From Gemmatimonadota bacterium (lineage in GTDB: Bacteria > Gemmatimonadota > Gemmatimonadetes > Palauibacterales > Palauibacteraceae), in the NCBI GenBank assembly GCA_963666735.1, contig OY762926.1:1280001-1344000 (forward strand): 64,000 nt of DNA. The letters are read 5' to 3'. Under the pieces are notes generated by a model, which did no database searches, was not told the DNA's origin, and saw only the letters and a list, made by a program, of their open reading frames with translations. The stretch's first letter is position 1; each line of letters begins with the position of its first letter. The translations under genes and the position numbers were made by a program. Shown piece by piece: positions 1 to 64,000 of this stretch.

Positions 1-95
1 CGCATCCGAGCACGCCAGCGAGAACGCACCCGCGAGGGATCCGGCCGCGAGCAGGCCGATGCCCCCCGAACGAGACGGTTGCGGACGGAAGAGCC

Positions 96-2390
96 TCATG
101 GTTCGTCGACGTCCCCGCCGTCCAGGTCCGCAAGCGTCGCGAGCACCTCCCGCGGCTTGGATCCCTCCGCGGGTCCCACGATCCCCGCCGCGTGCAACTG
201 GTCGATGATCCGCGCCGCGCGCCCGTACCCGATCTTGAGCCGACGCTGAAGCAGGCTTGTCGAACCCGCGGCGTGCGAGATCACGATCTCGGCGGCCTGC
301 CGGAACAGTTGGTCGCGATCCTCGGCGCCCTCGTCCGAGACCCCCGGCCCTCCCTCTTCCTCCTCCAGCTCCTTCAGCAGATCGAGGATGTCGCGCTCCG
401 AAGCGGCTTCTTCCTCGGCCCTTTCGGCTTCGGCACGCGCCTTCGCCTGCTCCCGATACCAGTCGAGGAGGCGTTCCGTCTCCTCGGAGGAGATGTAGGC
501 GCCCTGGATGCGAACGGGATCGGACTCGCCGGGCGGCAGGAAGAGCATGTCCCCGTTCCCGAGCAGGCTCTCCGCGCCGTTCTGGTCGAGAATCGTGCGG
601 CTGTCGATCTTCGACGCGACCCGGAACGCGATTCGGCTCGGGATGTTCGCCTTGATGAGGCCGGTGAGGACGTTGACCGAGGGCCGCTGCGTGGCGAGCA
701 CGAGATGGATCCCGACCGCCCTGGCCTTCTGGGCCAGCATCGCGAGCGGCGTCTCGACCTCGGACTGTACCGTCATCATGAGATCGGCCAGTTCGTCGAT
801 GATGAGGACGATGTACGGGAGCGGACCCTCATCGTAGAGCGCCGGCTCATCCATGACGCCGCGCTTCGGGAGGAAGACCTCGCGCCCGCCCGTGATTCGT
901 CCGTTGAACTCCGCGATGTTCCGGCACCCGTTCGCCGAGAGCAGTCCGAAACGGCGCTTCATCTCGTAGACCGCCCACTTCAGGACGGATGCGGCCTCTT
1001 CGTTGTCCGTGATGACCGGGTGGCGGAGGTGCGGGAGATCTCCGTAGACGGACAACTCCACCATCTTCGGATCCACCATCAGGAGACGGAGTTCGGCCGG
1101 CGTGTACCGGCCCACGAGGCTCGTGATGAGGGCATTGATGCACACCGACTTCCCGGACCCGGTCTGGCCGGCGATCAGGAGGTGCGGCATCCGGGTCAGA
1201 TCCGCGCACGTCGGCTTGCCGGAGAGGTCGCGGCCGAGTGCGAGCGGGAGCGTCTGGCGCCCCCGGCGATACGACGGGCTCTCCAGTATTTCGCGCACGA
1301 GCACCATCTCCGACGCCGGGTTGGGCACCTCGACGCCGACGGCGCCCTTGCCGGGGATCGGCGCCACGATCCGGACGGACGGCGCCTTGAGTGCCAGCGC
1401 AATGTCGTCCGCGCGGGCGGAGATCTGTCCCACCTTCACGCCGGGCGCCGGGACGACTTCGAACTGCGTCACGACGGGGCCCGTGGTCCAGCCGCCGATC
1501 TCGCCGGCCACGCGGAAGGTGGCGAGCTTCTCGATGAGGACCTCGCCGAGCCGGTCGAGATCGCGCACGCCGAGGCCGCTGCCCTGCCCCGACGGCGCGT
1601 CGAACAGGTGAACCGGCGGGACATCCGGGGATCCGGGATCGCCGGTTTCCTCCAGTTCGGGAACGGGAGGCGCCTCGTCCTCCGGCTCCGCGCCCGGGGA
1701 GTCGAGCGGCACACTCTTCGGTTCCGCAGGCTTTCGCCTTCTTTCGGCGGAGCCCCGCCTGGTCGCCGCCCTCACCTTCGCTTCGCTCGGCGGATCGGGC
1801 TTTGCGGGCGGCCGCGGCGGACGGGACCTCCGCCCGGCGCCGGCGAAGGAGCGACCGAGCCCGAGGACCGCGCCGGCGGCGGCCGCGACGCCGCGACCGA
1901 GCGAGCGGCCCCCTGCCGTCACGGCGCTGGTCAAGGACCAACTCATGGTGACGAACAGCGTGAGCACGAGGACGCCCGCGGCGAGGAGCACGCCGCCGAG
2001 ACGGCCGAACACCTGTGCGAGGCCGGCCCCCGCCGTCGCGCCCAGCCAACCGATATCGCCCGCGCCCTCCGGTCCCGGGCCCGCGAGGAGCCAGTACAGC
2101 GACGGGAGGACCGCGAGCAGCACCACCGAGAGGATGGACCAGCGGAGGGCCAGGGTCGGAGCGCCCCATCCGAAGAAATGCAGGCCCCAAAGGAACGCCG
2201 GGATCGCGAGGAGCGGCGAAAGGACGCCGACGGCCCTCCCGAGGTTGTCGTGAAGCAGTGCCCCGGCCGGCCCGATCCAGTTGCCCCCCCCGGCGAATAA
2301 CGGAGACAGCAGCGCGAACGCCACCAGGAGGCCGAGCAGGATCAGCGCAACGCCCAGCACCTCGCGCCGTTGCCGTTCATCCACCATCAC
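96..2390 (-). CDS. ftsK: DNA translocase FtsK
   Basis: N-terminal TM segments, Walker A AGQTGSGKS, IIDELADLM, LATQRPS, C-terminal gamma domain (LQRRLKIGYGRAARIID). Confidence 0.97.
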   Translation of the reverse strand: MMVDERQRREVLGVALILLGLLVAFALLSPLFAGGGNWIGPAGALLHDNLGRAVGVLSPLLAIPAFLWGLHFFGWGAPTLALRWSILSVVLLAVLPSLYWLLAGPGPEGAGDIGWLGATAGAGLAQVFGRLGGVLLAAGVLVLTLFVTMSWSLTSAVTAGGRSLGRGVAAAAGAVLGLGRSFAGAGRRSRPPRPPAKPDPPSEAKVRAATRRGSAERRRKPAEPKSVPLDSPGAEPEDEAPPVPELEETGDPGSPDVPPVHLFDAPSGQGSGLGVRDLDRLGEVLIEKLATFRVAGEIGGWTTGPVVTQFEVVPAPGVKVGQISARADDIALALKAPSVRIVAPIPGKGAVGVEVPNPASEMVLVREILESPSYRRGRQTLPLALGRDLSGKPTCADLTRMPHLLIAGQTGSGKSVCINALITSLVGRYTPAELRLLMVDPKMVELSVYGDLPHLRHPVITDNEEAASVLKWAVYEMKRRFGLLSANGCRNIAEFNGRITGGREVFLPKRGVMDEPALYDEGPLPYIVLIIDELADLMMTVQSEVETPLAMLAQKARAVGIHLVLATQRPSVNVLTGLIKANIPSRIAFRVASKIDSRTILDQNGAESLLGNGDMLFLPPGESDPVRIQGAYISSEETERLLDWYREQAKARAEAERAEEEAASERDILDLLKELEEEEGGPGVSDEGAEDRDQLFRQAAEIVISHAAGSTSLLQRRLKIGYGRAARIIDQLHAAGIVGPAEGSKPREVLATLADLDGGDVDEP

Positions 2391-2704
2391 GCATCCTCCC
2401 CGCCCCGACTGCCAACGAGAGCGCCGCCCCGCCAGACCGGCACGACCTCGAGATCATCCAGCCTCGCGCAAGCCGCCAGATCCGCGGACCGGCCGATCGC
2501 GCGCAACGCCCGGCCTGCCGCGGTGCCGGCGAGACCGGTCACCGTCGGCGGTTCCAGTCGGGCGGAGAGGGCCTGCGCGGCCCGTGCGCCATCGGTCGGT
2601 TCGGCCTCCGCGACCGTCTGGACCAGCCGCCCTACAAGATGGCCCGCGCACCACGCGTCGTCCATGCTCACGCGGCCTCGCCGCCCGGCGCACACGATCG
2701 CCGC
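2387..2704 (-). pseudogene. 5'-truncated 2-phosphosulfolactate phosphatase (ComB-like); only the C-terminal half remains
   Basis: Translation AAIVCAGRRGRVSMDDAWCAG...AGRALRAIGRSADLAACARLD...VVPVW resembles the ComB C-terminal half; begins immediately after the accC stop, same frame, no room for an N-terminal half. Confidence 0.6.
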
Positions 2705-4048
<1,344 letters not shown>

Positions 4049-4064
4049 GCGCCCGGCCGCGGCT

Positions 4065-4547
4065 TCAGTCTGGCTCGATGCGGAAGAGCAGCGCGCCGTA
4101 CTCCACCGGCTCGGCGTTGCCGACCGCGATCTCCCTCACGACGCCGGCGACATCCGACTGAAGCTCGTTCATGAGCTTCATCGCTTCGAGGATGCAGAGC
4201 GTCTGGCCGGCCTCCACCCGGTCTCCCACGGATACGAAGGGGTCGGCGTCGGCGGCGGGCGCGCGGTAGAAGGTGCCGACCATGGGCGAGAGCACCTCGA
4301 ACAGCCCCGACGCGGGCGCCGTCTCGGCCGGTGGGGAGGCGGCGGCGGCCGGAGCCTGCGCGACCTCCACGCCGCCGGCCGCCGCGGGTACCGCCGCCGC
4401 AGGCACGGCCGCCGCCAGGCGCGGGGACTTTCGGATCCTGACGCGGGTCGGGTCTCCCGTGTCCGAGCCGACAAGCTCGATGTCGAGGCCATCCACGCCG
4501 GAGTCCTCGACCAACTCGATGAGTCCCTTCAGCCAATCCAGGTCCAT
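4065..4547 (-). CDS. accB: Biotin carboxyl carrier protein
   Basis: SPMVGTFY and EAMKLMN biotinylation motif, Ala/Pro linker; ATG at 4547 (MDLDWLKGL). Confidence 0.96.
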
Positions 4548-4549
4548 GG

Positions 4550-5113
4550 TCAGGTCACCCGCGTGATGTACTTGTTTTCCGTCCTGTCGACGCGCACGAC
4601 ATCGCCGGTCTCGAGGAAGAGCGGCACCTGGATCACGGCGCCGGCCGCCAGCCGGGCCGGCTTCGTTCCGCCCTGGGCCGTGTCCCCCCGCACTCCGGGG
4701 TCCGTCTCGACAATCTCCAACTCGACGAACTGCGGCAGTTCGACCGCGAGCACGACGCCGTCGCGGGTGAGGCTCTGGCATTCCATGTTCTCCTCCAGAT
4801 ACTGGAGCTGGTCCTCCCCGATCTGATCTCCCGACATCGGAATCTGCTCGAAGGTTTCCATGTTCATGAAGTAGTACAGCTGGCCGTCCGTGTAGCTGTA
4901 CTGCACGGGCCGCCGTTCCAGGCGCACCTCCCTGACCTTCTCTCCGGCCCGGAAGGTCTTGTCGATCACTCCTCCCTCCATCACGTCCTTGAGCTTCGTG
5001 CGGACGAAGGCCCCGCCCTTGCCCGGCTTGACGTGCTGGAAATAGGTGATCGAGTAGAGGGTGCCCTTGAGTTCGATCACCATCCCTCGACGAAAATCCG
5101 AAGTATCTGCCAT
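4550..5113 (-). CDS. efp: Elongation factor P
   Basis: [40 protein letters not shown]. Confidence 0.97.
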
Positions 5114-5122
5114 GGTATCCCG

Positions 5123-6208
5123 CTAGAGCCGGACAAGGGCGCGTGGAAGGCGGGTCAGCGTGCGGACACCGGCCTCCCCGATCCGCACATCGTCCTCGAT
5201 GCGCACGCCGCCGCGGCCGGGAAGATACAAGCCCGGTTCCACCGTCACCACGTTTCCCGCCTCCAGGACGTCGTCGGAGCGGGACGAAAGGCTGGGGCCC
5301 TCGTGCACGTCGAGTCCGATCCCGTGCCCCGTGCCGTGGCCGAAGAAGCCGTCCATCTCATGGTGCGCGAACGTCGCTCGCACGGCCAGGTCCACAATCC
5401 GGCAGGCGACCCCGGCGCCCACGGTTTCGAGCGCTTTCGCCTGAGCCTCGAGTACCTGCTCGTGGAGGGTCGTCTGCCAGGGTTCGGGCGTCCCCCGCAC
5501 GAAGGTGCGCGTGAGGTCGCTGCAGTAGCCGTCGACGCGGGCGCCGAAGTCGATGAGGAGGAGATCGCCGGGCTCGACGCGCCGGTCCGTGGGTGTCGCG
5601 TGGGGAAGCGCGGAGCGTTCTCCCGCCGCGACGATGGGGTCGAACGGGAGCGGCTCCGAGCCCCCGCGGCGGAGTTCCATCTCGAGCGCGGCCGCGATCT
5701 CGCGTTCGCTCGGAGCGGCGGACCACTCCATCGTCGACAACAACCGCTTGAACGCACCTTCCGCCACCGCGACCGCCCGTTCGATGGCATCCACTTCTTC
5801 GCGGCTCTTCACCTGCCGCAACGTCCGGATGAGATCGCGGAGCGGGACGAAGGCGATATCGGGGAGCGCCTCGCGGAGAGACTCGTGGTCGGCCACCGTC
5901 AGGCCCTCGGCCTCGAATGCGATGGGCCCCGCCGCGTCCGCCGCCACGCCGGCGACGCCGCGGATCCACCCATCGCGGCTGATATGGATGCGGATCGGAT
6001 CCGTCACTTCGACGCCCACCTGCTCCTCGTACCGAAAGTCCGTGACGAGCACCGGCGGACCTTCAAGGGGGATCCACAGAACCCCGGCGGAACCCGTGAA
6101 CCCGCTCAGGTAGCGGACGCTGGATCGGGCGGTTACCAGGACCGGCCGGCGGCCGGCGGCCTTCGTGGTCGCTTCGAGCCGAAGGCGCCGCGCGTCCGGC
6201 GGCGTCAC
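5123..6208 (-). CDS. Xaa-Pro aminopeptidase/dipeptidase (M24)
   Basis: [52 protein letters not shown] start overlapping the aroQ stop (GTGA). Confidence 0.93.
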
Positions 6209-6672
6209 TCCGCTCCCGCCCCGGCGCTCCCGCGAAGATGCCGGATGAGCGCCTCGAGACCGAACAGGTAGCTCGAGGCCCGGAATCCGGCGATGACGCC
6301 GATCGCGAGGTCGGAGAGGAGCGAGGTGTGCCGGAACGGCTCGCGAGCGAACACATTGGAGAGGTGGACCTCGACGAAGGGACGGCCGGAGCCGTCGAGG
6401 GCGTCGCGGAGCGCCACGCTCGTGTGGGTCAGGGCGGCGGCGTTGACGAGCCACGCATCCACCGCGCCGGTGTTCGCCTGCACCCAGTCCACGATCTCGC
6501 CTTCGTCGTTGGACTGGAAGAACGTGAGCGAAACGCCGTCCGCGCCCGCGCGCTCGCGCAGCAGCGACTCGATCTCGGCGAGCGTCCGGGTGCCGTAATG
6601 GTGGGGTTCGCGGCTCCCGAGGAGATTGAGGTTCGGTCCGTTCAGGACGCCGATGCGGGCCGGCTCGCCCAC
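6205..6672 (-). CDS. aroQ: Type II 3-dehydroquinate dehydratase
   Basis: LNGPNLNLLGSREP..YG, QSNDEG, HTSVALRDA, EVHLSN; start either GTG 6672 or ATG 6705. Confidence 0.96.
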   Translation of the reverse strand: MGEPARIGVLNGPNLNLLGSREPHHYGTRTLAEIESLLRERAGADGVSLTFFQSNDEGEIVDWVQANTGAVDAWLVNAAALTHTSVALRDALDGSGRPFVEVHLSNVFAREPFRHTSLLSDLAIGVIAGFRASSYLFGLEALIRHLRGSAGAGAE

Positions 6673-6676
6673 CCGC

Positions 6677-7531
6677 TCAGTCCGGTCTCGCGGGAGCTTC
6701 GCCATCGAGGATCCGGCGCAGCTGCTCGCCGATCGACTCGGGGGCGACAGCCGGGTCCGCCGCCTCCGTCCCGCCCGCGGCGGGCGGGGCGTCCCGCGGC
6801 GTTCCGGTCGAGGTGGCCGCGGGGCGACGGGGCGATGGTTCGTCGGCCTCCTCCGCTCGCCGACGCACGTCGGCGAGCACGGCGATGAGATCGGCGTTGT
6901 CCGGATCGCGCGCGAGCATCTGCTCGTACACGGCGATGGCGCGGTCGAAGAGGCCCTGGCTCGCGTACAGCCCGGCCAGCGTCGAGGTTTCGATCCCCCC
7001 GGGCGGAACGGGGGCGGAGTCCGGCGCCTCGCCCCGTGGAGCGGGCCGCGCGTCGGCTTCGTCGCTTCGCCAGACTTCCTCGATTTCCTCCAGCCAGTCG
7101 TTCGCCGAAGCGGCGCCGCCGGAACCGCCCGCCCCCGTCTCGACGCGCTCGACGCCCAGCGCCATGCAGGCGAGAGGGTTCGCCGGATCGAGCGTCAGGA
7201 TGTGCTCGAATTCGACTCGCGCCGCCTCGTCGTCTCCGAGTTCGAGCAGCACGCGGGCGTGGAGCAGGCGCGCGTCCAGATAGTACGGGTGTTCCCTCAA
7301 CCCATCCCGGATCACGCTCAGCGCGCGCTCGCGCTCCCCGGCTTGCCGGTACAACTCGGCGAGACGCGCGAACGTGTGGGTGCGCGACTCCAATTCGCCG
7401 TGGCGCAGGAGTTGTTCGATCTCTACGGTCTGGTCGTCGGTGGCCACAGGCTTCGCAGGGAGAAAAGCGGCAGGTTCGGGCCTTCCGGCCCGGTCCCCGG
7501 CAACATACCGATCATTTTTTTCGGTTGTCAA
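6677..7531 (-). CDS. Tetratricopeptide-repeat protein
   Basis: TPR-like helices (FARLAELYRQAGERERAL, TLAGLYASQGLFDRAIAVYEQML); start uncertain. Confidence 0.75.
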   Translation of the reverse strand: MTTEKNDRYVAGDRAGRPEPAAFLPAKPVATDDQTVEIEQLLRHGELESRTHTFARLAELYRQAGERERALSVIRDGLREHPYYLDARLLHARVLLELGDDEAARVEFEHILTLDPANPLACMALGVERVETGAGGSGGAASANDWLEEIEEVWRSDEADARPAPRGEAPDSAPVPPGGIETSTLAGLYASQGLFDRAIAVYEQMLARDPDNADLIAVLADVRRRAEEADEPSPRRPAATSTGTPRDAPPAAGGTEAADPAVAPESIGEQLRRILDGEAPARPD

Positions 7532-7710
7532 CGAACGCGGCGGGAATGCGGTGGGGCTCGCGCCTTTCGTTGCCCGGAACGCTGGGCCGGCGTACGTTTT
7601 CGACCGATCACGGAACCAGCGGCCTGCCAGGACGGCCGCTCGCGTTCCGGCCCCGGCGCGGCCGCGTTCGGGCGACTCGATTCAAGACGAGAAGGTGGGT
7701 TCGGCGTCTA

Positions 7711-9552
7711 ATGTTCATGCGGAAGATGCGCGGCAGCGCGAGCATCGTGATGGGCATCATGGCTGCGGCCTTCGTGGGCTGGCTGGTGTTCGACGGGATT
7801 AACGCGATGCAGGGAGGGAACCTCGGCGGACAGGTCAATCCCGTCGTGGGGCAGGTCGGAGGACAGGACGTCCGCTACAACGAGTGGAACATCTTCCTCC
7901 AGAACCAGCTCGCGGTGAGCCGCGCGGCCGATCGTGGCATGACGGACGAGGATGTGCGCGTCGTGACCGAACGGGCCTGGGAGAGCCTGATCGGCGCGAC
8001 GCTGATCCAGGCGGAGCTGGACCGGCTCGGGGTCACCGTGTCCGACGCGGAGGTTCGGCAGGCATTCCTCACCCAGCCGCCCCAGGAGATGTTGAGCTAC
8101 CCCGGGTTCCAGACGGACGGGCAGTTCGACATCGATAAGTACCGCCGGTTCTTCACGGACCCCGCGACGGACGAAACGCAACTTCTGCAGATCGAGAACT
8201 ACTACCGCTCCATCCTTCCGCGCGCGAAGCTCCAGACGCTCGTCCAGAGCGGGATCTACGTATCCGAGGAAGAGGCGTGGCGGTTCTACCGGGATACCAA
8301 CGAGCGGGCCCGCGTCCGCTTCGTGCGGGTCGATCCGGCCCAGACCGTGGCGGACTCCCAGGTCGCCGTTTCGGAGGATGAGATCCGGCGGGTCTACGAC
8401 GAACGCGTGGACGAGCTCATCCGGCCGGCCAGCGCCCGCGTGAACATGGTCAGCATCTCGCTTCGACCCTCCGTCGCCGACTCGGCCGCCGCCCGCCAAC
8501 GGGCCGCCGAACTCGCGGATCGCGTGCGGGGAGGCGAGGACTTCGCCGAGGTGGCGACCGCGGAGTCCGCGGACTCCATCTCCGGCGCCGAGGGCGGTTT
8601 CATGGGCAAGCGTCCGATGAGCGCCTTCGATCCGCGGCTCGCCGAAGTGGCCGCGGACGCCCCGCTTGGACAGGTCACGGATCCGGTCGAGACGCCGTTC
8701 GGGCTGCACGTCCTTCAGGTCGACGAGCGCACCGCGGACTCTCTGGCGCTGCGCCAGATCTACGTTCCGTTCGAGATTTCCGGCGCCACCGAGGACTCGG
8801 TGTTCACGCTCCTCGACGACCTGGAGGACCTTGCGCTACGCACCGACCTCATGACCGCCGGCGACTCCCTGGGAGTGACGATCCGCACCGACGTGCAACT
8901 CCTGGACGGAGTGGACTTCATTCCGGGCGCCGGCCAGTTGGGGGTGGCGAGGGAGTGGGCCCTGGGCCCCGAGAGCGAGATCGGAGACCTGTCGGACTCG
9001 TTCGAGAACCCGGCGGGGTTCCACCTGGTCGAACTTCTCGGACGGCGGGACGAGAGTACGATTCCGTTCGAGGAGGCCAGGATCGGGATTCGCGCGGAGC
9101 TCGTGGTCGAGAAGAAGAAGGAACGGACCGCCGAACTGGCCGGCGGCCTGCTCGGCGCGGTCGCGGCCGGACGTCCTCTCGATGAGGCGGCGGAGGAACT
9201 CGGTTGGTCGGTCGAGGAGACCGGATCATTCCGCCGGGGCGATTTCGTCCCGGGACTGGGCCAGGGCACGGAGGCGGTCGGCTTCGGGTTCGGGGCCGAG
9301 GTCGGCGAGTTCAGCGGCGTTCTGGACGCCGGGGATGCGGTGGTCGTCGTCGAGGTCCTGGAGCGCGAAGCGGCCACGCGGGACGGGTTCGAGGAAGTCA
9401 GCGACGCCGTGCTGGGGCAGCTGAGCTTCGAGCGTTCCCAGCAGTACGTGCAGAAATGGCTGGCTGCGCTTCGCGAAGACACGGTCGTCGAGGACCATCG
9501 CGCGAGGCTCCTCCTGCAGCAGGATGCCCAGCCCATGATCCCGGGCTTCTGA
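7711..9552 (+). CDS. PpiD/SurA-type parvulin peptidyl-prolyl isomerase chaperone
   Basis: N-terminal TM anchor, SurA-like N domain, parvulin motifs (GEDFAEVATAESAD, PVETPFGLHVLQV); ATG at 7711. Confidence 0.88.
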   Translation: MFMRKMRGSASIVMGIMAAAFVGWLVFDGINAMQGGNLGGQVNPVVGQVGGQDVRYNEWNIFLQNQLAVSRAADRGMTDEDVRVVTERAWESLIGATLIQAELDRLGVTVSDAEVRQAFLTQPPQEMLSYPGFQTDGQFDIDKYRRFFTDPATDETQLLQIENYYRSILPRAKLQTLVQSGIYVSEEEAWRFYRDTNERARVRFVRVDPAQTVADSQVAVSEDEIRRVYDERVDELIRPASARVNMVSISLRPSVADSAAARQRAAELADRVRGGEDFAEVATAESADSISGAEGGFMGKRPMSAFDPRLAEVAADAPLGQVTDPVETPFGLHVLQVDERTADSLALRQIYVPFEISGATEDSVFTLLDDLEDLALRTDLMTAGDSLGVTIRTDVQLLDGVDFIPGAGQLGVAREWALGPESEIGDLSDSFENPAGFHLVELLGRRDESTIPFEEARIGIRAELVVEKKKERTAELAGGLLGAVAAGRPLDEAAEELGWSVEETGSFRRGDFVPGLGQGTEAVGFGFGAEVGEFSGVLDAGDAVVVVEVLEREAATRDGFEEVSDAVLGQLSFERSQQYVQKWLAALREDTVVEDHRARLLLQQDAQPMIPGF

Positions 9553-9616
9553 CCCCGAACCGCTGACGACCGGCTCGGCCCCCGCCGGGTACCCCGGCTA
9601 CCGGCCGGCGATACGA

Positions 9617-9859
9617 CTAGTGTTCGGAGTTGGCGGGGCGGGCCTGCGCGGTCTCCTTGGCGGCGGAGGCCGCCGACGGAGACGCGGTGTCCCCCGTGAT
9701 CTCGGCCCGCACGTCGCCCTCGACCTCCTTGATCGAACCCTTGAACTCACGGATCCCCCGGCCGAGGGAACTCCCGATCTCGGGAAGCCGCTTCGCGCCG
9801 AAGAGGAGCAGGATAGCGAGGAATACAAGCAACAACTCCCATGGGCTCAGACCGAACAT
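9617..9859 (-). CDS. tatA: Twin-arginine translocase TatA
   Basis: ELLLVFLAILLLFGAKRLPEIGSSLGRGIREFK. Confidence 0.95.
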   Translation of the reverse strand: MFGLSPWELLLVFLAILLLFGAKRLPEIGSSLGRGIREFKGSIKEVEGDVRAEITGDTASPSAASAAKETAQARPANSEH

Positions 9860-9899
9860 CTCAGACTCCTTGGTTGTTGGCTCATCTCCCGTGTCCCGG

Positions 9900-10181
9900 T
9901 CAGAGAAGCGACCGGGCGAACCAGGCGACGAGCACGACCCCGACGACGCTCAGCACGTTCAGGCGCAGGACGATCGGCCCCAGAGTGAAGGCGAGCACCT
10001 TGAGATCGAATGCAAGCGGCTGCAGTGAAGCCGCGACCGTTGTAATGAAGAACTGACGCGCCGCTGATGGGGGCAACGTAACCGCCATGAGTTCGGTGAG
10101 CAGCCCCCCGAGCACAAATCCCCCCGCGATGATGAGGATCAGGCGTATCGGGGAGCGACTGCGTCTGCTTGCGAAGTTCAC
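9900..10181 (-). CDS. Small membrane protein (DUF4321-like)
   Basis: Two hydrophobic segments; C-terminal FDLKVLAFTLGPIVLRLNVLSVVG pattern. Confidence 0.65.
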   Translation of the reverse strand: MNFASRRSRSPIRLILIIAGGFVLGGLLTELMAVTLPPSAARQFFITTVAASLQPLAFDLKVLAFTLGPIVLRLNVLSVVGVVLVAWFARSLL

Positions 10182-10184
10182 TCG

Positions 10185-11171
10185 CTACCGTACTCTCTCG
10201 ACGACGTAATCCACGGCGAGGCTCAACGCCTCCAGGCACGGACTCGCCGGTAGGCGCCGGAGCTGGTCCCCGGCCCGGCCCGCCCGCGACCGCGCCTCCT
10301 CGCGGGCCGTCTCCACGCCTCCATGCGCTTCCACGAGATCCACGATCTCCTGCACGGCATCCGGGGAGGGCTCCGGGTCCGCGAAGAGCCCCTCGACGGC
10401 GCGTCGCTCCCCCCACTCCATCTTGGGCAGAGCGGCGATCAGGGGCAACGTTACCTTGTGTTCCTGCAGGTCCTGCCCCCGCGGTTTGCCCATCACTCGA
10501 GTCGACGATGAATAGTCGAGCAGATCGTCGACGATCTGGAACGCCATCCCCAGGTGATGGCCGTACGCGCGCATGGCGTCCCGGTATTGCGGCGCCCCGG
10601 ACAGCGTCCCGAGTTCGCACGCCGCGGACATCAGGGAAGCCGTCTTGTGTTCGCACAGCCTCTCGTAGTCGTCGCGCGTGAAGTCGAGGCCATCGTGGAG
10701 TACGAGCTGCCGCATTTCCCCGATCGTCATGCGGTTCGCCGTGTGGGCGAGGAGGGCGACCTGTTCGAGCTTGCCGAGCGCGACGACCTCGATGACCGCG
10801 CGCGAATAGAGGTAGTCGCCCGCGATGATCGCGACCTGGTGCGTCCAGCGGTGGTTGACGGTGGGCCGGCCTCTTCGCCTCGCGGAGTGATCGACCGCAT
10901 CATCGTGTACGAGGGTCGCCACATGCAGCAGTTCGACGATGGCCGCCAGCTTCACGGCATCCGGGGAGGGGCGCCCTCCCACGCCGTTGGCGAGGAGGAG
11001 CAGGGTGGGCCGAAGGAGCTTCCCGGAGCGCGCAAACAGGTAGTCGCCCACCTCGTCGAGGGCCTCGAATCCCGATGGCACCATCCCGCGCAGCTCACGC
11101 TCGACGGCAAGGAGCCGGTCCGCTACGGGCAGGCGGACTTGTTCCAGATCGATGGCGGTGGTCGGGAGCAT
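10185..11171 (-). CDS. Polyprenyl diphosphate synthase (IspB-like)
   Basis: GKLLRP, FARM LVHDDAVD..RRGRPT, KTASL, SARM FQIVDDLLD; ATG at 11171 preceded by GAGGAGG. Confidence 0.93.
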   Translation of the reverse strand: MLPTTAIDLEQVRLPVADRLLAVERELRGMVPSGFEALDEVGDYLFARSGKLLRPTLLLLANGVGGRPSPDAVKLAAIVELLHVATLVHDDAVDHSARRRGRPTVNHRWTHQVAIIAGDYLYSRAVIEVVALGKLEQVALLAHTANRMTIGEMRQLVLHDGLDFTRDDYERLCEHKTASLMSAACELGTLSGAPQYRDAMRAYGHHLGMAFQIVDDLLDYSSSTRVMGKPRGQDLQEHKVTLPLIAALPKMEWGERRAVEGLFADPEPSPDAVQEIVDLVEAHGGVETAREEARSRAGRAGDQLRRLPASPCLEALSLAVDYVVERVR

Positions 11172-11235
11172 ACCCTCCTCGGCGCGCGAATCGCGCATGA
11201 AGTGCACGGGAATGTCGGGAGCCCCGAGAGGAATG

Positions 11236-14200
11236 TCAAAAGCGCCCGAGGCCCGACCCGCCGGAACCGAAACCGCGCTGGCCATCCTGCGTCTGCTGGT
11301 CGTAGTCGAACTTGAGATCGGGGGCGTCCTGGAGGCTGACGCTCATCTGGAAGATGAAGTTCCCGTTCGGTGAGCGGGCGAACATGAAGGTCGCGATCCA
11401 CCGGTGCAGGGCGCGGTCGAGCGTGATGAGGTGCTCCCCGAACTGCTTGTTCGTGAGGTTGTACGTCGTCCGCCACGCGAGACGCCAACTCGGCGTCGGA
11501 TTGAGTGAGAGGACCGCGTTGAGCGACTGCCGGTCCTGTGAACTCTGCTCCTCCCGGCCGCGCTGAAGCGAATAGGTCAGCGCCAGCGTCCACGGGCCGC
11601 CGGCCCGCAGGCCGGGGTCCGCCGGATCCGGATTCTCGTCGAAACTCTGCAGCCGGTATCGGGAATCGGCCGCATTCCGCAGGCGGCTCTGGGCCGCGGC
11701 TCCACCCCCTCCGCCCCCGCCGCCCAGTCCGAGCAGCCCGCCGAGACCGCTGGCCGAGCTGAACGTGAAGCTGCCCGTCAGGCTCGACAGGATGGGGGCG
11801 AACATCCGATCCTGCCCGGTGCCTTCGAACAGGTCGAGAGACATGTTCAGTGACAATCCCCTCAGCAGGTCCGAGTTGACGCGGTGCGACCAGCGGTCCG
11901 TCGTCAGCGGCGACTCATCCTCGCGGGACCAGTCGAAGGTGAGAGGGCTCGAGTTGATGCCCAGGAGGACGACGTTCCGGCGCGGTTGGGCGCGGCGCGG
12001 CGCATCGGGATCCTCCGGGTCCGCTCCGGCGCGGGCCGCCGCCTCCCGCGCGGCGTCGGCCACCCCACCGGCCGCTTCGGCGGGACCTGCTTCGGCCGCT
12101 TCGGTCTCCGGCGCCTGAACCCCGGCCGAATCTCCGGCCGCGGCGAGGGAATCCGCCTCGAACGCGGCCGCGCCAGGCTCCTGGCCGGTCGAATCGGCTT
12201 CGAGCGAGCGGCCCTCCAGGAGCGCTTCCGCTTCGGCGTCGAGTTCGACTTCTTCGCGCAGCTTGGCTTCGAAGGTCTGGTTCAGCGTGATGCGAAGCCG
12301 ATTCTCCTCCTTGGCATTCGACACCGGGAACCCGGGGATCGACAGCAGCGAATCGGAGGCTTCCACGGCCGGCGAATAGTCGTAGTGAAAGCGTGGCGAG
12401 ACCTTGTGGCGGATCCGCTCGAACGGCCCGGCGCCGGGGAGAAACCCGTAGACATCGGTGGACACCGCGGCTCCGAAGCGGAGACGCGCCGGAGCGGTGA
12501 TGAACTCTCCGTTCGTGTCATCCGACTGGAACCGGCTCGCGTCCACGCTCAGCGTGGGACGAAGCGTCGTGCTCCCGATGAGGTCGATCTGGTAGTCCGC
12601 CTGTGCTCCGTAGTCCAGTTTCGAAACGCTCCCGGACGCCGCGGATGCGGTGGTGTCGGCGCCGGGCAGCGGCTGGAACGGAAGTACCGTGTTCCGGTTG
12701 AAATTCGTCCTTCCGCTGACCCCGAAGGAGCCGATGCGGATGGCGCTGTTCGCGGACGCAACTTCGGTTCTCTTGCCGTCGTCCTCCTCCTGGGTCCGGT
12801 CCAGACGCGAAGCGGAGAAACCGCCGTTGACGACGATATTGTTGAACGGCCCGCTGCGGTTGCGCGGCGCGCGGAAGAGGGTCAGGGGGGAGAAGGTCAT
12901 CTGAAGCTTGGGCAGCGTGAGGTCCGTCCGCCCCTTCTGCGCCCCCAGATCCTGGCGCCGGCTTCCGCTCAGGTTGACGGACGCGAAGGGGAACCGGTGC
13001 TGGACGCCGACATCCGACGCGATGCGCTGCGTCTGAATCGTCGGGTCGAAGGTCTGGCGCTCGAAGACGGTGGTGTTCGAGATGAAGTTGGCGTTGACGC
13101 GGATATCCGTGACGGGGGTCAACTCGTGGCGGTGCCGCATCTGGAACTGCAGCGTCTTCTCGTTCCCGAAGCTGTAGCTCGCGATGACATTCCCGCGGAA
13201 GAACTTCTTGATCGAGCGGTATCGGACCGCCCCGTTGAGGCGCGTGAACCGTCCGCTGAACCAGTCGGCCGTCGCCTGAGCATCCATGAAATCGTTCAAC
13301 GCAAAGTAATACCCGAAGTCGGTGATGCTCCGGCGGGCGTTGGTGGAGGATGCGACGACATCGTTGAACCCGAAGCGCGGGGGCAGAAAGCCGCTCCTGC
13401 GTTCCTCGCGAATGTCCTGCGCGAAGAACGGGAGCCAGGCGACCGGCACATTCTGGATGTAGAGGGTCACGGGCCAGGCCACGACGATGTCGTCCGACAC
13501 GACCTTGATCTGCCCGGCGCGGAAGTAGTAGTGCGGTTCGTCGGCTTCGCACGAGGTGAAGTTCCCGGTCTCGACGAAGGCGGTGCCGGAGCCGCGCATG
13601 GTCATGAGGCCCCGGATGAACCAGTCGGCCCCCTGCTGGGCGAACGAGGTTCGGGCATCCGCGACGGTGCCCTTGGTGGCGGAAACGTCGTAGTTCAGAC
13701 ACTCGTCGGAGATGACGTTCTCCCCTTCCCCGGTGAGCGAGATGTTGCCGCAGCCCCGCACGAACTGCACACCCGCCTCGTAGGTGATCGTGTCCGCATC
13801 GATGGTGGACTGCTCGTACATCACCTGTGCCTCGCGCGTGAGCTGCACACGCTGCCGGTCGACGTCCAGATCGACCTCGCGCCCCTGGTATCGGACAGCC
13901 TGATAGCCCGGTTCTCCGAGGAGCTGTCCGAAGATGTCGTCCTGTTGCGGGAAGGGCGGGTCCGTCGAACCGGCATCCAGGGTGTCCGCGGCGGCCGCGT
14001 CCGCGGGCGCGCCTGCGGCCGCGCTCGAGTCGCCGACCGCTACCGAGTCGTCAACAGCGGCGGAATCCCCGACGGCCGCGGAGTCGCCGGCCGCGGCGGA
14101 GTCCGCCACGGGGATGTCCAGCGTGTCCCGCGCGGTGGAATCCCGCGGCAGGGTATCCCGCCCCGCGACCACGACCGTGTCGGTGTCCGCCCGAGCGGCA

Positions 14201-14301
14201 AACTGGAGCGGGCGGGCGCCCGCGGGCGCGGCGCGCGCCGTTTCGGTTGCGCCGAGACCGCCGAGCAGAACCGCCAGCGCCAGGAGCGTGCGCAGCCTCA
14301 G
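11236..14301 (-). CDS. LptD-like LPS assembly outer-membrane protein
   Basis: Signal-like LRLRTLLALAVLLGG upstream of the ORF-track start, FTSCEADEPHYYF, RRSGFLPPRFG, beta-barrel-like C-terminus; probable CTG start overlapping the tatC stop. Confidence 0.8.
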   Translation of the reverse strand: MRLRTLLALAVLLGGLGATETARAAPAGARPLQFAARADTDTVVVAGRDTLPRDSTARDTLDIPVADSAAAGDSAAVGDSAAVDDSVAVGDSSAAAGAPADAAAADTLDAGSTDPPFPQQDDIFGQLLGEPGYQAVRYQGREVDLDVDRQRVQLTREAQVMYEQSTIDADTITYEAGVQFVRGCGNISLTGEGENVISDECLNYDVSATKGTVADARTSFAQQGADWFIRGLMTMRGSGTAFVETGNFTSCEADEPHYYFRAGQIKVVSDDIVVAWPVTLYIQNVPVAWLPFFAQDIREERRSGFLPPRFGFNDVVASSTNARRSITDFGYYFALNDFMDAQATADWFSGRFTRLNGAVRYRSIKKFFRGNVIASYSFGNEKTLQFQMRHRHELTPVTDIRVNANFISNTTVFERQTFDPTIQTQRIASDVGVQHRFPFASVNLSGSRRQDLGAQKGRTDLTLPKLQMTFSPLTLFRAPRNRSGPFNNIVVNGGFSASRLDRTQEEDDGKRTEVASANSAIRIGSFGVSGRTNFNRNTVLPFQPLPGADTTASAASGSVSKLDYGAQADYQIDLIGSTTLRPTLSVDASRFQSDDTNGEFITAPARLRFGAAVSTDVYGFLPGAGPFERIRHKVSPRFHYDYSPAVEASDSLLSIPGFPVSNAKEENRLRITLNQTFEAKLREEVELDAEAEALLEGRSLEADSTGQEPGAAAFEADSLAAAGDSAGVQAPETEAAEAGPAEAAGGVADAAREAAARAGADPEDPDAPRRAQPRRNVVLLGINSSPLTFDWSREDESPLTTDRWSHRVNSDLLRGLSLNMSLDLFEGTGQDRMFAPILSSLTGSFTFSSASGLGGLLGLGGGGGGGGAAAQSRLRNAADSRYRLQSFDENPDPADPGLRAGGPWTLALTYSLQRGREEQSSQDRQSLNAVLSLNPTPSWRLAWRTTYNLTNKQFGEHLITLDRALHRWIATFMFARSPNGNFIFQMSVSLQDAPDLKFDYDQQTQDGQRGFGSGGSGLGRF

Positions 14302-15095
14302 CCGGAACTTCCTTCCCCGGAGGTCCGCTCCGCCTCCCGCTCCTGCCGGCGCCGCCGGAGCACGCGGGTCATGACCACCGATATCTCGTAGAGCAGCATC
14401 ATCGGGACCATCATCGCGAGCATCGTGTAGGGGTCGGCCGGCGTGAGGAACGCCGAGACCACCGCCATCACGACGATCGCGTGCCGCCGGTACTTCGCGA
14501 GCCCCTCCGGCGTCACGATCCCGAGCAGCGAGAGAAAAACGAGAACGACCGGAAGCTCGAAGATGATCCCGAACGCCAGCATCAATCTGAGGGCGAAGGT
14601 CAGATACTCGTTGACCATGATGAGGGGAATGAGTTGATCATCGAAGAAGGTCAGGAGAATCCTGAGCCCGAGCGGGAGCACCAGGAAGTACGCCATCATG
14701 ATCCCGGCGACGAATAGGAGCGTTCCGGCAGCGATCGCGGGGATCGCGAACTTGCGCTCGTTCTCGTAGAGGGCCGGGGCGAGAAAGGCCCACGCCTGCC
14801 AGGCGAGATAGGGAAAGACGGCGACGAGGGCCACGATGAAGCTGAGTTTGAGAATAATGATGACGGGAGTCGTCGGGTTCGAGAAATTCAAGCTCCCGCC
14901 CGGGAGGAACTCGATGATCGGCCGTTGGACGATGCTCAGCACGTCCCACTGCGTGACGGCCACGAGCCCGACGACCATGCCGACAAGAAGCGCGAGGAGC
15001 GCTCGGATCAGGCGAGTGCGAAGCTCATCCAGGTGATCCAGGAAGGGCATCTCCGCCTGATCGGTCGCACCCGGGGTCTGTGGCCGCAGCCTCAT
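14298..15095 (-). CDS. tatC: Twin-arginine translocase TatC
   Basis: EMPFLDHLDELRTRLI, FLAPALYENE, FELPV, LTPADP. Confidence 0.96.
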   Translation of the reverse strand: MRLRPQTPGATDQAEMPFLDHLDELRTRLIRALLALLVGMVVGLVAVTQWDVLSIVQRPIIEFLPGGSLNFSNPTTPVIIILKLSFIVALVAVFPYLAWQAWAFLAPALYENERKFAIPAIAAGTLLFVAGIMMAYFLVLPLGLRILLTFFDDQLIPLIMVNEYLTFALRLMLAFGIIFELPVVLVFLSLLGIVTPEGLAKYRRHAIVVMAVVSAFLTPADPYTMLAMMVPMMLLYEISVVMTRVLRRRRQEREAERTSGEGSSG

Positions 15096-15604
15096 CCGCT
15101 CTGGTCGCCTCCTGCTGAGAACAGATCGACCTGCCCCGCCGCACTGTGCCCGGCGCGTCGCAGCAGTTGTCGCACTTCCTCCATGAACTCCGTGGTGTCC
15201 TGGAAGTTCCGGTACACGCTGGCGAAACGCACGTACGCAACCTGGTCCATGGCGCGGAGCCGCTCCATCACGAGTTCTCCCAGCCTGAGGCTGGCCACAT
15301 CCCGCTGGTCCGCGGCCGCCAACTGTTCCTCGACTTCGTCAACGAGAGACTCTATATCGCGGTTCGATACGGGTCGCTTCGCGCAGGCCACGCGGATGGA
15401 GGCGAGGAGCTTCCCGCGATCGTAGGTCTCCGAGCCGCCATCCTTCTTCATGACGAGCAGGGGCTCCTCCTCGACCTGCTCGTACGTCGTGAAGCGTTCG
15501 CCGCAGGAGAGGCACTCGCGCCGGCGGCGGGTGGCCCGGCCGCCGCGACTCGTGCGGGAGTCGACGACCCGCGCCTCCAGGTGGTTGCAGCGGGGGCACT
15601 GCAC
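15092..15604 (-). CDS. nrdR: Transcriptional repressor NrdR
   Basis: Zn ribbon CPRC...VVDSR...RRRRECLSCGERFTTYE, ATP cone, DQVAYVRFASVYRNF. Confidence 0.97.
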   Translation of the reverse strand: MQCPRCNHLEARVVDSRTSRGGRATRRRRECLSCGERFTTYEQVEEEPLLVMKKDGGSETYDRGKLLASIRVACAKRPVSNRDIESLVDEVEEQLAAADQRDVASLRLGELVMERLRAMDQVAYVRFASVYRNFQDTTEFMEEVRQLLRRAGHSAAGQVDLFSAGGDQSG

Positions 15605-15646
15605 GCTAGCCTGCGGTCACCGGACGACGAGTGTCATGTCGCAGAG

Positions 15647-16447
15647 CTAGCCGCCCAGCTTCTCGCGTTCCCGGCGGGCCTCAGGCGCCTCGGGGCTGTT
15701 CGGATAGCCGCTCTCGATCTGGGCGAACAACCGCCTCGCCACCGCCGTGTTGCCCCGTCCCGCCTCGATCATCGCTCTGCGAAAGAGCGCCGCGGGCGCC
15801 CGGCTCGAATCCGGATAGAGTTCGGTCAGCCGGCGGAACTCCTCGAGCGCACTGCCGGGATCGTCCGCGTCCTCATAGGTCCGCGCCACCCAGTACTGGG
15901 CGTCGGGCGCGAACTCGTTGCCGCCGTAGACGGCGAGAAAATTGCGGAAGGCGTCGCGCGCGGTCTCCAGGTTGCCGCGCTGGTACATATCGAGCGCCAG
16001 CTCATAGAACTGGGACGCCTCTTCGGACCCGGACGCGGCGGCGGGGCCGGGGTTCGCTTCGGCGACCGTCCGGCCCCCGGCGGGCGGGCCGTCCCCGGCC
16101 GGTTCGGGGAAGCCCATCGGCGACGGGGCGCCCAGTCGGCGCTGAGTCTCGTAGATGTCGTTGAGCAACTGGTTGTTCTGGGCGGACATCTCGATGAGCT
16201 GCTCGAAGAGATCCTCGATCCGCCGGATCAGGCGTTCGACTTCTCCCCGACCCGTGGTCTCCCGGCGCTCGCTCGAACTCTCGATCGATTCCAGGTCCGC
16301 CTGAACCGCATCGGCCAGCCGGCGCTGACCCTCGGCGAGACCCGCGATCTCGCCCCGCAGGGCGTCCCCCATCGTCTCGACATCGCCCCTGGACGCGCAG
16401 GCGGCGGCCGCGACGCTCAACAGCACGGCGACCGCCGCCTTCCGCAT
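15647..16447 (-). CDS. cpoB: Tol-Pal system protein YbgF/CpoB
   Basis: Lipoprotein signal (AAAAC), coiled coil, C-terminal TPRs (APDAQYWVA, YPNSPEA); directly downstream of pal. Confidence 0.85.
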   Translation of the reverse strand: MRKAAVAVLLSVAAAACASRGDVETMGDALRGEIAGLAEGQRRLADAVQADLESIESSSERRETTGRGEVERLIRRIEDLFEQLIEMSAQNNQLLNDIYETQRRLGAPSPMGFPEPAGDGPPAGGRTVAEANPGPAAASGSEEASQFYELALDMYQRGNLETARDAFRNFLAVYGGNEFAPDAQYWVARTYEDADDPGSALEEFRRLTELYPDSSRAPAALFRRAMIEAGRGNTAVARRLFAQIESGYPNSPEAPEARREREKLGG

Positions 16448-17092
16448 CTAGATATCTCCGTCCGTGATGACGAACTCACCGCGACGATTCTGCCGCCAGG
16501 CCGACTCGTTGCTGCCCCGGGCCAGCGGCATCTCCTCCCCGAACGTCACGACATCGAAACGGCCGGCGTCCAGCCCGAGGCTGGAGAGATAGTCGACCGC
16601 GGCCTGGGCTCTCTCCAGACCGAGCGCCTGGTTGTACTCCAGGGAGCCCCTCTCGTCGCAATGACCCTCGACCCGGAGCCGGATGCCGGGCCGATCCCGC
16701 AGCGCGTCCGCCTTGCTCTGCAGGATCGTGGCGGAAGCGTCGGTGATCTCGGATTCGTTGTAGTCGAAGTGAATCCGGGCCACGATGGCCTCGCCGTCCA
16801 TCGCGCGCTCGATGTCCGCGGGCGCGGACTCCGCGCACGTCGTGCCGGGATAGTCGCTTACGGCCTGCTCGAGCAATCGGCGCGCGGTGGCGAAATCTCC
16901 CTCCTCCATGGCCGCCATCGCCTGATCGCAAAGCCGGGACGCGGCCGCCTCGCGCTGCGCGCTGTCATCCACGACCGGGGGCGGAGGGGGCGGAGGGGGC
17001 GGGGGCACCGGTTCCGGTTCCGGGTTGCCGCTACACGCAGTCGCCAGAAGTGCAACGAGAAGCATGGGAGCGAATCGGTGGCTCAGCCGCAT
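16448..17092 (-). CDS. pal: Peptidoglycan-associated lipoprotein (OmpA domain)
   Basis: Lipobox LATAC, IHFDYNES, EGHCDERGSLEYNQALG, WRQNRRGEF. Confidence 0.93.
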   Translation of the reverse strand: MRLSHRFAPMLLVALLATACSGNPEPEPVPPPPPPPPPPVVDDSAQREAAASRLCDQAMAAMEEGDFATARRLLEQAVSDYPGTTCAESAPADIERAMDGEAIVARIHFDYNESEITDASATILQSKADALRDRPGIRLRVEGHCDERGSLEYNQALGLERAQAAVDYLSSLGLDAGRFDVVTFGEEMPLARGSNESAWRQNRRGEFVITDGDI

Positions 17093-17242
17093 CGAGGTCT
17101 CCTTGTTTACCAGTCGCGGGACGAGAATTCGGCGAGGACAGGGCGAACGCCGGCGCTCAATACGCTGGCCCGATCCCGGTTTCAACACGGATTCGTAACC
17201 TATCAAAGACCCGTCAAGCCGCAACCCGCCGGATGACCCCGG

Positions 17243-18610
17243 TCATCGGCCCGGCGGGATGGGGGGCGACCAGTCCGGGAGACCATCGAGCCGTCCCGCG
17301 GTCAGGGGCCGGGATCTCCCCGTAAAAGCATCGAGGATCCAGACCGTCGAGCCCTGTGAGTCGAGCGACGAAAAGACGAGATGACGGCCATCGGGTGCCC
17401 AACTGGGATCCTCGCTCTCGCCGCGCCGCGTCAGCATGCGCCGGTCGGTGCCGTCGGGGTTCACCGTGAAGATCTGCCAGCGGCGGTCGCTCAGGGCGGA
17501 ATAGGCGATGCGGTCGCCGTTGGGCGACCAGTCCGGGCCGGCCGCGTTGGTGTCCTCCCGCGGGTGGTAGATGCTGATGCGGCGGGCCGGGCCTCCCGCG
17601 ACGCGACGAACGTAAACCTGCTGTTCATTGGCCGGATCGGCCTCGTACGCGAACGACTCCCCATCCGGCGAAAAGCTGGGGTTCAGCGACTGGATCCGTC
17701 CCTCGGTCAGCGGCGGGTCGCCCTCGACCACGATGCGCGTCGTCCCGCCGATGCCTTCCGCGTACGCCAGCCGCCCGTCCGGTGTCCAGGTCGGCGTCTG
17801 GATGAGTCTCCCGGACGCGACCGTTCGGCGGCTGCCCGTGATGAGATTCATCTCCACGAGCGAAAAGTGCCCCGTCTCATGCTGGATCGCGTACGCGATG
17901 CGGCTGGCGTCCGGCGAGAAGGCGGGCGAAAAGACGTTGCGCCCTCCGGTCTCGATCCGCTGCGGGTTCCGGCCATCGCTGTCGATGAGCACCAGGTAGG
18001 ACGACCCGTCGCCGTCCCTCCGGCGCAGGGCGATCCGGGTCGCCGCGATGCCGCGCTGGCCTCCCGTCGCCCAGAAGACGATCCGGTCGGAGACCCGGTG
18101 GACCGACATTCGGAAATCGGCCGCATCCATGGAGGGCAGGCTGAACGCCTGGACGTTCTCCAGGTTCCCGTACACGACATCGTGCAGGCTGACCCTCAGG
18201 AGCGGCGTCTGCGTCCCCGGTGCGACGGAGATGTCCGAGGTCACGAACCACACCGCCCCGGCCTGGTTCCAGAGCGCGTAGTTCGGGGGGCCGCTCAAGG
18301 TGAGCGTGTCGGGCACCGCGAGGATGTCGAACCGGTCGGAATACTCGAGGTCCGTGCGAAGAATCTCGCCCACGGCCGCGCCCAGTTCCTCGAATCCGGC
18401 GCTCGTGGAGACGGGCGCGACGACCATGCCCGGCACGTAGCCGGCCTCGTAGGTGAGGCCCAGGCGGAGCGCCCCACCCTCCTGGCCTGCCAGCGGCAGC
18501 GGCGACCCGGCCGGCACCAGCCCCGCAGCAACCAGCACGAGCGCCGCGGCGGCGCCCCGGAGTCCCCGCGCGGCGGCACGGCGTCGACGAAGGATCCTCG
18601 ATTCGTCCAT
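17243..18610 (-). CDS. tolB: TolB-like beta-propeller protein
   Basis: PD40 repeats (PAFSPD, PSFSPDG, PDWSPNG, PSWAPDG); tol-pal context. Confidence 0.9.
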   Translation of the reverse strand: MDESRILRRRRAAARGLRGAAAALVLVAAGLVPAGSPLPLAGQEGGALRLGLTYEAGYVPGMVVAPVSTSAGFEELGAAVGEILRTDLEYSDRFDILAVPDTLTLSGPPNYALWNQAGAVWFVTSDISVAPGTQTPLLRVSLHDVVYGNLENVQAFSLPSMDAADFRMSVHRVSDRIVFWATGGQRGIAATRIALRRRDGDGSSYLVLIDSDGRNPQRIETGGRNVFSPAFSPDASRIAYAIQHETGHFSLVEMNLITGSRRTVASGRLIQTPTWTPDGRLAYAEGIGGTTRIVVEGDPPLTEGRIQSLNPSFSPDGESFAYEADPANEQQVYVRRVAGGPARRISIYHPREDTNAAGPDWSPNGDRIAYSALSDRRWQIFTVNPDGTDRRMLTRRGESEDPSWAPDGRHLVFSSLDSQGSTVWILDAFTGRSRPLTAGRLDGLPDWSPPIPPGR

Positions 18611-19330
18611 TCAGCGAGTGCTCGGATCGAAGAAGAACGAGACGGCGAGCGCGTCGGCCGGGAAGCCGTCGGGAAGCGGACCGAAGGCCCGGTCGCGGCC
18701 CGCCGATTCCACGGCTCCCATCGCCTGCGTATCGAAGACCGGGCTCCCGGATTTCGCCACCCACTCGAAACCCGTCACCCGCCCGTCCCGGTGGATGATG
18801 AAGTAGACCTCGGCCCGAAGCTCGCGCGCCCCGGCGGGGGGCCGCCAGCGGCGCTGGATCTGGCGGATGATGTTTTCGCCGTATTCGGGCCAGGCGGAGG
18901 CCTCGCCGGCGATCCGGATGTTGAGCACTTCCTCGCCGACTTCCTCGGCGCGCGCGGGTTCCGGCTCCGCCTCGCGTTCGATCTGAACTTCGGCCTCCAC
19001 CGTGGGCGTCTCCACCTGCGGCGCCGGATCGGGCGTCGGTTCGGGGGGAGGCGGCCGGTTCTCCTCTTCCGCGACCTCGGGCGGCGAGGGATCGACGCGG
19101 ATCGGCGCATCCTCCGGAGCCAACGCGACCATGTTCACCCGCACGGTCCTGGGCATTTCGGGCGGGCGTATCACCACGTCGCCGAACAGGGCGAGAGCGA
19201 GGATGCCTCCGTGGACGCAGAGCGAACCGTACACCGCGCGCCTGGGCGGGCGCCCGTGACGCTGCGGCCCTCCGCGCCGCCATGCGCGCCCGCGCCCGCG
19301 CCCGGCTTCCGCTCCTCCGCGCAGGCTCAT
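18611..19330 (-). CDS. TolA/TonB-family energy transducer
   Basis: TM helix with S-x3-H motif (SLCVHGG), Pro-rich linker, TonB_C-like domain (IQRRWRPP, SGSPVFD..AMGAV). Confidence 0.85.
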   Translation of the reverse strand: MSLRGGAEAGRGRGRAWRRGGPQRHGRPPRRAVYGSLCVHGGILALALFGDVVIRPPEMPRTVRVNMVALAPEDAPIRVDPSPPEVAEEENRPPPPEPTPDPAPQVETPTVEAEVQIEREAEPEPARAEEVGEEVLNIRIAGEASAWPEYGENIIRQIQRRWRPPAGARELRAEVYFIIHRDGRVTGFEWVAKSGSPVFDTQAMGAVESAGRDRAFGPLPDGFPADALAVSFFFDPSTR

Positions 19331-19752
19331 GGACTGCGCCGGCTCGGGTCCGGGTCGGTGACGATGTTCAGCACGGCGCCGGCATCTTGAATCCGACCCA
19401 TCACCCGGGTCGCCTGCCTGAGGGCGAGATCGCCATCCGCCCTCAGAAACACCTGGTCGGACTCGAAGCGGTCGAGCGCCAGGGGGAGCGCGGCATCGAA
19501 CTCCTCCCACGTCACCGGCGCGTCATCCACGTAGATCTGCCCGTCCGCGTCGATCGAGACCACGAGCGCATCGGCGGCGCTGAGCGGCGCCGAGACGCCC
19601 TCCGGCAGGTCGACTTCGATGCCGCCCTGGAGAATGGGCGCCGTGATCATGAAGATGATGAGGAGGGTGAACGCGACGTCGACGAGGCTGGTGACGTTGA
19701 TCTCCGCGACGACGCCGATCCCGTCGGCCTGCTGTGTGAAGCGCCTCTTCAT
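19327..19752 (-). CDS. tolR: TolR/ExbD biopolymer transporter
   Basis: EINVTSLVDVAFTLLIIFMITAP, FLRADG. Confidence 0.9.
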   Translation of the reverse strand: MKRRFTQQADGIGVVAEINVTSLVDVAFTLLIIFMITAPILQGGIEVDLPEGVSAPLSAADALVVSIDADGQIYVDDAPVTWEEFDAALPLALDRFESDQVFLRADGDLALRQATRVMGRIQDAGAVLNIVTDPDPSRRSP

Positions 19753-19789
19753 CCCGCGTTCCTCATCCTCCGGCCTTCGGGGCGCCGGC

Positions 19790-20536
19790 TCACAGGCGAC
19801 CCTCGCGCGCCAGCGTCCCCACGAACTCGCTCGCGAACCCTTCCAGTTCTCCCACGAAGAGACGCAGGCGGGAAGCATAGTGGTTGTACGCGATGACCGC
19901 GGGGATCGCGACGGCCAGCCCCGCGACCGTGGTCGTGAGCGCCTCCGCGATGCCCGGCGCGACCGCCGCGATGTTGGCGGAACCCTGCGATGTGATCCCG
20001 ATGAACGAGTTCATCACGCCGACGACGGTCCCCATGAGGCCGAGGAGGGGACTCACGGAGCCGATGATCGCGAGCCAGGGCAGCCCGTGCGCGAGTTCAT
20101 CCTTCTCCTCCGAGAGGCTCTTCTCGAGCACCAGCCACAGCGCTTCGAGCTGCGTGGGGCTCAACCCGTCGCCCACGTGCGTGGTATCGAGCGCGCCCGG
20201 ACGCAGTTCGGAGAAGAAGGCGATCCCCTCGCGGAACACCCGTCTGAAGGCGGAATCGTCCAGTTCCGCCAGCGCGTCGTTGAGGTCCACGAGGCCGTTG
20301 GCCCCCGCCATCGCGAACACGAAGTCGTCCGCCCGCGCGTTCACGGCGCGCAACTCGCGGAACTTCCAGATGATGAGAACCCAGGACACGAGCGAGAAGG
20401 CGGCGAGCACGGTGAGGATGATCTTCGTGGGCAGGGTCGCGCCCAGGATCATGTCGAGGGGGGAATCGATCACGCGTGCAGAAAGATCCTGCACGATCTC
20501 CAGCCCCCCTCCGGCCCCGGTCCCGATCCCCGCCAT
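19790..20536 (-). CDS. tolQ: TolQ/ExbB/MotA proton channel
   Basis: PLLGLMGTVVGVM..F, VAPGIAEALTTTVAGLAVAIPA..AYN; ATG overlaps the hemA stop (TGATG). Confidence 0.92.
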   Translation of the reverse strand: MAGIGTGAGGGLEIVQDLSARVIDSPLDMILGATLPTKIILTVLAAFSLVSWVLIIWKFRELRAVNARADDFVFAMAGANGLVDLNDALAELDDSAFRRVFREGIAFFSELRPGALDTTHVGDGLSPTQLEALWLVLEKSLSEEKDELAHGLPWLAIIGSVSPLLGLMGTVVGVMNSFIGITSQGSANIAAVAPGIAEALTTTVAGLAVAIPAVIAYNHYASRLRLFVGELEGFASEFVGTLAREGRL

Positions 20537-21870
20537 CACGTGCGCCCCCCCTGCACCCTGTCCGGGCTCATCCGCTCCCTCCTCACGTCCCTCGCCTCCC
20601 CGCCAAGCCACGGTTCCATCCGACGAAGACACTCCTCGCCGCCGGATCGTTCCGCGAGCCACCGGATCGCGCGTGTCGGCCCGTGCAGAACCTTGTTGAG
20701 CGCCGCCTGGCTCGCCAGCCGGAGGGCTTCGCCGGCGTCGCCGGAGGCCGGGGCGCGGGCGGCGAGGGCGTCGGCTACCAGTTCGCGAGCGGTGTTCCTC
20801 AGCGCCCGCACGGCCGGGTCGGCGCGCCGACTCCGGTGCCAGGCCCGGTATTTTGCGACGTGGCGCTCGATGATCGCCTCCGCGCGCTCGCGCTCGTACT
20901 CGCGCGCCGCCCGGGCCCGGTCCACGACCTGCCGCAGGTCGTCGATGTTGTACAGGAACACACCGGAGGTCTCCGCGACGCGCGGATCGACGTTGCGGGG
21001 CACGGCGATGTCGAGGATCACGAGCGGCGCGCGCCCCGTGCGCGGGCTCCGGGCGTGTCCGGCCCGGAGAAAGGCCGCCTCCGACTCCGTGCAGGCGACG
21101 ACGAGATCCACGCGGTCCAGGGACTCGAGCGCCGCACTCCGCCGCATCGGAAGCGCGTCGAGAGGCCGGCTCACTCGCTCGGCCCGGGCCGGGTCGCGGC
21201 TCGCGAGGAACACGCGCCTCGCCCCCTCCCGCTTCAGGCACTGCACCGTGAGTCTCCCCATTTCGCCGGTCCCGAGCACGAGCACGCGACGGTCGCCGAG
21301 TGAGCCGAACACCTTCCGGGCGAGGCCGACCGCCGCGCCGGGGATCGAAGTCACGCCGTTCGCGATCGACGTGTCGGCCCGTACGCGCCCGCCGACCTCG
21401 AGGGCCGACTGGAACAGGCGATGCAGCACGGGCCCCACCATGCGACGTCCATCCCGATAGGCTTCCCGCACCTGGCCCTGAATCTGCGGTTCGCCGACGA
21501 TGAGCGATTCCAGTCCGCCCGTCACGCGGAACAGGTGGCGGACGGCGCTCGCCCCTGCCAGCGTGGCCAGGTACGAATCTCCCGCGGCCCCCAGACCCGA
21601 AACCCCGCACAACGCCTCGCGTCCGAGGCGGTCGAGTCCTCCCGCGTCACTTCCCGCCAGGTAGCATTCCGTCCGGTTGCAGGTGGAAAGCACGACGCAC
21701 TCGGAGACGCCCGGTCTGGCCGTCAGGTTCTCGACCCACTCGGCCCGCCGCCGTTCGCCGAGCGCGAAACGCTCGCGGATGTCGATGGGGGCCGTCCGGT
21801 GGCTGAGTCCCACCGCGACGAGCGCGTCACCGGGAGAATACGACACCGAATCCGGCATCGAGGGATCCAT
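20536..21870 (-). CDS. hemA: Glutamyl-tRNA reductase
   Basis: GLSHRTAP, STCNRTE, GEPQIQGQV, GTGEMG, DIAVPRNVD. Confidence 0.95.
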   Translation of the reverse strand: MDPSMPDSVSYSPGDALVAVGLSHRTAPIDIRERFALGERRRAEWVENLTARPGVSECVVLSTCNRTECYLAGSDAGGLDRLGREALCGVSGLGAAGDSYLATLAGASAVRHLFRVTGGLESLIVGEPQIQGQVREAYRDGRRMVGPVLHRLFQSALEVGGRVRADTSIANGVTSIPGAAVGLARKVFGSLGDRRVLVLGTGEMGRLTVQCLKREGARRVFLASRDPARAERVSRPLDALPMRRSAALESLDRVDLVVACTESEAAFLRAGHARSPRTGRAPLVILDIAVPRNVDPRVAETSGVFLYNIDDLRQVVDRARAAREYERERAEAIIERHVAKYRAWHRSRRADPAVRALRNTARELVADALAARAPASGDAGEALRLASQAALNKVLHGPTRAIRWLAERSGGEECLRRMEPWLGGEARDVRRERMSPDRVQGGRT

Positions 21871-21907
21871 CCCGTCGCGAGATCCGGCGGTCGCGGCGCC
21901 GGGCGCC

Positions 21908-22348
21908 TCAGAAGGGGAGATCGTCCTCACCCGCGACGGACCGGTTGGAGAACTCCGAGAAATCCGAACGCTCCTGCCGCGGTTCCGCCGCCGAATAGCT
22001 CTCTCCGCCGCCACCGCTGCTCCCGAGCATGATCATCTCGAGCGCGCGGATCTCGGTCGTATACCGCTTCTGACCGTCCTGGCCCTCCCACTGCCGGTAC
22101 TCGATCCGGCCCTCCACGTAGACGCGGTCGCCCTTGCGCAGGTACTGCTCGCAGATCTCGGCAAGGCGGTCCCAGCAGACCACCCGATGCCACTCCGTCT
22201 TTTCCTGCTGGTCACCGGCGCGCGTCGTCCACCGGCGGCTGGTCGCGACGGAAAGCGTCGCCACCCGCGTACCCGTGTTCGTCGACCGCACTTCCGGGTC
22301 CGCGCCCAGGTTTCCGATGAGTGTTGCCTTGTTCAGACTGCGCGCCAT
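21908..22348 (-). CDS. ssb: Single-stranded DNA-binding protein
   Basis: SLNKATLIGNLGADPE, TEWHRVV, C-terminal DDLPF. Confidence 0.97.
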   Translation of the reverse strand: MARSLNKATLIGNLGADPEVRSTNTGTRVATLSVATSRRWTTRAGDQQEKTEWHRVVCWDRLAEICEQYLRKGDRVYVEGRIEYRQWEGQDGQKRYTTEIRALEMIMLGSSGGGGESYSAAEPRQERSDFSEFSNRSVAGEDDLPF

Positions 22349-22435
22349 TCCCGCCTCCCCGCTGATCGACTCGAAGGTCCATGGTAGTGTCAACATGGTG
22401 GTGCTGACGAAGGGGATCAAAGTAACCGAAAACGA

Positions 22436-22915
22436 TCAACGGACCAGCAATCGCCGCATGATGAGAGCGTCCTCCTTCGGACCCGCATAGTATCCGCGAC
22501 GCCGGCCGACGATCTCGAATCCCCGGCTTCGGTAGAGGCCCTGTGCACTTTGGTTCCCCTCTCGCACCTCGAGGAAGATCTGGACGACGCCCCGGCTCCG
22601 CGCTTCATGGAGGACCGCTTCCACCAACTCGCCCCCGATGCCGCGCCGGCGATCGTTCGGGGCCACGGCCAGGTCCCCCAATTCCGCCTCCCGCCCGGCG
22701 AACCACACGGCGGCGTATCCGGCGACGCGCTCCTCCTCGTACACGGCTTCGTACACGGCGGAGAGGAGAAACGCGTCGGGGCGCCGCAGCAGGTTCCTGA
22801 ACGTTCGTTCGGACCAGGGGGCGGCGAAACAGGCCTCCTCGATCGCCGTGACCTGCCCGAGATCCGACTCGAGGAGCGGCCGGATTCGAAGAGTCGGTCT
22901 ACCGGGGTCCGCCAC
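22436..22915 (-). CDS. rimI: Ribosomal protein S18 alanine N-acetyltransferase (GNAT)
   Basis: IEEACFAAPWS, RRRGIG, LEVREGN..A..LY...GF...GRRRGYY...EDALIM. Confidence 0.9.
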   Translation of the reverse strand: MADPGRPTLRIRPLLESDLGQVTAIEEACFAAPWSERTFRNLLRRPDAFLLSAVYEAVYEEERVAGYAAVWFAGREAELGDLAVAPNDRRRGIGGELVEAVLHEARSRGVVQIFLEVREGNQSAQGLYRSRGFEIVGRRRGYYAGPKEDALIMRRLLVR

Positions 22916-23582
22916 GGCGTCCGACCTGGCGCTCGGCTCCGGAACTCCGGACGTAGCGAGGTTCCCACGCGTCGACGTCCATGACAAGGCCGGCCGGAAG
23001 CCTCTCGGCCAGCCACAGGAGCGCCCCCGCGCGCGGTACGCCGAGAAAGGCGGGGAGCACCCTTGCGCCGCGAGCCTCGATCCTGGCGCGGTGCCGGATC
23101 GCGCCTTCCCCGGCGAAGGACCATGATCCGCGATCCTCCAGCCCCTCGATCCAGCGATCGATGCCGCACGCCTCCGGCCCGCGGACCGGGGCCTCCAGCG
23201 GCCCGTCGGCGTAGGCGGCGCCGTACACTTCACCCCGCCGGGCGTCGAACAGCGCACAAACGCGTTCACGCCCCGCGGAGGCGGCAACGGAACGAAGGCT
23301 CGAATACGCGAAGAGCGGCACACTCCTCGCGTGACACCAGCCCTTCGCCAGCGAAGCCGCGATCCGCACGCCGGTGAAGGAGCCCGGCCCCGCCCCGATG
23401 ATCACGCGTTCAATGCCGTCGACGCCGATCCGGGCGCGCGCGAGCATGCGCTCCACCTCGTCGAGCACGGTCTCCGAGTGCATCGCACGCACGGCCAGCG
23501 CACATTCCGAGATCAAGGTGTCGCCGTCGCCCACCGCGATGCTGCCGAGTCGCGTACTCGTCTCCAGCGCCAGACTCAGCAC
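22899..23582 (-). CDS. tsaB: tRNA t6A37 biosynthesis protein TsaB
   Basis: LALETST, GPGSFTGVRI, DARRGEVY, EPRYVR. Confidence 0.93.
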   Translation of the reverse strand: MLSLALETSTRLGSIAVGDGDTLISECALAVRAMHSETVLDEVERMLARARIGVDGIERVIIGAGPGSFTGVRIAASLAKGWCHARSVPLFAYSSLRSVAASAGRERVCALFDARRGEVYGAAYADGPLEAPVRGPEACGIDRWIEGLEDRGSWSFAGEGAIRHRARIEARGARVLPAFLGVPRAGALLWLAERLPAGLVMDVDAWEPRYVRSSGAERQVGRRGGPR

Positions 23583-24076
23583 GCGGACGCCTCCGCTCCA
23601 TCGGCGTACGGGCCCGGGTCGGGAACCGGCGGGACGCGACCGTGCCCGCGCGCCGTCACCCGCCGCAGCGCCTCCGCGGCGCCGCCGGCCCCGTCGGCAA
23701 ACTCGAGCCGAACTTCCCAGCGGTCCATCGGAAGCTCGTCCCCGGCTCGCTCCGCCCACTCGACAAAGACCGCCCCGGGATGGGCTTCGAGCTCCTCCCA
23801 CCCGAGGGCGAGGAGTTCGGACGGATCGCGGAGACGGTGCAGGTCCGCGTGCCCGACCGGACCTCGACCGCCGGCATACCAGTGGACGAGCGTGTAGGTC
23901 GGGCTCGTCACGGCTTCGCCCACGCCCGCTCCGGCGCACGCCGCCTGTGTGAATCGCGTCTTCCCGGCGCCGAGCGGTCCGGTGAGCGCGACGAAGATCG
24001 CCTCGCGACTCGCGACCGCGCCCACCTCCCGCCCCCAGCGCACGAGTCCCGCCTCGTCCAGCACGGTGCTCCTCAT
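23576..24076 (-). CDS. tsaE: tRNA t6A37 biosynthesis ATPase TsaE
   Basis: [31 protein letters not shown]. Confidence 0.94.
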
Positions 24077-26109
24077 GCCGGGTCCCCCGCGGAGACCGGC
24101 AACCCCGGCGGTCGCGCCCCCTTCCCGTCGCCGATCCGGGCGCGGATCTCGAACAACTCGTCTCGCAGTCGGGCCGCCGTCTCGAAGTCGAGCGCAGCCG
24201 CCGCGGCGCGCATGTCCCTCTCTATCGCCCCGGCCAGCGCCTCAGGCGACAGTTCCTCGTAGGAGCCTTCCCGTTCGTGCACGGCGGGCTGCGCCTCCCG
24301 GGCGTCGGCCACCGCGGTCGAGAATCGGATCTCCCTCACCGACTTCACGATCGAGCGCGGCTCGATGCCGTGCTCCCGGTTGTATTCCGCCTGCACTTCG
24401 CGGCGGCGCGCCGTCTCATCCATCGCGCGCCGCATCGAATCCGTCACCTTGTCCGCGTACAGAATCGCTTTCCCCGCGAGGTGCCGGGCCGCCCGCCCGA
24501 TCGTCTGCACGAGCGACCGATCCGAACGAAGGAAGCCCTCCTTGTCCGCATCGAGGATCGCGACCAGGGAGACCTCCGGCAGGTCGAGGCCCTCTCGCAG
24601 CAGGTTGATCCCGACCAGGACATCGAACGTCCCCAGCCGCAAATCGCGGAGGATCTTCACACGGTCGATCGCCGCAATGTCCGAGTGCATGTAGCGCACC
24701 CGCACGCCCCGCGCCGCGAGAAACTCCGAGAGATCTTCCGCCATCCGCTTCGTGAGCGTCGTCACGAGCACGCGCTCGCGCCGTTCCGTCCGCCGGCGAA
24801 TCTCGCCAAGCAGGTCGTCCACCTGTCCGCGGACCGGCCGCACCTCCACCTCCGGATCCAGCAATCCCGTCGGCCGAATCAACTGCTCAACCACGACGCC
24901 GCCGCTCTTCCGCAACTCGTACTCGCCCGGCGTCGCGCTGACGAAGATCGCGCTCGGCACGAGATCTTCCCATTCCCGGAACGACAGCGGCCGGTTGTCC
25001 AGCGCGGACGGAAGCCGAAAACCGAACTCCACCAGCGTCGTCTTTCGACTCCGGTCCCCCTCGTACATGCCGCCGATCTGCGGGATCGACACGTGGGATT
25101 CGTCCACGACCACGACATGATCCTCCGGAAAATAATCGAGAAGGCAGTAGGGACGGCTGCCGGGCGCCCGGCCGTCCAGGTGTCGGCTGTAGTTCTCGAT
25201 CCCGGGACAGAATCCCACTTCCGTCAGCATCTCGAGATCGAATCGCGTGCGCTGATCCAGGCGTTGCGCCTCGAGGAGCCGGCCCTCCCGCCGTAGGTGC
25301 AGCAGTCGCTCCTCCAACTCCACGTAGATCGCGTGCCGGGCCTCCTCCAGCCGATGGCCAAGCGTCGCGTAGTGTGTGGCCGGAAAGATCGAGGTCTCGG
25401 GCAGGCGCGTGATCGTGACGCCGGTCATCGGGTCGATCTTCGAGATGCGTTCGATCGCGTCGCCCCACATCTCGACCCTGACGCCCTGCTCCTCGTACGC
25501 GGGCAGGATTTCGATCACATCTCCCCGCACGCGGAAGGTGCCGCGCACGAAATCCAGATCGTTCCGCGAATACTGGATCTGCACGAGCCCGGAGAGGATC
25601 TCCCGGCGGGAGATCTCCTGACCCTCGCTCAGCGTAAGCATGAGTTCGCGGTAGCCGGCCGGATCCCCGAGGCCGTAGATCGCGGACACGGAGGCAACGA
25701 CAATCACATCCCGCCGTTCCATGAGGGCGGACGTGGCCCGGAGCCGCAATCGGTCTATGTCTTCATTGATAGACGCATCTTTTTCTATGAAAGTATCCGT
25801 CGCGGGAACATAGGCCTCGGGCTGATAGTAGTCGTAATAAGAGATGAAATATTCGACGGCGTTGCGAGGAAAGAATTGCCGCAGTTCCCCATACAACTGA
25901 GCGGCGAGCGTCTTGTTATGGCTCATGACCAGCGTCGGACGATTGACTTCCGCAATCATCGCCGCCAGCGTCACGGTCTTGCCGCTGCCGGTCACGCCGA
26001 GGAGTGTCTGCCACTTGTCGCCGCGGCGCACGCCTTCGGCCAACTCACGGATCGCGGTGGGCTGGTCGCCCATCGGCTCGAATGGAAGCTGCAGGTCGAA
26101 GGGGGGCAT
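24073..26109 (-). CDS. uvrB: Excinuclease ABC subunit B
   Basis: [36 protein letters not shown]-terminal UVR domain. Confidence 0.98.
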
Positions 26110-26125
26110 GGTCTCGGTCAGCCGG

Positions 26126-28348
26126 TCACTCGATGGTGAGCCCGCTCTCCCCGAATGACTCCTTCCGTTCGACGGAGATCACACCCTTCACGCCCTGCAC
26201 CTTGCGCATGACCTTCTGCAGGTGGTTCAGGTTCTCGACTTCGACGACAAACTGCCCGCGCATCCCTCCCTCGACCCCCTTGATGTCGGCCGACTGAATG
26301 TTCGTGCCCGTGTCGCTGACCGCGCGCGCGATGTCCGCGAACAGACCGTGGCGATCCGTCCCCTCCATGACGATGCGGATCAGGAACCGGCGCTCTCCGT
26401 GCGCCTGCCACTCGATTTCCACCCGGCGTTCCGGGGCGTTGGAGAGGTTCAGGACGTTCGGACAATCCTGCCGGTGAATGGAAACGCCGCGGCCGCGCGT
26501 GATATAGCCGATGACCCTGTCCCCGGGGACCGGTTGGCAGCACTGGGAATACCGCACCATGAGGTTTTCCATCCCCTGGATCCGGATCCCCTGACCGCTT
26601 CCGCCCCAGACTTTGTCCACCAGCTTGTGAAGCGGACTCGGACTCTTCCGCGGCACGTCCGGGATGACCTCCGGGAGGATCGCCCGCATTACGCGCGTGA
26701 GCCCCACGTCCCCGCGGCCGGCGGCCGCGAAGAGGGCGTCGGTTCCGTCGTAGCCCAGCGTGTCGCAAGCGGCCTTGAGGGCCGCCTCATCCACCTTTCC
26801 GCGGCGGCGGCGCCTCCACTCCCGTTGAACGATGTCCTTCCCCAGCTGGAGAGCGGATTCCTGCTCCTCATCGCGGATCCATTGCCGGATCTCGTGGCGG
26901 GCCTTGCTGCTCCGCACGAAACCCAGCCAGTCCCGGCTCGGCGTCTGCGAATCGGAGGTCAGGACATGTACGGTGTCCCCGTTCCGGAGCGGGCGGCTGA
27001 GCGGGGCGATCCGTTCGTTCACCTTCGCGCCCCTGCAGCGCAACCCGACCTCGGTGTGAACGGCGAAGGCGAAGTCGATGGGCGTGGCCCCCTTCGGCAA
27101 CTGCTTGACGTCTCCCGCCGGCGTAAAGACGAAAATCTCGTCCTGGAACAGGTCGATGCGGAGGAACTCCATGAATTCCTCGGGCTCGCGCGTCTCCTGC
27201 TGCCACTCGAGCACCTGGCGGAACCACGCGAGTTCGTCGTCGACCTCGTCCCCGGACCGGCCCTCCTTGTAGCGCCAGTGGGCCGCGATCCCGTACTCGG
27301 CCGTGCGGTGCATTTCGCGGGTTCGAATCTGGATCTCGTACAGCGCTCCGCCGGGACCGAAGATCGTCGTGTGCAGACTCTGGTACATGTTCGACTTCGG
27401 CGTGGCGATGAAGTCGTGAAAGCGTTCCGTAAGCGGCGTCCACTTGTTGTGCACGATCCCGAGCGCGTGGTAGCAGTCGCGCACCGAGTCCACGATGAGC
27501 CGCATCGCCAGCGTGTCGTAGACCTCGTCGTACGGCTTGTCGCGCTTGACCATCTTTCCGTAGATGGACCAGAGGTGCTTGGGGCGCCCCGTCACTTCGC
27601 ACTCGACCCCGGCGGCATCCAGTTCGGCCCGCAGCGGTTCCTCCATGCGCCGGATCAATCCCTCGCGTTCGCCCCGCGTGGCGTTGACCTCCTTCACGAG
27701 CTTCCGGTACTCCCCGGGCTCCAGGAACTTGAAGGCGAGATCCTCGAGTTCCCACTTGAGACGGGCCACCCCGAGGCGGTGGGCCAGGGGTGCGTAGATC
27801 TCCCGGGTCTCGAGCGCGATCCGCTCGCGGGCGCCGGCCGGCATGTGCTCCAGTGTCCGCATGTTGTGAAGGCGGTCCGCGAGCTTGACCATGATCACGC
27901 GCGCGTCGCGCGCCATGGAGAGAAGGAGCTTGCGGTAGGTCTCGACCTGCCGTTCCGCCATGGAACCGAACGCGAACAGCGCGATCTTCGTGAGGCCGTC
28001 CACGATGAGGGCGATTTCCTCGCCGAACTCGGTCCGGATCTCGTCCACGGTGGTATCCGTGTCCTCCACCACGTCGTGGAGGAGCGAAGCCGCGATGCTC
28101 ACCGTGTCGAGCCGGATCTCGATGAGGATCTTGGCCACTTCCACGCAGTGGCGAATGTAATCCTCGCCGGAGCGACGCTTCTGGCCCTCGTGTTTCTCCA
28201 GGCTGTACTGGAACGCAAGCGCGAGCAGATCGAGGTCGAGGCGGTCCTCGTAGCCCTCGATCGCCTTCATGAAGTCCCCGGGCAGCAGCGAGCGCGGGCC
28301 CGCTCCCGGCGCGGCCCGGCCGACTTCCCGCTTGAGGCTGCTCTCCAC
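26126..28348 (-). CDS. rel: Bifunctional (p)ppGpp synthetase/hydrolase (long RSH)
   Basis: HD motif [30 protein letters not shown] ([14 protein letters not shown]), CC and ACT domains; start GTG 28348 or ATG 28270. Confidence 0.95.
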
Positions 28349-28659
28349 GCTTCGCGCTCCATCCCCGAGACTTCCACGCCCGAACGGCCACGGCCCAACG
28401 GCCCGGGCAACCCATAAAGGTAGCGGTAGCGCGCGATTTCGGCGCGGGCCGGGCCGGGAGCGAGTGTTGTGTCCTGGCAGTCCGTGGCGAAACCCCGCGT
28501 CAGCGCCGAGAGCGGTGAAGCGCTCGCCTGACAAGGAGCGACGAGGGAGAATAGCAGCGCTATTTGACCGAGGAGCGACGCAGAGCGCAGCGTTTCAGGC
28601 GAGATGCAGCGTCGCTCGAACGCAGCGGGGTCTTTGCCACGGGCTGCTGGACGCGACGT

Positions 28660-29343
28660 TTAGCAGACGCCGCGCTCGCGAAGGCTGACGTAGGCCCGGT
28701 CGCCGAGGATGATGTGGTCGCGGACGGGGATGCCGAGGAGCCGGCCGCTCTCGACGAGTTGGCAGGTCACGGCGATGTCCTCGGGCGACGGTTCGGGCTC
28801 GCCGCTCGGGTGGTTGTGGGCGAGGATGACGGAGGCCGAGGCCGTGGCGATCGCCGGCGCGAATACTTCCCGCGGGTGGACGAGCGAGCTGTTCAGGAGC
28901 CCCACGGTGAGTCGCCGCTCGAGGAGAACCTGGCTTTGCGTATCGAGGTAGATGACCCAGAACTCTTCCTGCCGACGGTCGCGCAGCAGGGGGCCGAGGC
29001 GGCCGAACACGTCGGCGGGACTGCGGATGCGCGCACTGGCGCGGGCGGGTTCAGCCGCCTGGCGCCGCCCAAGCGCGAGCGCCGCGGCCACGGCGGCCGA
29101 ACGGGCGGGGCCAACTCCTCCGGTCCGCTCGAGTTCAGCCGGCTCCGCCCGCCCGATCTCGCGCAGCGAACCGCCGAAGTCCGCGAGCAGCCGCCCGGCG
29201 ACATCCACGGCCGAGCGGCCCGCCGCGCCCGCGCCGAGCACGACGGCGAGCAGTTCCGTCGTCGAGAGCGCGTCGGGGCTGAAGCGGCGGAGCCGCTCCC
29301 GCGGACGTTCGCTGGCCGGGAGTTCGAGGATCTTGGGAGCCAT
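28660..29343 (-). CDS. radC: RadC (HhH plus JAB/MPN) protein
   Basis: ERPRERL, VHPREVF, HNHPSG..PSPED, DHIILG. Confidence 0.94.
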   Translation of the reverse strand: MAPKILELPASERPRERLRRFSPDALSTTELLAVVLGAGAAGRSAVDVAGRLLADFGGSLREIGRAEPAELERTGGVGPARSAAVAAALALGRRQAAEPARASARIRSPADVFGRLGPLLRDRRQEEFWVIYLDTQSQVLLERRLTVGLLNSSLVHPREVFAPAIATASASVILAHNHPSGEPEPSPEDIAVTCQLVESGRLLGIPVRDHIILGDRAYVSLRERGVC

Positions 29344-29512
29344 GCGTCATGTATCCGGGCGGCCATGAATCCCGTCTCAACTCCGGGGCAGCCTGCGCAT
29401 GTCGCTTGCGAGGTCGTGGCACAACCGTGCCGGGTCGCGCAAGTTTCGGAGCTGCCGGCCGGTGATCGGCCCGGCGGATGACTTGAAGCCCCGAAGTCCC
29501 AATGGAGGTTCC

Positions 29513-30316
29513 ATGAAATCAGTCCCGCGCGGTGTCGGCGCCGCCACCATCGCCCTCGCCTTCGCTCTCCCCGTGAGCGGGCAGACGCTTCTGCGACTCG
29601 CCCCGCCCGAGGGTCAGGTGAGTCGCTACGCGTTCTCCGTGGAAATGACCATGGAGAATCCCATGATTCCGACTACGGGCCCCCTCATGACGTTGCGCGG
29701 CGTGCAGACGCAAACCATCCTCGGCGCCGCGGAAGAGGTCATTCGCACCCGCACGGCGTTCGACTCGGCCGAAATGACGGTGGGCGTGCCCGGCGCCGGC
29801 CCGCTGCCGGATATTTCGGGAAGCGCGTTTTCGATCGACATGGACCCGCGCGGCCGCATGTTGAACATCTCTGCGGATGCCACCCCGGACGGCGGGGGGC
29901 AGGAGATGGTACAGTCCCTTCTGGAGGGCTCGGATTACTACTGGCTGCCCGAGACCGAGGTCGCCGCGGGGGATACCTGGACGCAGAGCGTGGCGGTCCC
30001 GATGGTTGCACCCATGATCCCCTCCGGCCCGGCGGGCCCCGCGGAGAGCATGGAGGTGGAATTCACCTACACGCTCGCCGGCCTGGAGGATGGCCGGGCA
30101 ACGATCACCTTTGCGGGCCCGGTCGAGTCCAGTCTCAACATGGGGGGGGTGACGGCGAGTTTCAGCGGGGAGCTGAGCGGGTCCATGGCCGTGGATCTGA
30201 CCGCGGGCCGATACGTGCGCCAGGAGAGCCGGGCGAACCTCGAAGTCGTGATGGCGGGAATGGCCACTCCCATGGAGACGACCATGATCCTCGAACTTCT
30301 CACCGATTCGCCCTAG
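29513..30316 (+). CDS. Secreted beta-rich hypothetical protein (possibly DUF6263-like)
   Basis: GGAGG RBS, signal peptide ending VSG-QT, LPETEVAAGDTW motif. Confidence 0.6.
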   Translation: MKSVPRGVGAATIALAFALPVSGQTLLRLAPPEGQVSRYAFSVEMTMENPMIPTTGPLMTLRGVQTQTILGAAEEVIRTRTAFDSAEMTVGVPGAGPLPDISGSAFSIDMDPRGRMLNISADATPDGGGQEMVQSLLEGSDYYWLPETEVAAGDTWTQSVAVPMVAPMIPSGPAGPAESMEVEFTYTLAGLEDGRATITFAGPVESSLNMGGVTASFSGELSGSMAVDLTAGRYVRQESRANLEVVMAGMATPMETTMILELLTDSP

Positions 30317-32196
30317 CGAGCCCTGGTCGGCAGCGCGATGCGGGACGCGTGGATCGCGTTTCGCCGCACCGTCCACTCCGGGACGCTCTCGTCGCGGGGA
30401 TAGCGGAGGAAGGTGTCCGCGTCCGCGCCGGCGATGGCGACCCGGATGCGGTGGCCGGCCCGGAACAGCGCCGAGGTCGCCCACAGGTCGAAGCTCAGTT
30501 CCGCGACCTCCCCCGGCACGAGGGGGAGCGCGTCCGCGCGTGACTCGGTGCGGTGCGGTCCGTACTTGCGGTATAGCGGTGGAGCCTCCGTGACCGCGCG
30601 CATGACGCCGCGGAGCTGTCCCTCGGTGATGTACCGCACCGTTCCATCCGGAGCGACGTCTTCCAGGTAAACGATGAAGGCGCCATCCGTCTCGGTGGAC
30701 GCCAGGTGCAGCGTGACGACGGGGTGGCCGGTGACTTCGGTATCGACCCGCAGCGGAGCGCTGGTGTAGGTCAGCAGCTTCCCGTCCTCCGCGCGGCGGT
30801 CCCCGTACACGACGTCGCCGCCCCCGCCGTTCGTGTACCAGCGGTTGCGGGTCCCCGTCGTGGCGGTGAAATCGACGGTGTAGGCGTCCTCCCCCGCTTG
30901 CGAGGCGGGAGCTTCCGTCGACAGCGTGCCTCCCTCGCGGAAGTACCACGTCACGTCGTCAAAGCCCTCCGGCGGCCAGCGCTCCGTCCGCGTCCAGCGG
31001 TCGGCGCCCATGGTGTAGTAGTGGATCTCGGTCGGGGTCTCCCCGGACCCGTCCTCCTTCAGGTGCGCGTCGAAGAACGCCACGAGTGCCTCGAACCGTG
31101 CGTCCGCGCCGGGGTCGACGGGCGTGTCGTCCGCCTTGAAGGGGTCGGTGTCGTTGCGGGCCCCGTGGTCCCATGGGCCGATGTAGACCTGCTGGGCGTT
31201 GGAAATCGTGTTGTAGCGGCCGAGGGCGCCGTTCACCGTGGCGGCGTCCTGCCAGCCCACGCGGATGAACATGGCCACGCCGGACTCTTCGATCTGCGGC
31301 AGATGGCCGGAGGGACTGCGGCGGTGCCCGACGTTCGTCTCGCCGTAGGGGCCGAAGGGGTCGTCCCGGAACTCGTACTCCAGCGCCGCCTCGAAGGGCA
31401 CGGTATTGGCCCGGTGCTCCGCGACCGCAGCCGCGAGCAGCGACCCATTGATGTCCGCGTCGACGGGCTTGACGCCGGTGACCCGGCTCCGCGCCTCGTC
31501 GCAGGCGGCCCCCATCGCGTCGGACAGGCCGCAGATGTCGTTCAGGTCCTGCATACGCGTGCGGTTCGACCAGTCCTCGAGGAAGCCGACCGTGAGGACC
31601 CCTCCGGGAAAGATGAGGTGGCCGAAGTTGTCGAAGTCGTTGAAGAGGGGCGCGACCGCCTTCACGGCGGGGCTGCGATTCACGGCCAGCATCTCTGCCG
31701 TGTTCCCGGCGTAGGAGACCCCGTAGGCGCCCACGCGCCCGTTCGACCAGGGCTGGTCCGCAATCCAGTCCGCGACCTCCCCGTAGTCCGTGACCTCGTC
31801 TTCGGCGAGTTCGAAGCGGCGGATCCCGAACGAGGCCCCGCTGCCCCGCCCATCCACGAGGATGAGGGCGTATCCGGCCCGGTTCCAACGTTCGGCCTCC
31901 GCGAAGTTCGAGGCCTCCTCAAGGGGGACGCCGACCTCGCCGCGGGCGCGCCAGTAACGGGTCGCTCGCATCATGGCCGGGAGCCGGTCCCCCGGCTGGA
32001 TGCCGTCGGGCAACCACACGTCGACGGCAATGCGGACGCCGTCCCGCATGGGGACGTGGAGCGCCTGGTTGCGCGTGAGCGCGCTCACGGGGGCCTCACC
32101 CGCGCTATCGCCGGGAGTGGAAACGCCGTCCCCGCAGGCCAGCCCGGCCAGTGCCGCCAGCCCCACCGCTACGGAGGAGGGCCGCCCCAGGCTCAC
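30313..32196 (-). CDS. CocE/NonD-family serine hydrolase, lipoprotein
   Basis: Lipobox LAGLAC, MRDGVRIAVD, QPWSNGRVGAYGVSYAG nucleophile motif, GPWDHG, C-terminal PepX_C-like domain; GTGA overlap with GGT copy 1. Confidence 0.9.
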   Translation of the reverse strand: MSLGRPSSVAVGLAALAGLACGDGVSTPGDSAGEAPVSALTRNQALHVPMRDGVRIAVDVWLPDGIQPGDRLPAMMRATRYWRARGEVGVPLEEASNFAEAERWNRAGYALILVDGRGSGASFGIRRFELAEDEVTDYGEVADWIADQPWSNGRVGAYGVSYAGNTAEMLAVNRSPAVKAVAPLFNDFDNFGHLIFPGGVLTVGFLEDWSNRTRMQDLNDICGLSDAMGAACDEARSRVTGVKPVDADINGSLLAAAVAEHRANTVPFEAALEYEFRDDPFGPYGETNVGHRRSPSGHLPQIEESGVAMFIRVGWQDAATVNGALGRYNTISNAQQVYIGPWDHGARNDTDPFKADDTPVDPGADARFEALVAFFDAHLKEDGSGETPTEIHYYTMGADRWTRTERWPPEGFDDVTWYFREGGTLSTEAPASQAGEDAYTVDFTATTGTRNRWYTNGGGGDVVYGDRRAEDGKLLTYTSAPLRVDTEVTGHPVVTLHLASTETDGAFIVYLEDVAPDGTVRYITEGQLRGVMRAVTEAPPLYRKYGPHRTESRADALPLVPGEVAELSFDLWATSALFRAGHRIRVAIAGADADTFLRYPRDESVPEWTVRRNAIHASRIALPTRAR

Positions 32197-33932
32197 CAGG
32201 CGATCGCGTGGCCGTCGCGGCGCGGATCGGACCCGCCCGCCAGAGCGCCCGTCTCCGCGTCCCGGTACACCCCCTGTACGCCGCCGAGATTGCCGGGCTC
32301 CACCAGGTTGTGCCCTCGATCGGCGAGCTCTCCGTACACCTCCGGTGGGAAGCCCGCCTCCAGGTACGTGACCGAGTCCTCCGGAATCGGCGTCAGGCCG
32401 CCGCCCCGGTTGAGGCACATCCGGGGTGACGCAATCGCAAGCTGCATGTCCATCCTGCCTGCCGTCAGCTTCGTGATCACCTGCCCGACCGTCTGCGGGA
32501 TCGTGTAGCCGCCGGCGGCACCGACCGCCGCGACGAGATTCCCGTCCTTCATGACCACGCACGGCGTCATCACGCCCTTCGCCTTCTGCCCTCCCGCGAT
32601 GTAGTTGACATGCCCTTCCTCGAGGGAGAAGCCGAACATGTGGCCGTTGTTCAGGAAGATCCCCGTGTCGCCCGCGATCACACCGCTCCCGTAGAGGGCG
32701 ACGAGCGACTGCGTGAAGGCGACGGCGTTCCCCCAGCGGTCGGCGGAGGAGAGGCTCGTCGTCCCGAAGAACGGGAGCGGGGCGCCCGAGAAAGAGGCGA
32801 TGCGGCCGGGATCGATCGTCCCCCGCTGCTCGTCCGCGTATTCCTTCGAGATGATCATGTCGACCGGGATCTCCGCGTCTTCGTTCCCCGTGTTGTACCG
32901 TTCGTCATCGATCAGGGCGAGCCGGTTCGCCTCGAGCCACAGGTGGGCGAACTCGGAGCTGTAGAGGTCCATGTTCGCGAGGTCGAAGCCGTCCATGATG
33001 TTGAGCGCCTGGAACATCGTCATCCCGCACGATCCCGGCGGCATGGCGTACAGGTCGTGTCCCTGGAAGGTCGTCGCGATGGGCTCTCGCCACGCGACCT
33101 CGTATCCCTCGAGATCGGCCTTTGTCATGTGGCCGCCGTTCTCGGCGAGGAAGGCGACGATGCGGTCTCCGATCTCGCCCTTGTAGAGGTCGTCGGCGCC
33201 TTCGCGCGCGAGCCGACGCATGCTGGCGGCGAGTTCGGGCTGCTTGATGATCTCGCCCATCCGCGGCGGACGGCCGTTCGGGAACATGATCCGTGTGCTC
33301 GACGGGTAGTGCCCGAGCTTGTCCGCGCTCCCGGTGGTGTGGAGTTCATCGAACTTCGAGATGACGAAGCCGTCCTCGGCGAGCTGGATTGCGGGTTCGA
33401 ACACGTCGCCGAGGCTCATCGTCCCGTAACGCTCGAGCACGGCGGCCCAGCCCTTGAAGGCGCCGGGCACGATCGGCGCCCTGTAGCCCATCTCGACATC
33501 ATCCGGCGTGATCGTGCTCGCCGAAGATGCCGCGGGCGCCCGTCCGAGCGCGTCCAGGCCGACGACCCGGTTCTCCTCCGCCAGGTAGATGAGCATGAAG
33601 CCGCCGAAGCCGCCGAGCCCGGACATGTAGGGCTCGGAGACGTTGAGCGTGGCGGAAGCGGCGACGATGGCGTCGATCGCGTTCCCGCCCTGCATCATGA
33701 TCGTCGTGCCGGCGAGCGAGGCGTAGTAGTCGGCGGCGGCGGTCACACCGCGGCGACCCCACACGGTCCCGTGCGCGGGGCCGAGCAGACCGGGGACGTT
33801 CGAATCGCCCGCCGGGCCCCATTGTCCGATCCCGTCCGGGGGCGCGGCGGCCGTCTCGGGGGCGCGGCAAGCGATCAGACCGGATCCGGCGGCGGCCGCG
33901 GCGGAGGTGGCGAGGAAGTCTCGGCGTCTCAT
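32193..33932 (-). CDS. Gamma-glutamyltransferase-family Ntn hydrolase, Tat lipoprotein (copy 1)
   Basis: MRRRDFL plus LIAC, GGNAIDA, EPYMSGLGG, nucleophile GTTSLS, GSDPRRDG. Confidence 0.9.
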   Translation of the reverse strand: MRRRDFLATSAAAAAGSGLIACRAPETAAAPPDGIGQWGPAGDSNVPGLLGPAHGTVWGRRGVTAAADYYASLAGTTIMMQGGNAIDAIVAASATLNVSEPYMSGLGGFGGFMLIYLAEENRVVGLDALGRAPAASSASTITPDDVEMGYRAPIVPGAFKGWAAVLERYGTMSLGDVFEPAIQLAEDGFVISKFDELHTTGSADKLGHYPSSTRIMFPNGRPPRMGEIIKQPELAASMRRLAREGADDLYKGEIGDRIVAFLAENGGHMTKADLEGYEVAWREPIATTFQGHDLYAMPPGSCGMTMFQALNIMDGFDLANMDLYSSEFAHLWLEANRLALIDDERYNTGNEDAEIPVDMIISKEYADEQRGTIDPGRIASFSGAPLPFFGTTSLSSADRWGNAVAFTQSLVALYGSGVIAGDTGIFLNNGHMFGFSLEEGHVNYIAGGQKAKGVMTPCVVMKDGNLVAAVGAAGGYTIPQTVGQVITKLTAGRMDMQLAIASPRMCLNRGGGLTPIPEDSVTYLEAGFPPEVYGELADRGHNLVEPGNLGGVQGVYRDAETGALAGGSDPRRDGHAIAW

Positions 33933-33999
33933 GGGACGGCTCCTGGGCAGGGGGGATCGCGCGACCCTCATCCTAGACTCCGAGTTGCCCACCGCTCAA
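33933..33999 (-). promoter_or_regulatory. Conserved promoter and leader of GGT copy 1
   Basis: TTGAGC-18 nt-TAGGAT then GCGATCCCCCTGCCCAGGAG; the same layout precedes the other two copies. Confidence 0.65.
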
Positions 34000-34075
34000 G
34001 ACCCTTGTTGGCGCCCGGCCGGCGCATCGGCGGCACACCCTCCCGAGCGCGCCGCCGATGCGTCGGGTGAGAGCC

Positions 34076-35818
34076 CTACCAGGCGATGGCGTGACCATCC
34101 CGCCGTGGGTCGGACCCGCCGGCCAGGGCGCCGGTCTCGGCATCGCGGTACACGCCCTGCACGCCGCCCGGGTTTCCGGGCTCGGCCAGGTGGTGGCCGC
34201 GGTCCTCGAGTTCGCCGTACACCTCGGGCGGGAAGCCCGCCTCCAGGTACGTGACCGAGTCCTCCGGGATCGGCGTTCGCCCCCCGCCCCGGTTGAGGCA
34301 CATGCGCGGCGAGGCGATCGCGAGCTGTATGTCCATTCCGCCCGTCGTCAGCTTGGTGATCACCTGCCCCACCGTCTGCGGGATCGTGTAACCGCCCGCG
34401 GCGCCTACCGCGGCGACGAGGTTGCCGTCCTTCATCACGACGCACGGCGTCATGACGCCCTTCGCCTTCTGGCCGCCTTCGAGGTGATTGACGTGCCCCT
34501 CCTCGAGGACGAAGCCGAAGGTGTGGCCGTTGTTGAGGAAGATCCCGGTGTCGCCGGCGATCACCCCGCTGCCGTAGCCGCTCACGAGCGACTGCGTGAA
34601 GGCGACCGCGTTCCCCCAACGATCGGCGGACGAGAGGCTCGTCGTGCCGAAGAAGGGGAGCGGGGCCCCGGAGAAGGAGGCGATGCGGGCGGGGTCGATC
34701 GTCGCCCGCTGCTCATCCGCGTATTCCTTGGAGATGATCATGTCGACGGGAATCTCGACATCTTCCTTCCCAGTGTTGTAGCGGTCGTCGTCGATGAGGG
34801 CGAGCCGGTACGCCTCGAGCCAGAGGTGCGCGAACTCCGAACTGTAGAGGTCCATGTTCGCGAGGTCGAAACCGTCCATGATGTTGAGCGCCTGGAACAT
34901 CGACATTCCGCACGAGCCAGGCGGCATCGCGTACAGGTCGTGCCCCTGGAAGGTCGTCGTGATCGGTTCCTTCCACGCGACGTCGTACGACTCCAGGTCG
35001 CCCATCGTCATGTGGCCCCCGTTCTCGGCGAGGAAGGAGACGACGCGCTCGCCGATCTCCCCCCTGTAGAAGTCCTCCGCGCCTTCGCGGGCGAGGCGGC
35101 GCATGCTCGCGGCGAGGTCGGGTTGCCGGATGATCTCGCCCATGCGAGGGGGGCGGCCGTTCGGGAACATCACGCGGGTGGTCGACGGGAACTGTCCCAG
35201 CTTCTCGGCAGCGGCGCCGTTCGTGTGGATCTCGTCGAAGCGCGAGACGACGAACCCGTCCTCGGCGAGGCGGATCGCGGGCTCGAATACGTCGCCCAAG
35301 CTCATCGTCCCGTAGCGTTCGAGGGCGGCGGCCCAGCCCTTGAAGGCGCCGGGCACGATGGGCGCCTTGTAGCCCGCGGCGAAATCGTCGAGCGTCATCG
35401 TCGCCGGAGACGAGGCAGCAGGCGACTTGCCGAGCGCGTCGAGTCCGACGACCCGGTTCTCCTCGGCGAGGTAGATGAGCATGAAGCCGCCGAAGCCCCC
35501 GATGCCGGACATGTAGGGCTCGGAGACGTTGAGCATGGCCGACGCGGCCACGATGGCGTCCACGGCATTTCCGCCCTGCATCATGATCGTCGTGCCGGCA
35601 AGCGAGGCGTAGTAGTCGGCGGCGGCCGTCACGCCCCGCGCCCCCCACACGGCCCGGTGCGCGGGTCCGAGCAGGCCCGGGACGTTCGAATCTCCGGCCG
35701 GGCCCCATTGCCCACCGCCGGAAGTGGCCGGGCCGGCGGTCTCGGGAGGCCGGCATCCGATGAGACTGGATCCGGCGGCTGCGGCGGCGGAGGTGGCGAG
35801 GAAGTCTCGGCGTCTCAT
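34076..35818 (-). CDS. Gamma-glutamyltransferase-family Ntn hydrolase, Tat lipoprotein (copy 2)
   Basis: Same motifs as copy 1 (MRRRDFL, LIGC, GTTSLS, GSDPRRDG); highly similar paralog. Confidence 0.9.
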   Translation of the reverse strand: MRRRDFLATSAAAAAGSSLIGCRPPETAGPATSGGGQWGPAGDSNVPGLLGPAHRAVWGARGVTAAADYYASLAGTTIMMQGGNAVDAIVAASAMLNVSEPYMSGIGGFGGFMLIYLAEENRVVGLDALGKSPAASSPATMTLDDFAAGYKAPIVPGAFKGWAAALERYGTMSLGDVFEPAIRLAEDGFVVSRFDEIHTNGAAAEKLGQFPSTTRVMFPNGRPPRMGEIIRQPDLAASMRRLAREGAEDFYRGEIGERVVSFLAENGGHMTMGDLESYDVAWKEPITTTFQGHDLYAMPPGSCGMSMFQALNIMDGFDLANMDLYSSEFAHLWLEAYRLALIDDDRYNTGKEDVEIPVDMIISKEYADEQRATIDPARIASFSGAPLPFFGTTSLSSADRWGNAVAFTQSLVSGYGSGVIAGDTGIFLNNGHTFGFVLEEGHVNHLEGGQKAKGVMTPCVVMKDGNLVAAVGAAGGYTIPQTVGQVITKLTTGGMDIQLAIASPRMCLNRGGGRTPIPEDSVTYLEAGFPPEVYGELEDRGHHLAEPGNPGGVQGVYRDAETGALAGGSDPRRDGHAIAW

Positions 35819-35884
35819 GGGACAGCTCCTGGGCAGGGGGGATCGCAGACTCTGATCCTAGGTTGCGGATCGCTCGCCGCTCAA
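35819..35884 (-). promoter_or_regulatory. Conserved promoter and leader of GGT copy 2
   Basis: TTGAGC-18 nt-TAGGAT, GCGATCCCCCCTGCCCAGGAG RBS leader. Confidence 0.65.
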
Positions 35885-35985
35885 GACCCGGCACACGGCG
35901 ACGGGAACCCGTGCAATAACCGCAGGACTCCCGCCTATGGACTATCGTAGACGGCATCCAGCTCATTCTTCCAGGATATCAAAAC

Positions 35986-37515
35986 GTGCTCGACCCCATC
36001 ACATCCAACCCGAGCCACCCCGACGGTTCGGTCATCGCCGCCCTCCGGGGCCTTCAGGGACGCGCCACCGTAGGCGATGTCGTCTCCGCCACCGGATTGC
36101 CGGACCACGAGGCCGAGGTCGCCCTGAGGTCCCTCCTGGAGACGCACCGCGGCCACCTCGAGGTCTCCGATTCGGGCGACCTCCTCTACCGGTTCGATCC
36201 CACGCTCATCGAACGGGACGCGGAACCGTTCCGGGCGCGCTTCCGCAGAGTCGCCTGGTCGGCCTTCCAGGTCGGCTTCAAGATCTGGACGGCCGTCATG
36301 CTGGTCGTCTACTTCGTCATCTTCGTCCTGATTCTGATCGCGCTGATGACCGCCAACCGCGACGGACGCGGCTCCGGCGGGCGCAGGGGCTTCAGCCTGG
36401 GGGACTTCTTCATCCTCCACTGGCTTCTCGGGGGCCGCGGGTGGGACCGGAGGGGCCTCTACTACGGCGACCGCCACGCCAGGCGGCTCCCGAAGGACGC
36501 CCGGCCGCCGTTCTACAAGAAGGTCTTCGCCTTCATCTTCGGCCCCGAGGAGCCCAGGCCGACGCAGCTCCAGAAGGATCGTACGGTTGTCCAGTTGATC
36601 CGGGCGCGGAAGGGCGTCCTGACGTCGTCGGAGTTGATCGAGCACACCGGCCTGCCGGTCGACGCCGCCGTCGAAGAAATGGGACGCCTCACCGGTGCCT
36701 ACGGAGGCGACCCGCGGGTGTCGGACGCGGGCGAGGTCGTGTACGCCTTCCCCGAGCTGATGAGAAGCGCCCACGGAGAGGTCCGCGCACGAGAGCCCGA
36801 ACCGGCATGGATGCGGTTGGAGTACCCAAGAAAGCTGACGGGCAACAGCGGCGGGGCCAACGTCGGCATCGGCGCCATGAACGGCTTCAACCTGGCGATG
36901 GCGAGCGTGATCGGGCTGCCCTCCTCGTTCGATCCGGTCACCTTCTACGGGCTGGGCGTCGTGCCGTTCACCTACAGCAGCCTCTTCTTCGCAATCCCCA
37001 TCGTCCGCTCGTTGACCCTGGCCGGGGAGAACCGCGCGCGTATGCGGCGCAACGTGCGGCGCCTGCTCGTGGGCCTGGTCTACTCCCGCAGCGTCGGGAC
37101 CGGTCAGTGGGTCGCAGCTGGCGACGCGATCCGCCACGTGACGCGCGCGCTCGATGGCCAGCAGGCGCCGCCGAAGATGATCCTGGCGGAGCTGGAACGC
37201 CTGGCGGCCGAGTTCGACGCGGAAGTGGAGGCGGAGGACGAAGGGTTCAGGTATCGTTTCCCCGCGATACGCGAGACCTTCGTCGAGGCGGAACTCATGC
37301 GGCGCCGGCTGAAGCTCCAGGATCAGCGTCTCGGCCGCATCGTCTACGCAACCTCCGACACCGCCGCGGAGGCCTCACGACGAGATCTGGCCGCCTTCGA
37401 CCGCGAACTCGAAGGTGCCCAACTCGACCTCTCCCGCTACCTCCCCTCCCACACCCGGGTAGGCTACGAGGAAGATTTCGAGGTGGTCATGGATCCGGAC
37501 CCGGCGAGGACGTAG
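35986..37515 (+). CDS. Hypothetical membrane protein with three repeated winged-helix-like modules
   Basis: Host-like codon usage, TM segments, repeats GHLEVSDSGDLLYRFD / GDPRVSDAGEVVYAFPEL / AEVEAEDEGFRYRFPAI. Confidence 0.8.
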   Translation: MLDPITSNPSHPDGSVIAALRGLQGRATVGDVVSATGLPDHEAEVALRSLLETHRGHLEVSDSGDLLYRFDPTLIERDAEPFRARFRRVAWSAFQVGFKIWTAVMLVVYFVIFVLILIALMTANRDGRGSGGRRGFSLGDFFILHWLLGGRGWDRRGLYYGDRHARRLPKDARPPFYKKVFAFIFGPEEPRPTQLQKDRTVVQLIRARKGVLTSSELIEHTGLPVDAAVEEMGRLTGAYGGDPRVSDAGEVVYAFPELMRSAHGEVRAREPEPAWMRLEYPRKLTGNSGGANVGIGAMNGFNLAMASVIGLPSSFDPVTFYGLGVVPFTYSSLFFAIPIVRSLTLAGENRARMRRNVRRLLVGLVYSRSVGTGQWVAAGDAIRHVTRALDGQQAPPKMILAELERLAAEFDAEVEAEDEGFRYRFPAIRETFVEAELMRRRLKLQDQRLGRIVYATSDTAAEASRRDLAAFDRELEGAQLDLSRYLPSHTRVGYEEDFEVVMDPDPART

Positions 37516-37519
37516 AGGA

Positions 37520-39259
37520 CTACCAGGCGATGGCGTGGCCGTCGCGTCTCGGGTCCGACCCGCCGGAGAGGGCGCCCGTCCCCGCGTCGCGATGCACCGC
37601 CTGCACGCCCCCCAGGTTGCCGGGCTCCGCAAGGTAGTGGCCGCGGTCCGCCAACTCCTCGTAGACCTCGGACGGGAACCCGGCCTCGAGATAGGTGACG
37701 GAGTCCTCCGGGATCGGCGTCCGGCCGCCGCCCCGGTTCACGCACATGCGCGGCGAGGCGATCGCGAGCTGCATGTCCATGCCGGCCACCGCGAGCTTCG
37801 TGATCACCTGGCCGACCGTCTGCGGGATCGTATAGCCGCCCTGGGCCCCGACGGCCGCGAACAGGTCTCCGCCCCTCATCATGATGCAGGGCGTCATCAC
37901 GCCCTTCGCCCGCTTGCCGCCCTCGAGGTGGTTCACATGACCCTCTTCGAGCACGAAACCGAACATGTGGCCGTTGTTGAGGAAGATCCCGGTGTCCCCG
38001 GCGATCACGCCGCTCCCGTACGCGTTGACGAGCGATTGCGTGAAGGCGGCCGCGTTCCCCCACCGGTCGACGGTGGAGAGGCTCGTCGTCCCGAAGAACG
38101 GAAGCGGGGCCCCGGAGAAGGAGGCGACGCGCATCGGATCGATTTTCGCGCGCTGCTCGTCCGCGTACTCTCGCGAGATGATCCTGTCGACGGGGATATC
38201 CACGTCTTCCTTCCCGGTGTTGTACCGGTCATCGTCGGCGAGGGCGAGCTTGAACGCCTCCAGCCACAGGTGCACGAACTCCGAGCCGTACAGATCCATG
38301 TTCGCGAGGTCGAACCCATCCATGATGTTGAGCGCCTGGAACATCGACATCCCGCACGAACCCGGCGGCATGGCATGCAGGTCGTATCCCTGGAAGGTCG
38401 TCCTGATCGGCTCTCTCCACTCGACCTCATACGACTCCAGATCCGCCTTCGTCAGGTGGCCGCCGTTCCCGGCCAGGAAGGCGACGATGCGGTCGGCGAG
38501 TTCGCCCTTGTAGAGGTCGTCGGCCCCGGCGCTGGCGAGGTGTCGCATGCTGGCCGCGAGATCCGGCTGCTTGATGATCTCGCCCATGCGGGGCGGGCGC
38601 CCGTTGGGGAAGAACACGCGCGTCGTCGACGGGTATCGGCTCAGCTTGTCCGCACTCGACGCCGTGTAGCGCTCGTCGAACTTCGAGATCACGAAGCCGT
38701 CCTCGGCAAGCTGGATCGCGGGCTCGAACAGGTCGCCGAGACTCATCGTGCCGTAGCGCTCCAGGGCGGCGGCCCACCCCTTGAAGGCCCCGGGCACGAT
38801 CGGCGCCTTGTAGCCCATGGCGAAGTCGTCGAGCGTCATCGTCTCCGGCGACGAGGCGGCGGGCGACTTGCCGAGCGCGTCGAGACCGACGACGCGGTTC
38901 TCCCCGGCCAGGTAGATGAGCATGTAGCCGCCGAAGCCCCCGATGCCGGACATGTAGGGATCCGACACGTTCAGCGTGGCGCACGCGGCGACCATCGCGT
39001 CGATCGCGTTCCCGCCCCGCATCATGGTCTGCGTGCCCGCGAGCGACGCGTAGTAGTCGGAGCAGGCCGTCACCCCCGTGCGGCCCCACACGGTCCCGTG
39101 CGCGGGGCCGGCCAGACCGGGCACATGCGAGTAATCGCCCGACCCCCACTGCCCGGAAGTGACGGGCGGCGCGGCGGCGGTCTCGGGAGGGCGGCAAGCG
39201 ACGAGGCTCGATCCGGCGGCGGCCGCGGCGGACGCGGCGAGGAAGTCTCGGCGTTTCAT
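37520..39259 (-). CDS. Gamma-glutamyltransferase-family Ntn hydrolase, Tat lipoprotein (copy 3)
   Basis: MKRRDFL plus LVAC, GGNAIDA, GTTSLS, GSDPRRDG. Confidence 0.9.
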   Translation of the reverse strand: MKRRDFLAASAAAAAGSSLVACRPPETAAAPPVTSGQWGSGDYSHVPGLAGPAHGTVWGRTGVTACSDYYASLAGTQTMMRGGNAIDAMVAACATLNVSDPYMSGIGGFGGYMLIYLAGENRVVGLDALGKSPAASSPETMTLDDFAMGYKAPIVPGAFKGWAAALERYGTMSLGDLFEPAIQLAEDGFVISKFDERYTASSADKLSRYPSTTRVFFPNGRPPRMGEIIKQPDLAASMRHLASAGADDLYKGELADRIVAFLAGNGGHLTKADLESYEVEWREPIRTTFQGYDLHAMPPGSCGMSMFQALNIMDGFDLANMDLYGSEFVHLWLEAFKLALADDDRYNTGKEDVDIPVDRIISREYADEQRAKIDPMRVASFSGAPLPFFGTTSLSTVDRWGNAAAFTQSLVNAYGSGVIAGDTGIFLNNGHMFGFVLEEGHVNHLEGGKRAKGVMTPCIMMRGGDLFAAVGAQGGYTIPQTVGQVITKLAVAGMDMQLAIASPRMCVNRGGGRTPIPEDSVTYLEAGFPSEVYEELADRGHYLAEPGNLGGVQAVHRDAGTGALSGGSDPRRDGHAIAW

Positions 39260-39323
39260 CGGACGGCTCCTGGCAGGGGGATCGCAGACTTCGATCCTAG
39301 ATCCGGGCCTGCCGATCGTTCAA
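39260..39323 (-). promoter_or_regulatory. Conserved promoter and leader of GGT copy 3
   Basis: TTGAAC-18 nt-TAGGAT, GCGATCCCCCTGCCAGGAG. Confidence 0.65.
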
Positions 39324-39328
39324 GGCAC

Positions 39329-39610
39329 TTAGAGCTTCAGGTCGCCGCCGGGATCGCGGCGTCTCAGGCGCTCCAGCACCTCTTCGGCCGCCCGCATCCG
39401 GGAGCGGCGCGCCTCCTCGTCCAATACGGCCGCCGCCCACTCCGGCCGCCCGTCCTGCTCCGGCGCCCGCAGCACGGACCCTTCACGGCTTCCGGGGGGC
39501 AGCACGCTGGTGGGCACATCCTCGGTATGCTCGTCCTCGTCGCGTATGAGCAGGGCGATCGAGCCCTCCACCCGGTCGACGACCCAGAGACGCTCCCTAC
39601 GCTCGTTCAA
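39329..39610 (-). CDS. DUF3006-like small protein
   Basis: WVVDRVEGSIALL...LPPGSREGSVL...LDEEARRSR; TTG start overlaps the upstream stop (TTGA). Confidence 0.75.
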   Translation of the reverse strand: MNERRERLWVVDRVEGSIALLIRDEDEHTEDVPTSVLPPGSREGSVLRAPEQDGRPEWAAAVLDEEARRSRMRAAEEVLERLRRRDPGGDLKL

Positions 39611-40977
39611 TAGTCGAACACGACCACGACCGCTCCCGTGCCGTCGTAGAGCGTCGCGGTGTCGCCGTTGTTGTTCCACACGGCCTGCCGCCGGCCCATG
39701 TAGTAGCGGGCGCCATCGGCGCGTCCGGAACCCGTGTGCACAACGAGTTGTTCGCCGGCCCCGAGTACGGCGCCCGCCGGGAACCGGAAGCATTGGTTGG
39801 CCCGGTCGCACAGCGACCAGCCGCCGATCGGCCGGTCGCCGGACTCGAGGCTTCGGATCACGGCGTACTCCCCGTTCGGATTCTCGTGATCGTTGCCGGG
39901 CGCATCGGCGTGTACCCGGAGTTGGAGCCGCACATCGCCGGGTCCGGCGGGAGGATCCATCGGCGCCGGAGCCGCCACGGGCGGGCGCCCGCGCGGGCCG
40001 TCCCCCGCCCCGCCGCGCAGCGCGACCTCCCCGCCGAACGACACGTCGTAGTCGCCGCTCTCGCGCCCCCGCACCGACACATGGCCGTGCCGATCCGTGC
40101 GGAACACGGTGGCCCCGGACGCCTCGTAGGCCCGGAGGGCGGCCGGCCGCGGGTGCCCGTAGCCGTTGTTGCGTCCCACCGAGATGACGACGACCCGAGG
40201 TCTGGCGGCGTTCAGAAACTCCCATGTGAAGCCGTTGTCGCTGCCGTGGTGCGGCGCCTTGAGCAGCGTCGCCCCGGTGACGGCCCCCCGGTTCACCAGG
40301 TGCGTGAGCTGCCGCACTTCGGAATCGCCGCTCAGGAAAGCCCGGAACTCTCCGAACCGCACGAGCAGACTCACCGAGCGGTCGTTGTGTTCCGTGGTTC
40401 CGCGAGGAAGCAGCGGCAGGACGTCGATCTCGACTTCTCCGAGCGCAAGCGTCCGCGGCGAGGCTTCCAGGTAGGTGATCTCCGGACGCGCCTCGAGGGC
40501 GGCGAGCAGCCGCCGGTAGGTCTGCGTCGCGTGCGGCTCGCCGTTGTCCATGTAGAACCGGACCGGGAACGCCGCGATGACGCCGGCCATGCCGCCAATG
40601 TGATCTGCATGCGGGTGGGTCGCGACGAGCAGATCGATCTCGGTCACGCCGAACCGGCGCAGGAGCGAAACGATGTCGCCTCGTCCCGCGTCCACGAGCG
40701 CCGTCCGGCCATCCGCCGTCTGGATGAGGACCGCATCGGCCTGTCCGACGTCGAGAAACGTGATGCGCAGCACGGAGTCCGCCGCCTCTTCGGACAGCGA
40801 CGCGACCGCACCGGCGAGTGGTGTCTCAAGGCCGGCGGCTGCCTCGTACGCGGGGGCGGATGCCGCAGAAACGGTGACCGAGGCACAAACCGCCAGAAAG
40901 ACCGCAGCCACCGCGCCGACCCTCGCGACGCGCCCGATCACCTGCGCTACACCGTCTCGAATTATCCCGCGCGACAT
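39607..40977 (-). CDS. Secreted ComEC/Rec2-type metallo-beta-lactamase-fold nuclease with C-terminal lamin-tail domain
   Basis: FLDVGQADA, HPHADHIGG, LSGD, KAPHHGS, YGHP, RTDRHG; LTD motifs NGEY, VWNNNGDTATLYD. Confidence 0.88.
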   Translation of the reverse strand: MSRGIIRDGVAQVIGRVARVGAVAAVFLAVCASVTVSAASAPAYEAAAGLETPLAGAVASLSEEAADSVLRITFLDVGQADAVLIQTADGRTALVDAGRGDIVSLLRRFGVTEIDLLVATHPHADHIGGMAGVIAAFPVRFYMDNGEPHATQTYRRLLAALEARPEITYLEASPRTLALGEVEIDVLPLLPRGTTEHNDRSVSLLVRFGEFRAFLSGDSEVRQLTHLVNRGAVTGATLLKAPHHGSDNGFTWEFLNAARPRVVVISVGRNNGYGHPRPAALRAYEASGATVFRTDRHGHVSVRGRESGDYDVSFGGEVALRGGAGDGPRGRPPVAAPAPMDPPAGPGDVRLQLRVHADAPGNDHENPNGEYAVIRSLESGDRPIGGWSLCDRANQCFRFPAGAVLGAGEQLVVHTGSGRADGARYYMGRRQAVWNNNGDTATLYDGTGAVVVVFDY

Positions 40978-41187
40978 GACTCACCTACATGACGCCCCCA
41001 ACGCGATGTCGCAAGAACCTCGCCGCAGTCTCATCGGACAGGGACGATCTCATCCGAGGGTTCCAGAGCGGCGTCACGTGAAGGCATTTCGGATGTTCAG
41101 CACGGGCACGGGGCGGCACAGCTCACTGAGACAGGGTGCCTTCGATCCGCTCGCTGCGATGCACGCCTCAGCACGCGACGTTTTCGC

Positions 41188-41216
41188 TTGACCACCACAT
41201 GTTGTGTAGCTATCAT
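41188..41216 (+). promoter_or_regulatory. Sigma70-type promoter of the CBASS operon
   Basis: TTGACC (41188-93), 17-nt spacer, TATCAT (41211-16). Confidence 0.75.
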
Positions 41217-41239
41217 TTTCGGTCCACCAGATGTTGTGG
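41192..41239. promoter_or_regulatory. Tandem NrdR-box-like operators
   Basis: CCACCACATGTTGTGT (41192-207) and CCACCAGATGTTGTGG (41224-239), 32 bp apart, resembling the NrdR consensus acaCwAtATaTwGtgt. Confidence 0.72.
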
Positions 41240-41384
41240 GGGGCAGTGATATCGTCTGGAACGAAGCCGGTAGAAGGAACGCGGGTTCCCCCTCGTTGAA
41301 CCGCAATCCCCTTCAGCGGTTCAGGTCCCAGTTTTTCTTGGTCGGGCTGAGGCTACGTGTCAGCCCAAACGAGGAGGTTTGCCA

Positions 41385-42497
41385 TTGTCAACGGTTCTCG
41401 ACTCGCACGCCACCCATCTCAGTTTCCTGCTGGACGGGATCTGCCGTGCGATCCAGCTGACCGCGACCCAGCAGGAGGACGCCAAGCGAAAGTACGAAGC
41501 GGTGTCGAAGTGGCTTGCGGACCCCCACAGCGCGCTACAGCGATTCAATCCGCAGGTCTTTCCTCAGGGATCCGTCGCGATCGGTACCACAACGAAGCCT
41601 GTGGGGCGTGAGGACCACGATGTCGACTCCGTCGCGCTGCTCCACGGGAGCTTCGATGCGATGGAACTCTACGAGTTAGTCCATGATCGGCTCAGGGAGC
41701 ACGCGGATTACCGCCGGATCCTCGAGCCGAAGAAGCGCTGCCTTCGGCTGAACTACGCGGGAGACATTCATCTCGACGTGCTGCCAGCGCAGCCCCGTCG
41801 GTGGATCACCGAAACCGGACTGCTCGTGCCCGACCGGGAACTGCAGGACTGGTCTCCCAGCGATCCAAAGGGCTTCATCGCCTGGTTTGGCCACATCTCC
41901 CGCCGTCCATACCGGGAAATCAGACTCGGCGTCGAACCACTCCCCGAGCCCGAGGACGCCGACGCCAAGAGCCCGTTGCAGCGTGCCGTTCAGCTGCTGA
42001 AGCGTCGGCGCGACGTGTTCTTCAACGGCAATCAGGATGCCGCGCGGTCCATCGTCCTCACCACGCTCGCGGCCCGATCGCACGGAGGAGAACGAACTGA
42101 AATCGAAGCCCTCACGGCAGCACTCGATTCCATGGCCTCCGAGATATCGGCCAGCCCGGGAATCCTGGTGGTTCTAAACCCGACGCTACCCGACGAGAAT
42201 TTCGGCGATGGCTGGGATGCGAACTCATACGCGCAGTTCGAGCGGTTCGTGCGCAGTTTCCGGGACGAGGTCAGCAAGCTCCAAAGACTCTCTGGCCCCG
42301 ATCTTACGGCAGAACTGAGCCGGATGTTCGGCGAGCGGCCGGCGACCCGAGCCGCCGAGCAGTGGGGCGAGCACCTACGCCGCCAACGTGAAGCCAAGCG
42401 TCTGCACGTTAGTAGCATCGGCCTAGTGACAGCTGCCGGACGCGGGACACAACCCGTGCCGCCACACAACTTCTACGGCGGTGCGAGTAACCCGTGA
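41385..42497 (+). CDS. CBASS CD-NTase (cGAS/DncV-like; probably clade G)
   Basis: PQGSVAIGTT, HDVD, HLDVLPA, WSPSDPKGF, LQRAVQLLKRRRD, C-terminal HNFYGG; TTG start 7 nt after GAGGAGG (alternative TTG at 41379). Confidence 0.9.
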   Translation: MSTVLDSHATHLSFLLDGICRAIQLTATQQEDAKRKYEAVSKWLADPHSALQRFNPQVFPQGSVAIGTTTKPVGREDHDVDSVALLHGSFDAMELYELVHDRLREHADYRRILEPKKRCLRLNYAGDIHLDVLPAQPRRWITETGLLVPDRELQDWSPSDPKGFIAWFGHISRRPYREIRLGVEPLPEPEDADAKSPLQRAVQLLKRRRDVFFNGNQDAARSIVLTTLAARSHGGERTEIEALTAALDSMASEISASPGILVVLNPTLPDENFGDGWDANSYAQFERFVRSFRDEVSKLQRLSGPDLTAELSRMFGERPATRAAEQWGEHLRRQREAKRLHVSSIGLVTAAGRGTQPVPPHNFYGGASNP

Positions 42498-42946
42498 GGC
42501 GACGTCCGCCACGGTTCCGGCGCCGTAGTGTGGGATTGCACGAGCAGCGCGCCGCGATGCTGTATCGGTGGCCAGACTTCACATCCCATGTCGACGCGGG
42601 TCGTCTTACGTGCGAAGGGCGACTCCGTCCGACTCCGCTCGGTGCAAACTACCGTGTCCGAGTGCGATACACGGTGGGCCGACGCCCTCGAGCGTCGGTG
42701 CTCGATCCCCGGCTCCGTCGCCGAGAACAACAGCCACACGAACCGATCCCTCACACGTTCAATGATCGGTTTCCCGGCCGGGAGGAACCGTGCCTGCACT
42801 ACCGGGGCGAGTTTCGGTCGGATCGGCTGCTCGCCGGCACGATTCTACCCTGGTTCGCCGAATGGCTCGCTCACTACGAGATATGGCGCGCAACCGGAGT
42901 CTGGACGGGAGGGGGCGTGGAACACCGGAACGGAGCAAAGCACTGA
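42494..42946 (+). CDS. CBASS E2-like protein (type II short)
   Basis: GRLRPTPLGANYRVRVRY, IPH, PCL (candidate catalytic Cys), WLAHYEIWRATGVWTGGGVEH; GTGA overlap with the CD-NTase. Confidence 0.82.
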   Translation: MRRRPPRFRRRSVGLHEQRAAMLYRWPDFTSHVDAGRLTCEGRLRPTPLGANYRVRVRYTVGRRPRASVLDPRLRRREQQPHEPIPHTFNDRFPGREEPCLHYRGEFRSDRLLAGTILPWFAEWLAHYEIWRATGVWTGGGVEHRNGAKH

Positions 42947-43956
42947 GCGATCGGGCCTCGGGGCGTACTCGTCCGTTCGAACCGATTGGGGACCGTCGAT
43001 TCCGAATCCTGAGTCTCGACGGCGGTGGCATCAAAGGCACGTTCACGGCGTCCGTCTTGGCGACCATCGAGGAGATGACCGAGAAGAATGTAGCCGAGCA
43101 CTTCGACCTAGTCGTCGGGACTTCCACCGGCGGGATCATCGCACTGGCTCTGGGTCTCGGTCTCCCGGCCCACCGAATTCGGGATCTCTATGTGAAGGAC
43201 GGTCCGCAGATCTTCGGAGCGACGGGTGTTCGCGGATCGTTTCGCAGATTCTTCCGGGCGAAGCACGATTCGAGACGGCTGCGGGAGGCGCTCAATGGGG
43301 AGTTTGGCGCTTGCCGATTCGGTGAGTCCACGACTCGCTTGGTGATTCCCTCGTTCAATGTCGTGTCCGGCGATGTACATCTGTTCAAGACCTCCCATCA
43401 TCCTCGCTTCAAGCGTGACTATCTCTGGAAGGTGAAGGACGTGGCGATGGCCACCTCCGCAGCCCCGACATACTTCTCGATCTTCCATCATGAGGCATCC
43501 GGTCTCCGGCTCGTTGATGGCGGGGTGTGGGCGAACAATCCGGTCGCGGTTGGCGTGAACGAGGCAATCGGCGTGCTCAGGTGCGCACTCGATGGCATCG
43601 AAGTCCTCAGCATTGGCACGACGGGGGCTCCGTTTCACATCAAGCCGAAGAAGCGACATGGCGGCCTACTCGGATGGGGGCGTAGTTCGATCCGGCTTCT
43701 GATGGAGGCCCAAACGCAGGGCATGGCTGGACTCGCGCACGCAATCACACAGCATGATCAGCGGCTACTCCGAGTCGATCCGACGGTCGCGCCGGGGCGA
43801 TTCTCCTTGGACGATCCGAAGCAGATCTCGGAACTCAGGGCGGTTGGGGAGGAGGCGGCGAGACACGCGGAGCGGCGAGTCAATGAACGCTTCCTTGACG
43901 AGCCCGCCCCGGCCTTCGAGCCCTATCGAGTTCTTTCGACCGAGGCCCGAAGCTGA
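42943..43956 (+). CDS. capV: CBASS patatin-like phospholipase effector (CapV-like)
   Basis: LSLDGGGIKG, GTSTGG, LFKTSH, TSAAPTYF, DGGVWANNP; probable CTG start overlapping the E2 stop. Confidence 0.87.
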   Translation: MSDRASGRTRPFEPIGDRRFRILSLDGGGIKGTFTASVLATIEEMTEKNVAEHFDLVVGTSTGGIIALALGLGLPAHRIRDLYVKDGPQIFGATGVRGSFRRFFRAKHDSRRLREALNGEFGACRFGESTTRLVIPSFNVVSGDVHLFKTSHHPRFKRDYLWKVKDVAMATSAAPTYFSIFHHEASGLRLVDGGVWANNPVAVGVNEAIGVLRCALDGIEVLSIGTTGAPFHIKPKKRHGGLLGWGRSSIRLLMEAQTQGMAGLAHAITQHDQRLLRVDPTVAPGRFSLDDPKQISELRAVGEEAARHAERRVNERFLDEPAPAFEPYRVLSTEARS

Positions 43957-44038
43957 TCGGGCCAGACGTTCAGACGACCTGTATGCCGATCGTGGCGAGG
44001 ATGTCTTGGATGTAGGTGTTCCGGTCCTCTTGAAAGAA

Positions 44039-45430
44039 GGTTCTTCGCTGTTTCAGGTGGGTAGTTTGAAGTCGAGTTTGCCGCACACGAGATAGGCGAT
44101 GGTGATGAAGTTCTCGGCGGTTCGATAGCCCCGGGCCCTGGCCTTGGCGGCCTGGACGAGCGAGTTGATGCCCTCGATCATGCCGTTGGTGATCCTCGAG
44201 CGGAACCAGAGGAGGATGCCGTCCCGGTGCTTCCCGATCGTCTTCGCCGCGTCGATGACGGGTTGGAGATCGCTCTTGCCGGCCCGGAAACACCATCTCT
44301 CGAGGTAGACGCCGGCCAGCCGGGGCGGGAGATCCCAGAACGCCTCGAAGGCGAGCTTGAACCGGTAGGCGAGAGCCGTCTTCAGGTTCCGCCGCGACGG
44401 ATCGAGCAGTTCGCCGATCCACTCGCGCTGGGAGGCGGTGAGCCCGCCGCGCCTCTTGAGCCACAGGTAGCGGGTGCGGTTCAGCTCGGGGCGCTCCCTG
44501 CGCTCGGCCCGCCTAACCTCGTCCACCGCCCGGTTCATGAGCCGCTGGACGTGGAAACGGTCGAAGGTGATCCCGGCCTCCGGGAACGCCTCCCGCGCCC
44601 CCTTCATGTACGCCGCCGACATGTCCATGCAGAGATCCCGGACGCTCCCGGCCCGGCCCCCGTGCGCCTCGAGGTCCTCCCGGAACAGGCTCACGACCGA
44701 GGCGTCGCGCCCCGGCGTCGCGTACAGCAGCCGCGAACGGTCCAGGTCGGCGAACAGCGTGATGTAGTCGTGGCCCCGCCGGCACGCCGTCTCGTCCACG
44801 GCCACCGCGCGCACCGACGAGAAGTCCGCCTCCGCCCGCGCCCGTCCCACGTGGCGCTTCAGAAGCCGCCACAGCCGCGTGTCGTGCTCGCCCACCAGCC
44901 GGGCCACCGCCCTGACCGGCATCTCCCGCGCCAGGGCCACCACCAGAGCCTCGAACCACAGCGTGAAGCCCGAACCCGGCTCCGCCCACGGCACCCTCGC
45001 CCGCCTCACTCCGCACGCCGGACACCTCACCCTCGGCACCCGCGCGTGCAGGTAGGCCCGGTGCTGAAAGAAGTCCAGGTGCCGCCAGCGCTTCGGGCTC
45101 GAGTCGTGCGCCTTGCAGCCCCCGCGCCCACACGAGCGGCAGTCGAACGTCCCGCCCGGGCTCGAAGTCCAGATGCAGGTCCAAGCGGCGCTCCGCCGCG
45201 TCGAACTCCGTCCGCTTCACCCGCCACGGCCACTCGAGTCCCAGCGCCCGCTCGAACAGTCCCCGCTCCGCCATGCCGCCGTCCCGCCCGGCCGCTCCGA
45301 GTCCCCCAACCGCCCCCGGCCGGCCCCGGAGACCACCGGGCGCGTCACGGACCCGCGAGGGCACCCGACGGCCACCGCCGCCGGCCCCGCCACTCTACCA
45401 CCCCTCATCCACCCCGAACAGCGAAGAGCC
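44039..45430 (-). mobile_element. ISL3-family insertion sequence
   Basis: IRs GGTTCTTCGCTGTTT / GGCTCTTCGCTGTTC; 8-bp target duplication TGAAAGAA (44031-38 and 45431-38). Confidence 0.93.
44053..45274 (-). pseudogene. ISL3 transposase with a +1 frameshift near 45155
   Basis: N-terminal MAERGLFERALGL...FEPG in one frame; FDCRSCG...RCPACG, VDETA, CMDMS, FDRFH, TNGMIEGIN in the other. Confidence 0.88.
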
Positions 45431-45841
45431 TGAAAGAAGGTGTTCCGCTTGCTGAGACCCACCTTGGTGTCGCCCCAGAGGTTTCTTATCTCCGCGTAAG
45501 TCGTTACCGACACGATGAAAAAATCCAGCGTGGCGGTGGGGTCGCCGAGGCGCCGCTCGATCCCCTTGATCTTCTGGTGGAACCGGACCTTCGGGCCGTA
45601 AGGCGCTTCTTGACGCAGCCCCTTCGGATCGATGAACGCGATCCGCTGGCGGCCTTCGCCGGCGGTCCAAAGGACGAAATCCGGGTGGAAGTTCGAGGTC
45701 TCGAAGAAGCTCACGCCGCGCCTGCAACTCATGTTCCGCATGAGCTGAAGGTCCGTGCTTTCGAGTCGATCTCGGTTATCCGCGCAGAACCGCTCCAGAT
45801 CTTGGACGAGCGTGTACTCCCCGCGTTTAGGTGGAGGGGGC

Positions 45842-46104
45842 GGCACGATGTCGTCGGCGATCCCTCCTTCGGCGACGCCATCCTCGACCGCCTCCTCAAC
45901 AACGCTCACAGGATCACCCTCAAGGGCGCTTCCATGACGAGGCTCTACGACTCGACGAAGGCCGGTACAAGCCGGTAGACTCCAACCCTCGAGCCCGACA
46001 CCCCGGCCCCGTCATGACCCTCCGCTCCTCCAAGGTGATCGGCATGCGTCGGAATCACCGATTCGGCTTGCCGGAATCGGTGGTCGGCATCGTCGGAATA
46101 CGCA
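45842..46104 (+). mobile_element. IS21-family right-end remnant (istB 3' fragment plus IR)
   Basis: GDPSFGDAILDRLLNNAHRITLKGASM* followed by three tandem TCGGC...CGGAAT repeats ending GGAATACGCA. Confidence 0.82.
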
Positions 46105-46190
46105 CGACCGCTCCCTGGCGCTACGGATCGGAGCAGTACAGATTATTACGTTTGCGATGTTCACCATGAGATGCCAAGAACGTTACCAAG

Positions 46191-47189
46191 ATGATATTTC
46201 GACACCCAGACATACCAGAACTTACAAGCAGATGTCGGCAGGGAACCGTCATTCTCGTATCGGCCCCTTTCTACAGTGAGGAGGGGTTACAGTGGATCTT
46301 GCCGTCGAATGAGAGCGCCGTTGAGTTCTGGACCCGACTCAACCCACACGATTGGGCGGTCGGTGTGTCCGATCCTCCAGCCCTCTTACGGTATCTTGAC
46401 GAAATAGGCGAAGATCGTGTTTCTCTGCGGGTTCACCGAGCTTTGCACGCTAAGATCTATCAGGTTGACGGGGACTGGGCGTGGATCGGCTCTCCTAACC
46501 TTACACGATCTGCGTTTACGAGCAACATTGAATTGGTTGCCGAATTGGACGCTGCGGAAAGCAGGCTCCTTGAGAACTTTGTCGAAGATCTTCGCAGTAG
46601 TTTGAAGGAGATATCTCTCGCAACCCTTCGCTCCTTTATCGACGTTACGAAGGATGCAATCGACCAGTTCGACGATGCTCGTTTTTTCGAGACTGAAGAT
46701 TTCAAAGCAGCCGTCGCTTTGGCGGACGAAGTCCTTGCTCCCAATCCAACGCTTCGGCCTTCCGACAAGTTACCTGCTCTCGAGGATTTCGTCGCTTTCA
46801 TCGAGCCGCTGCGTGGCGACGTGCCGAGCGTTGTCAGGGATCACCATAGCAACGAAAGTGGCCAGAATAGGCAGGGGCACGTTAGGCAATCCTACTACGC
46901 GTTATTTCTATTTCTTACCAATCCAAGAGGAAGTCGACTCGTTGAGGAGCTCGGGATGTGTGACCTAGATGTATATCCCACCTTACCTCCAGATTTTTTG
47001 AACACCTGGGTTCGTTTTCTCGACGATAACGCCTCGCACCACAATGATCATATCGGATACTCGTTTTCCGTTCTCCGCAATATACTTCCAGAACGTATGG
47101 GAGGATATCTCACGGCTGGAGGGGGAGCAATCGGCACCTTTACGCGCATGGTGCCACTCGTTGCACGCTTTTGCGTGAGTAAACACTGA
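46191..47189 (+). CDS. Phospholipase D-family (single HKD) putative nuclease
   Basis: VSAPF, LHAKIYQVD...IGSPNLT...NIEL; lower GC; unrecognised C-terminal domain. Confidence 0.8.
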   Translation: MIFRHPDIPELTSRCRQGTVILVSAPFYSEEGLQWILPSNESAVEFWTRLNPHDWAVGVSDPPALLRYLDEIGEDRVSLRVHRALHAKIYQVDGDWAWIGSPNLTRSAFTSNIELVAELDAAESRLLENFVEDLRSSLKEISLATLRSFIDVTKDAIDQFDDARFFETEDFKAAVALADEVLAPNPTLRPSDKLPALEDFVAFIEPLRGDVPSVVRDHHSNESGQNRQGHVRQSYYALFLFLTNPRGSRLVEELGMCDLDVYPTLPPDFLNTWVRFLDDNASHHNDHIGYSFSVLRNILPERMGGYLTAGGGAIGTFTRMVPLVARFCVSKH

Positions 47190-47228
47190 ATGCGTCCGAT
47201 CCCAATGCGTGAGGCTGATTCGTCGATT

Positions 47229-50200
47229 TCATGAAGCGGGCACGCCGATGGCCGTGAGGATGTCACTGATGTAGGTGGCGCGATCCTCCTGGAAGAAGAT
47301 GTTACGCTTGGCAAGATCCGTCTTGTTCTCGCTCCACAGGTTCTTGAGGTCGGCGAACGACGTGACCGAGACGATGCACGAGTCCAACGTGACGGTGGGG
47401 TCGCCAAGCCGCCGTTCAATCTCTTTGATCTTCTCATGGAACCGGACCTTTGGGCCGTGCGGCGGCTCCTGCCTCATCCCCTTCGGATCGATGAACGCAA
47501 TGCGCTGGCAGCCCCTCCCCGTCGCCCAGAGGATGAAATCCGGATGGAAGTTGGAGGCCTCGAAGAAACTCAGACCGCGCCCGCGGCTCATGTTCCGCAT
47601 AAGATGAAGATTTATGCCATCCAGTCGGTCTCGGTTGTCCGCACAGAACCGCTCCAGATCCTGAACGAAGGTGTACTCGCCGCAGTTGAGTGGAGCAGGC
47701 GATACCCTAGCCAAGCTGTTGTTCGTCGTCGAAAGGAGAGGTCGGTAGAGATGGCGATCAAATGATATCGTCCTCACGTCGCCGTGTTGGTGCGGGTCGC
47801 GACGGCCGGCTTCCGCGTCTTCGATGAGCTGATCGATGGCCGCTGCAATCTCCGCGTCGGCCTCCGCATCTCCAGATCTGCCAATCTCGATCTCGTACCC
47901 CGTCTTGAGGGCCTCTTGGATGGCCACCGCCGGATAGCTGGGGTCGTCATAGTCCAGATCGCGATACTCGAGGTGTCGTGCCTCCCACGCCTGGCGACTC
48001 GCCGCGTAGAAGCGCGCCGCGTACTTCTTGAGTAGAGCGAGAGTGATGTCGCGCCAGACGCGGACCTTCCCGTAGTCGTCGAATTCCAGCTCGAGCGCAG
48101 GAATGCGGAGCCGATACCAGCTGGAGCCCACCTCGCCGCTGTCGTCAAGAAGCGCACGAATCGCTTCTTGGGATACGGTCAGATTGTGCCAACCCCGCTC
48201 CACCTTATGGCGTTGCAGGTCGATAAATAGTTCGTCCAAGTCGAGATGTTCGACGTGCCTGCGCGTGAGCAGCCCTTGGTGCGGCGCCTCTCGCACGGAC
48301 TCTCCTCCGGCTCCTTCTGAGCGGCGCACACGAATCTTCGGATACCAATCGACGACGACCGGATGCCGCAACAGGTAGGTATCAACTTCGGGGGAAGCAC
48401 CGGCACCCGGGGGCCGCAGTATGGCGTTCGGGCCGATCCTCGTGAAGGCGCTCGCGGGGTCCGTTCCCGCCACGGTTTCCTTGAGGCGGATCACCTTCAG
48501 CGCGGGTGCAGGGAGCGGTTCCAGTGTGACGGGTACGAAGCGGGGCTTCCGCTCGGTGTCAAGCCCTTCCTCCTCCAGAATGGCTCTGAACTGCGCCATG
48601 TAGTTGGCCCGTACGCCGAAGACTTGGAGAGTTTCCAAGGGGTTCAGGGAAACCGGCGGCTTTCCGAGAGCAGGCCCGAGCCGGGAACTACGCTTCAACG
48701 TCCAGTCCCGACCCTTGAGCCGGACGCCGCGGCCGAACAACTGAATGATCGTCGCCCCCTCGGTGCTCCCCACACGCATAAGGCCCATGGAACTAACGCG
48801 CCAGCTGTTCCAACCTTCGTTGAACTTCTTCGCGCCCACGAGGAGGTTCACCGTCGAATCGTCGTTGTTGATGCCGTGGAAGAGGGAGCCGGCGAACTGC
48901 CCGTCCACAACACGGAAACCCAACCCATCGAGGTGCTTGGCCAGCTTCGCGGGATCCCCCACGTTGATGACGCCGAACGGCTCATTGTCTCCGACGGTCA
49001 GCGCCAATTCTCCCTGTGCGCCCTCAAGGCGCGCGATGTGAAGCGATCCGCCGTCCGGAGCGTTGAAGAGGAGTTGGAGGGTCTCATCATAGACTGCATC
49101 CGCCGACAAGCCCTTCGACTTGAGCGCGACGAACTGCCCCTTGAACAGATCTTTCCCTTCGCTCGCGACCAGCCCGTCTGCCAGTATCTCGCGGATGCGG
49201 CTGACCACCGAAACGCGGTCCGATACGTAGTTGGCCAAGAACCCTAGTATATCCGCGATATCTGAGGCTTCCTTCGTGCTGAACCCGGCCACAACCCGGC
49301 TGCCGACGAACACCCACAGGGGGCGTTCAAGGTTGTACGGTCGCAGGGCAGAGCCACCCTCGCGGAAGAGGTGCTGCTGCTGAAAGAACGTTAGCAGCGC
49401 GGCGGTCAGGTACTTCGTGCGCCAAAGCTCGTTGCCGCGCTCCTGGCCCGGTTTTTCCTCCAGATTGAAGATCTTGAAGTCCTTGCCAAAGCCATCGTCG
49501 TGGAACCAGCGATACGAGTAATCGAACAGCGTCGCGCGGGCGTAACGGTCCGTCAGATCCCTGTTCCCCTTGACGGCCTGGGCAAAGGTCGCGGAGTACT
49601 CGAACGAGAACCCGTCGGCGCACAACTCGTCCCGCCTCCGAATCCACGCACCTGCCCTGCCCGACGAGGCCCCCCGGTGCCCCTCGTCAACGAGGACGAG
49701 GTTGTTGCCCTCGAACGCCTCGACCGGAACTGTCTTCTCGCCCCTACCGGCATCCCTGTCGTTCTCGTCCCGAAGCTTGTGCACATCCAGCACCTCGACC
49801 ACGGCCCCCGACAACAGACTGCCGTTCCTGTTGAACAATTCGGCGTTGATTCCGGCCGCTCGAAACTCCCGGATATGCTGCCGGGAGAGGCCCTCGTTCG
49901 GCGTAAGAAGGATCATGCGGTTCAGCGTGTGGATACGCCCGCCGGCCTTGAGGTGCCGCCGGTACTGGAGGATGTTGGCGTGCATGAGCAGCGTCTTGCC
50001 ACTGCCCGTCGCCATCTGGAACGCCACCTTGTTGAGTTGCGTGGCCGGATCCCCGTCCGGGTTGAACGCCGCGACTCGCTCGGCCTCCGGCAGAGATGCA
50101 TTGAACTGCTCCGCGTGGGACGCGAGTTCCGCTAGCAGCCCCGCCGGGTCCTCGAAGTACCGATCCAAGTAGATCTCCGTGAAGAGCAGCGACAGGTACT

Positions 50201-50525
50201 GGAAGTACTTCCACTTCAGCTCCGGCTCGCCTCGCTTGATACGCGGACGGTTAAGCCGTTGCGTGACTCCGACGATTGTCTGGTCATGCTCCAAGAGCCG
50301 GTCGTCCGGGAGCAAGGATCGCTGTTGCTCGGGTACATGCAGGCGCAGTGCTCGGTGCAGGCGGTGCACGTTGTCGGCATCCAATCCCTCAAGCGCCTCG
50401 TCTCGTAGATTGGCGGCCAACTGGTCGAAGGTCTCGCAACCAAACAGGCCAAGCAGCCACCGGTGGACGACGAGCTTGCGCGAGAAGGGGAGACGCGGCC
50501 TGGTCACGCGCCGTCCAGGCGTCAA
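47229..50525 (-). CDS. res: Type III restriction-modification Res subunit (SF2 helicase plus PD-(D/E)xK nuclease)
   Basis: MATGSGKT, VDEGH, YSATF, EGW, QLFGRGVRL, FHPDF...FIDPKG. Confidence 0.92.
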   Translation of the reverse strand: MTPGRRVTRPRLPFSRKLVVHRWLLGLFGCETFDQLAANLRDEALEGLDADNVHRLHRALRLHVPEQQRSLLPDDRLLEHDQTIVGVTQRLNRPRIKRGEPELKWKYFQYLSLLFTEIYLDRYFEDPAGLLAELASHAEQFNASLPEAERVAAFNPDGDPATQLNKVAFQMATGSGKTLLMHANILQYRRHLKAGGRIHTLNRMILLTPNEGLSRQHIREFRAAGINAELFNRNGSLLSGAVVEVLDVHKLRDENDRDAGRGEKTVPVEAFEGNNLVLVDEGHRGASSGRAGAWIRRRDELCADGFSFEYSATFAQAVKGNRDLTDRYARATLFDYSYRWFHDDGFGKDFKIFNLEEKPGQERGNELWRTKYLTAALLTFFQQQHLFREGGSALRPYNLERPLWVFVGSRVVAGFSTKEASDIADILGFLANYVSDRVSVVSRIREILADGLVASEGKDLFKGQFVALKSKGLSADAVYDETLQLLFNAPDGGSLHIARLEGAQGELALTVGDNEPFGVINVGDPAKLAKHLDGLGFRVVDGQFAGSLFHGINNDDSTVNLLVGAKKFNEGWNSWRVSSMGLMRVGSTEGATIIQLFGRGVRLKGRDWTLKRSSRLGPALGKPPVSLNPLETLQVFGVRANYMAQFRAILEEEGLDTERKPRFVPVTLEPLPAPALKVIRLKETVAGTDPASAFTRIGPNAILRPPGAGASPEVDTYLLRHPVVVDWYPKIRVRRSEGAGGESVREAPHQGLLTRRHVEHLDLDELFIDLQRHKVERGWHNLTVSQEAIRALLDDSGEVGSSWYRLRIPALELEFDDYGKVRVWRDITLALLKKYAARFYAASRQAWEARHLEYRDLDYDDPSYPAVAIQEALKTGYEIEIGRSGDAEADAEIAAAIDQLIEDAEAGRRDPHQHGDVRTISFDRHLYRPLLSTTNNSLARVSPAPLNCGEYTFVQDLERFCADNRDRLDGINLHLMRNMSRGRGLSFFEASNFHPDFILWATGRGCQRIAFIDPKGMRQEPPHGPKVRFHEKIKEIERRLGDPTVTLDSCIVSVTSFADLKNLWSENKTDLAKRNIFFQEDRATYISDILTAIGVPAS

Positions 50526-50794
50526 CGGTCGTCCCTTCGCCCGCCCGCAGTCACGCGGCGGTTGGCCCTATCGATGTAGGTCCGCATTCCCTCGTTCCTC
50601 CCGCCCAAACTGGCATCCCGCCGCTCGCACACATCAATGGCGCGGCCCAACACCTTCCGGTCGACCATCTCTTGGTCCTCCAACAACGGCGAGGGATTTG
50701 AGCGCGATGCCAACGCCGCCGTACACCTACCTACCGGTTGCTTCCACGTCTCGATCTCCTCAGCAATCTCCTCATCGGCGAAAGTCACCGACAT
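50522..50794 (-). pseudogene. Short ORF between mod and res, probably a deletion remnant
   Basis: RBS-like GGGG before ATG, TTGA overlap with res; C-terminal EDQEMVDRKVLGRAIDVCE is reminiscent of DUF1828/1829-like C-termini. Confidence 0.4.
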
Positions 50795-50816
50795 GATCCC
50801 CTAGTAACCTCCCCCG

Positions 50817-54515
<3,699 letters not shown>

Positions 54516-54525
54516 ACGGGCGGTC

Positions 54526-54912
54526 TCATGCGTCGCAGTGCGCGAAGATGTCGTAGTCGGCCAAAGGCCACCAAGTATGATGCGGCGGGCGTCCGATCTG
54601 CTGGAGGCGGCCCGCGCCTTCGCGGAGCAGAACGCGGCAAACCGACCGACCGCGAAGCGTCGGAAACCGCAGGGCCCTCTCGGCGTCGATTTGCTCCGCA
54701 AGCACGGATAGGCCGCGGACCCGATATTCCGATACGCCGCCAAATACTCGATCAGGGTGTTCGGCCCGCTGCGAGCGGAAATCACAGTCCGTGGGCGGCG
54801 GCGTGCGAACCAGCCTGAAGACGTATCGGCCGTGGACGATCTCCTCCGAGGTTGCTGGAGGGCAGTTCGGCGGTAGTGCCTCTCGATAGCTTGGGTGGCT
54901 GTCGCGCGCCAT
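54526..54912 (-). CDS. Small hypothetical protein, possible ADP-ribosyltransferase-like fold
   Basis: 128 aa, purine-rich RBS, LPPNCPP...YVFRLV...DFRS...RGLSV...HHTWW; stop 10 bp before the Mod-fusion ATG. Confidence 0.7.
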   Translation of the reverse strand: MARDSHPSYREALPPNCPPATSEEIVHGRYVFRLVRTPPPTDCDFRSQRAEHPDRVFGGVSEYRVRGLSVLAEQIDAERALRFPTLRGRSVCRVLLREGAGRLQQIGRPPHHTWWPLADYDIFAHCDA

Positions 54913-54930
54913 TTCTCTCTCGGTTCGGGT

Positions 54931-55572
54931 CTATGAGGTGCGAGGAGGCGAGGTTTCCCTGCGCGAGAGCTCAAGTGGTGCCGGATCCCTCGGCGTGGCC
55001 AGTTCGTATCCCGGCCGGGAGGGCTCCATGAACGTGATCGCCTCGTAGAAGTCGTCCAAGGCCACGAAGACTCCGTTCTCTTGCGCCCAACTCCGCATGC
55101 GTTGGTTGCAGGAGTTCGCCCGCGACAGGATTTCGATGCGCCATCCCCTCCCGTGCATCCGTTCCAGCGTCCGGTGGAAGTCGGCACCCTCGAGGTAGCC
55201 CGATCCGCCGCCGCTGAGGAGTATCGCGATACCGGGATCGCCGTTGTAGTCGAGTGCATCTTCGAGCGTGCGAAGCTGCAGCACGCGATCCGGCATGTCC
55301 TGCTCGCCCCGGTGGACCTCGCCGCGGTCGAACAGGCTCACCTCGATGCCCTGGGCCTCCATGCGGTTCCACAGGTGGCGTAGCTCGGGGGGGACCGAAC
55401 CGGCCGCGTACGCTCTCGTCACCGGCCGCCCGGCGTGGGCAAGCGCCAACAGTCGGTCGAATTGGATGCGTACGCGGCATCTGGCTCCGGGACCCTCCTG
55501 TCGCTCCTCCGCAAGGCGCTGGGCCTCGATGAAGATGTTCGAATGGTCCCAGTAGATGAAGCACGATTCCAT
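54931..55572 (-). CDS. NYN (LabA/DUF88 PIN-like) domain protein
   Basis: IYWDHSNIF, AGSVPP, GEQDMPD, LLSGGGSG (SGD expected), GWRIEILS, FVALDDFY. Confidence 0.82.
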   Translation of the reverse strand: MESCFIYWDHSNIFIEAQRLAEERQEGPGARCRVRIQFDRLLALAHAGRPVTRAYAAGSVPPELRHLWNRMEAQGIEVSLFDRGEVHRGEQDMPDRVLQLRTLEDALDYNGDPGIAILLSGGGSGYLEGADFHRTLERMHGRGWRIEILSRANSCNQRMRSWAQENGVFVALDDFYEAITFMEPSRPGYELATPRDPAPLELSRRETSPPRTS

Positions 55573-55706
55573 GTGTTTCTCCGTTTGTGGCCGCCGCGGC
55601 CGACTCCTGCCCCACTCTGGACGCTGCGTGGAAATCGGACTCCGCCCGGCCAGCAATCCAAGAATAGCGTTCGACGTGTCCAAGACCAACGCGCCAAGGC
55701 GAGGGT

Positions 55707-58700
55707 CTACCATGCGTCGAGTTCCAGGTGGGCCCCGCCCAGGCCGCGTTCCCGAGCGATCCCCTCCAGCTCGGGATCGCCGCGCACCAGGTATCCGAAG
55801 AAGCGTGGGTCAGCTTCGACGGAGATGTCCTGGAGGAGCCTGCGACGGTCCTCTCGGCCGATCGCATCCGTTGCCGCAGCCAATAGTTCGGTGTCCAGTG
55901 AGTAACGAGTGCCACGTTCGGACAACCCCCTACCGATGGCCTCCGCCATGATTCTCATGTCTTCCGGGGACGGCGGGAACTCCATCCGATTCTCGGTCAC
56001 GGCAACTTCTTCAGCCTTTCGTTGCGAACTTTCGTCGGCTTGGTGCAGGATCCAAGCGTTCGCGGCGTCTCGGTCACGGCGAAGCACATCGTGCAGCAGT
56101 TCGGGCGCACCGCACGTCACGGCGGCGTCACGCCATGCCACGCCCAAATTGCCGGGCGGCGGCCTTCGATCATGCAGATCCCACAGCGCGGCGGCCGTTT
56201 CGCCGCGAACCGTCTCGTCCCGATCCTCGAGCAACCGGATCCTCCACTCATCCGGAACGTCGGACCAGTGAACGGCAGCCCGCAAGACGCCGGCGTTTTC
56301 TCGCGCCGCAGCCATGACGTGTTGGACGGCCACGCGCGGCGGGTCGCGAAGGTAAGGACCAACCTGGAGGCCCGCCCACATGCCCACACCATGCCCCTCT
56401 ATACGCTCCAAGGTCCGCCACGGCGCCTCGCCAGATAGATCGGCGGCGACGGCTCCGGCGAGGAACGGGCCGATCCAAGCTTCTGGTGCCTGGCGGCTGG
56501 CGAACGCGCCAAGCCACGCGGACGGGTCATCGACCATCTCGGCCAGTTGAACCGTGATCAGATCCAGTGGACGCGTTCCGCGGTAGCCGCTCAGCTTGCC
56601 TTGGCGTTTCAATACCAGCATGCGGTCGACCACTGTTTCCGGCTTCTCTCGGCGCCATTCTTCAGCCAGCTGCAGCGCCGCCGCCTCAACCCGTTGAAGC
56701 CGCACGCGGGTCTCATCAAGTTGCTGGGCCGATGTCATCTCGCGGCGAGTGTTGCGGCCGACCGACGCGCGTGGGTACAACGCATCGATCCACCGATTCA
56801 ACGCTGCGTCGCCGATCTCCGGGATCTTCACGCCCAACGCATGCTCGCGGGCGATGCCGCACGCCCAGTGCAGGAAGCCCGGCTCCCGCCACACTTCGAA
56901 CGCCTGCTCAAGCATCCGCGGCACCTCGGCTCGGGACGCGACGCGGGTCTCGGGGAGTTTTCCGAGCACACGGACACCTGCGGTCCACTCCCGGATCACA
57001 CCCCGAGCGCATGCCATGCCGGGATCGCCCAGGTCAGTCAGGATGCGCATCGCGTCCGGCCATAGCCCCGCGAGCTGCGCGACGTCTTCCGCAGTGAGGG
57101 AACCCATCGGCATACGGAATTTCTCCCGGCTCACGGAGTCGCCCTCAATAGCCATGAAACCGAGCGCGAAGCATGTCCCAACGAGGCTCGCCACGACATT
57201 CGGCCTGCCCCGGGCCGACTGTCCCAGTTCGGTCAGCGCACTAAGGAGCGCTTGGCGCCGCATGAATGCGGAGGTGCCTGGCCGTCCAGCTCGAATCCAT
57301 GTGCCAACCGCCGAGAGGAGGTCCTCCGGCTGCGCGGTGGGAGGGGAACCATCACCGGGCTCGATCTCCAGCTCTCCGTGTTCTTCCGGGGGTTTGTCGC
57401 CTGATGTCATAGCGAGCGCGAGCAACCGCCTCAAGGCCCCGTCGGGAGCGAGCCGCAGCGCCGTAGACGCTACTGACGACGCCCGGTCGGGGTGTTGGTC
57501 CAGCACCCACATGGCTCCCTCGGCACCGGTCGCCGCGTAGATGTCGAGCACGCGGCTGCCGACGCCCGCCTTCTTGTGGGCACCGAGTCGGCTCTGGATG
57601 AGGTCGTGCGGCACCGGGGCACCGCGCGCGAGCGCGCCGAGGAGCGTTTCGGTGCAGGTGACGGCGTCCTCGACCACCTCCAGCGCCGGTTCGATCCGCA
57701 GCCTCAGCCCACCCGAGAAGTAGGTTCGAGCCACGAGGGCGTGACGCAGCACAGCTGGCCGGATGGCGATGGCGCGGCGGTACGTATCGGTCAGCGTACC
57801 CGTCCCCGATAGCGGCGCCAGCGACCCGCTCAGCGTCGCTTCCGGCAGTCCCACGGCTCGCGCCGCCGAACCCAGTTGCATGCCAGCACTCCCGCCCATG
57901 GCGAGCGTCGCCAAGTAGTGGAGGCCCGTGTCCGACAGCTGCCTGAAATCCTTCCGCAGGCCCTCCAACAGACGGTTGCCCCGGACGAGATCTTCGAGTC
58001 CCCGTTGTGCCGTGTACCGAGCCAGCGTAAGGGCCAGTCCCGGCCGACACGGGCCCGAGTGCTTCAGCATGTCGTCGGGCAGGTCCTCACACTGGTCGAG
58101 AATCTCGCGGATCACGCCGTCGGCGAGGTCGGGCTCTTCGCGGCGGATGATTTCCGCTACGGTCTCGCGCGGCAAGCCTCCGACCCGAATCAACCGATCC
58201 CTCCCCACGAACAACCGCACGGCCAGCGCCTGCTCGTAGCTCGGCCATGTCGACGCCACGATGCCGAAGTCGAAGCCGGGCTCCTCCCTCAGTCTGAGCA
58301 GGAGATCGAGCACCGACTCCCGGAGATGCGCGTCGTCCACGAAGACGAATTGCATGGGGGCGTCCCGGAACGCATCGGCGATTCTCCCGGGATCCTCCGA
58401 CACCGCGAACAGGCCGCGCCCTTCCCTCGCAAGCGTCTCCAGCAGCGCCGTCTTCCCGACGCCGGGCTGCCCCACGAGCAGAGCGTCGCCTTGGTGTCCG
58501 CGCAGCCAGTCGAGTTCCTGGTCCCGGCCAATGAGTTCGCCGACCCGAGACGGGCCCGGCAGACGGGGGAGCGCCGAGAGCGCGGGAGGATCGCCCGGCA
58601 GACCCAGGAGTTCGAGCCGCCACTTCGAGTTCCCGTAGAGCAGACCCGTGAAATAATCGCGGTCGTGGACGTTGCGGAGTGTGAAGCCGAGCTCCCGCGC

Positions 58701-59033
58701 GCGAGCCCCAAGGTTCCGCCGTCTTTGCGGGGTGAGCGCCTGAGACGTCGCCACGACCGCCTCCGTCGCGCCCCCCCCGGCGGCGCCATATGATTTCAGG
58801 CTACGGGTCAGGTTCCCGATAACGTCCGTTGCGGTGGTCGCGATCAGGGGGAGCGGCTCTCCGACGGCGTTCGGGATCGCGCCATCCATCCCGGCGTCTC
58901 CACCGCCCGTGACCGGAGCCAGCCCCGGATACGCATCCCGTAGCAGTTCCACCGCACAGCGCTCGAAGAGGTGGGGATCGAGCTTCTCACGCAGCCGTTC
59001 CTCGATCTTCCGGTACAGCGGATCCCGTATCAC
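55707..59033 (-). CDS. Large P-loop ATPase with N-terminal Mrr/REase-like domain (STAND-like)
   Basis: FERCAVELL...GGDAGMDG, LIGRDQEL, GQPGVGKT, VFVDDAH, long helical C-terminus. Confidence 0.78.
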   Translation of the reverse strand: MIRDPLYRKIEERLREKLDPHLFERCAVELLRDAYPGLAPVTGGGDAGMDGAIPNAVGEPLPLIATTATDVIGNLTRSLKSYGAAGGGATEAVVATSQALTPQRRRNLGARARELGFTLRNVHDRDYFTGLLYGNSKWRLELLGLPGDPPALSALPRLPGPSRVGELIGRDQELDWLRGHQGDALLVGQPGVGKTALLETLAREGRGLFAVSEDPGRIADAFRDAPMQFVFVDDAHLRESVLDLLLRLREEPGFDFGIVASTWPSYEQALAVRLFVGRDRLIRVGGLPRETVAEIIRREEPDLADGVIREILDQCEDLPDDMLKHSGPCRPGLALTLARYTAQRGLEDLVRGNRLLEGLRKDFRQLSDTGLHYLATLAMGGSAGMQLGSAARAVGLPEATLSGSLAPLSGTGTLTDTYRRAIAIRPAVLRHALVARTYFSGGLRLRIEPALEVVEDAVTCTETLLGALARGAPVPHDLIQSRLGAHKKAGVGSRVLDIYAATGAEGAMWVLDQHPDRASSVASTALRLAPDGALRRLLALAMTSGDKPPEEHGELEIEPGDGSPPTAQPEDLLSAVGTWIRAGRPGTSAFMRRQALLSALTELGQSARGRPNVVASLVGTCFALGFMAIEGDSVSREKFRMPMGSLTAEDVAQLAGLWPDAMRILTDLGDPGMACARGVIREWTAGVRVLGKLPETRVASRAEVPRMLEQAFEVWREPGFLHWACGIAREHALGVKIPEIGDAALNRWIDALYPRASVGRNTRREMTSAQQLDETRVRLQRVEAAALQLAEEWRREKPETVVDRMLVLKRQGKLSGYRGTRPLDLITVQLAEMVDDPSAWLGAFASRQAPEAWIGPFLAGAVAADLSGEAPWRTLERIEGHGVGMWAGLQVGPYLRDPPRVAVQHVMAAARENAGVLRAAVHWSDVPDEWRIRLLEDRDETVRGETAAALWDLHDRRPPPGNLGVAWRDAAVTCGAPELLHDVLRRDRDAANAWILHQADESSQRKAEEVAVTENRMEFPPSPEDMRIMAEAIGRGLSERGTRYSLDTELLAAATDAIGREDRRRLLQDISVEADPRFFGYLVRGDPELEGIARERGLGGAHLELDAW

Positions 59034-59034
59034 C

Positions 59035-60441
59035 TCAACCTCCGATGAGCCACGCCAGCATCCCCGTCGGTATCGCGATGAGACCGGGGTCGCCCGTATC
59101 CAGCGCCCTCCGAGTCGCCACGAGGCCGCGCCACTTGGAATTCCGGATCACGGCCGCCCCCCGGGTCCACCGCTCGCCGTCCACGTACTTCGACTCGATG
59201 GCCAGGTCGCCGAACCCCGGGCCCACGAAGTCGATCTCCCGCCGCCCTCCCGTACGGTGATGGAGAACCGAGTCGAAGTTCAGGTACGAGGCCTGGTCTT
59301 CGCGCAGGAACGAGCGGACGAGCGCCACGCCCAGCTGCTGCTCCGACATGGGGCCGGGTTCGACAGGCACGGCGTGGGGCGAGAGGTGGACGTAGACGGG
59401 ATCGGCAAAGTAGGTCTTCTCCTGGGATCGCAGCGCTGGACGGAGAGAGCGCTCCGGATAACAGGGCCAGACGATGAACGCCTCTCGCAGCGCATCGATC
59501 CGGCGGCCGGCGGATTGACGCGAGGTGCCGAGATCCGTGGCGATGTCATGACGGTTCGTCGGTGACGCGAGCCCCCTCGCCAGCCGTGCCGTGAACGCGG
59601 CCGACTGCGCCTGCGACCACGCCGCCCCGGCGAAGGCCTCGCCGTGAATGACATGGAACAGGTCGCGGCGGAGTTCCCGCGCAGAGTCGTCGCCCCCAGC
59701 GGCGGCGGAGACCGCCTGAGGAAAACCGCCCACGCGGATGTACTCGTCCCACTTCCGCACGAGTTCGTTAAGCCATGGGGCCAGCGTTCGCACCCGCTCC
59801 CGCAGGACGGGAGGAGTGAGATCCGCCACCGACAGCGGTGGAATGCGCTGCGGTAGATCCGCATCGGAGTGCGCGCGCACGAAGGCCCGAAAGGACATTG
59901 GCAGGAGGACCCGGTCGGGATCCGGCACGCCACCGCGCCGTCCGGCGAGCGCCCTGACGGCTTCACCCAGATCCGCAGCCGACGATCCCGTGAGGACGAC
60001 AGTGTCGTCGCCGAAGCGGGAGTCGTTATCCCGCAGCCACTTGATGGCGGCGGGCCATCCGTCCGCGATGGCGGTGATCTCGTCGAAGAACCAGAAACGC
60101 CGTCCTTCCGGCGGCGTGAAGTCGGCGGCGACATCCACGATGCGCCCGAGATCCCCCGCCGACAGACGATCCGCAGCGAAATGAACGATCCGGCGGGGAT
60201 CTTCGCCATCTCCGATGAGGCGCTTGATCGTCTTCTTGACCTCGACCGACTTCCCGACCCGCCTCGGCCCGCGAAGCAGATAGAGGCCGCCGGGTCGAAG
60301 ATCATCGAGTACCTTGGCCGAGTAGTCGAACGGTGCCCGGGCCGCCTGACGGAGATCTCGGTCGGCCAATACCCACGAGCGCGGCTTGTCCCACCAACCC
60401 GTGAGAGCCAGCATGCTTCGGATGTCGTCAACGCTGGGCAT
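59035..60441 (-). CDS. AAA_14 ATPase with DUF4143 / PD-(D/E)xK-like C-terminus
   Basis: GPRRVGKS, FFDEI, LTGSS, LAGRR, GGFP, KTYFADP, REIDFV...AIESKY. Confidence 0.88.
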   Translation of the reverse strand: MPSVDDIRSMLALTGWWDKPRSWVLADRDLRQAARAPFDYSAKVLDDLRPGGLYLLRGPRRVGKSVEVKKTIKRLIGDGEDPRRIVHFAADRLSAGDLGRIVDVAADFTPPEGRRFWFFDEITAIADGWPAAIKWLRDNDSRFGDDTVVLTGSSAADLGEAVRALAGRRGGVPDPDRVLLPMSFRAFVRAHSDADLPQRIPPLSVADLTPPVLRERVRTLAPWLNELVRKWDEYIRVGGFPQAVSAAAGGDDSARELRRDLFHVIHGEAFAGAAWSQAQSAAFTARLARGLASPTNRHDIATDLGTSRQSAGRRIDALREAFIVWPCYPERSLRPALRSQEKTYFADPVYVHLSPHAVPVEPGPMSEQQLGVALVRSFLREDQASYLNFDSVLHHRTGGRREIDFVGPGFGDLAIESKYVDGERWTRGAAVIRNSKWRGLVATRRALDTGDPGLIAIPTGMLAWLIGG

Positions 60442-60537
60442 TCCGGCTCCCGCCGTTTACGATTCATCGAGGATTCGTCATCGGTGATGATGGTATGGCC
60501 CCGGGACACCGAGAGCAATTTTTCAACGAGAGATGCG

Positions 60538-60602
60538 ATACCATGGACGATTTTGCCGCGAAAATGACCATACCATGGACGATTTTGCCGCGAAAATGAC
60601 CA
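60538..60602. repeat. Perfect 32-bp tandem duplication in a divergent promoter region
   Basis: ATACCATGGACGATTTTGCCGCGAAAATGACC x2. Confidence 0.92.
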
Positions 60603-60625
60603 CATTACTAAGAAGAGATGGGGAA

Positions 60626-61570
60626 ATGGGTGATACGCAGAGGGTCGGCCGCGTGCAGCGTGCAAAGCTGCGCGACGTGTGGGGACACGAAGCTCGAGAT
60701 TTCACGACTTGGTTGGAGGAGAACGTCGACCTCCTCAACGAGGCCACGGGCCTCAGCCTCAGCGGTGCCGAGCGGGAAAAGTCCACTGGTTCCTTCAGCA
60801 TCGATCTCATCGCCGAGGATGAGAAGGGTCGAGCGGTCGTGATCGAGAACCAGTTGGAGAAGAGCGATCACGATCATCTCGGCAAACTGCTCACGTACCT
60901 CGTGGGTTTCGAGGCGAAGCAGGCGATCTGGATCGTCGCCGATCCCCGCCCGGAGCATATCCGTGTGATCACCTGGTTGAACGAGAGTGCATCCGCAGAC
61001 TTTTACCTGATGAAGCTCGAAGCCATCCGAATCGACGATTCCGACCCGGCACCGTTCTTCACGCTGATCGTGGGTCCAAGTGAGGAAACGCGTGAGGTGG
61101 GCCGCTCAAAGAAGGAGATGACGGATCGCGTGCGTATCCGCCACCGATTCTTCGAACGATTGCTGGAACGTGCCAAGTCAAAGACTCGACTTCACGCCGG
61201 CGTCAGCCCCGGCACCGCACATTGGGTCGGCACGGGAGCAGGGATCGCGGGACTCAGTTACACGTACGTCGTGCGAAAACGCGACGCTCGCGTCGAACTC
61301 TACATTGACACTCCTGATGGCAAGGAGAACCGGCGGATCTTTGACGCGTTGTTCGGCGCCCGAGAAGAAATCGAACGTCGATTCGACGCCCCGTTGGAGT
61401 GGGACACAAAGGACGGGCGGCGGGCGTGTCGAATCAAGAAGACGTTCGACGTCGGAGGCTGGCACGACGAAGACGACGGGGAAGCCGTACACGAGCAGCT
61501 GGTTGAGGGAATGATCAAGCTCGAATCGGCCATCCGGCCCGATCTGACGAGACTACGCCAAGGCAGTTAG
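60626..61570 (+). CDS. DUF4268 protein with N-terminal NucS-like PD-(D/E)xK domain
   Basis: LRDVWGHEARDFTTWL, SIDLIAED, VVIENQL, DHDHLGKLLTY, C-terminal RVELYI...LEWD...RACRI. Confidence 0.85.
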   Translation: MGDTQRVGRVQRAKLRDVWGHEARDFTTWLEENVDLLNEATGLSLSGAEREKSTGSFSIDLIAEDEKGRAVVIENQLEKSDHDHLGKLLTYLVGFEAKQAIWIVADPRPEHIRVITWLNESASADFYLMKLEAIRIDDSDPAPFFTLIVGPSEETREVGRSKKEMTDRVRIRHRFFERLLERAKSKTRLHAGVSPGTAHWVGTGAGIAGLSYTYVVRKRDARVELYIDTPDGKENRRIFDALFGAREEIERRFDAPLEWDTKDGRRACRIKKTFDVGGWHDEDDGEAVHEQLVEGMIKLESAIRPDLTRLRQGS

Positions 61571-61693
61571 GCGCGTCCGGGTAGCGGAAGCTCTCCTTCT
61601 GGCTGACCGGTTCTCCCCCGTCGATGGCGCCCTCCGGTCCCCGCGGTGGGAACCCCTAGAGCAGTCCCCGGCTCACGGCCGTATCGTCATAAT

Positions 61694-61732
61694 GACCGTC
61701 AAAATGACGACTCCGCCGTCGTTTTGACGGTC
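61694..61732. repeat. Inverted repeat (16-bp arms, 15/16 match)
   Basis: GACCGTCAAAATGACG-ACTCCGC-CGTCGTTTTGACGGTC between convergent genes. Confidence 0.75.
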
Positions 61733-61826
61733 GACTTCCTATCGGCCAGCCTCAATTCCGAGTACCTCGACACGGTCAAGCGGCCGGCAACATCATGACC
61801 GATGCGGTTTTCGGACCGGGGACGGC

Positions 61827-62273
61827 TTACGATTTGATGGCGTCCCAGAATCCTCTTGGACTCACGATTGCGACCGGTGCAATCTCGGCGGCCCGTAGGA
61901 GATCTTCATCTCCCGTCACGAGGAGATCGGCCATTCCGGCTACCGCCTCCTCGAGGATGGGAACGTCGTCAGGATCATCGAGTGCGATCCCGAGTGCGGC
62001 GGCCTCGCGGATGATCTCGCCTTCCTCCCGAAGAAAGGTCTCGACAGCCTCGACCGTGCCGCGGGGGACACCGAATTTTCGCAGCAGGACCCGGCGCAAC
62101 TCGCGGAACACCGTCTCGCTCAAGACAAGCGAGTGGCTCTCGATCACGGAGCGGAGGACATCGGAGCAGAGCCCTCTGGTGGCCACCGCGCTGGCCACGA
62201 CATTGGTGTCGAGGCCATGGATTCCGCCGGGGCTCTCGGGGTTGTCTTGCGCGCCGGGGACGGGACCAGCCAC
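61827..62273 (-). CDS. PIN-domain toxin (VapC-like), orphan, possibly 5'-truncated
   Basis: LDTNVVASA, ELRRVL, DPDDVPILEEA, LLVTGDEDLL, IVSPRGF. Confidence 0.78.
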   Translation of the reverse strand: MAGPVPGAQDNPESPGGIHGLDTNVVASAVATRGLCSDVLRSVIESHSLVLSETVFRELRRVLLRKFGVPRGTVEAVETFLREEGEIIREAAALGIALDDPDDVPILEEAVAGMADLLVTGDEDLLRAAEIAPVAIVSPRGFWDAIKS

Positions 62274-62327
62274 TGTGCGGAAGGCCCTGTGTCGCCGCAG
62301 TCATCCGCCGTCACCCCGGAGGTTCCG

Positions 62328-64000
62328 ATGGCGTTCCACTCGAAGTTCCAGCGATTCTCCCGGCTTCTCGTATCTCTCCTTCTTCCGCTGGCCCTCGCGA
62401 CGGCCCTTCCACGCACGACCCAGGGACAGTCCGCCTCCGAGCGTGCCGCCGACGCGGCCTCGGTGCTCGAATTCCGGGAACTGGGGCCGGCGATCATGGG
62501 CGGGCGGGTGGCCGACCTCGCGGTCGTGGAGAGCGACCCGCGCATCTTCTACGTCGGCCTCGGCGCGGGCGGCGTGTGGAAGACGACGAACGACGGCATG
62601 ACGTGGGATCCGGTGTTCGACGACCAGCCGACGGCCTCCGTCGGGGCCGTGAGCGTGGCTCCGTCCAACCCGAACCACGTGTGGGTGGGGACGGGCGAAC
62701 CGGCGAACCGCCAGAGTTCGCCGTGGGGCGTCGGCGTCTTCAAGTCGACGGACGCGGGCGGGACATGGACGCACGTGGGGCTCGAGGACACGCGCCATAT
62801 CAGCAGGATCAGGATCGACCCGCGCGATCCCGGCGTCGTCTACGTGGGCGCGATGGGCCACCTGTGGGGCCCGAACGAGGAGCGCGGCCTTTTCAAGACG
62901 ACCGATGGCGGCGCGACGTGGGAGAACATCCTCCACATCGACGAGCACACCGGGATCATCGACCTCGTCATGGACCACAACGACCCGAACACGCTCTTCG
63001 CGGCGACCTACCAGCGGCAGCGCACCGGCTTCGGATTCGCGGCCGGCGGCGGCGGGTCGGGCCTGTGGCGCACGACGGACGGCGGAGAGAGCTGGACCCG
63101 GCTCGAGGAGGGGCTGCCGGAGGGTGAACTGGGCCGCATCGGACTCGACATCTACCGGCGGGACGGCAACCTCGTGTACGCGATCGTGGAGGCGCACGAG
63201 GGCCAGGGCGTGTACCGCTCCACCGACCGCGGCGAAACGTGGGAGTTCATGAGCGACCGCAACCCGCGGCCGATGTATTTCTCCCTCATCCGGATCGACC
63301 CCAACAACCCGGAGCGGATTTACTTGGGCGGCGTCCAGTCATCGGCCTCCGACGACGGGGGCCGCACGTGGTGGCCCGGCAACGCGACGGACCAGATCCA
63401 CTCCGACCACCACGCATTGTGGATCAATCCCGACAATTCGAACCATCTCATCAACGGGAACGACGGCGGGTTGGCCTTCTCGCGCGATGGCTCCGTCACC
63501 TGGCGTTCGATCCGGAACATGGCGATCGGCCAGTTCTACGAGATCGACGTCGACATGAGCGATCCGTACAACGTGTGCGGCGGGCTGCAGGACAACGGCA
63601 ACTGGTGCGCTCCGCACCGGACGCAGTCCACATGGGGCGTGCGCAACCGCGAGTGGACGCACATGTGGTTCGGGGACGGGTTCCACAACCACTCCGACCC
63701 CGAAGATCCGAACATCATGTTTTCGGAGTCGCAGGGCGGGAACATGGCGCGCATCGACGTGGCCACGCGCGAGGGGCAGTCGATCCGGCCTTTTCCGCGC
63801 CCGGCGGGAGATGAGGCGGAGGACGACGAGCCGCGCCGCTACCGCTTCAACTGGGACTCGCCGTTCGCGATCTCGCGCCACGACCGGGGGACGATCTACC
63901 TGGGCGGGAACCACCTCTTCCGGTCGCGGGACCGGGGCGGGAACTGGGAAGAGGCGAGCCCCGACCTCACGAAGCAGATCGACCGCGACACGCTGGAGAT
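62328..64000 (+). CDS. VPS10/BNR (Asp-box) repeat secreted glycosyl-hydrolase-like protein, partial
   Basis: GGAGG RBS, signal peptide, FRELGPAIMGGRVADLAV, GGVWKTTNDGMTW, GVFKSTDAGGTW, further Asp-boxes; open to the window end, hence absent from the ORF track. Confidence 0.9.
   Translation, partial: MAFHSKFQRFSRLLVSLLLPLALATALPRTTQGQSASERAADAASVLEFRELGPAIMGGRVADLAVVESDPRIFYVGLGAGGVWKTTNDGMTWDPVFDDQPTASVGAVSVAPSNPNHVWVGTGEPANRQSSPWGVGVFKSTDAGGTWTHVGLEDTRHISRIRIDPRDPGVVYVGAMGHLWGPNEERGLFKTTDGGATWENILHIDEHTGIIDLVMDHNDPNTLFAATYQRQRTGFGFAAGGGGSGLWRTTDGGESWTRLEEGLPEGELGRIGLDIYRRDGNLVYAIVEAHEGQGVYRSTDRGETWEFMSDRNPRPMYFSLIRIDPNNPERIYLGGVQSSASDDGGRTWWPGNATDQIHSDHHALWINPDNSNHLINGNDGGLAFSRDGSVTWRSIRNMAIGQFYEIDVDMSDPYNVCGGLQDNGNWCAPHRTQSTWGVRNREWTHMWFGDGFHNHSDPEDPNIMFSESQGGNMARIDVATREGQSIRPFPRPAGDEAEDDEPRRYRFNWDSPFAISRHDRGTIYLGGNHLFRSRDRGGNWEEASPDLTKQIDRDTLE

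Follow-up and report, generated by a model that had tools for sequence, protein, structure and literature searches.

It is an open question how bacteria silence immune operons that kill the cell; the regulators known so far account for few of the loci, and most of them respond to DNA damage. The window analysed here, a stretch of 64,000 nucleotides from the genome of a Gemmatimonadota bacterium (contig OY762926.1, positions 1,280,001 to 1,344,000), contains a CBASS operon that poses this question, since the initial annotation had proposed that it is controlled by NrdR, the regulator of ribonucleotide reductase (RNR) genes. What holds this operon in check? The elements on which the proposal was built were recovered as described, in position and in sequence: a promoter (TTGACC-17-TATCAT, 41188-41216), two 16-bp palindromes lying 32 bp apart, and an nrdR gene on the minus strand (Table 1).

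Table 1. Features of the CBASS locus and its predicted regulator, in window coordinates.
Feature	Position	Strand	Remarks
nrdR, predicted regulator, unlinked core gene	15092..15604	-	Zn ribbon and ATP cone, intact
Left flank: metallo-beta-lactamase and lamin-tail gene	39607..40977	-	outside the system
-35 hexamer TTGACC	41188..41193	+	3' end overlaps box 1 by two bases; hexamer and register as in host RNR promoter
Putative NrdR box 1 CCACCACATGTTGTGT	41192..41207		spans -35 end and spacer; 21.6 bits, genome rank 2
-10 hexamer TATCAT	41211..41216	+	17 nt after -35; host RNR promoter hexamer identical
Predicted 5' leader	41223..41384	+	ribosome-binding site GAGGAGG at 41371-41377
Putative NrdR box 2 CCACCAGATGTTGTGG	41224..41239		over predicted start site; 18.5 bits, genome rank 5
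CdnG-type CD-NTase, 370 aa	41385..42497	+	likeliest start TTG 41385, 7 nt past GAGGAGG
Stand-alone E2, 150 aa	42494..42946	+	start overlaps CD-NTase stop; PADLOC E2, E 6e-35; 8hsb_B, E 5e-10
Patatin phospholipase effector	42883..43956	+	PADLOC CBASS phospholipase effector, E 6e-102; PF01734
Right flank: ISL3 transposase	44053..45039	-	defence island beyond it (PLD protein, type III restriction-modification, others)

Architecture of the operon and its promoter

The CdnG-E2-patatin operon is complete. The CD-NTase ends in a C-terminal region with an FYG motif, and its GS and three Asp positions do not vary among 32 homologues; its best solved relative is SmCdnG (8hsb_A, E 1e-35), from which, and not from a clade tree, the CdnG clade was assigned. 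Cys100 of the E2 aligns to Cys101 of SmE2, and neither E1 nor JAB was found in the operon. The patatin start is uncertain (ATG at 42883; first in-frame start at 42790). Judged from its genes alone, the system shares with E2-CBASS (type II with a stand-alone E2; SmCdnG-SmE2, PDB 8hsb), as set out in the accessible part of PMC12948482, a CdnG-type cyclase with a C-terminal Gly motif, a stand-alone E2 with the aligned Cys, the lack of E1 and JAB, and an effector; it differs in its promoter only.

No close relative of the CD-NTase turned up in 113 other genomes of the family (a broken match in G064 and a weak one in G010 aside) or, pieces in G680 excepted, in 300 genomes from the family to which G406 belongs; five CD-NTase relatives stand at 73-89%. 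Related loci in genome contigs were recovered by alignment-based searches, a single-protein query having found none. One congener matches the left flank to ~41017 and then continues into a different gene with no boxes, and when 40700-41420 was compared by BLAST with 35 congeners, the flanking gene was the sole match.

Besides this promoter, 40000-45000 holds no promoter-like site (shuffles, 0.4 +/- 0.5). Both boxes overlap the polymerase site, placed by consensus, or the start site, predicted near 41223 from the -10 hexamer, and the spacer of 16 bp between them falls in the three-turn range (15-17 bp). The leader gave 0 Rfam matches and no terminator-like site on the plus strand, and its folding is not unusual (z -1.14). 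A contig from another study covers 41050-41686 with zero differences, so the join between promoter and CBASS is not an assembly artefact. The arrangement is also retained in two diverged strains from other studies (~7-12% different), where none of six listed indels around the element falls in 41188-41239, a comparison that, for the boxes, concerns indels only and to which run X10, with no coverage of the site, does not contribute.

Comparison with the host RNR operator

We scored the boxes with a matrix built from 32 distinct boxes in the RNR promoters of 28 relatives, from which the host's own genome and one truncated locus were excluded. Across the 3.98-Mb genome, the best in-phase pairs were those of the RNR promoter (41.7 bits) and the CBASS promoter (40.1 bits), followed at a distance by a pair at 15.9 bits; 2 of 13259 windows of 300 bp held an in-phase pair of at least 13 bits, and these were the same two promoters. 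The host RNR boxes, at 23.2 and 18.5 bits, rank first and fourth among all 16-mers of the genome (training range 11.0-24.7 bits), and the CBASS boxes, second and fifth, stand alongside them. The third-ranked box (C1:1201820) is single and lies within a coding frame, and was taken as chance. No pair with four-turn spacing occurs anywhere in the genome, and a profile from 23 RNR promoters, with the CBASS site excluded, recovers that site at E 6e-8. A chance match or an assembly artefact is exceedingly improbable in the face of this genome rank, these background counts and the independent contigs that bridge promoter and gene.

The likeness extends beyond score. CBASS and host RNR promoters have a common layout, in which box 1 adjoins the -35, box 2 covers the start and the boxes lie 32 bp apart, and 27 of 31 bases are identical across the -35, box 1 and the -10. 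The boxes differ from those of the host RNR operator at 7 positions, all of them outside the 12 near-invariant ones (0.023 if random, a figure that is partly circular because the site was noticed for fitting the consensus), and both boxes retain C4 and G13, the bases read by NrdR, as mapped from the 57-bp fragment in the accessible text of PMC9110341. The NrdR operators of RNR promoters in S. coelicolor (nrdRJ/nrdAB), E. coli (nrdAB/nrdHIEF/nrdDG) and P. aeruginosa, so far as the available parts of PMC9110341, PMC12176259 and PMC12051234 describe them, likewise consist of two 16-bp palindromes with 15-16 bp between them, placed over the polymerase site and with conserved C4/G13. Unlike those operators, the pair examined here precedes not an RNR gene, the usual NrdR target, but an anti-phage operon. 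The host NrdR itself carries D15, R17, R12, R26-29 and R37, residues named in PMC9110341.

Outside the boxes, the RNR promoters that the CBASS promoter most resembles are those of its own genus, which share with it 21-23 of 40 positions in flanks and spacer, against 10-21 for most others. Such strong likeness could mean that the promoter is the decaying leftover of a displaced RNR-regulon gene and does not control CBASS, the case that the initial annotation had named as fatal to its proposal. We consider this very unlikely: the host RNR gene, with an operator of its own, is intact 109 kb from the CBASS site, where it lies together with ispG, a small ORF and pyruvate kinase, all intact, at C1:1424164-1430377; the likeness is limited to ~50-70 bases with no remnant of an RNR leader or coding sequence; the key positions have not decayed; and the site, retained in the diverged strains, is the sole promoter-like one ahead of the operon.

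Might another protein with a similar palindrome, such as an island-encoded or stress repressor, use the boxes? CBASS operons often carry repressors of their own (CapW, CapH/CapP), according to the accessible literature, and our HTH scan covered part of the island's ORFs (26 of 61 candidates and the main genes). No HTH was found near the operon in the ORFs scanned, the genome (94.4% complete) gave no match to a WYL-family gene, and, as the initial annotation had observed, no CapW or CapH/CapP-type regulator was found beside the operon. The match, three-turn spacing included, is moreover to the host's own RNR operator, which makes a different regulator most improbable.

Box pairs before other CD-NTase and defence loci

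As a rule the boxes do not accompany homologous CBASS loci, a point on which the initial annotation had asked. Of 135 related CD-NTase loci, 5 have an in-phase pair of at least 20 bits upstream, compared with 1 of 1582 control windows, a count for which the search window was widened after hits had been seen; with the original 300-bp window the figures are 2/138 and 4/2459 (p 0.037). Off-phase spacings gave no pairs at the related loci, and shuffles gave 0-1 of 2000 each. Association is present at five loci and missing at the other 130. The boxed loci fall in at least four lineages, and the tree (from which L065 dropped out and in which L152 stands for L066 and L151) calls for four or more independent gains or losses. 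Unpaired single boxes were excluded from the counts (L182, 15.8; L300, 17.3; L110, 13.2; L283, 20.3; L448, 13.0). The second CD-NTase of the host genome has no box pair before it, and among the class's 14 other SMODS loci 12 have none either, one of the two positives being borderline at 13.3 bits.

Pairs also precede unrelated cassettes. At L447 a pair lies before an unrelated CD-NTase with NucC, and a differently built boxed promoter stands ahead of DUF5343-Hma in two congeners, G043 and G014, and in a third, G041, ahead of the same first gene, with 12 of 15 DUF5343 loci lacking a pair. Among 53 genomes of another genus, all 5 exact-pattern matches belong to one leader found ahead of three kinds of defence cargo; its box 1 scores low, from -0.6 to 6.2 bits, and box 1 of the same genus's RNR promoter is equally weak (4.0). 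The box at L065, at one time counted as a co-traveller of CBASS, was dropped as part of a leader common to other cargo. An nrdR gene was found in 5 of 5 boxed-defence hosts tested. Site counts from profile R1 cover the matches listed, with 86 weaker ones and G009:C47 set aside, and they are lower bounds because R1 misses the RNR operators of other families and the G014 site.

These data bear on the main rival explanation, in which a cassette came to lie behind, or copied, a strong RNR-type promoter, and NrdR dampens the toxic operon, lowering its cost and tying it to growth, with no sensing of infection. The resemblance of the flanks to own-genus RNR promoters fits this account, as do the scatter of boxed promoters over the CD-NTase tree, the hotspot-like single leader with changing cargo in the other genus, and the NrdR pairs seen in the same family before non-defence genes (ispG, pyruvate kinase and one DUF1587/DUF1595 gene), which make the NrdR regulon in this family a loose one. 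Against it, four of five accessory paired sites recorded for the host's genus precede defence genes, and the promoters of DUF5343, L183/L187, L066 and L447 position their boxes differently relative to the -35 and -10 and hence are not copies of one promoter. On balance we regard such incidental capture as unlikely, though a serious contender.

Proposed control by NrdR and its meaning

That the boxes at the CBASS promoter are NrdR operators is well supported on sequence grounds, by RNR-like scores, geometry, C4/G13 and recurrence before defence operons. The reading we favour, at a probability of about 65%, goes further: NrdR would repress boxed promoters, that of CBASS included, and a drain on dATP during replication or infection would lift the repression. 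The sigma-70 promoter would drive the operon, with host NrdR repressing it as at the RNR gene; the NrdR tetramer loaded with dATP/ATP would, in the mode of binding and release known from published work, occupy both boxes and mask the end of the -35 together with the start site, the 16-bp spacer being within the repressing range given in the available text of PMC12051234. When DNA synthesis exceeds supply, as in fast growth, repair or replication of a phage genome, dATP would fall, NrdR would release, and CdnG, E2 and patatin would build up. A cell-killing system would thereby be armed when phage can replicate and otherwise kept low, and selection may have retained an operator that defence cassettes acquired several times. 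Binding of NrdR at the site, the transcript and its induction by infection are all predicted steps of this model. Phages that degrade host DNA or carry their own RNR could raise dATP, tightening repression.

That falling dATP would lead to induction by phage is a proposal drawn, by analogy, from one study in pneumococcus, PMC6755750, in whose accessible part operons with NrdR sites are the host genes most upregulated during lytic infection of S. pneumoniae by phage SpSL1. Lytic infection may thus lift an NrdR regulon, there including one non-RNR operon of unknown function; the same part of that report names no defence gene under NrdR. Elsewhere, the available text of bioRxiv 10.1101/2025.03.28.645925 gives single boxes for non-RNR genes (dnaA, topA), reports no non-RNR gene with more than one NrdR box in P. 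aeruginosa, and finds that boxes and differential expression coincide, in E. coli and P. aeruginosa, at RNR operons alone. We found no report of NrdR control of CBASS or another defence system in the literature covered, which stops short of supplements, the original NrdR regulon paper and RegPrecise. One review, in the part available, mentions that phage-resistant mutants of E. coli included one with an insertion in nrdR, a matter unrelated to CBASS control.

The regulators CapW/BrxR, CapH+CapP, CapK+CapS and RptR, as the accessible sources present them, likewise repress promoters of CBASS or defence islands until a stress cue relieves them; their genes adjoin the operon, and the usual trigger is DNA damage or single-stranded DNA. 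Here, by contrast, the putative regulator is the product of a core gene unlinked to the operon and senses nucleotide pools, so that an operator of ~50 bp is all that the cassette itself contributes. Searches for neighbouring regulators would have missed such control, since it needs no dedicated gene.

More tentatively, and with the balance somewhat against it, NrdR might be a general infection sensor for immunity, the 50-bp operator having been gained repeatedly by unrelated cassettes in several phyla; phage late genes would then share the cue, and box-bearing phage DNA could titrate NrdR. The cassettes that this wider reading takes in are E2-CBASS, NucC CBASS, Hma islands, an E2-E1-JAB-patatin system and an AbiJ-like locus.

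If control by NrdR is correct, a housekeeping nucleotide sensor would supply a signal directly linked to phage replication, and paired operators on defence genes would join an NrdR regulon that has been described as RNR-specific. Our analysis suggests that some bacteria switch on immunity when DNA precursors are drained.

NrdR boxes at the CBASS promoter

The promoter-like site and both NrdR boxes ahead of the CBASS operon lie exactly where the initial annotation had placed them. When all 16-mers of the host genome were scored with a matrix of 32 distinct boxes from the ribonucleotide reductase (RNR) promoters of 28 relatives, the host genome and one truncated locus being excluded, the CBASS boxes ranked 2 and 5 and the host RNR boxes 1 and 4. 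As pairs, the RNR boxes score 41.7 bits and the CBASS boxes 40.1 bits, with the next unrelated pair genome-wide at 15.9 bits; in-phase pairs (three helical turns apart) of at least 13 bits occur in 2 of 13259 windows of 300 bp. The NrdR-box feature at the CBASS promoter is real. TTGACC abuts box 1 and is followed by TATCAT, with the predicted start under box 2; the host RNR promoter, whose boxes are 32 bp apart, is laid out in the same way and agrees with the CBASS promoter at 27 of 31 bases across the -35, box 1 and -10. The ~160-nt leader matches no Rfam family, does not fold unusually and, on the operon strand, lacks any terminator-like site.

A contig of a separate study covers 41050-41686 without any difference, and the order of flank, promoter and operon is the same in two diverged strains, X7 and X9; in a comparison of indels alone, none of the six listed for these strains (at 41173, 41181, 41240, 41242, 41249 and 41336) falls inside 41188-41239. 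In run X7, box 2 is the exact meeting place of two contigs; this branch point may reflect a variant or second copy of the stretch in the sample. The window has no DnaA-box-like motif at 40901-41500; TGTGGAAAA, which we take to be DnaA-box-like, adjoins NrdR boxes at two other CD-NTase loci and at RNR promoters such as L001.

The host genome (3.98 Mb, 68% GC, 94.4% complete) looks like that of a sponge-associated Gemmatimonadota bacterium: its best sequencing run is labelled sponge metagenome, and the cluster of an 83% relative includes a protein named Candidatus Palauibacter sp. Its single RNR match has barrel, all-alpha and TSCPD domains and is read, from these domains, as class II; class III RNR had no match in the genome. 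As annotated, no CapW or CapH/CapP-type regulator adjoins the operon: a WYL gene was not found genome-wide, and no HTH was seen among the nearby ORFs scanned (26 of 61 candidates, plus the main genes). The host NrdR has the Zn ribbon, the ATP cone and the DNA-contacting residues named in PMC9110341. It is very improbable that a different regulator acts at the CBASS promoter.

Features and their locations
Feature	Location	Score (bits)
NrdR boxes 1 and 2, CBASS promoter	41192-41207, 41224-41239	
Contig branch point, run X7	41212-41241	
TGTGGAAAA beside NrdR boxes	L183:582-592, L187:1707-1717	
Fragment like C-terminus of type III restriction subunit (47229-50525), adjoining ISL3 transposase	45217-45909	
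Second, unrelated host CD-NTase, without NrdR boxes	G000:C1:2977248-2977715 (L453)	
tRNA-like sequence, long variable arm, between weak pair and CD-NTase start	L450:2060-2160 (minus strand)	
Boxed consensus promoter, DUF5343 (PDC-M34A), second small gene, Hma with embedded HEC-01A and HEC-05; further along, capH/capP-like pair, then patatin CBASS	L294 (G043:C37:15000-34999), L461, L296	
MmeI-type genes, conserved leader with NrdR-like boxes and promoter, varying defence cargo, one genus	L464-L468 (alignment A4)	
Unnamed 396-aa gene, then 1125-aa E2, E1, JAB, patatin fusion	L470:4998-9563, L471:4918-9483	
Weaker pair before DUF1587/DUF1595 gene, non-defence target	L297:4607-4654 (G042:C61)	10.1/20.5
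Single box between divergent parA and rep-like gene, plasmid-like contig	L298:7973 (G001:C255)	20.3
Single strong box upstream of type I restriction-modification operon, contig end	L473:9465 (G406:C393)	21.7
Tandem boxes, throughout the family, before small ORF + ispG or small ORF + pyruvate kinase	L241, L244, L245, L249, L250, L252, L262, others	
Tandem boxes beside phage terminase/portal genes	L349, L350, L357, L360, L390, L393	
Tandem boxes before UDP-glucose dehydrogenase	L334, L409	

Selected operator, captured promoter or relic

The operon encodes a CdnG-type CD-NTase, a stand-alone E2 and a patatin; the closest solved relatives of the first two are SmCdnG and SmE2, a system described in PMC12948482 as E2-CBASS. 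In one congener the left flank is the same as far as ~41017, after which a different gene follows, without boxes; the promoter therefore arrived with the island. The fragment at 45217-45909 is, by its sequence, a partial duplication within the island.

The initial annotation had allowed that the site might be the relic promoter of a displaced nrd gene. RNR, ispG, a small ORF and pyruvate kinase are intact in a single run downstream of the RNR promoter (the names after RNR are presumed from sequence motifs), so no gene was displaced locally, and a relic is highly unlikely. Resemblance of the CBASS promoter to RNR promoters ends at the edges of the element. Outside the boxes it is nearest to same-genus RNR promoters (21-23 of 40 positions alike; most others share 10-21), which hints modestly at capture. 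Incidental capture, with real NrdR binding, is a rather unlikely alternative. Compared with the host RNR operator, the CBASS boxes differ at 7 positions, none of them among the 12 that are near-invariant (0.023 for random placement, a partly circular figure). We favor a defence promoter gated by NrdR and under selection, with a probability of roughly 0.65; the operator is probably functional.

Operator and operon are each of a known kind. We found no report linking an NrdR operator to a defence operon in a literature search whose scope took in neither most subscription journals nor supplements or regulon databases; a 2025 preprint places paired boxes at RNR operons only, in its two model species (bioRxiv 10.1101/2025.03.28.645925).

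NrdR boxes at other loci

From 165 CD-NTase loci fetched, a 300-bp upstream window was available for 138 distinct ones; in-phase pairs of at least 20 bits occurred in 2 of these, compared with 4 among 2459 control windows (p 0.037). Three of the four control matches lay just past the 300-bp window, directly upstream of a CD-NTase; with windows enlarged to 450 bp, only after those matches were seen, the counts became 5 of 135 loci versus 1 of 1582 controls. Neither of two off-phase spacings gave a pair at CD-NTase loci, and 0-1 of 2000 shuffles matched the score of each positive locus, two of which (L183 and L187) are near kin. A tree of 149 CD-NTases, without that of locus L065, requires four label changes. 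For the most part, then, the boxes do not travel with homologous CBASS, and the operator is sporadic, repeatedly gained or lost. Two of the class's 14 further SMODS loci have a pair: L447, a CD-NTase plus NucC locus, at 28.1 bits, and L450 at 13.3 bits. The remaining 12, the host's second CD-NTase included, have none.

Other defence operons are also boxed. In the congener G043, a TTGACC-17-TATAGT promoter, its -10 overlapped by box 1, leads PDC-M34A, HmaA, HmaB, HEC-01A, HEC-05 and HmaC, and G014 has the same boxed promoter and operon. Across the phylum, 3 of 15 DUF5343 loci have a pair versus 0 of 130 control windows; these belong to two congeners and to G346 (16.4 bits), from a different family. 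Within G406's genus, an exact single-box pattern matched in 5 of 53 genomes, always in a single leader that follows the end, or a remnant, of an MmeI-type gene and contains a promoter, a weak box 1 and a strong box 2; box 1 is equally weak in the RNR promoters of this group. The cargo is E2-CBASS, an AbiJ-like locus, or an unnamed gene with an E2-E1-JAB-patatin fusion, the last in two genomes (a third genome's contig stops past the first gene). No CD-NTase was seen in the L470/L471 region. nrdR is present in all five hosts tested. The boxed defence sites are common to kin and therefore represent a handful of events, not independent samples.

A profile from 23 RNR promoters matched in 107 of the family's 114 genomes, and 40 regions fetched from its list have pairs before RNR, ispG, pyruvate kinase and one DUF5343 gene. 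In the host, small ORF + ispG and small ORF + pyruvate kinase sit behind RNR without boxes of their own. Apart from RNR and ispG, sites across 36 genomes of the genus (one weak row left out) were the CBASS promoter, DUF5343 twice (G043, and G041, where a contig end interrupts the locus), DUF1587/DUF1595 and parA.

dATP sensing and phages

According to PMC9110341 and PMC12176259, NrdR loaded with ATP is unable to bind, and with dATP plus ATP or ADP it forms a tetramer that occupies a pair of boxes spaced by three turns, blocking the promoter; repression requires both boxes, with spacers of 15-17 bp (PMC12051234). NrdR would thus repress CBASS while dATP is ample, and the operon would be expressed when DNA synthesis drains dATP, a drain that infection might cause. 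During lytic infection of S. pneumoniae by phage SpSL1, the host genes with the strongest induction were operons carrying NrdR sites (PMC6755750). Against a drain by infection, phages that encode RNR or degrade host DNA may raise dATP.

On viral contigs, an in-phase partner accompanied 37 of 107 matches to a -35-plus-box pattern, and terminase or portal genes made up 6 of the 27 ORFs scanned beside viral matches, some of them kin. This placement of paired boxes suggests that phages respond to the same cue as the putatively NrdR-gated host promoters.
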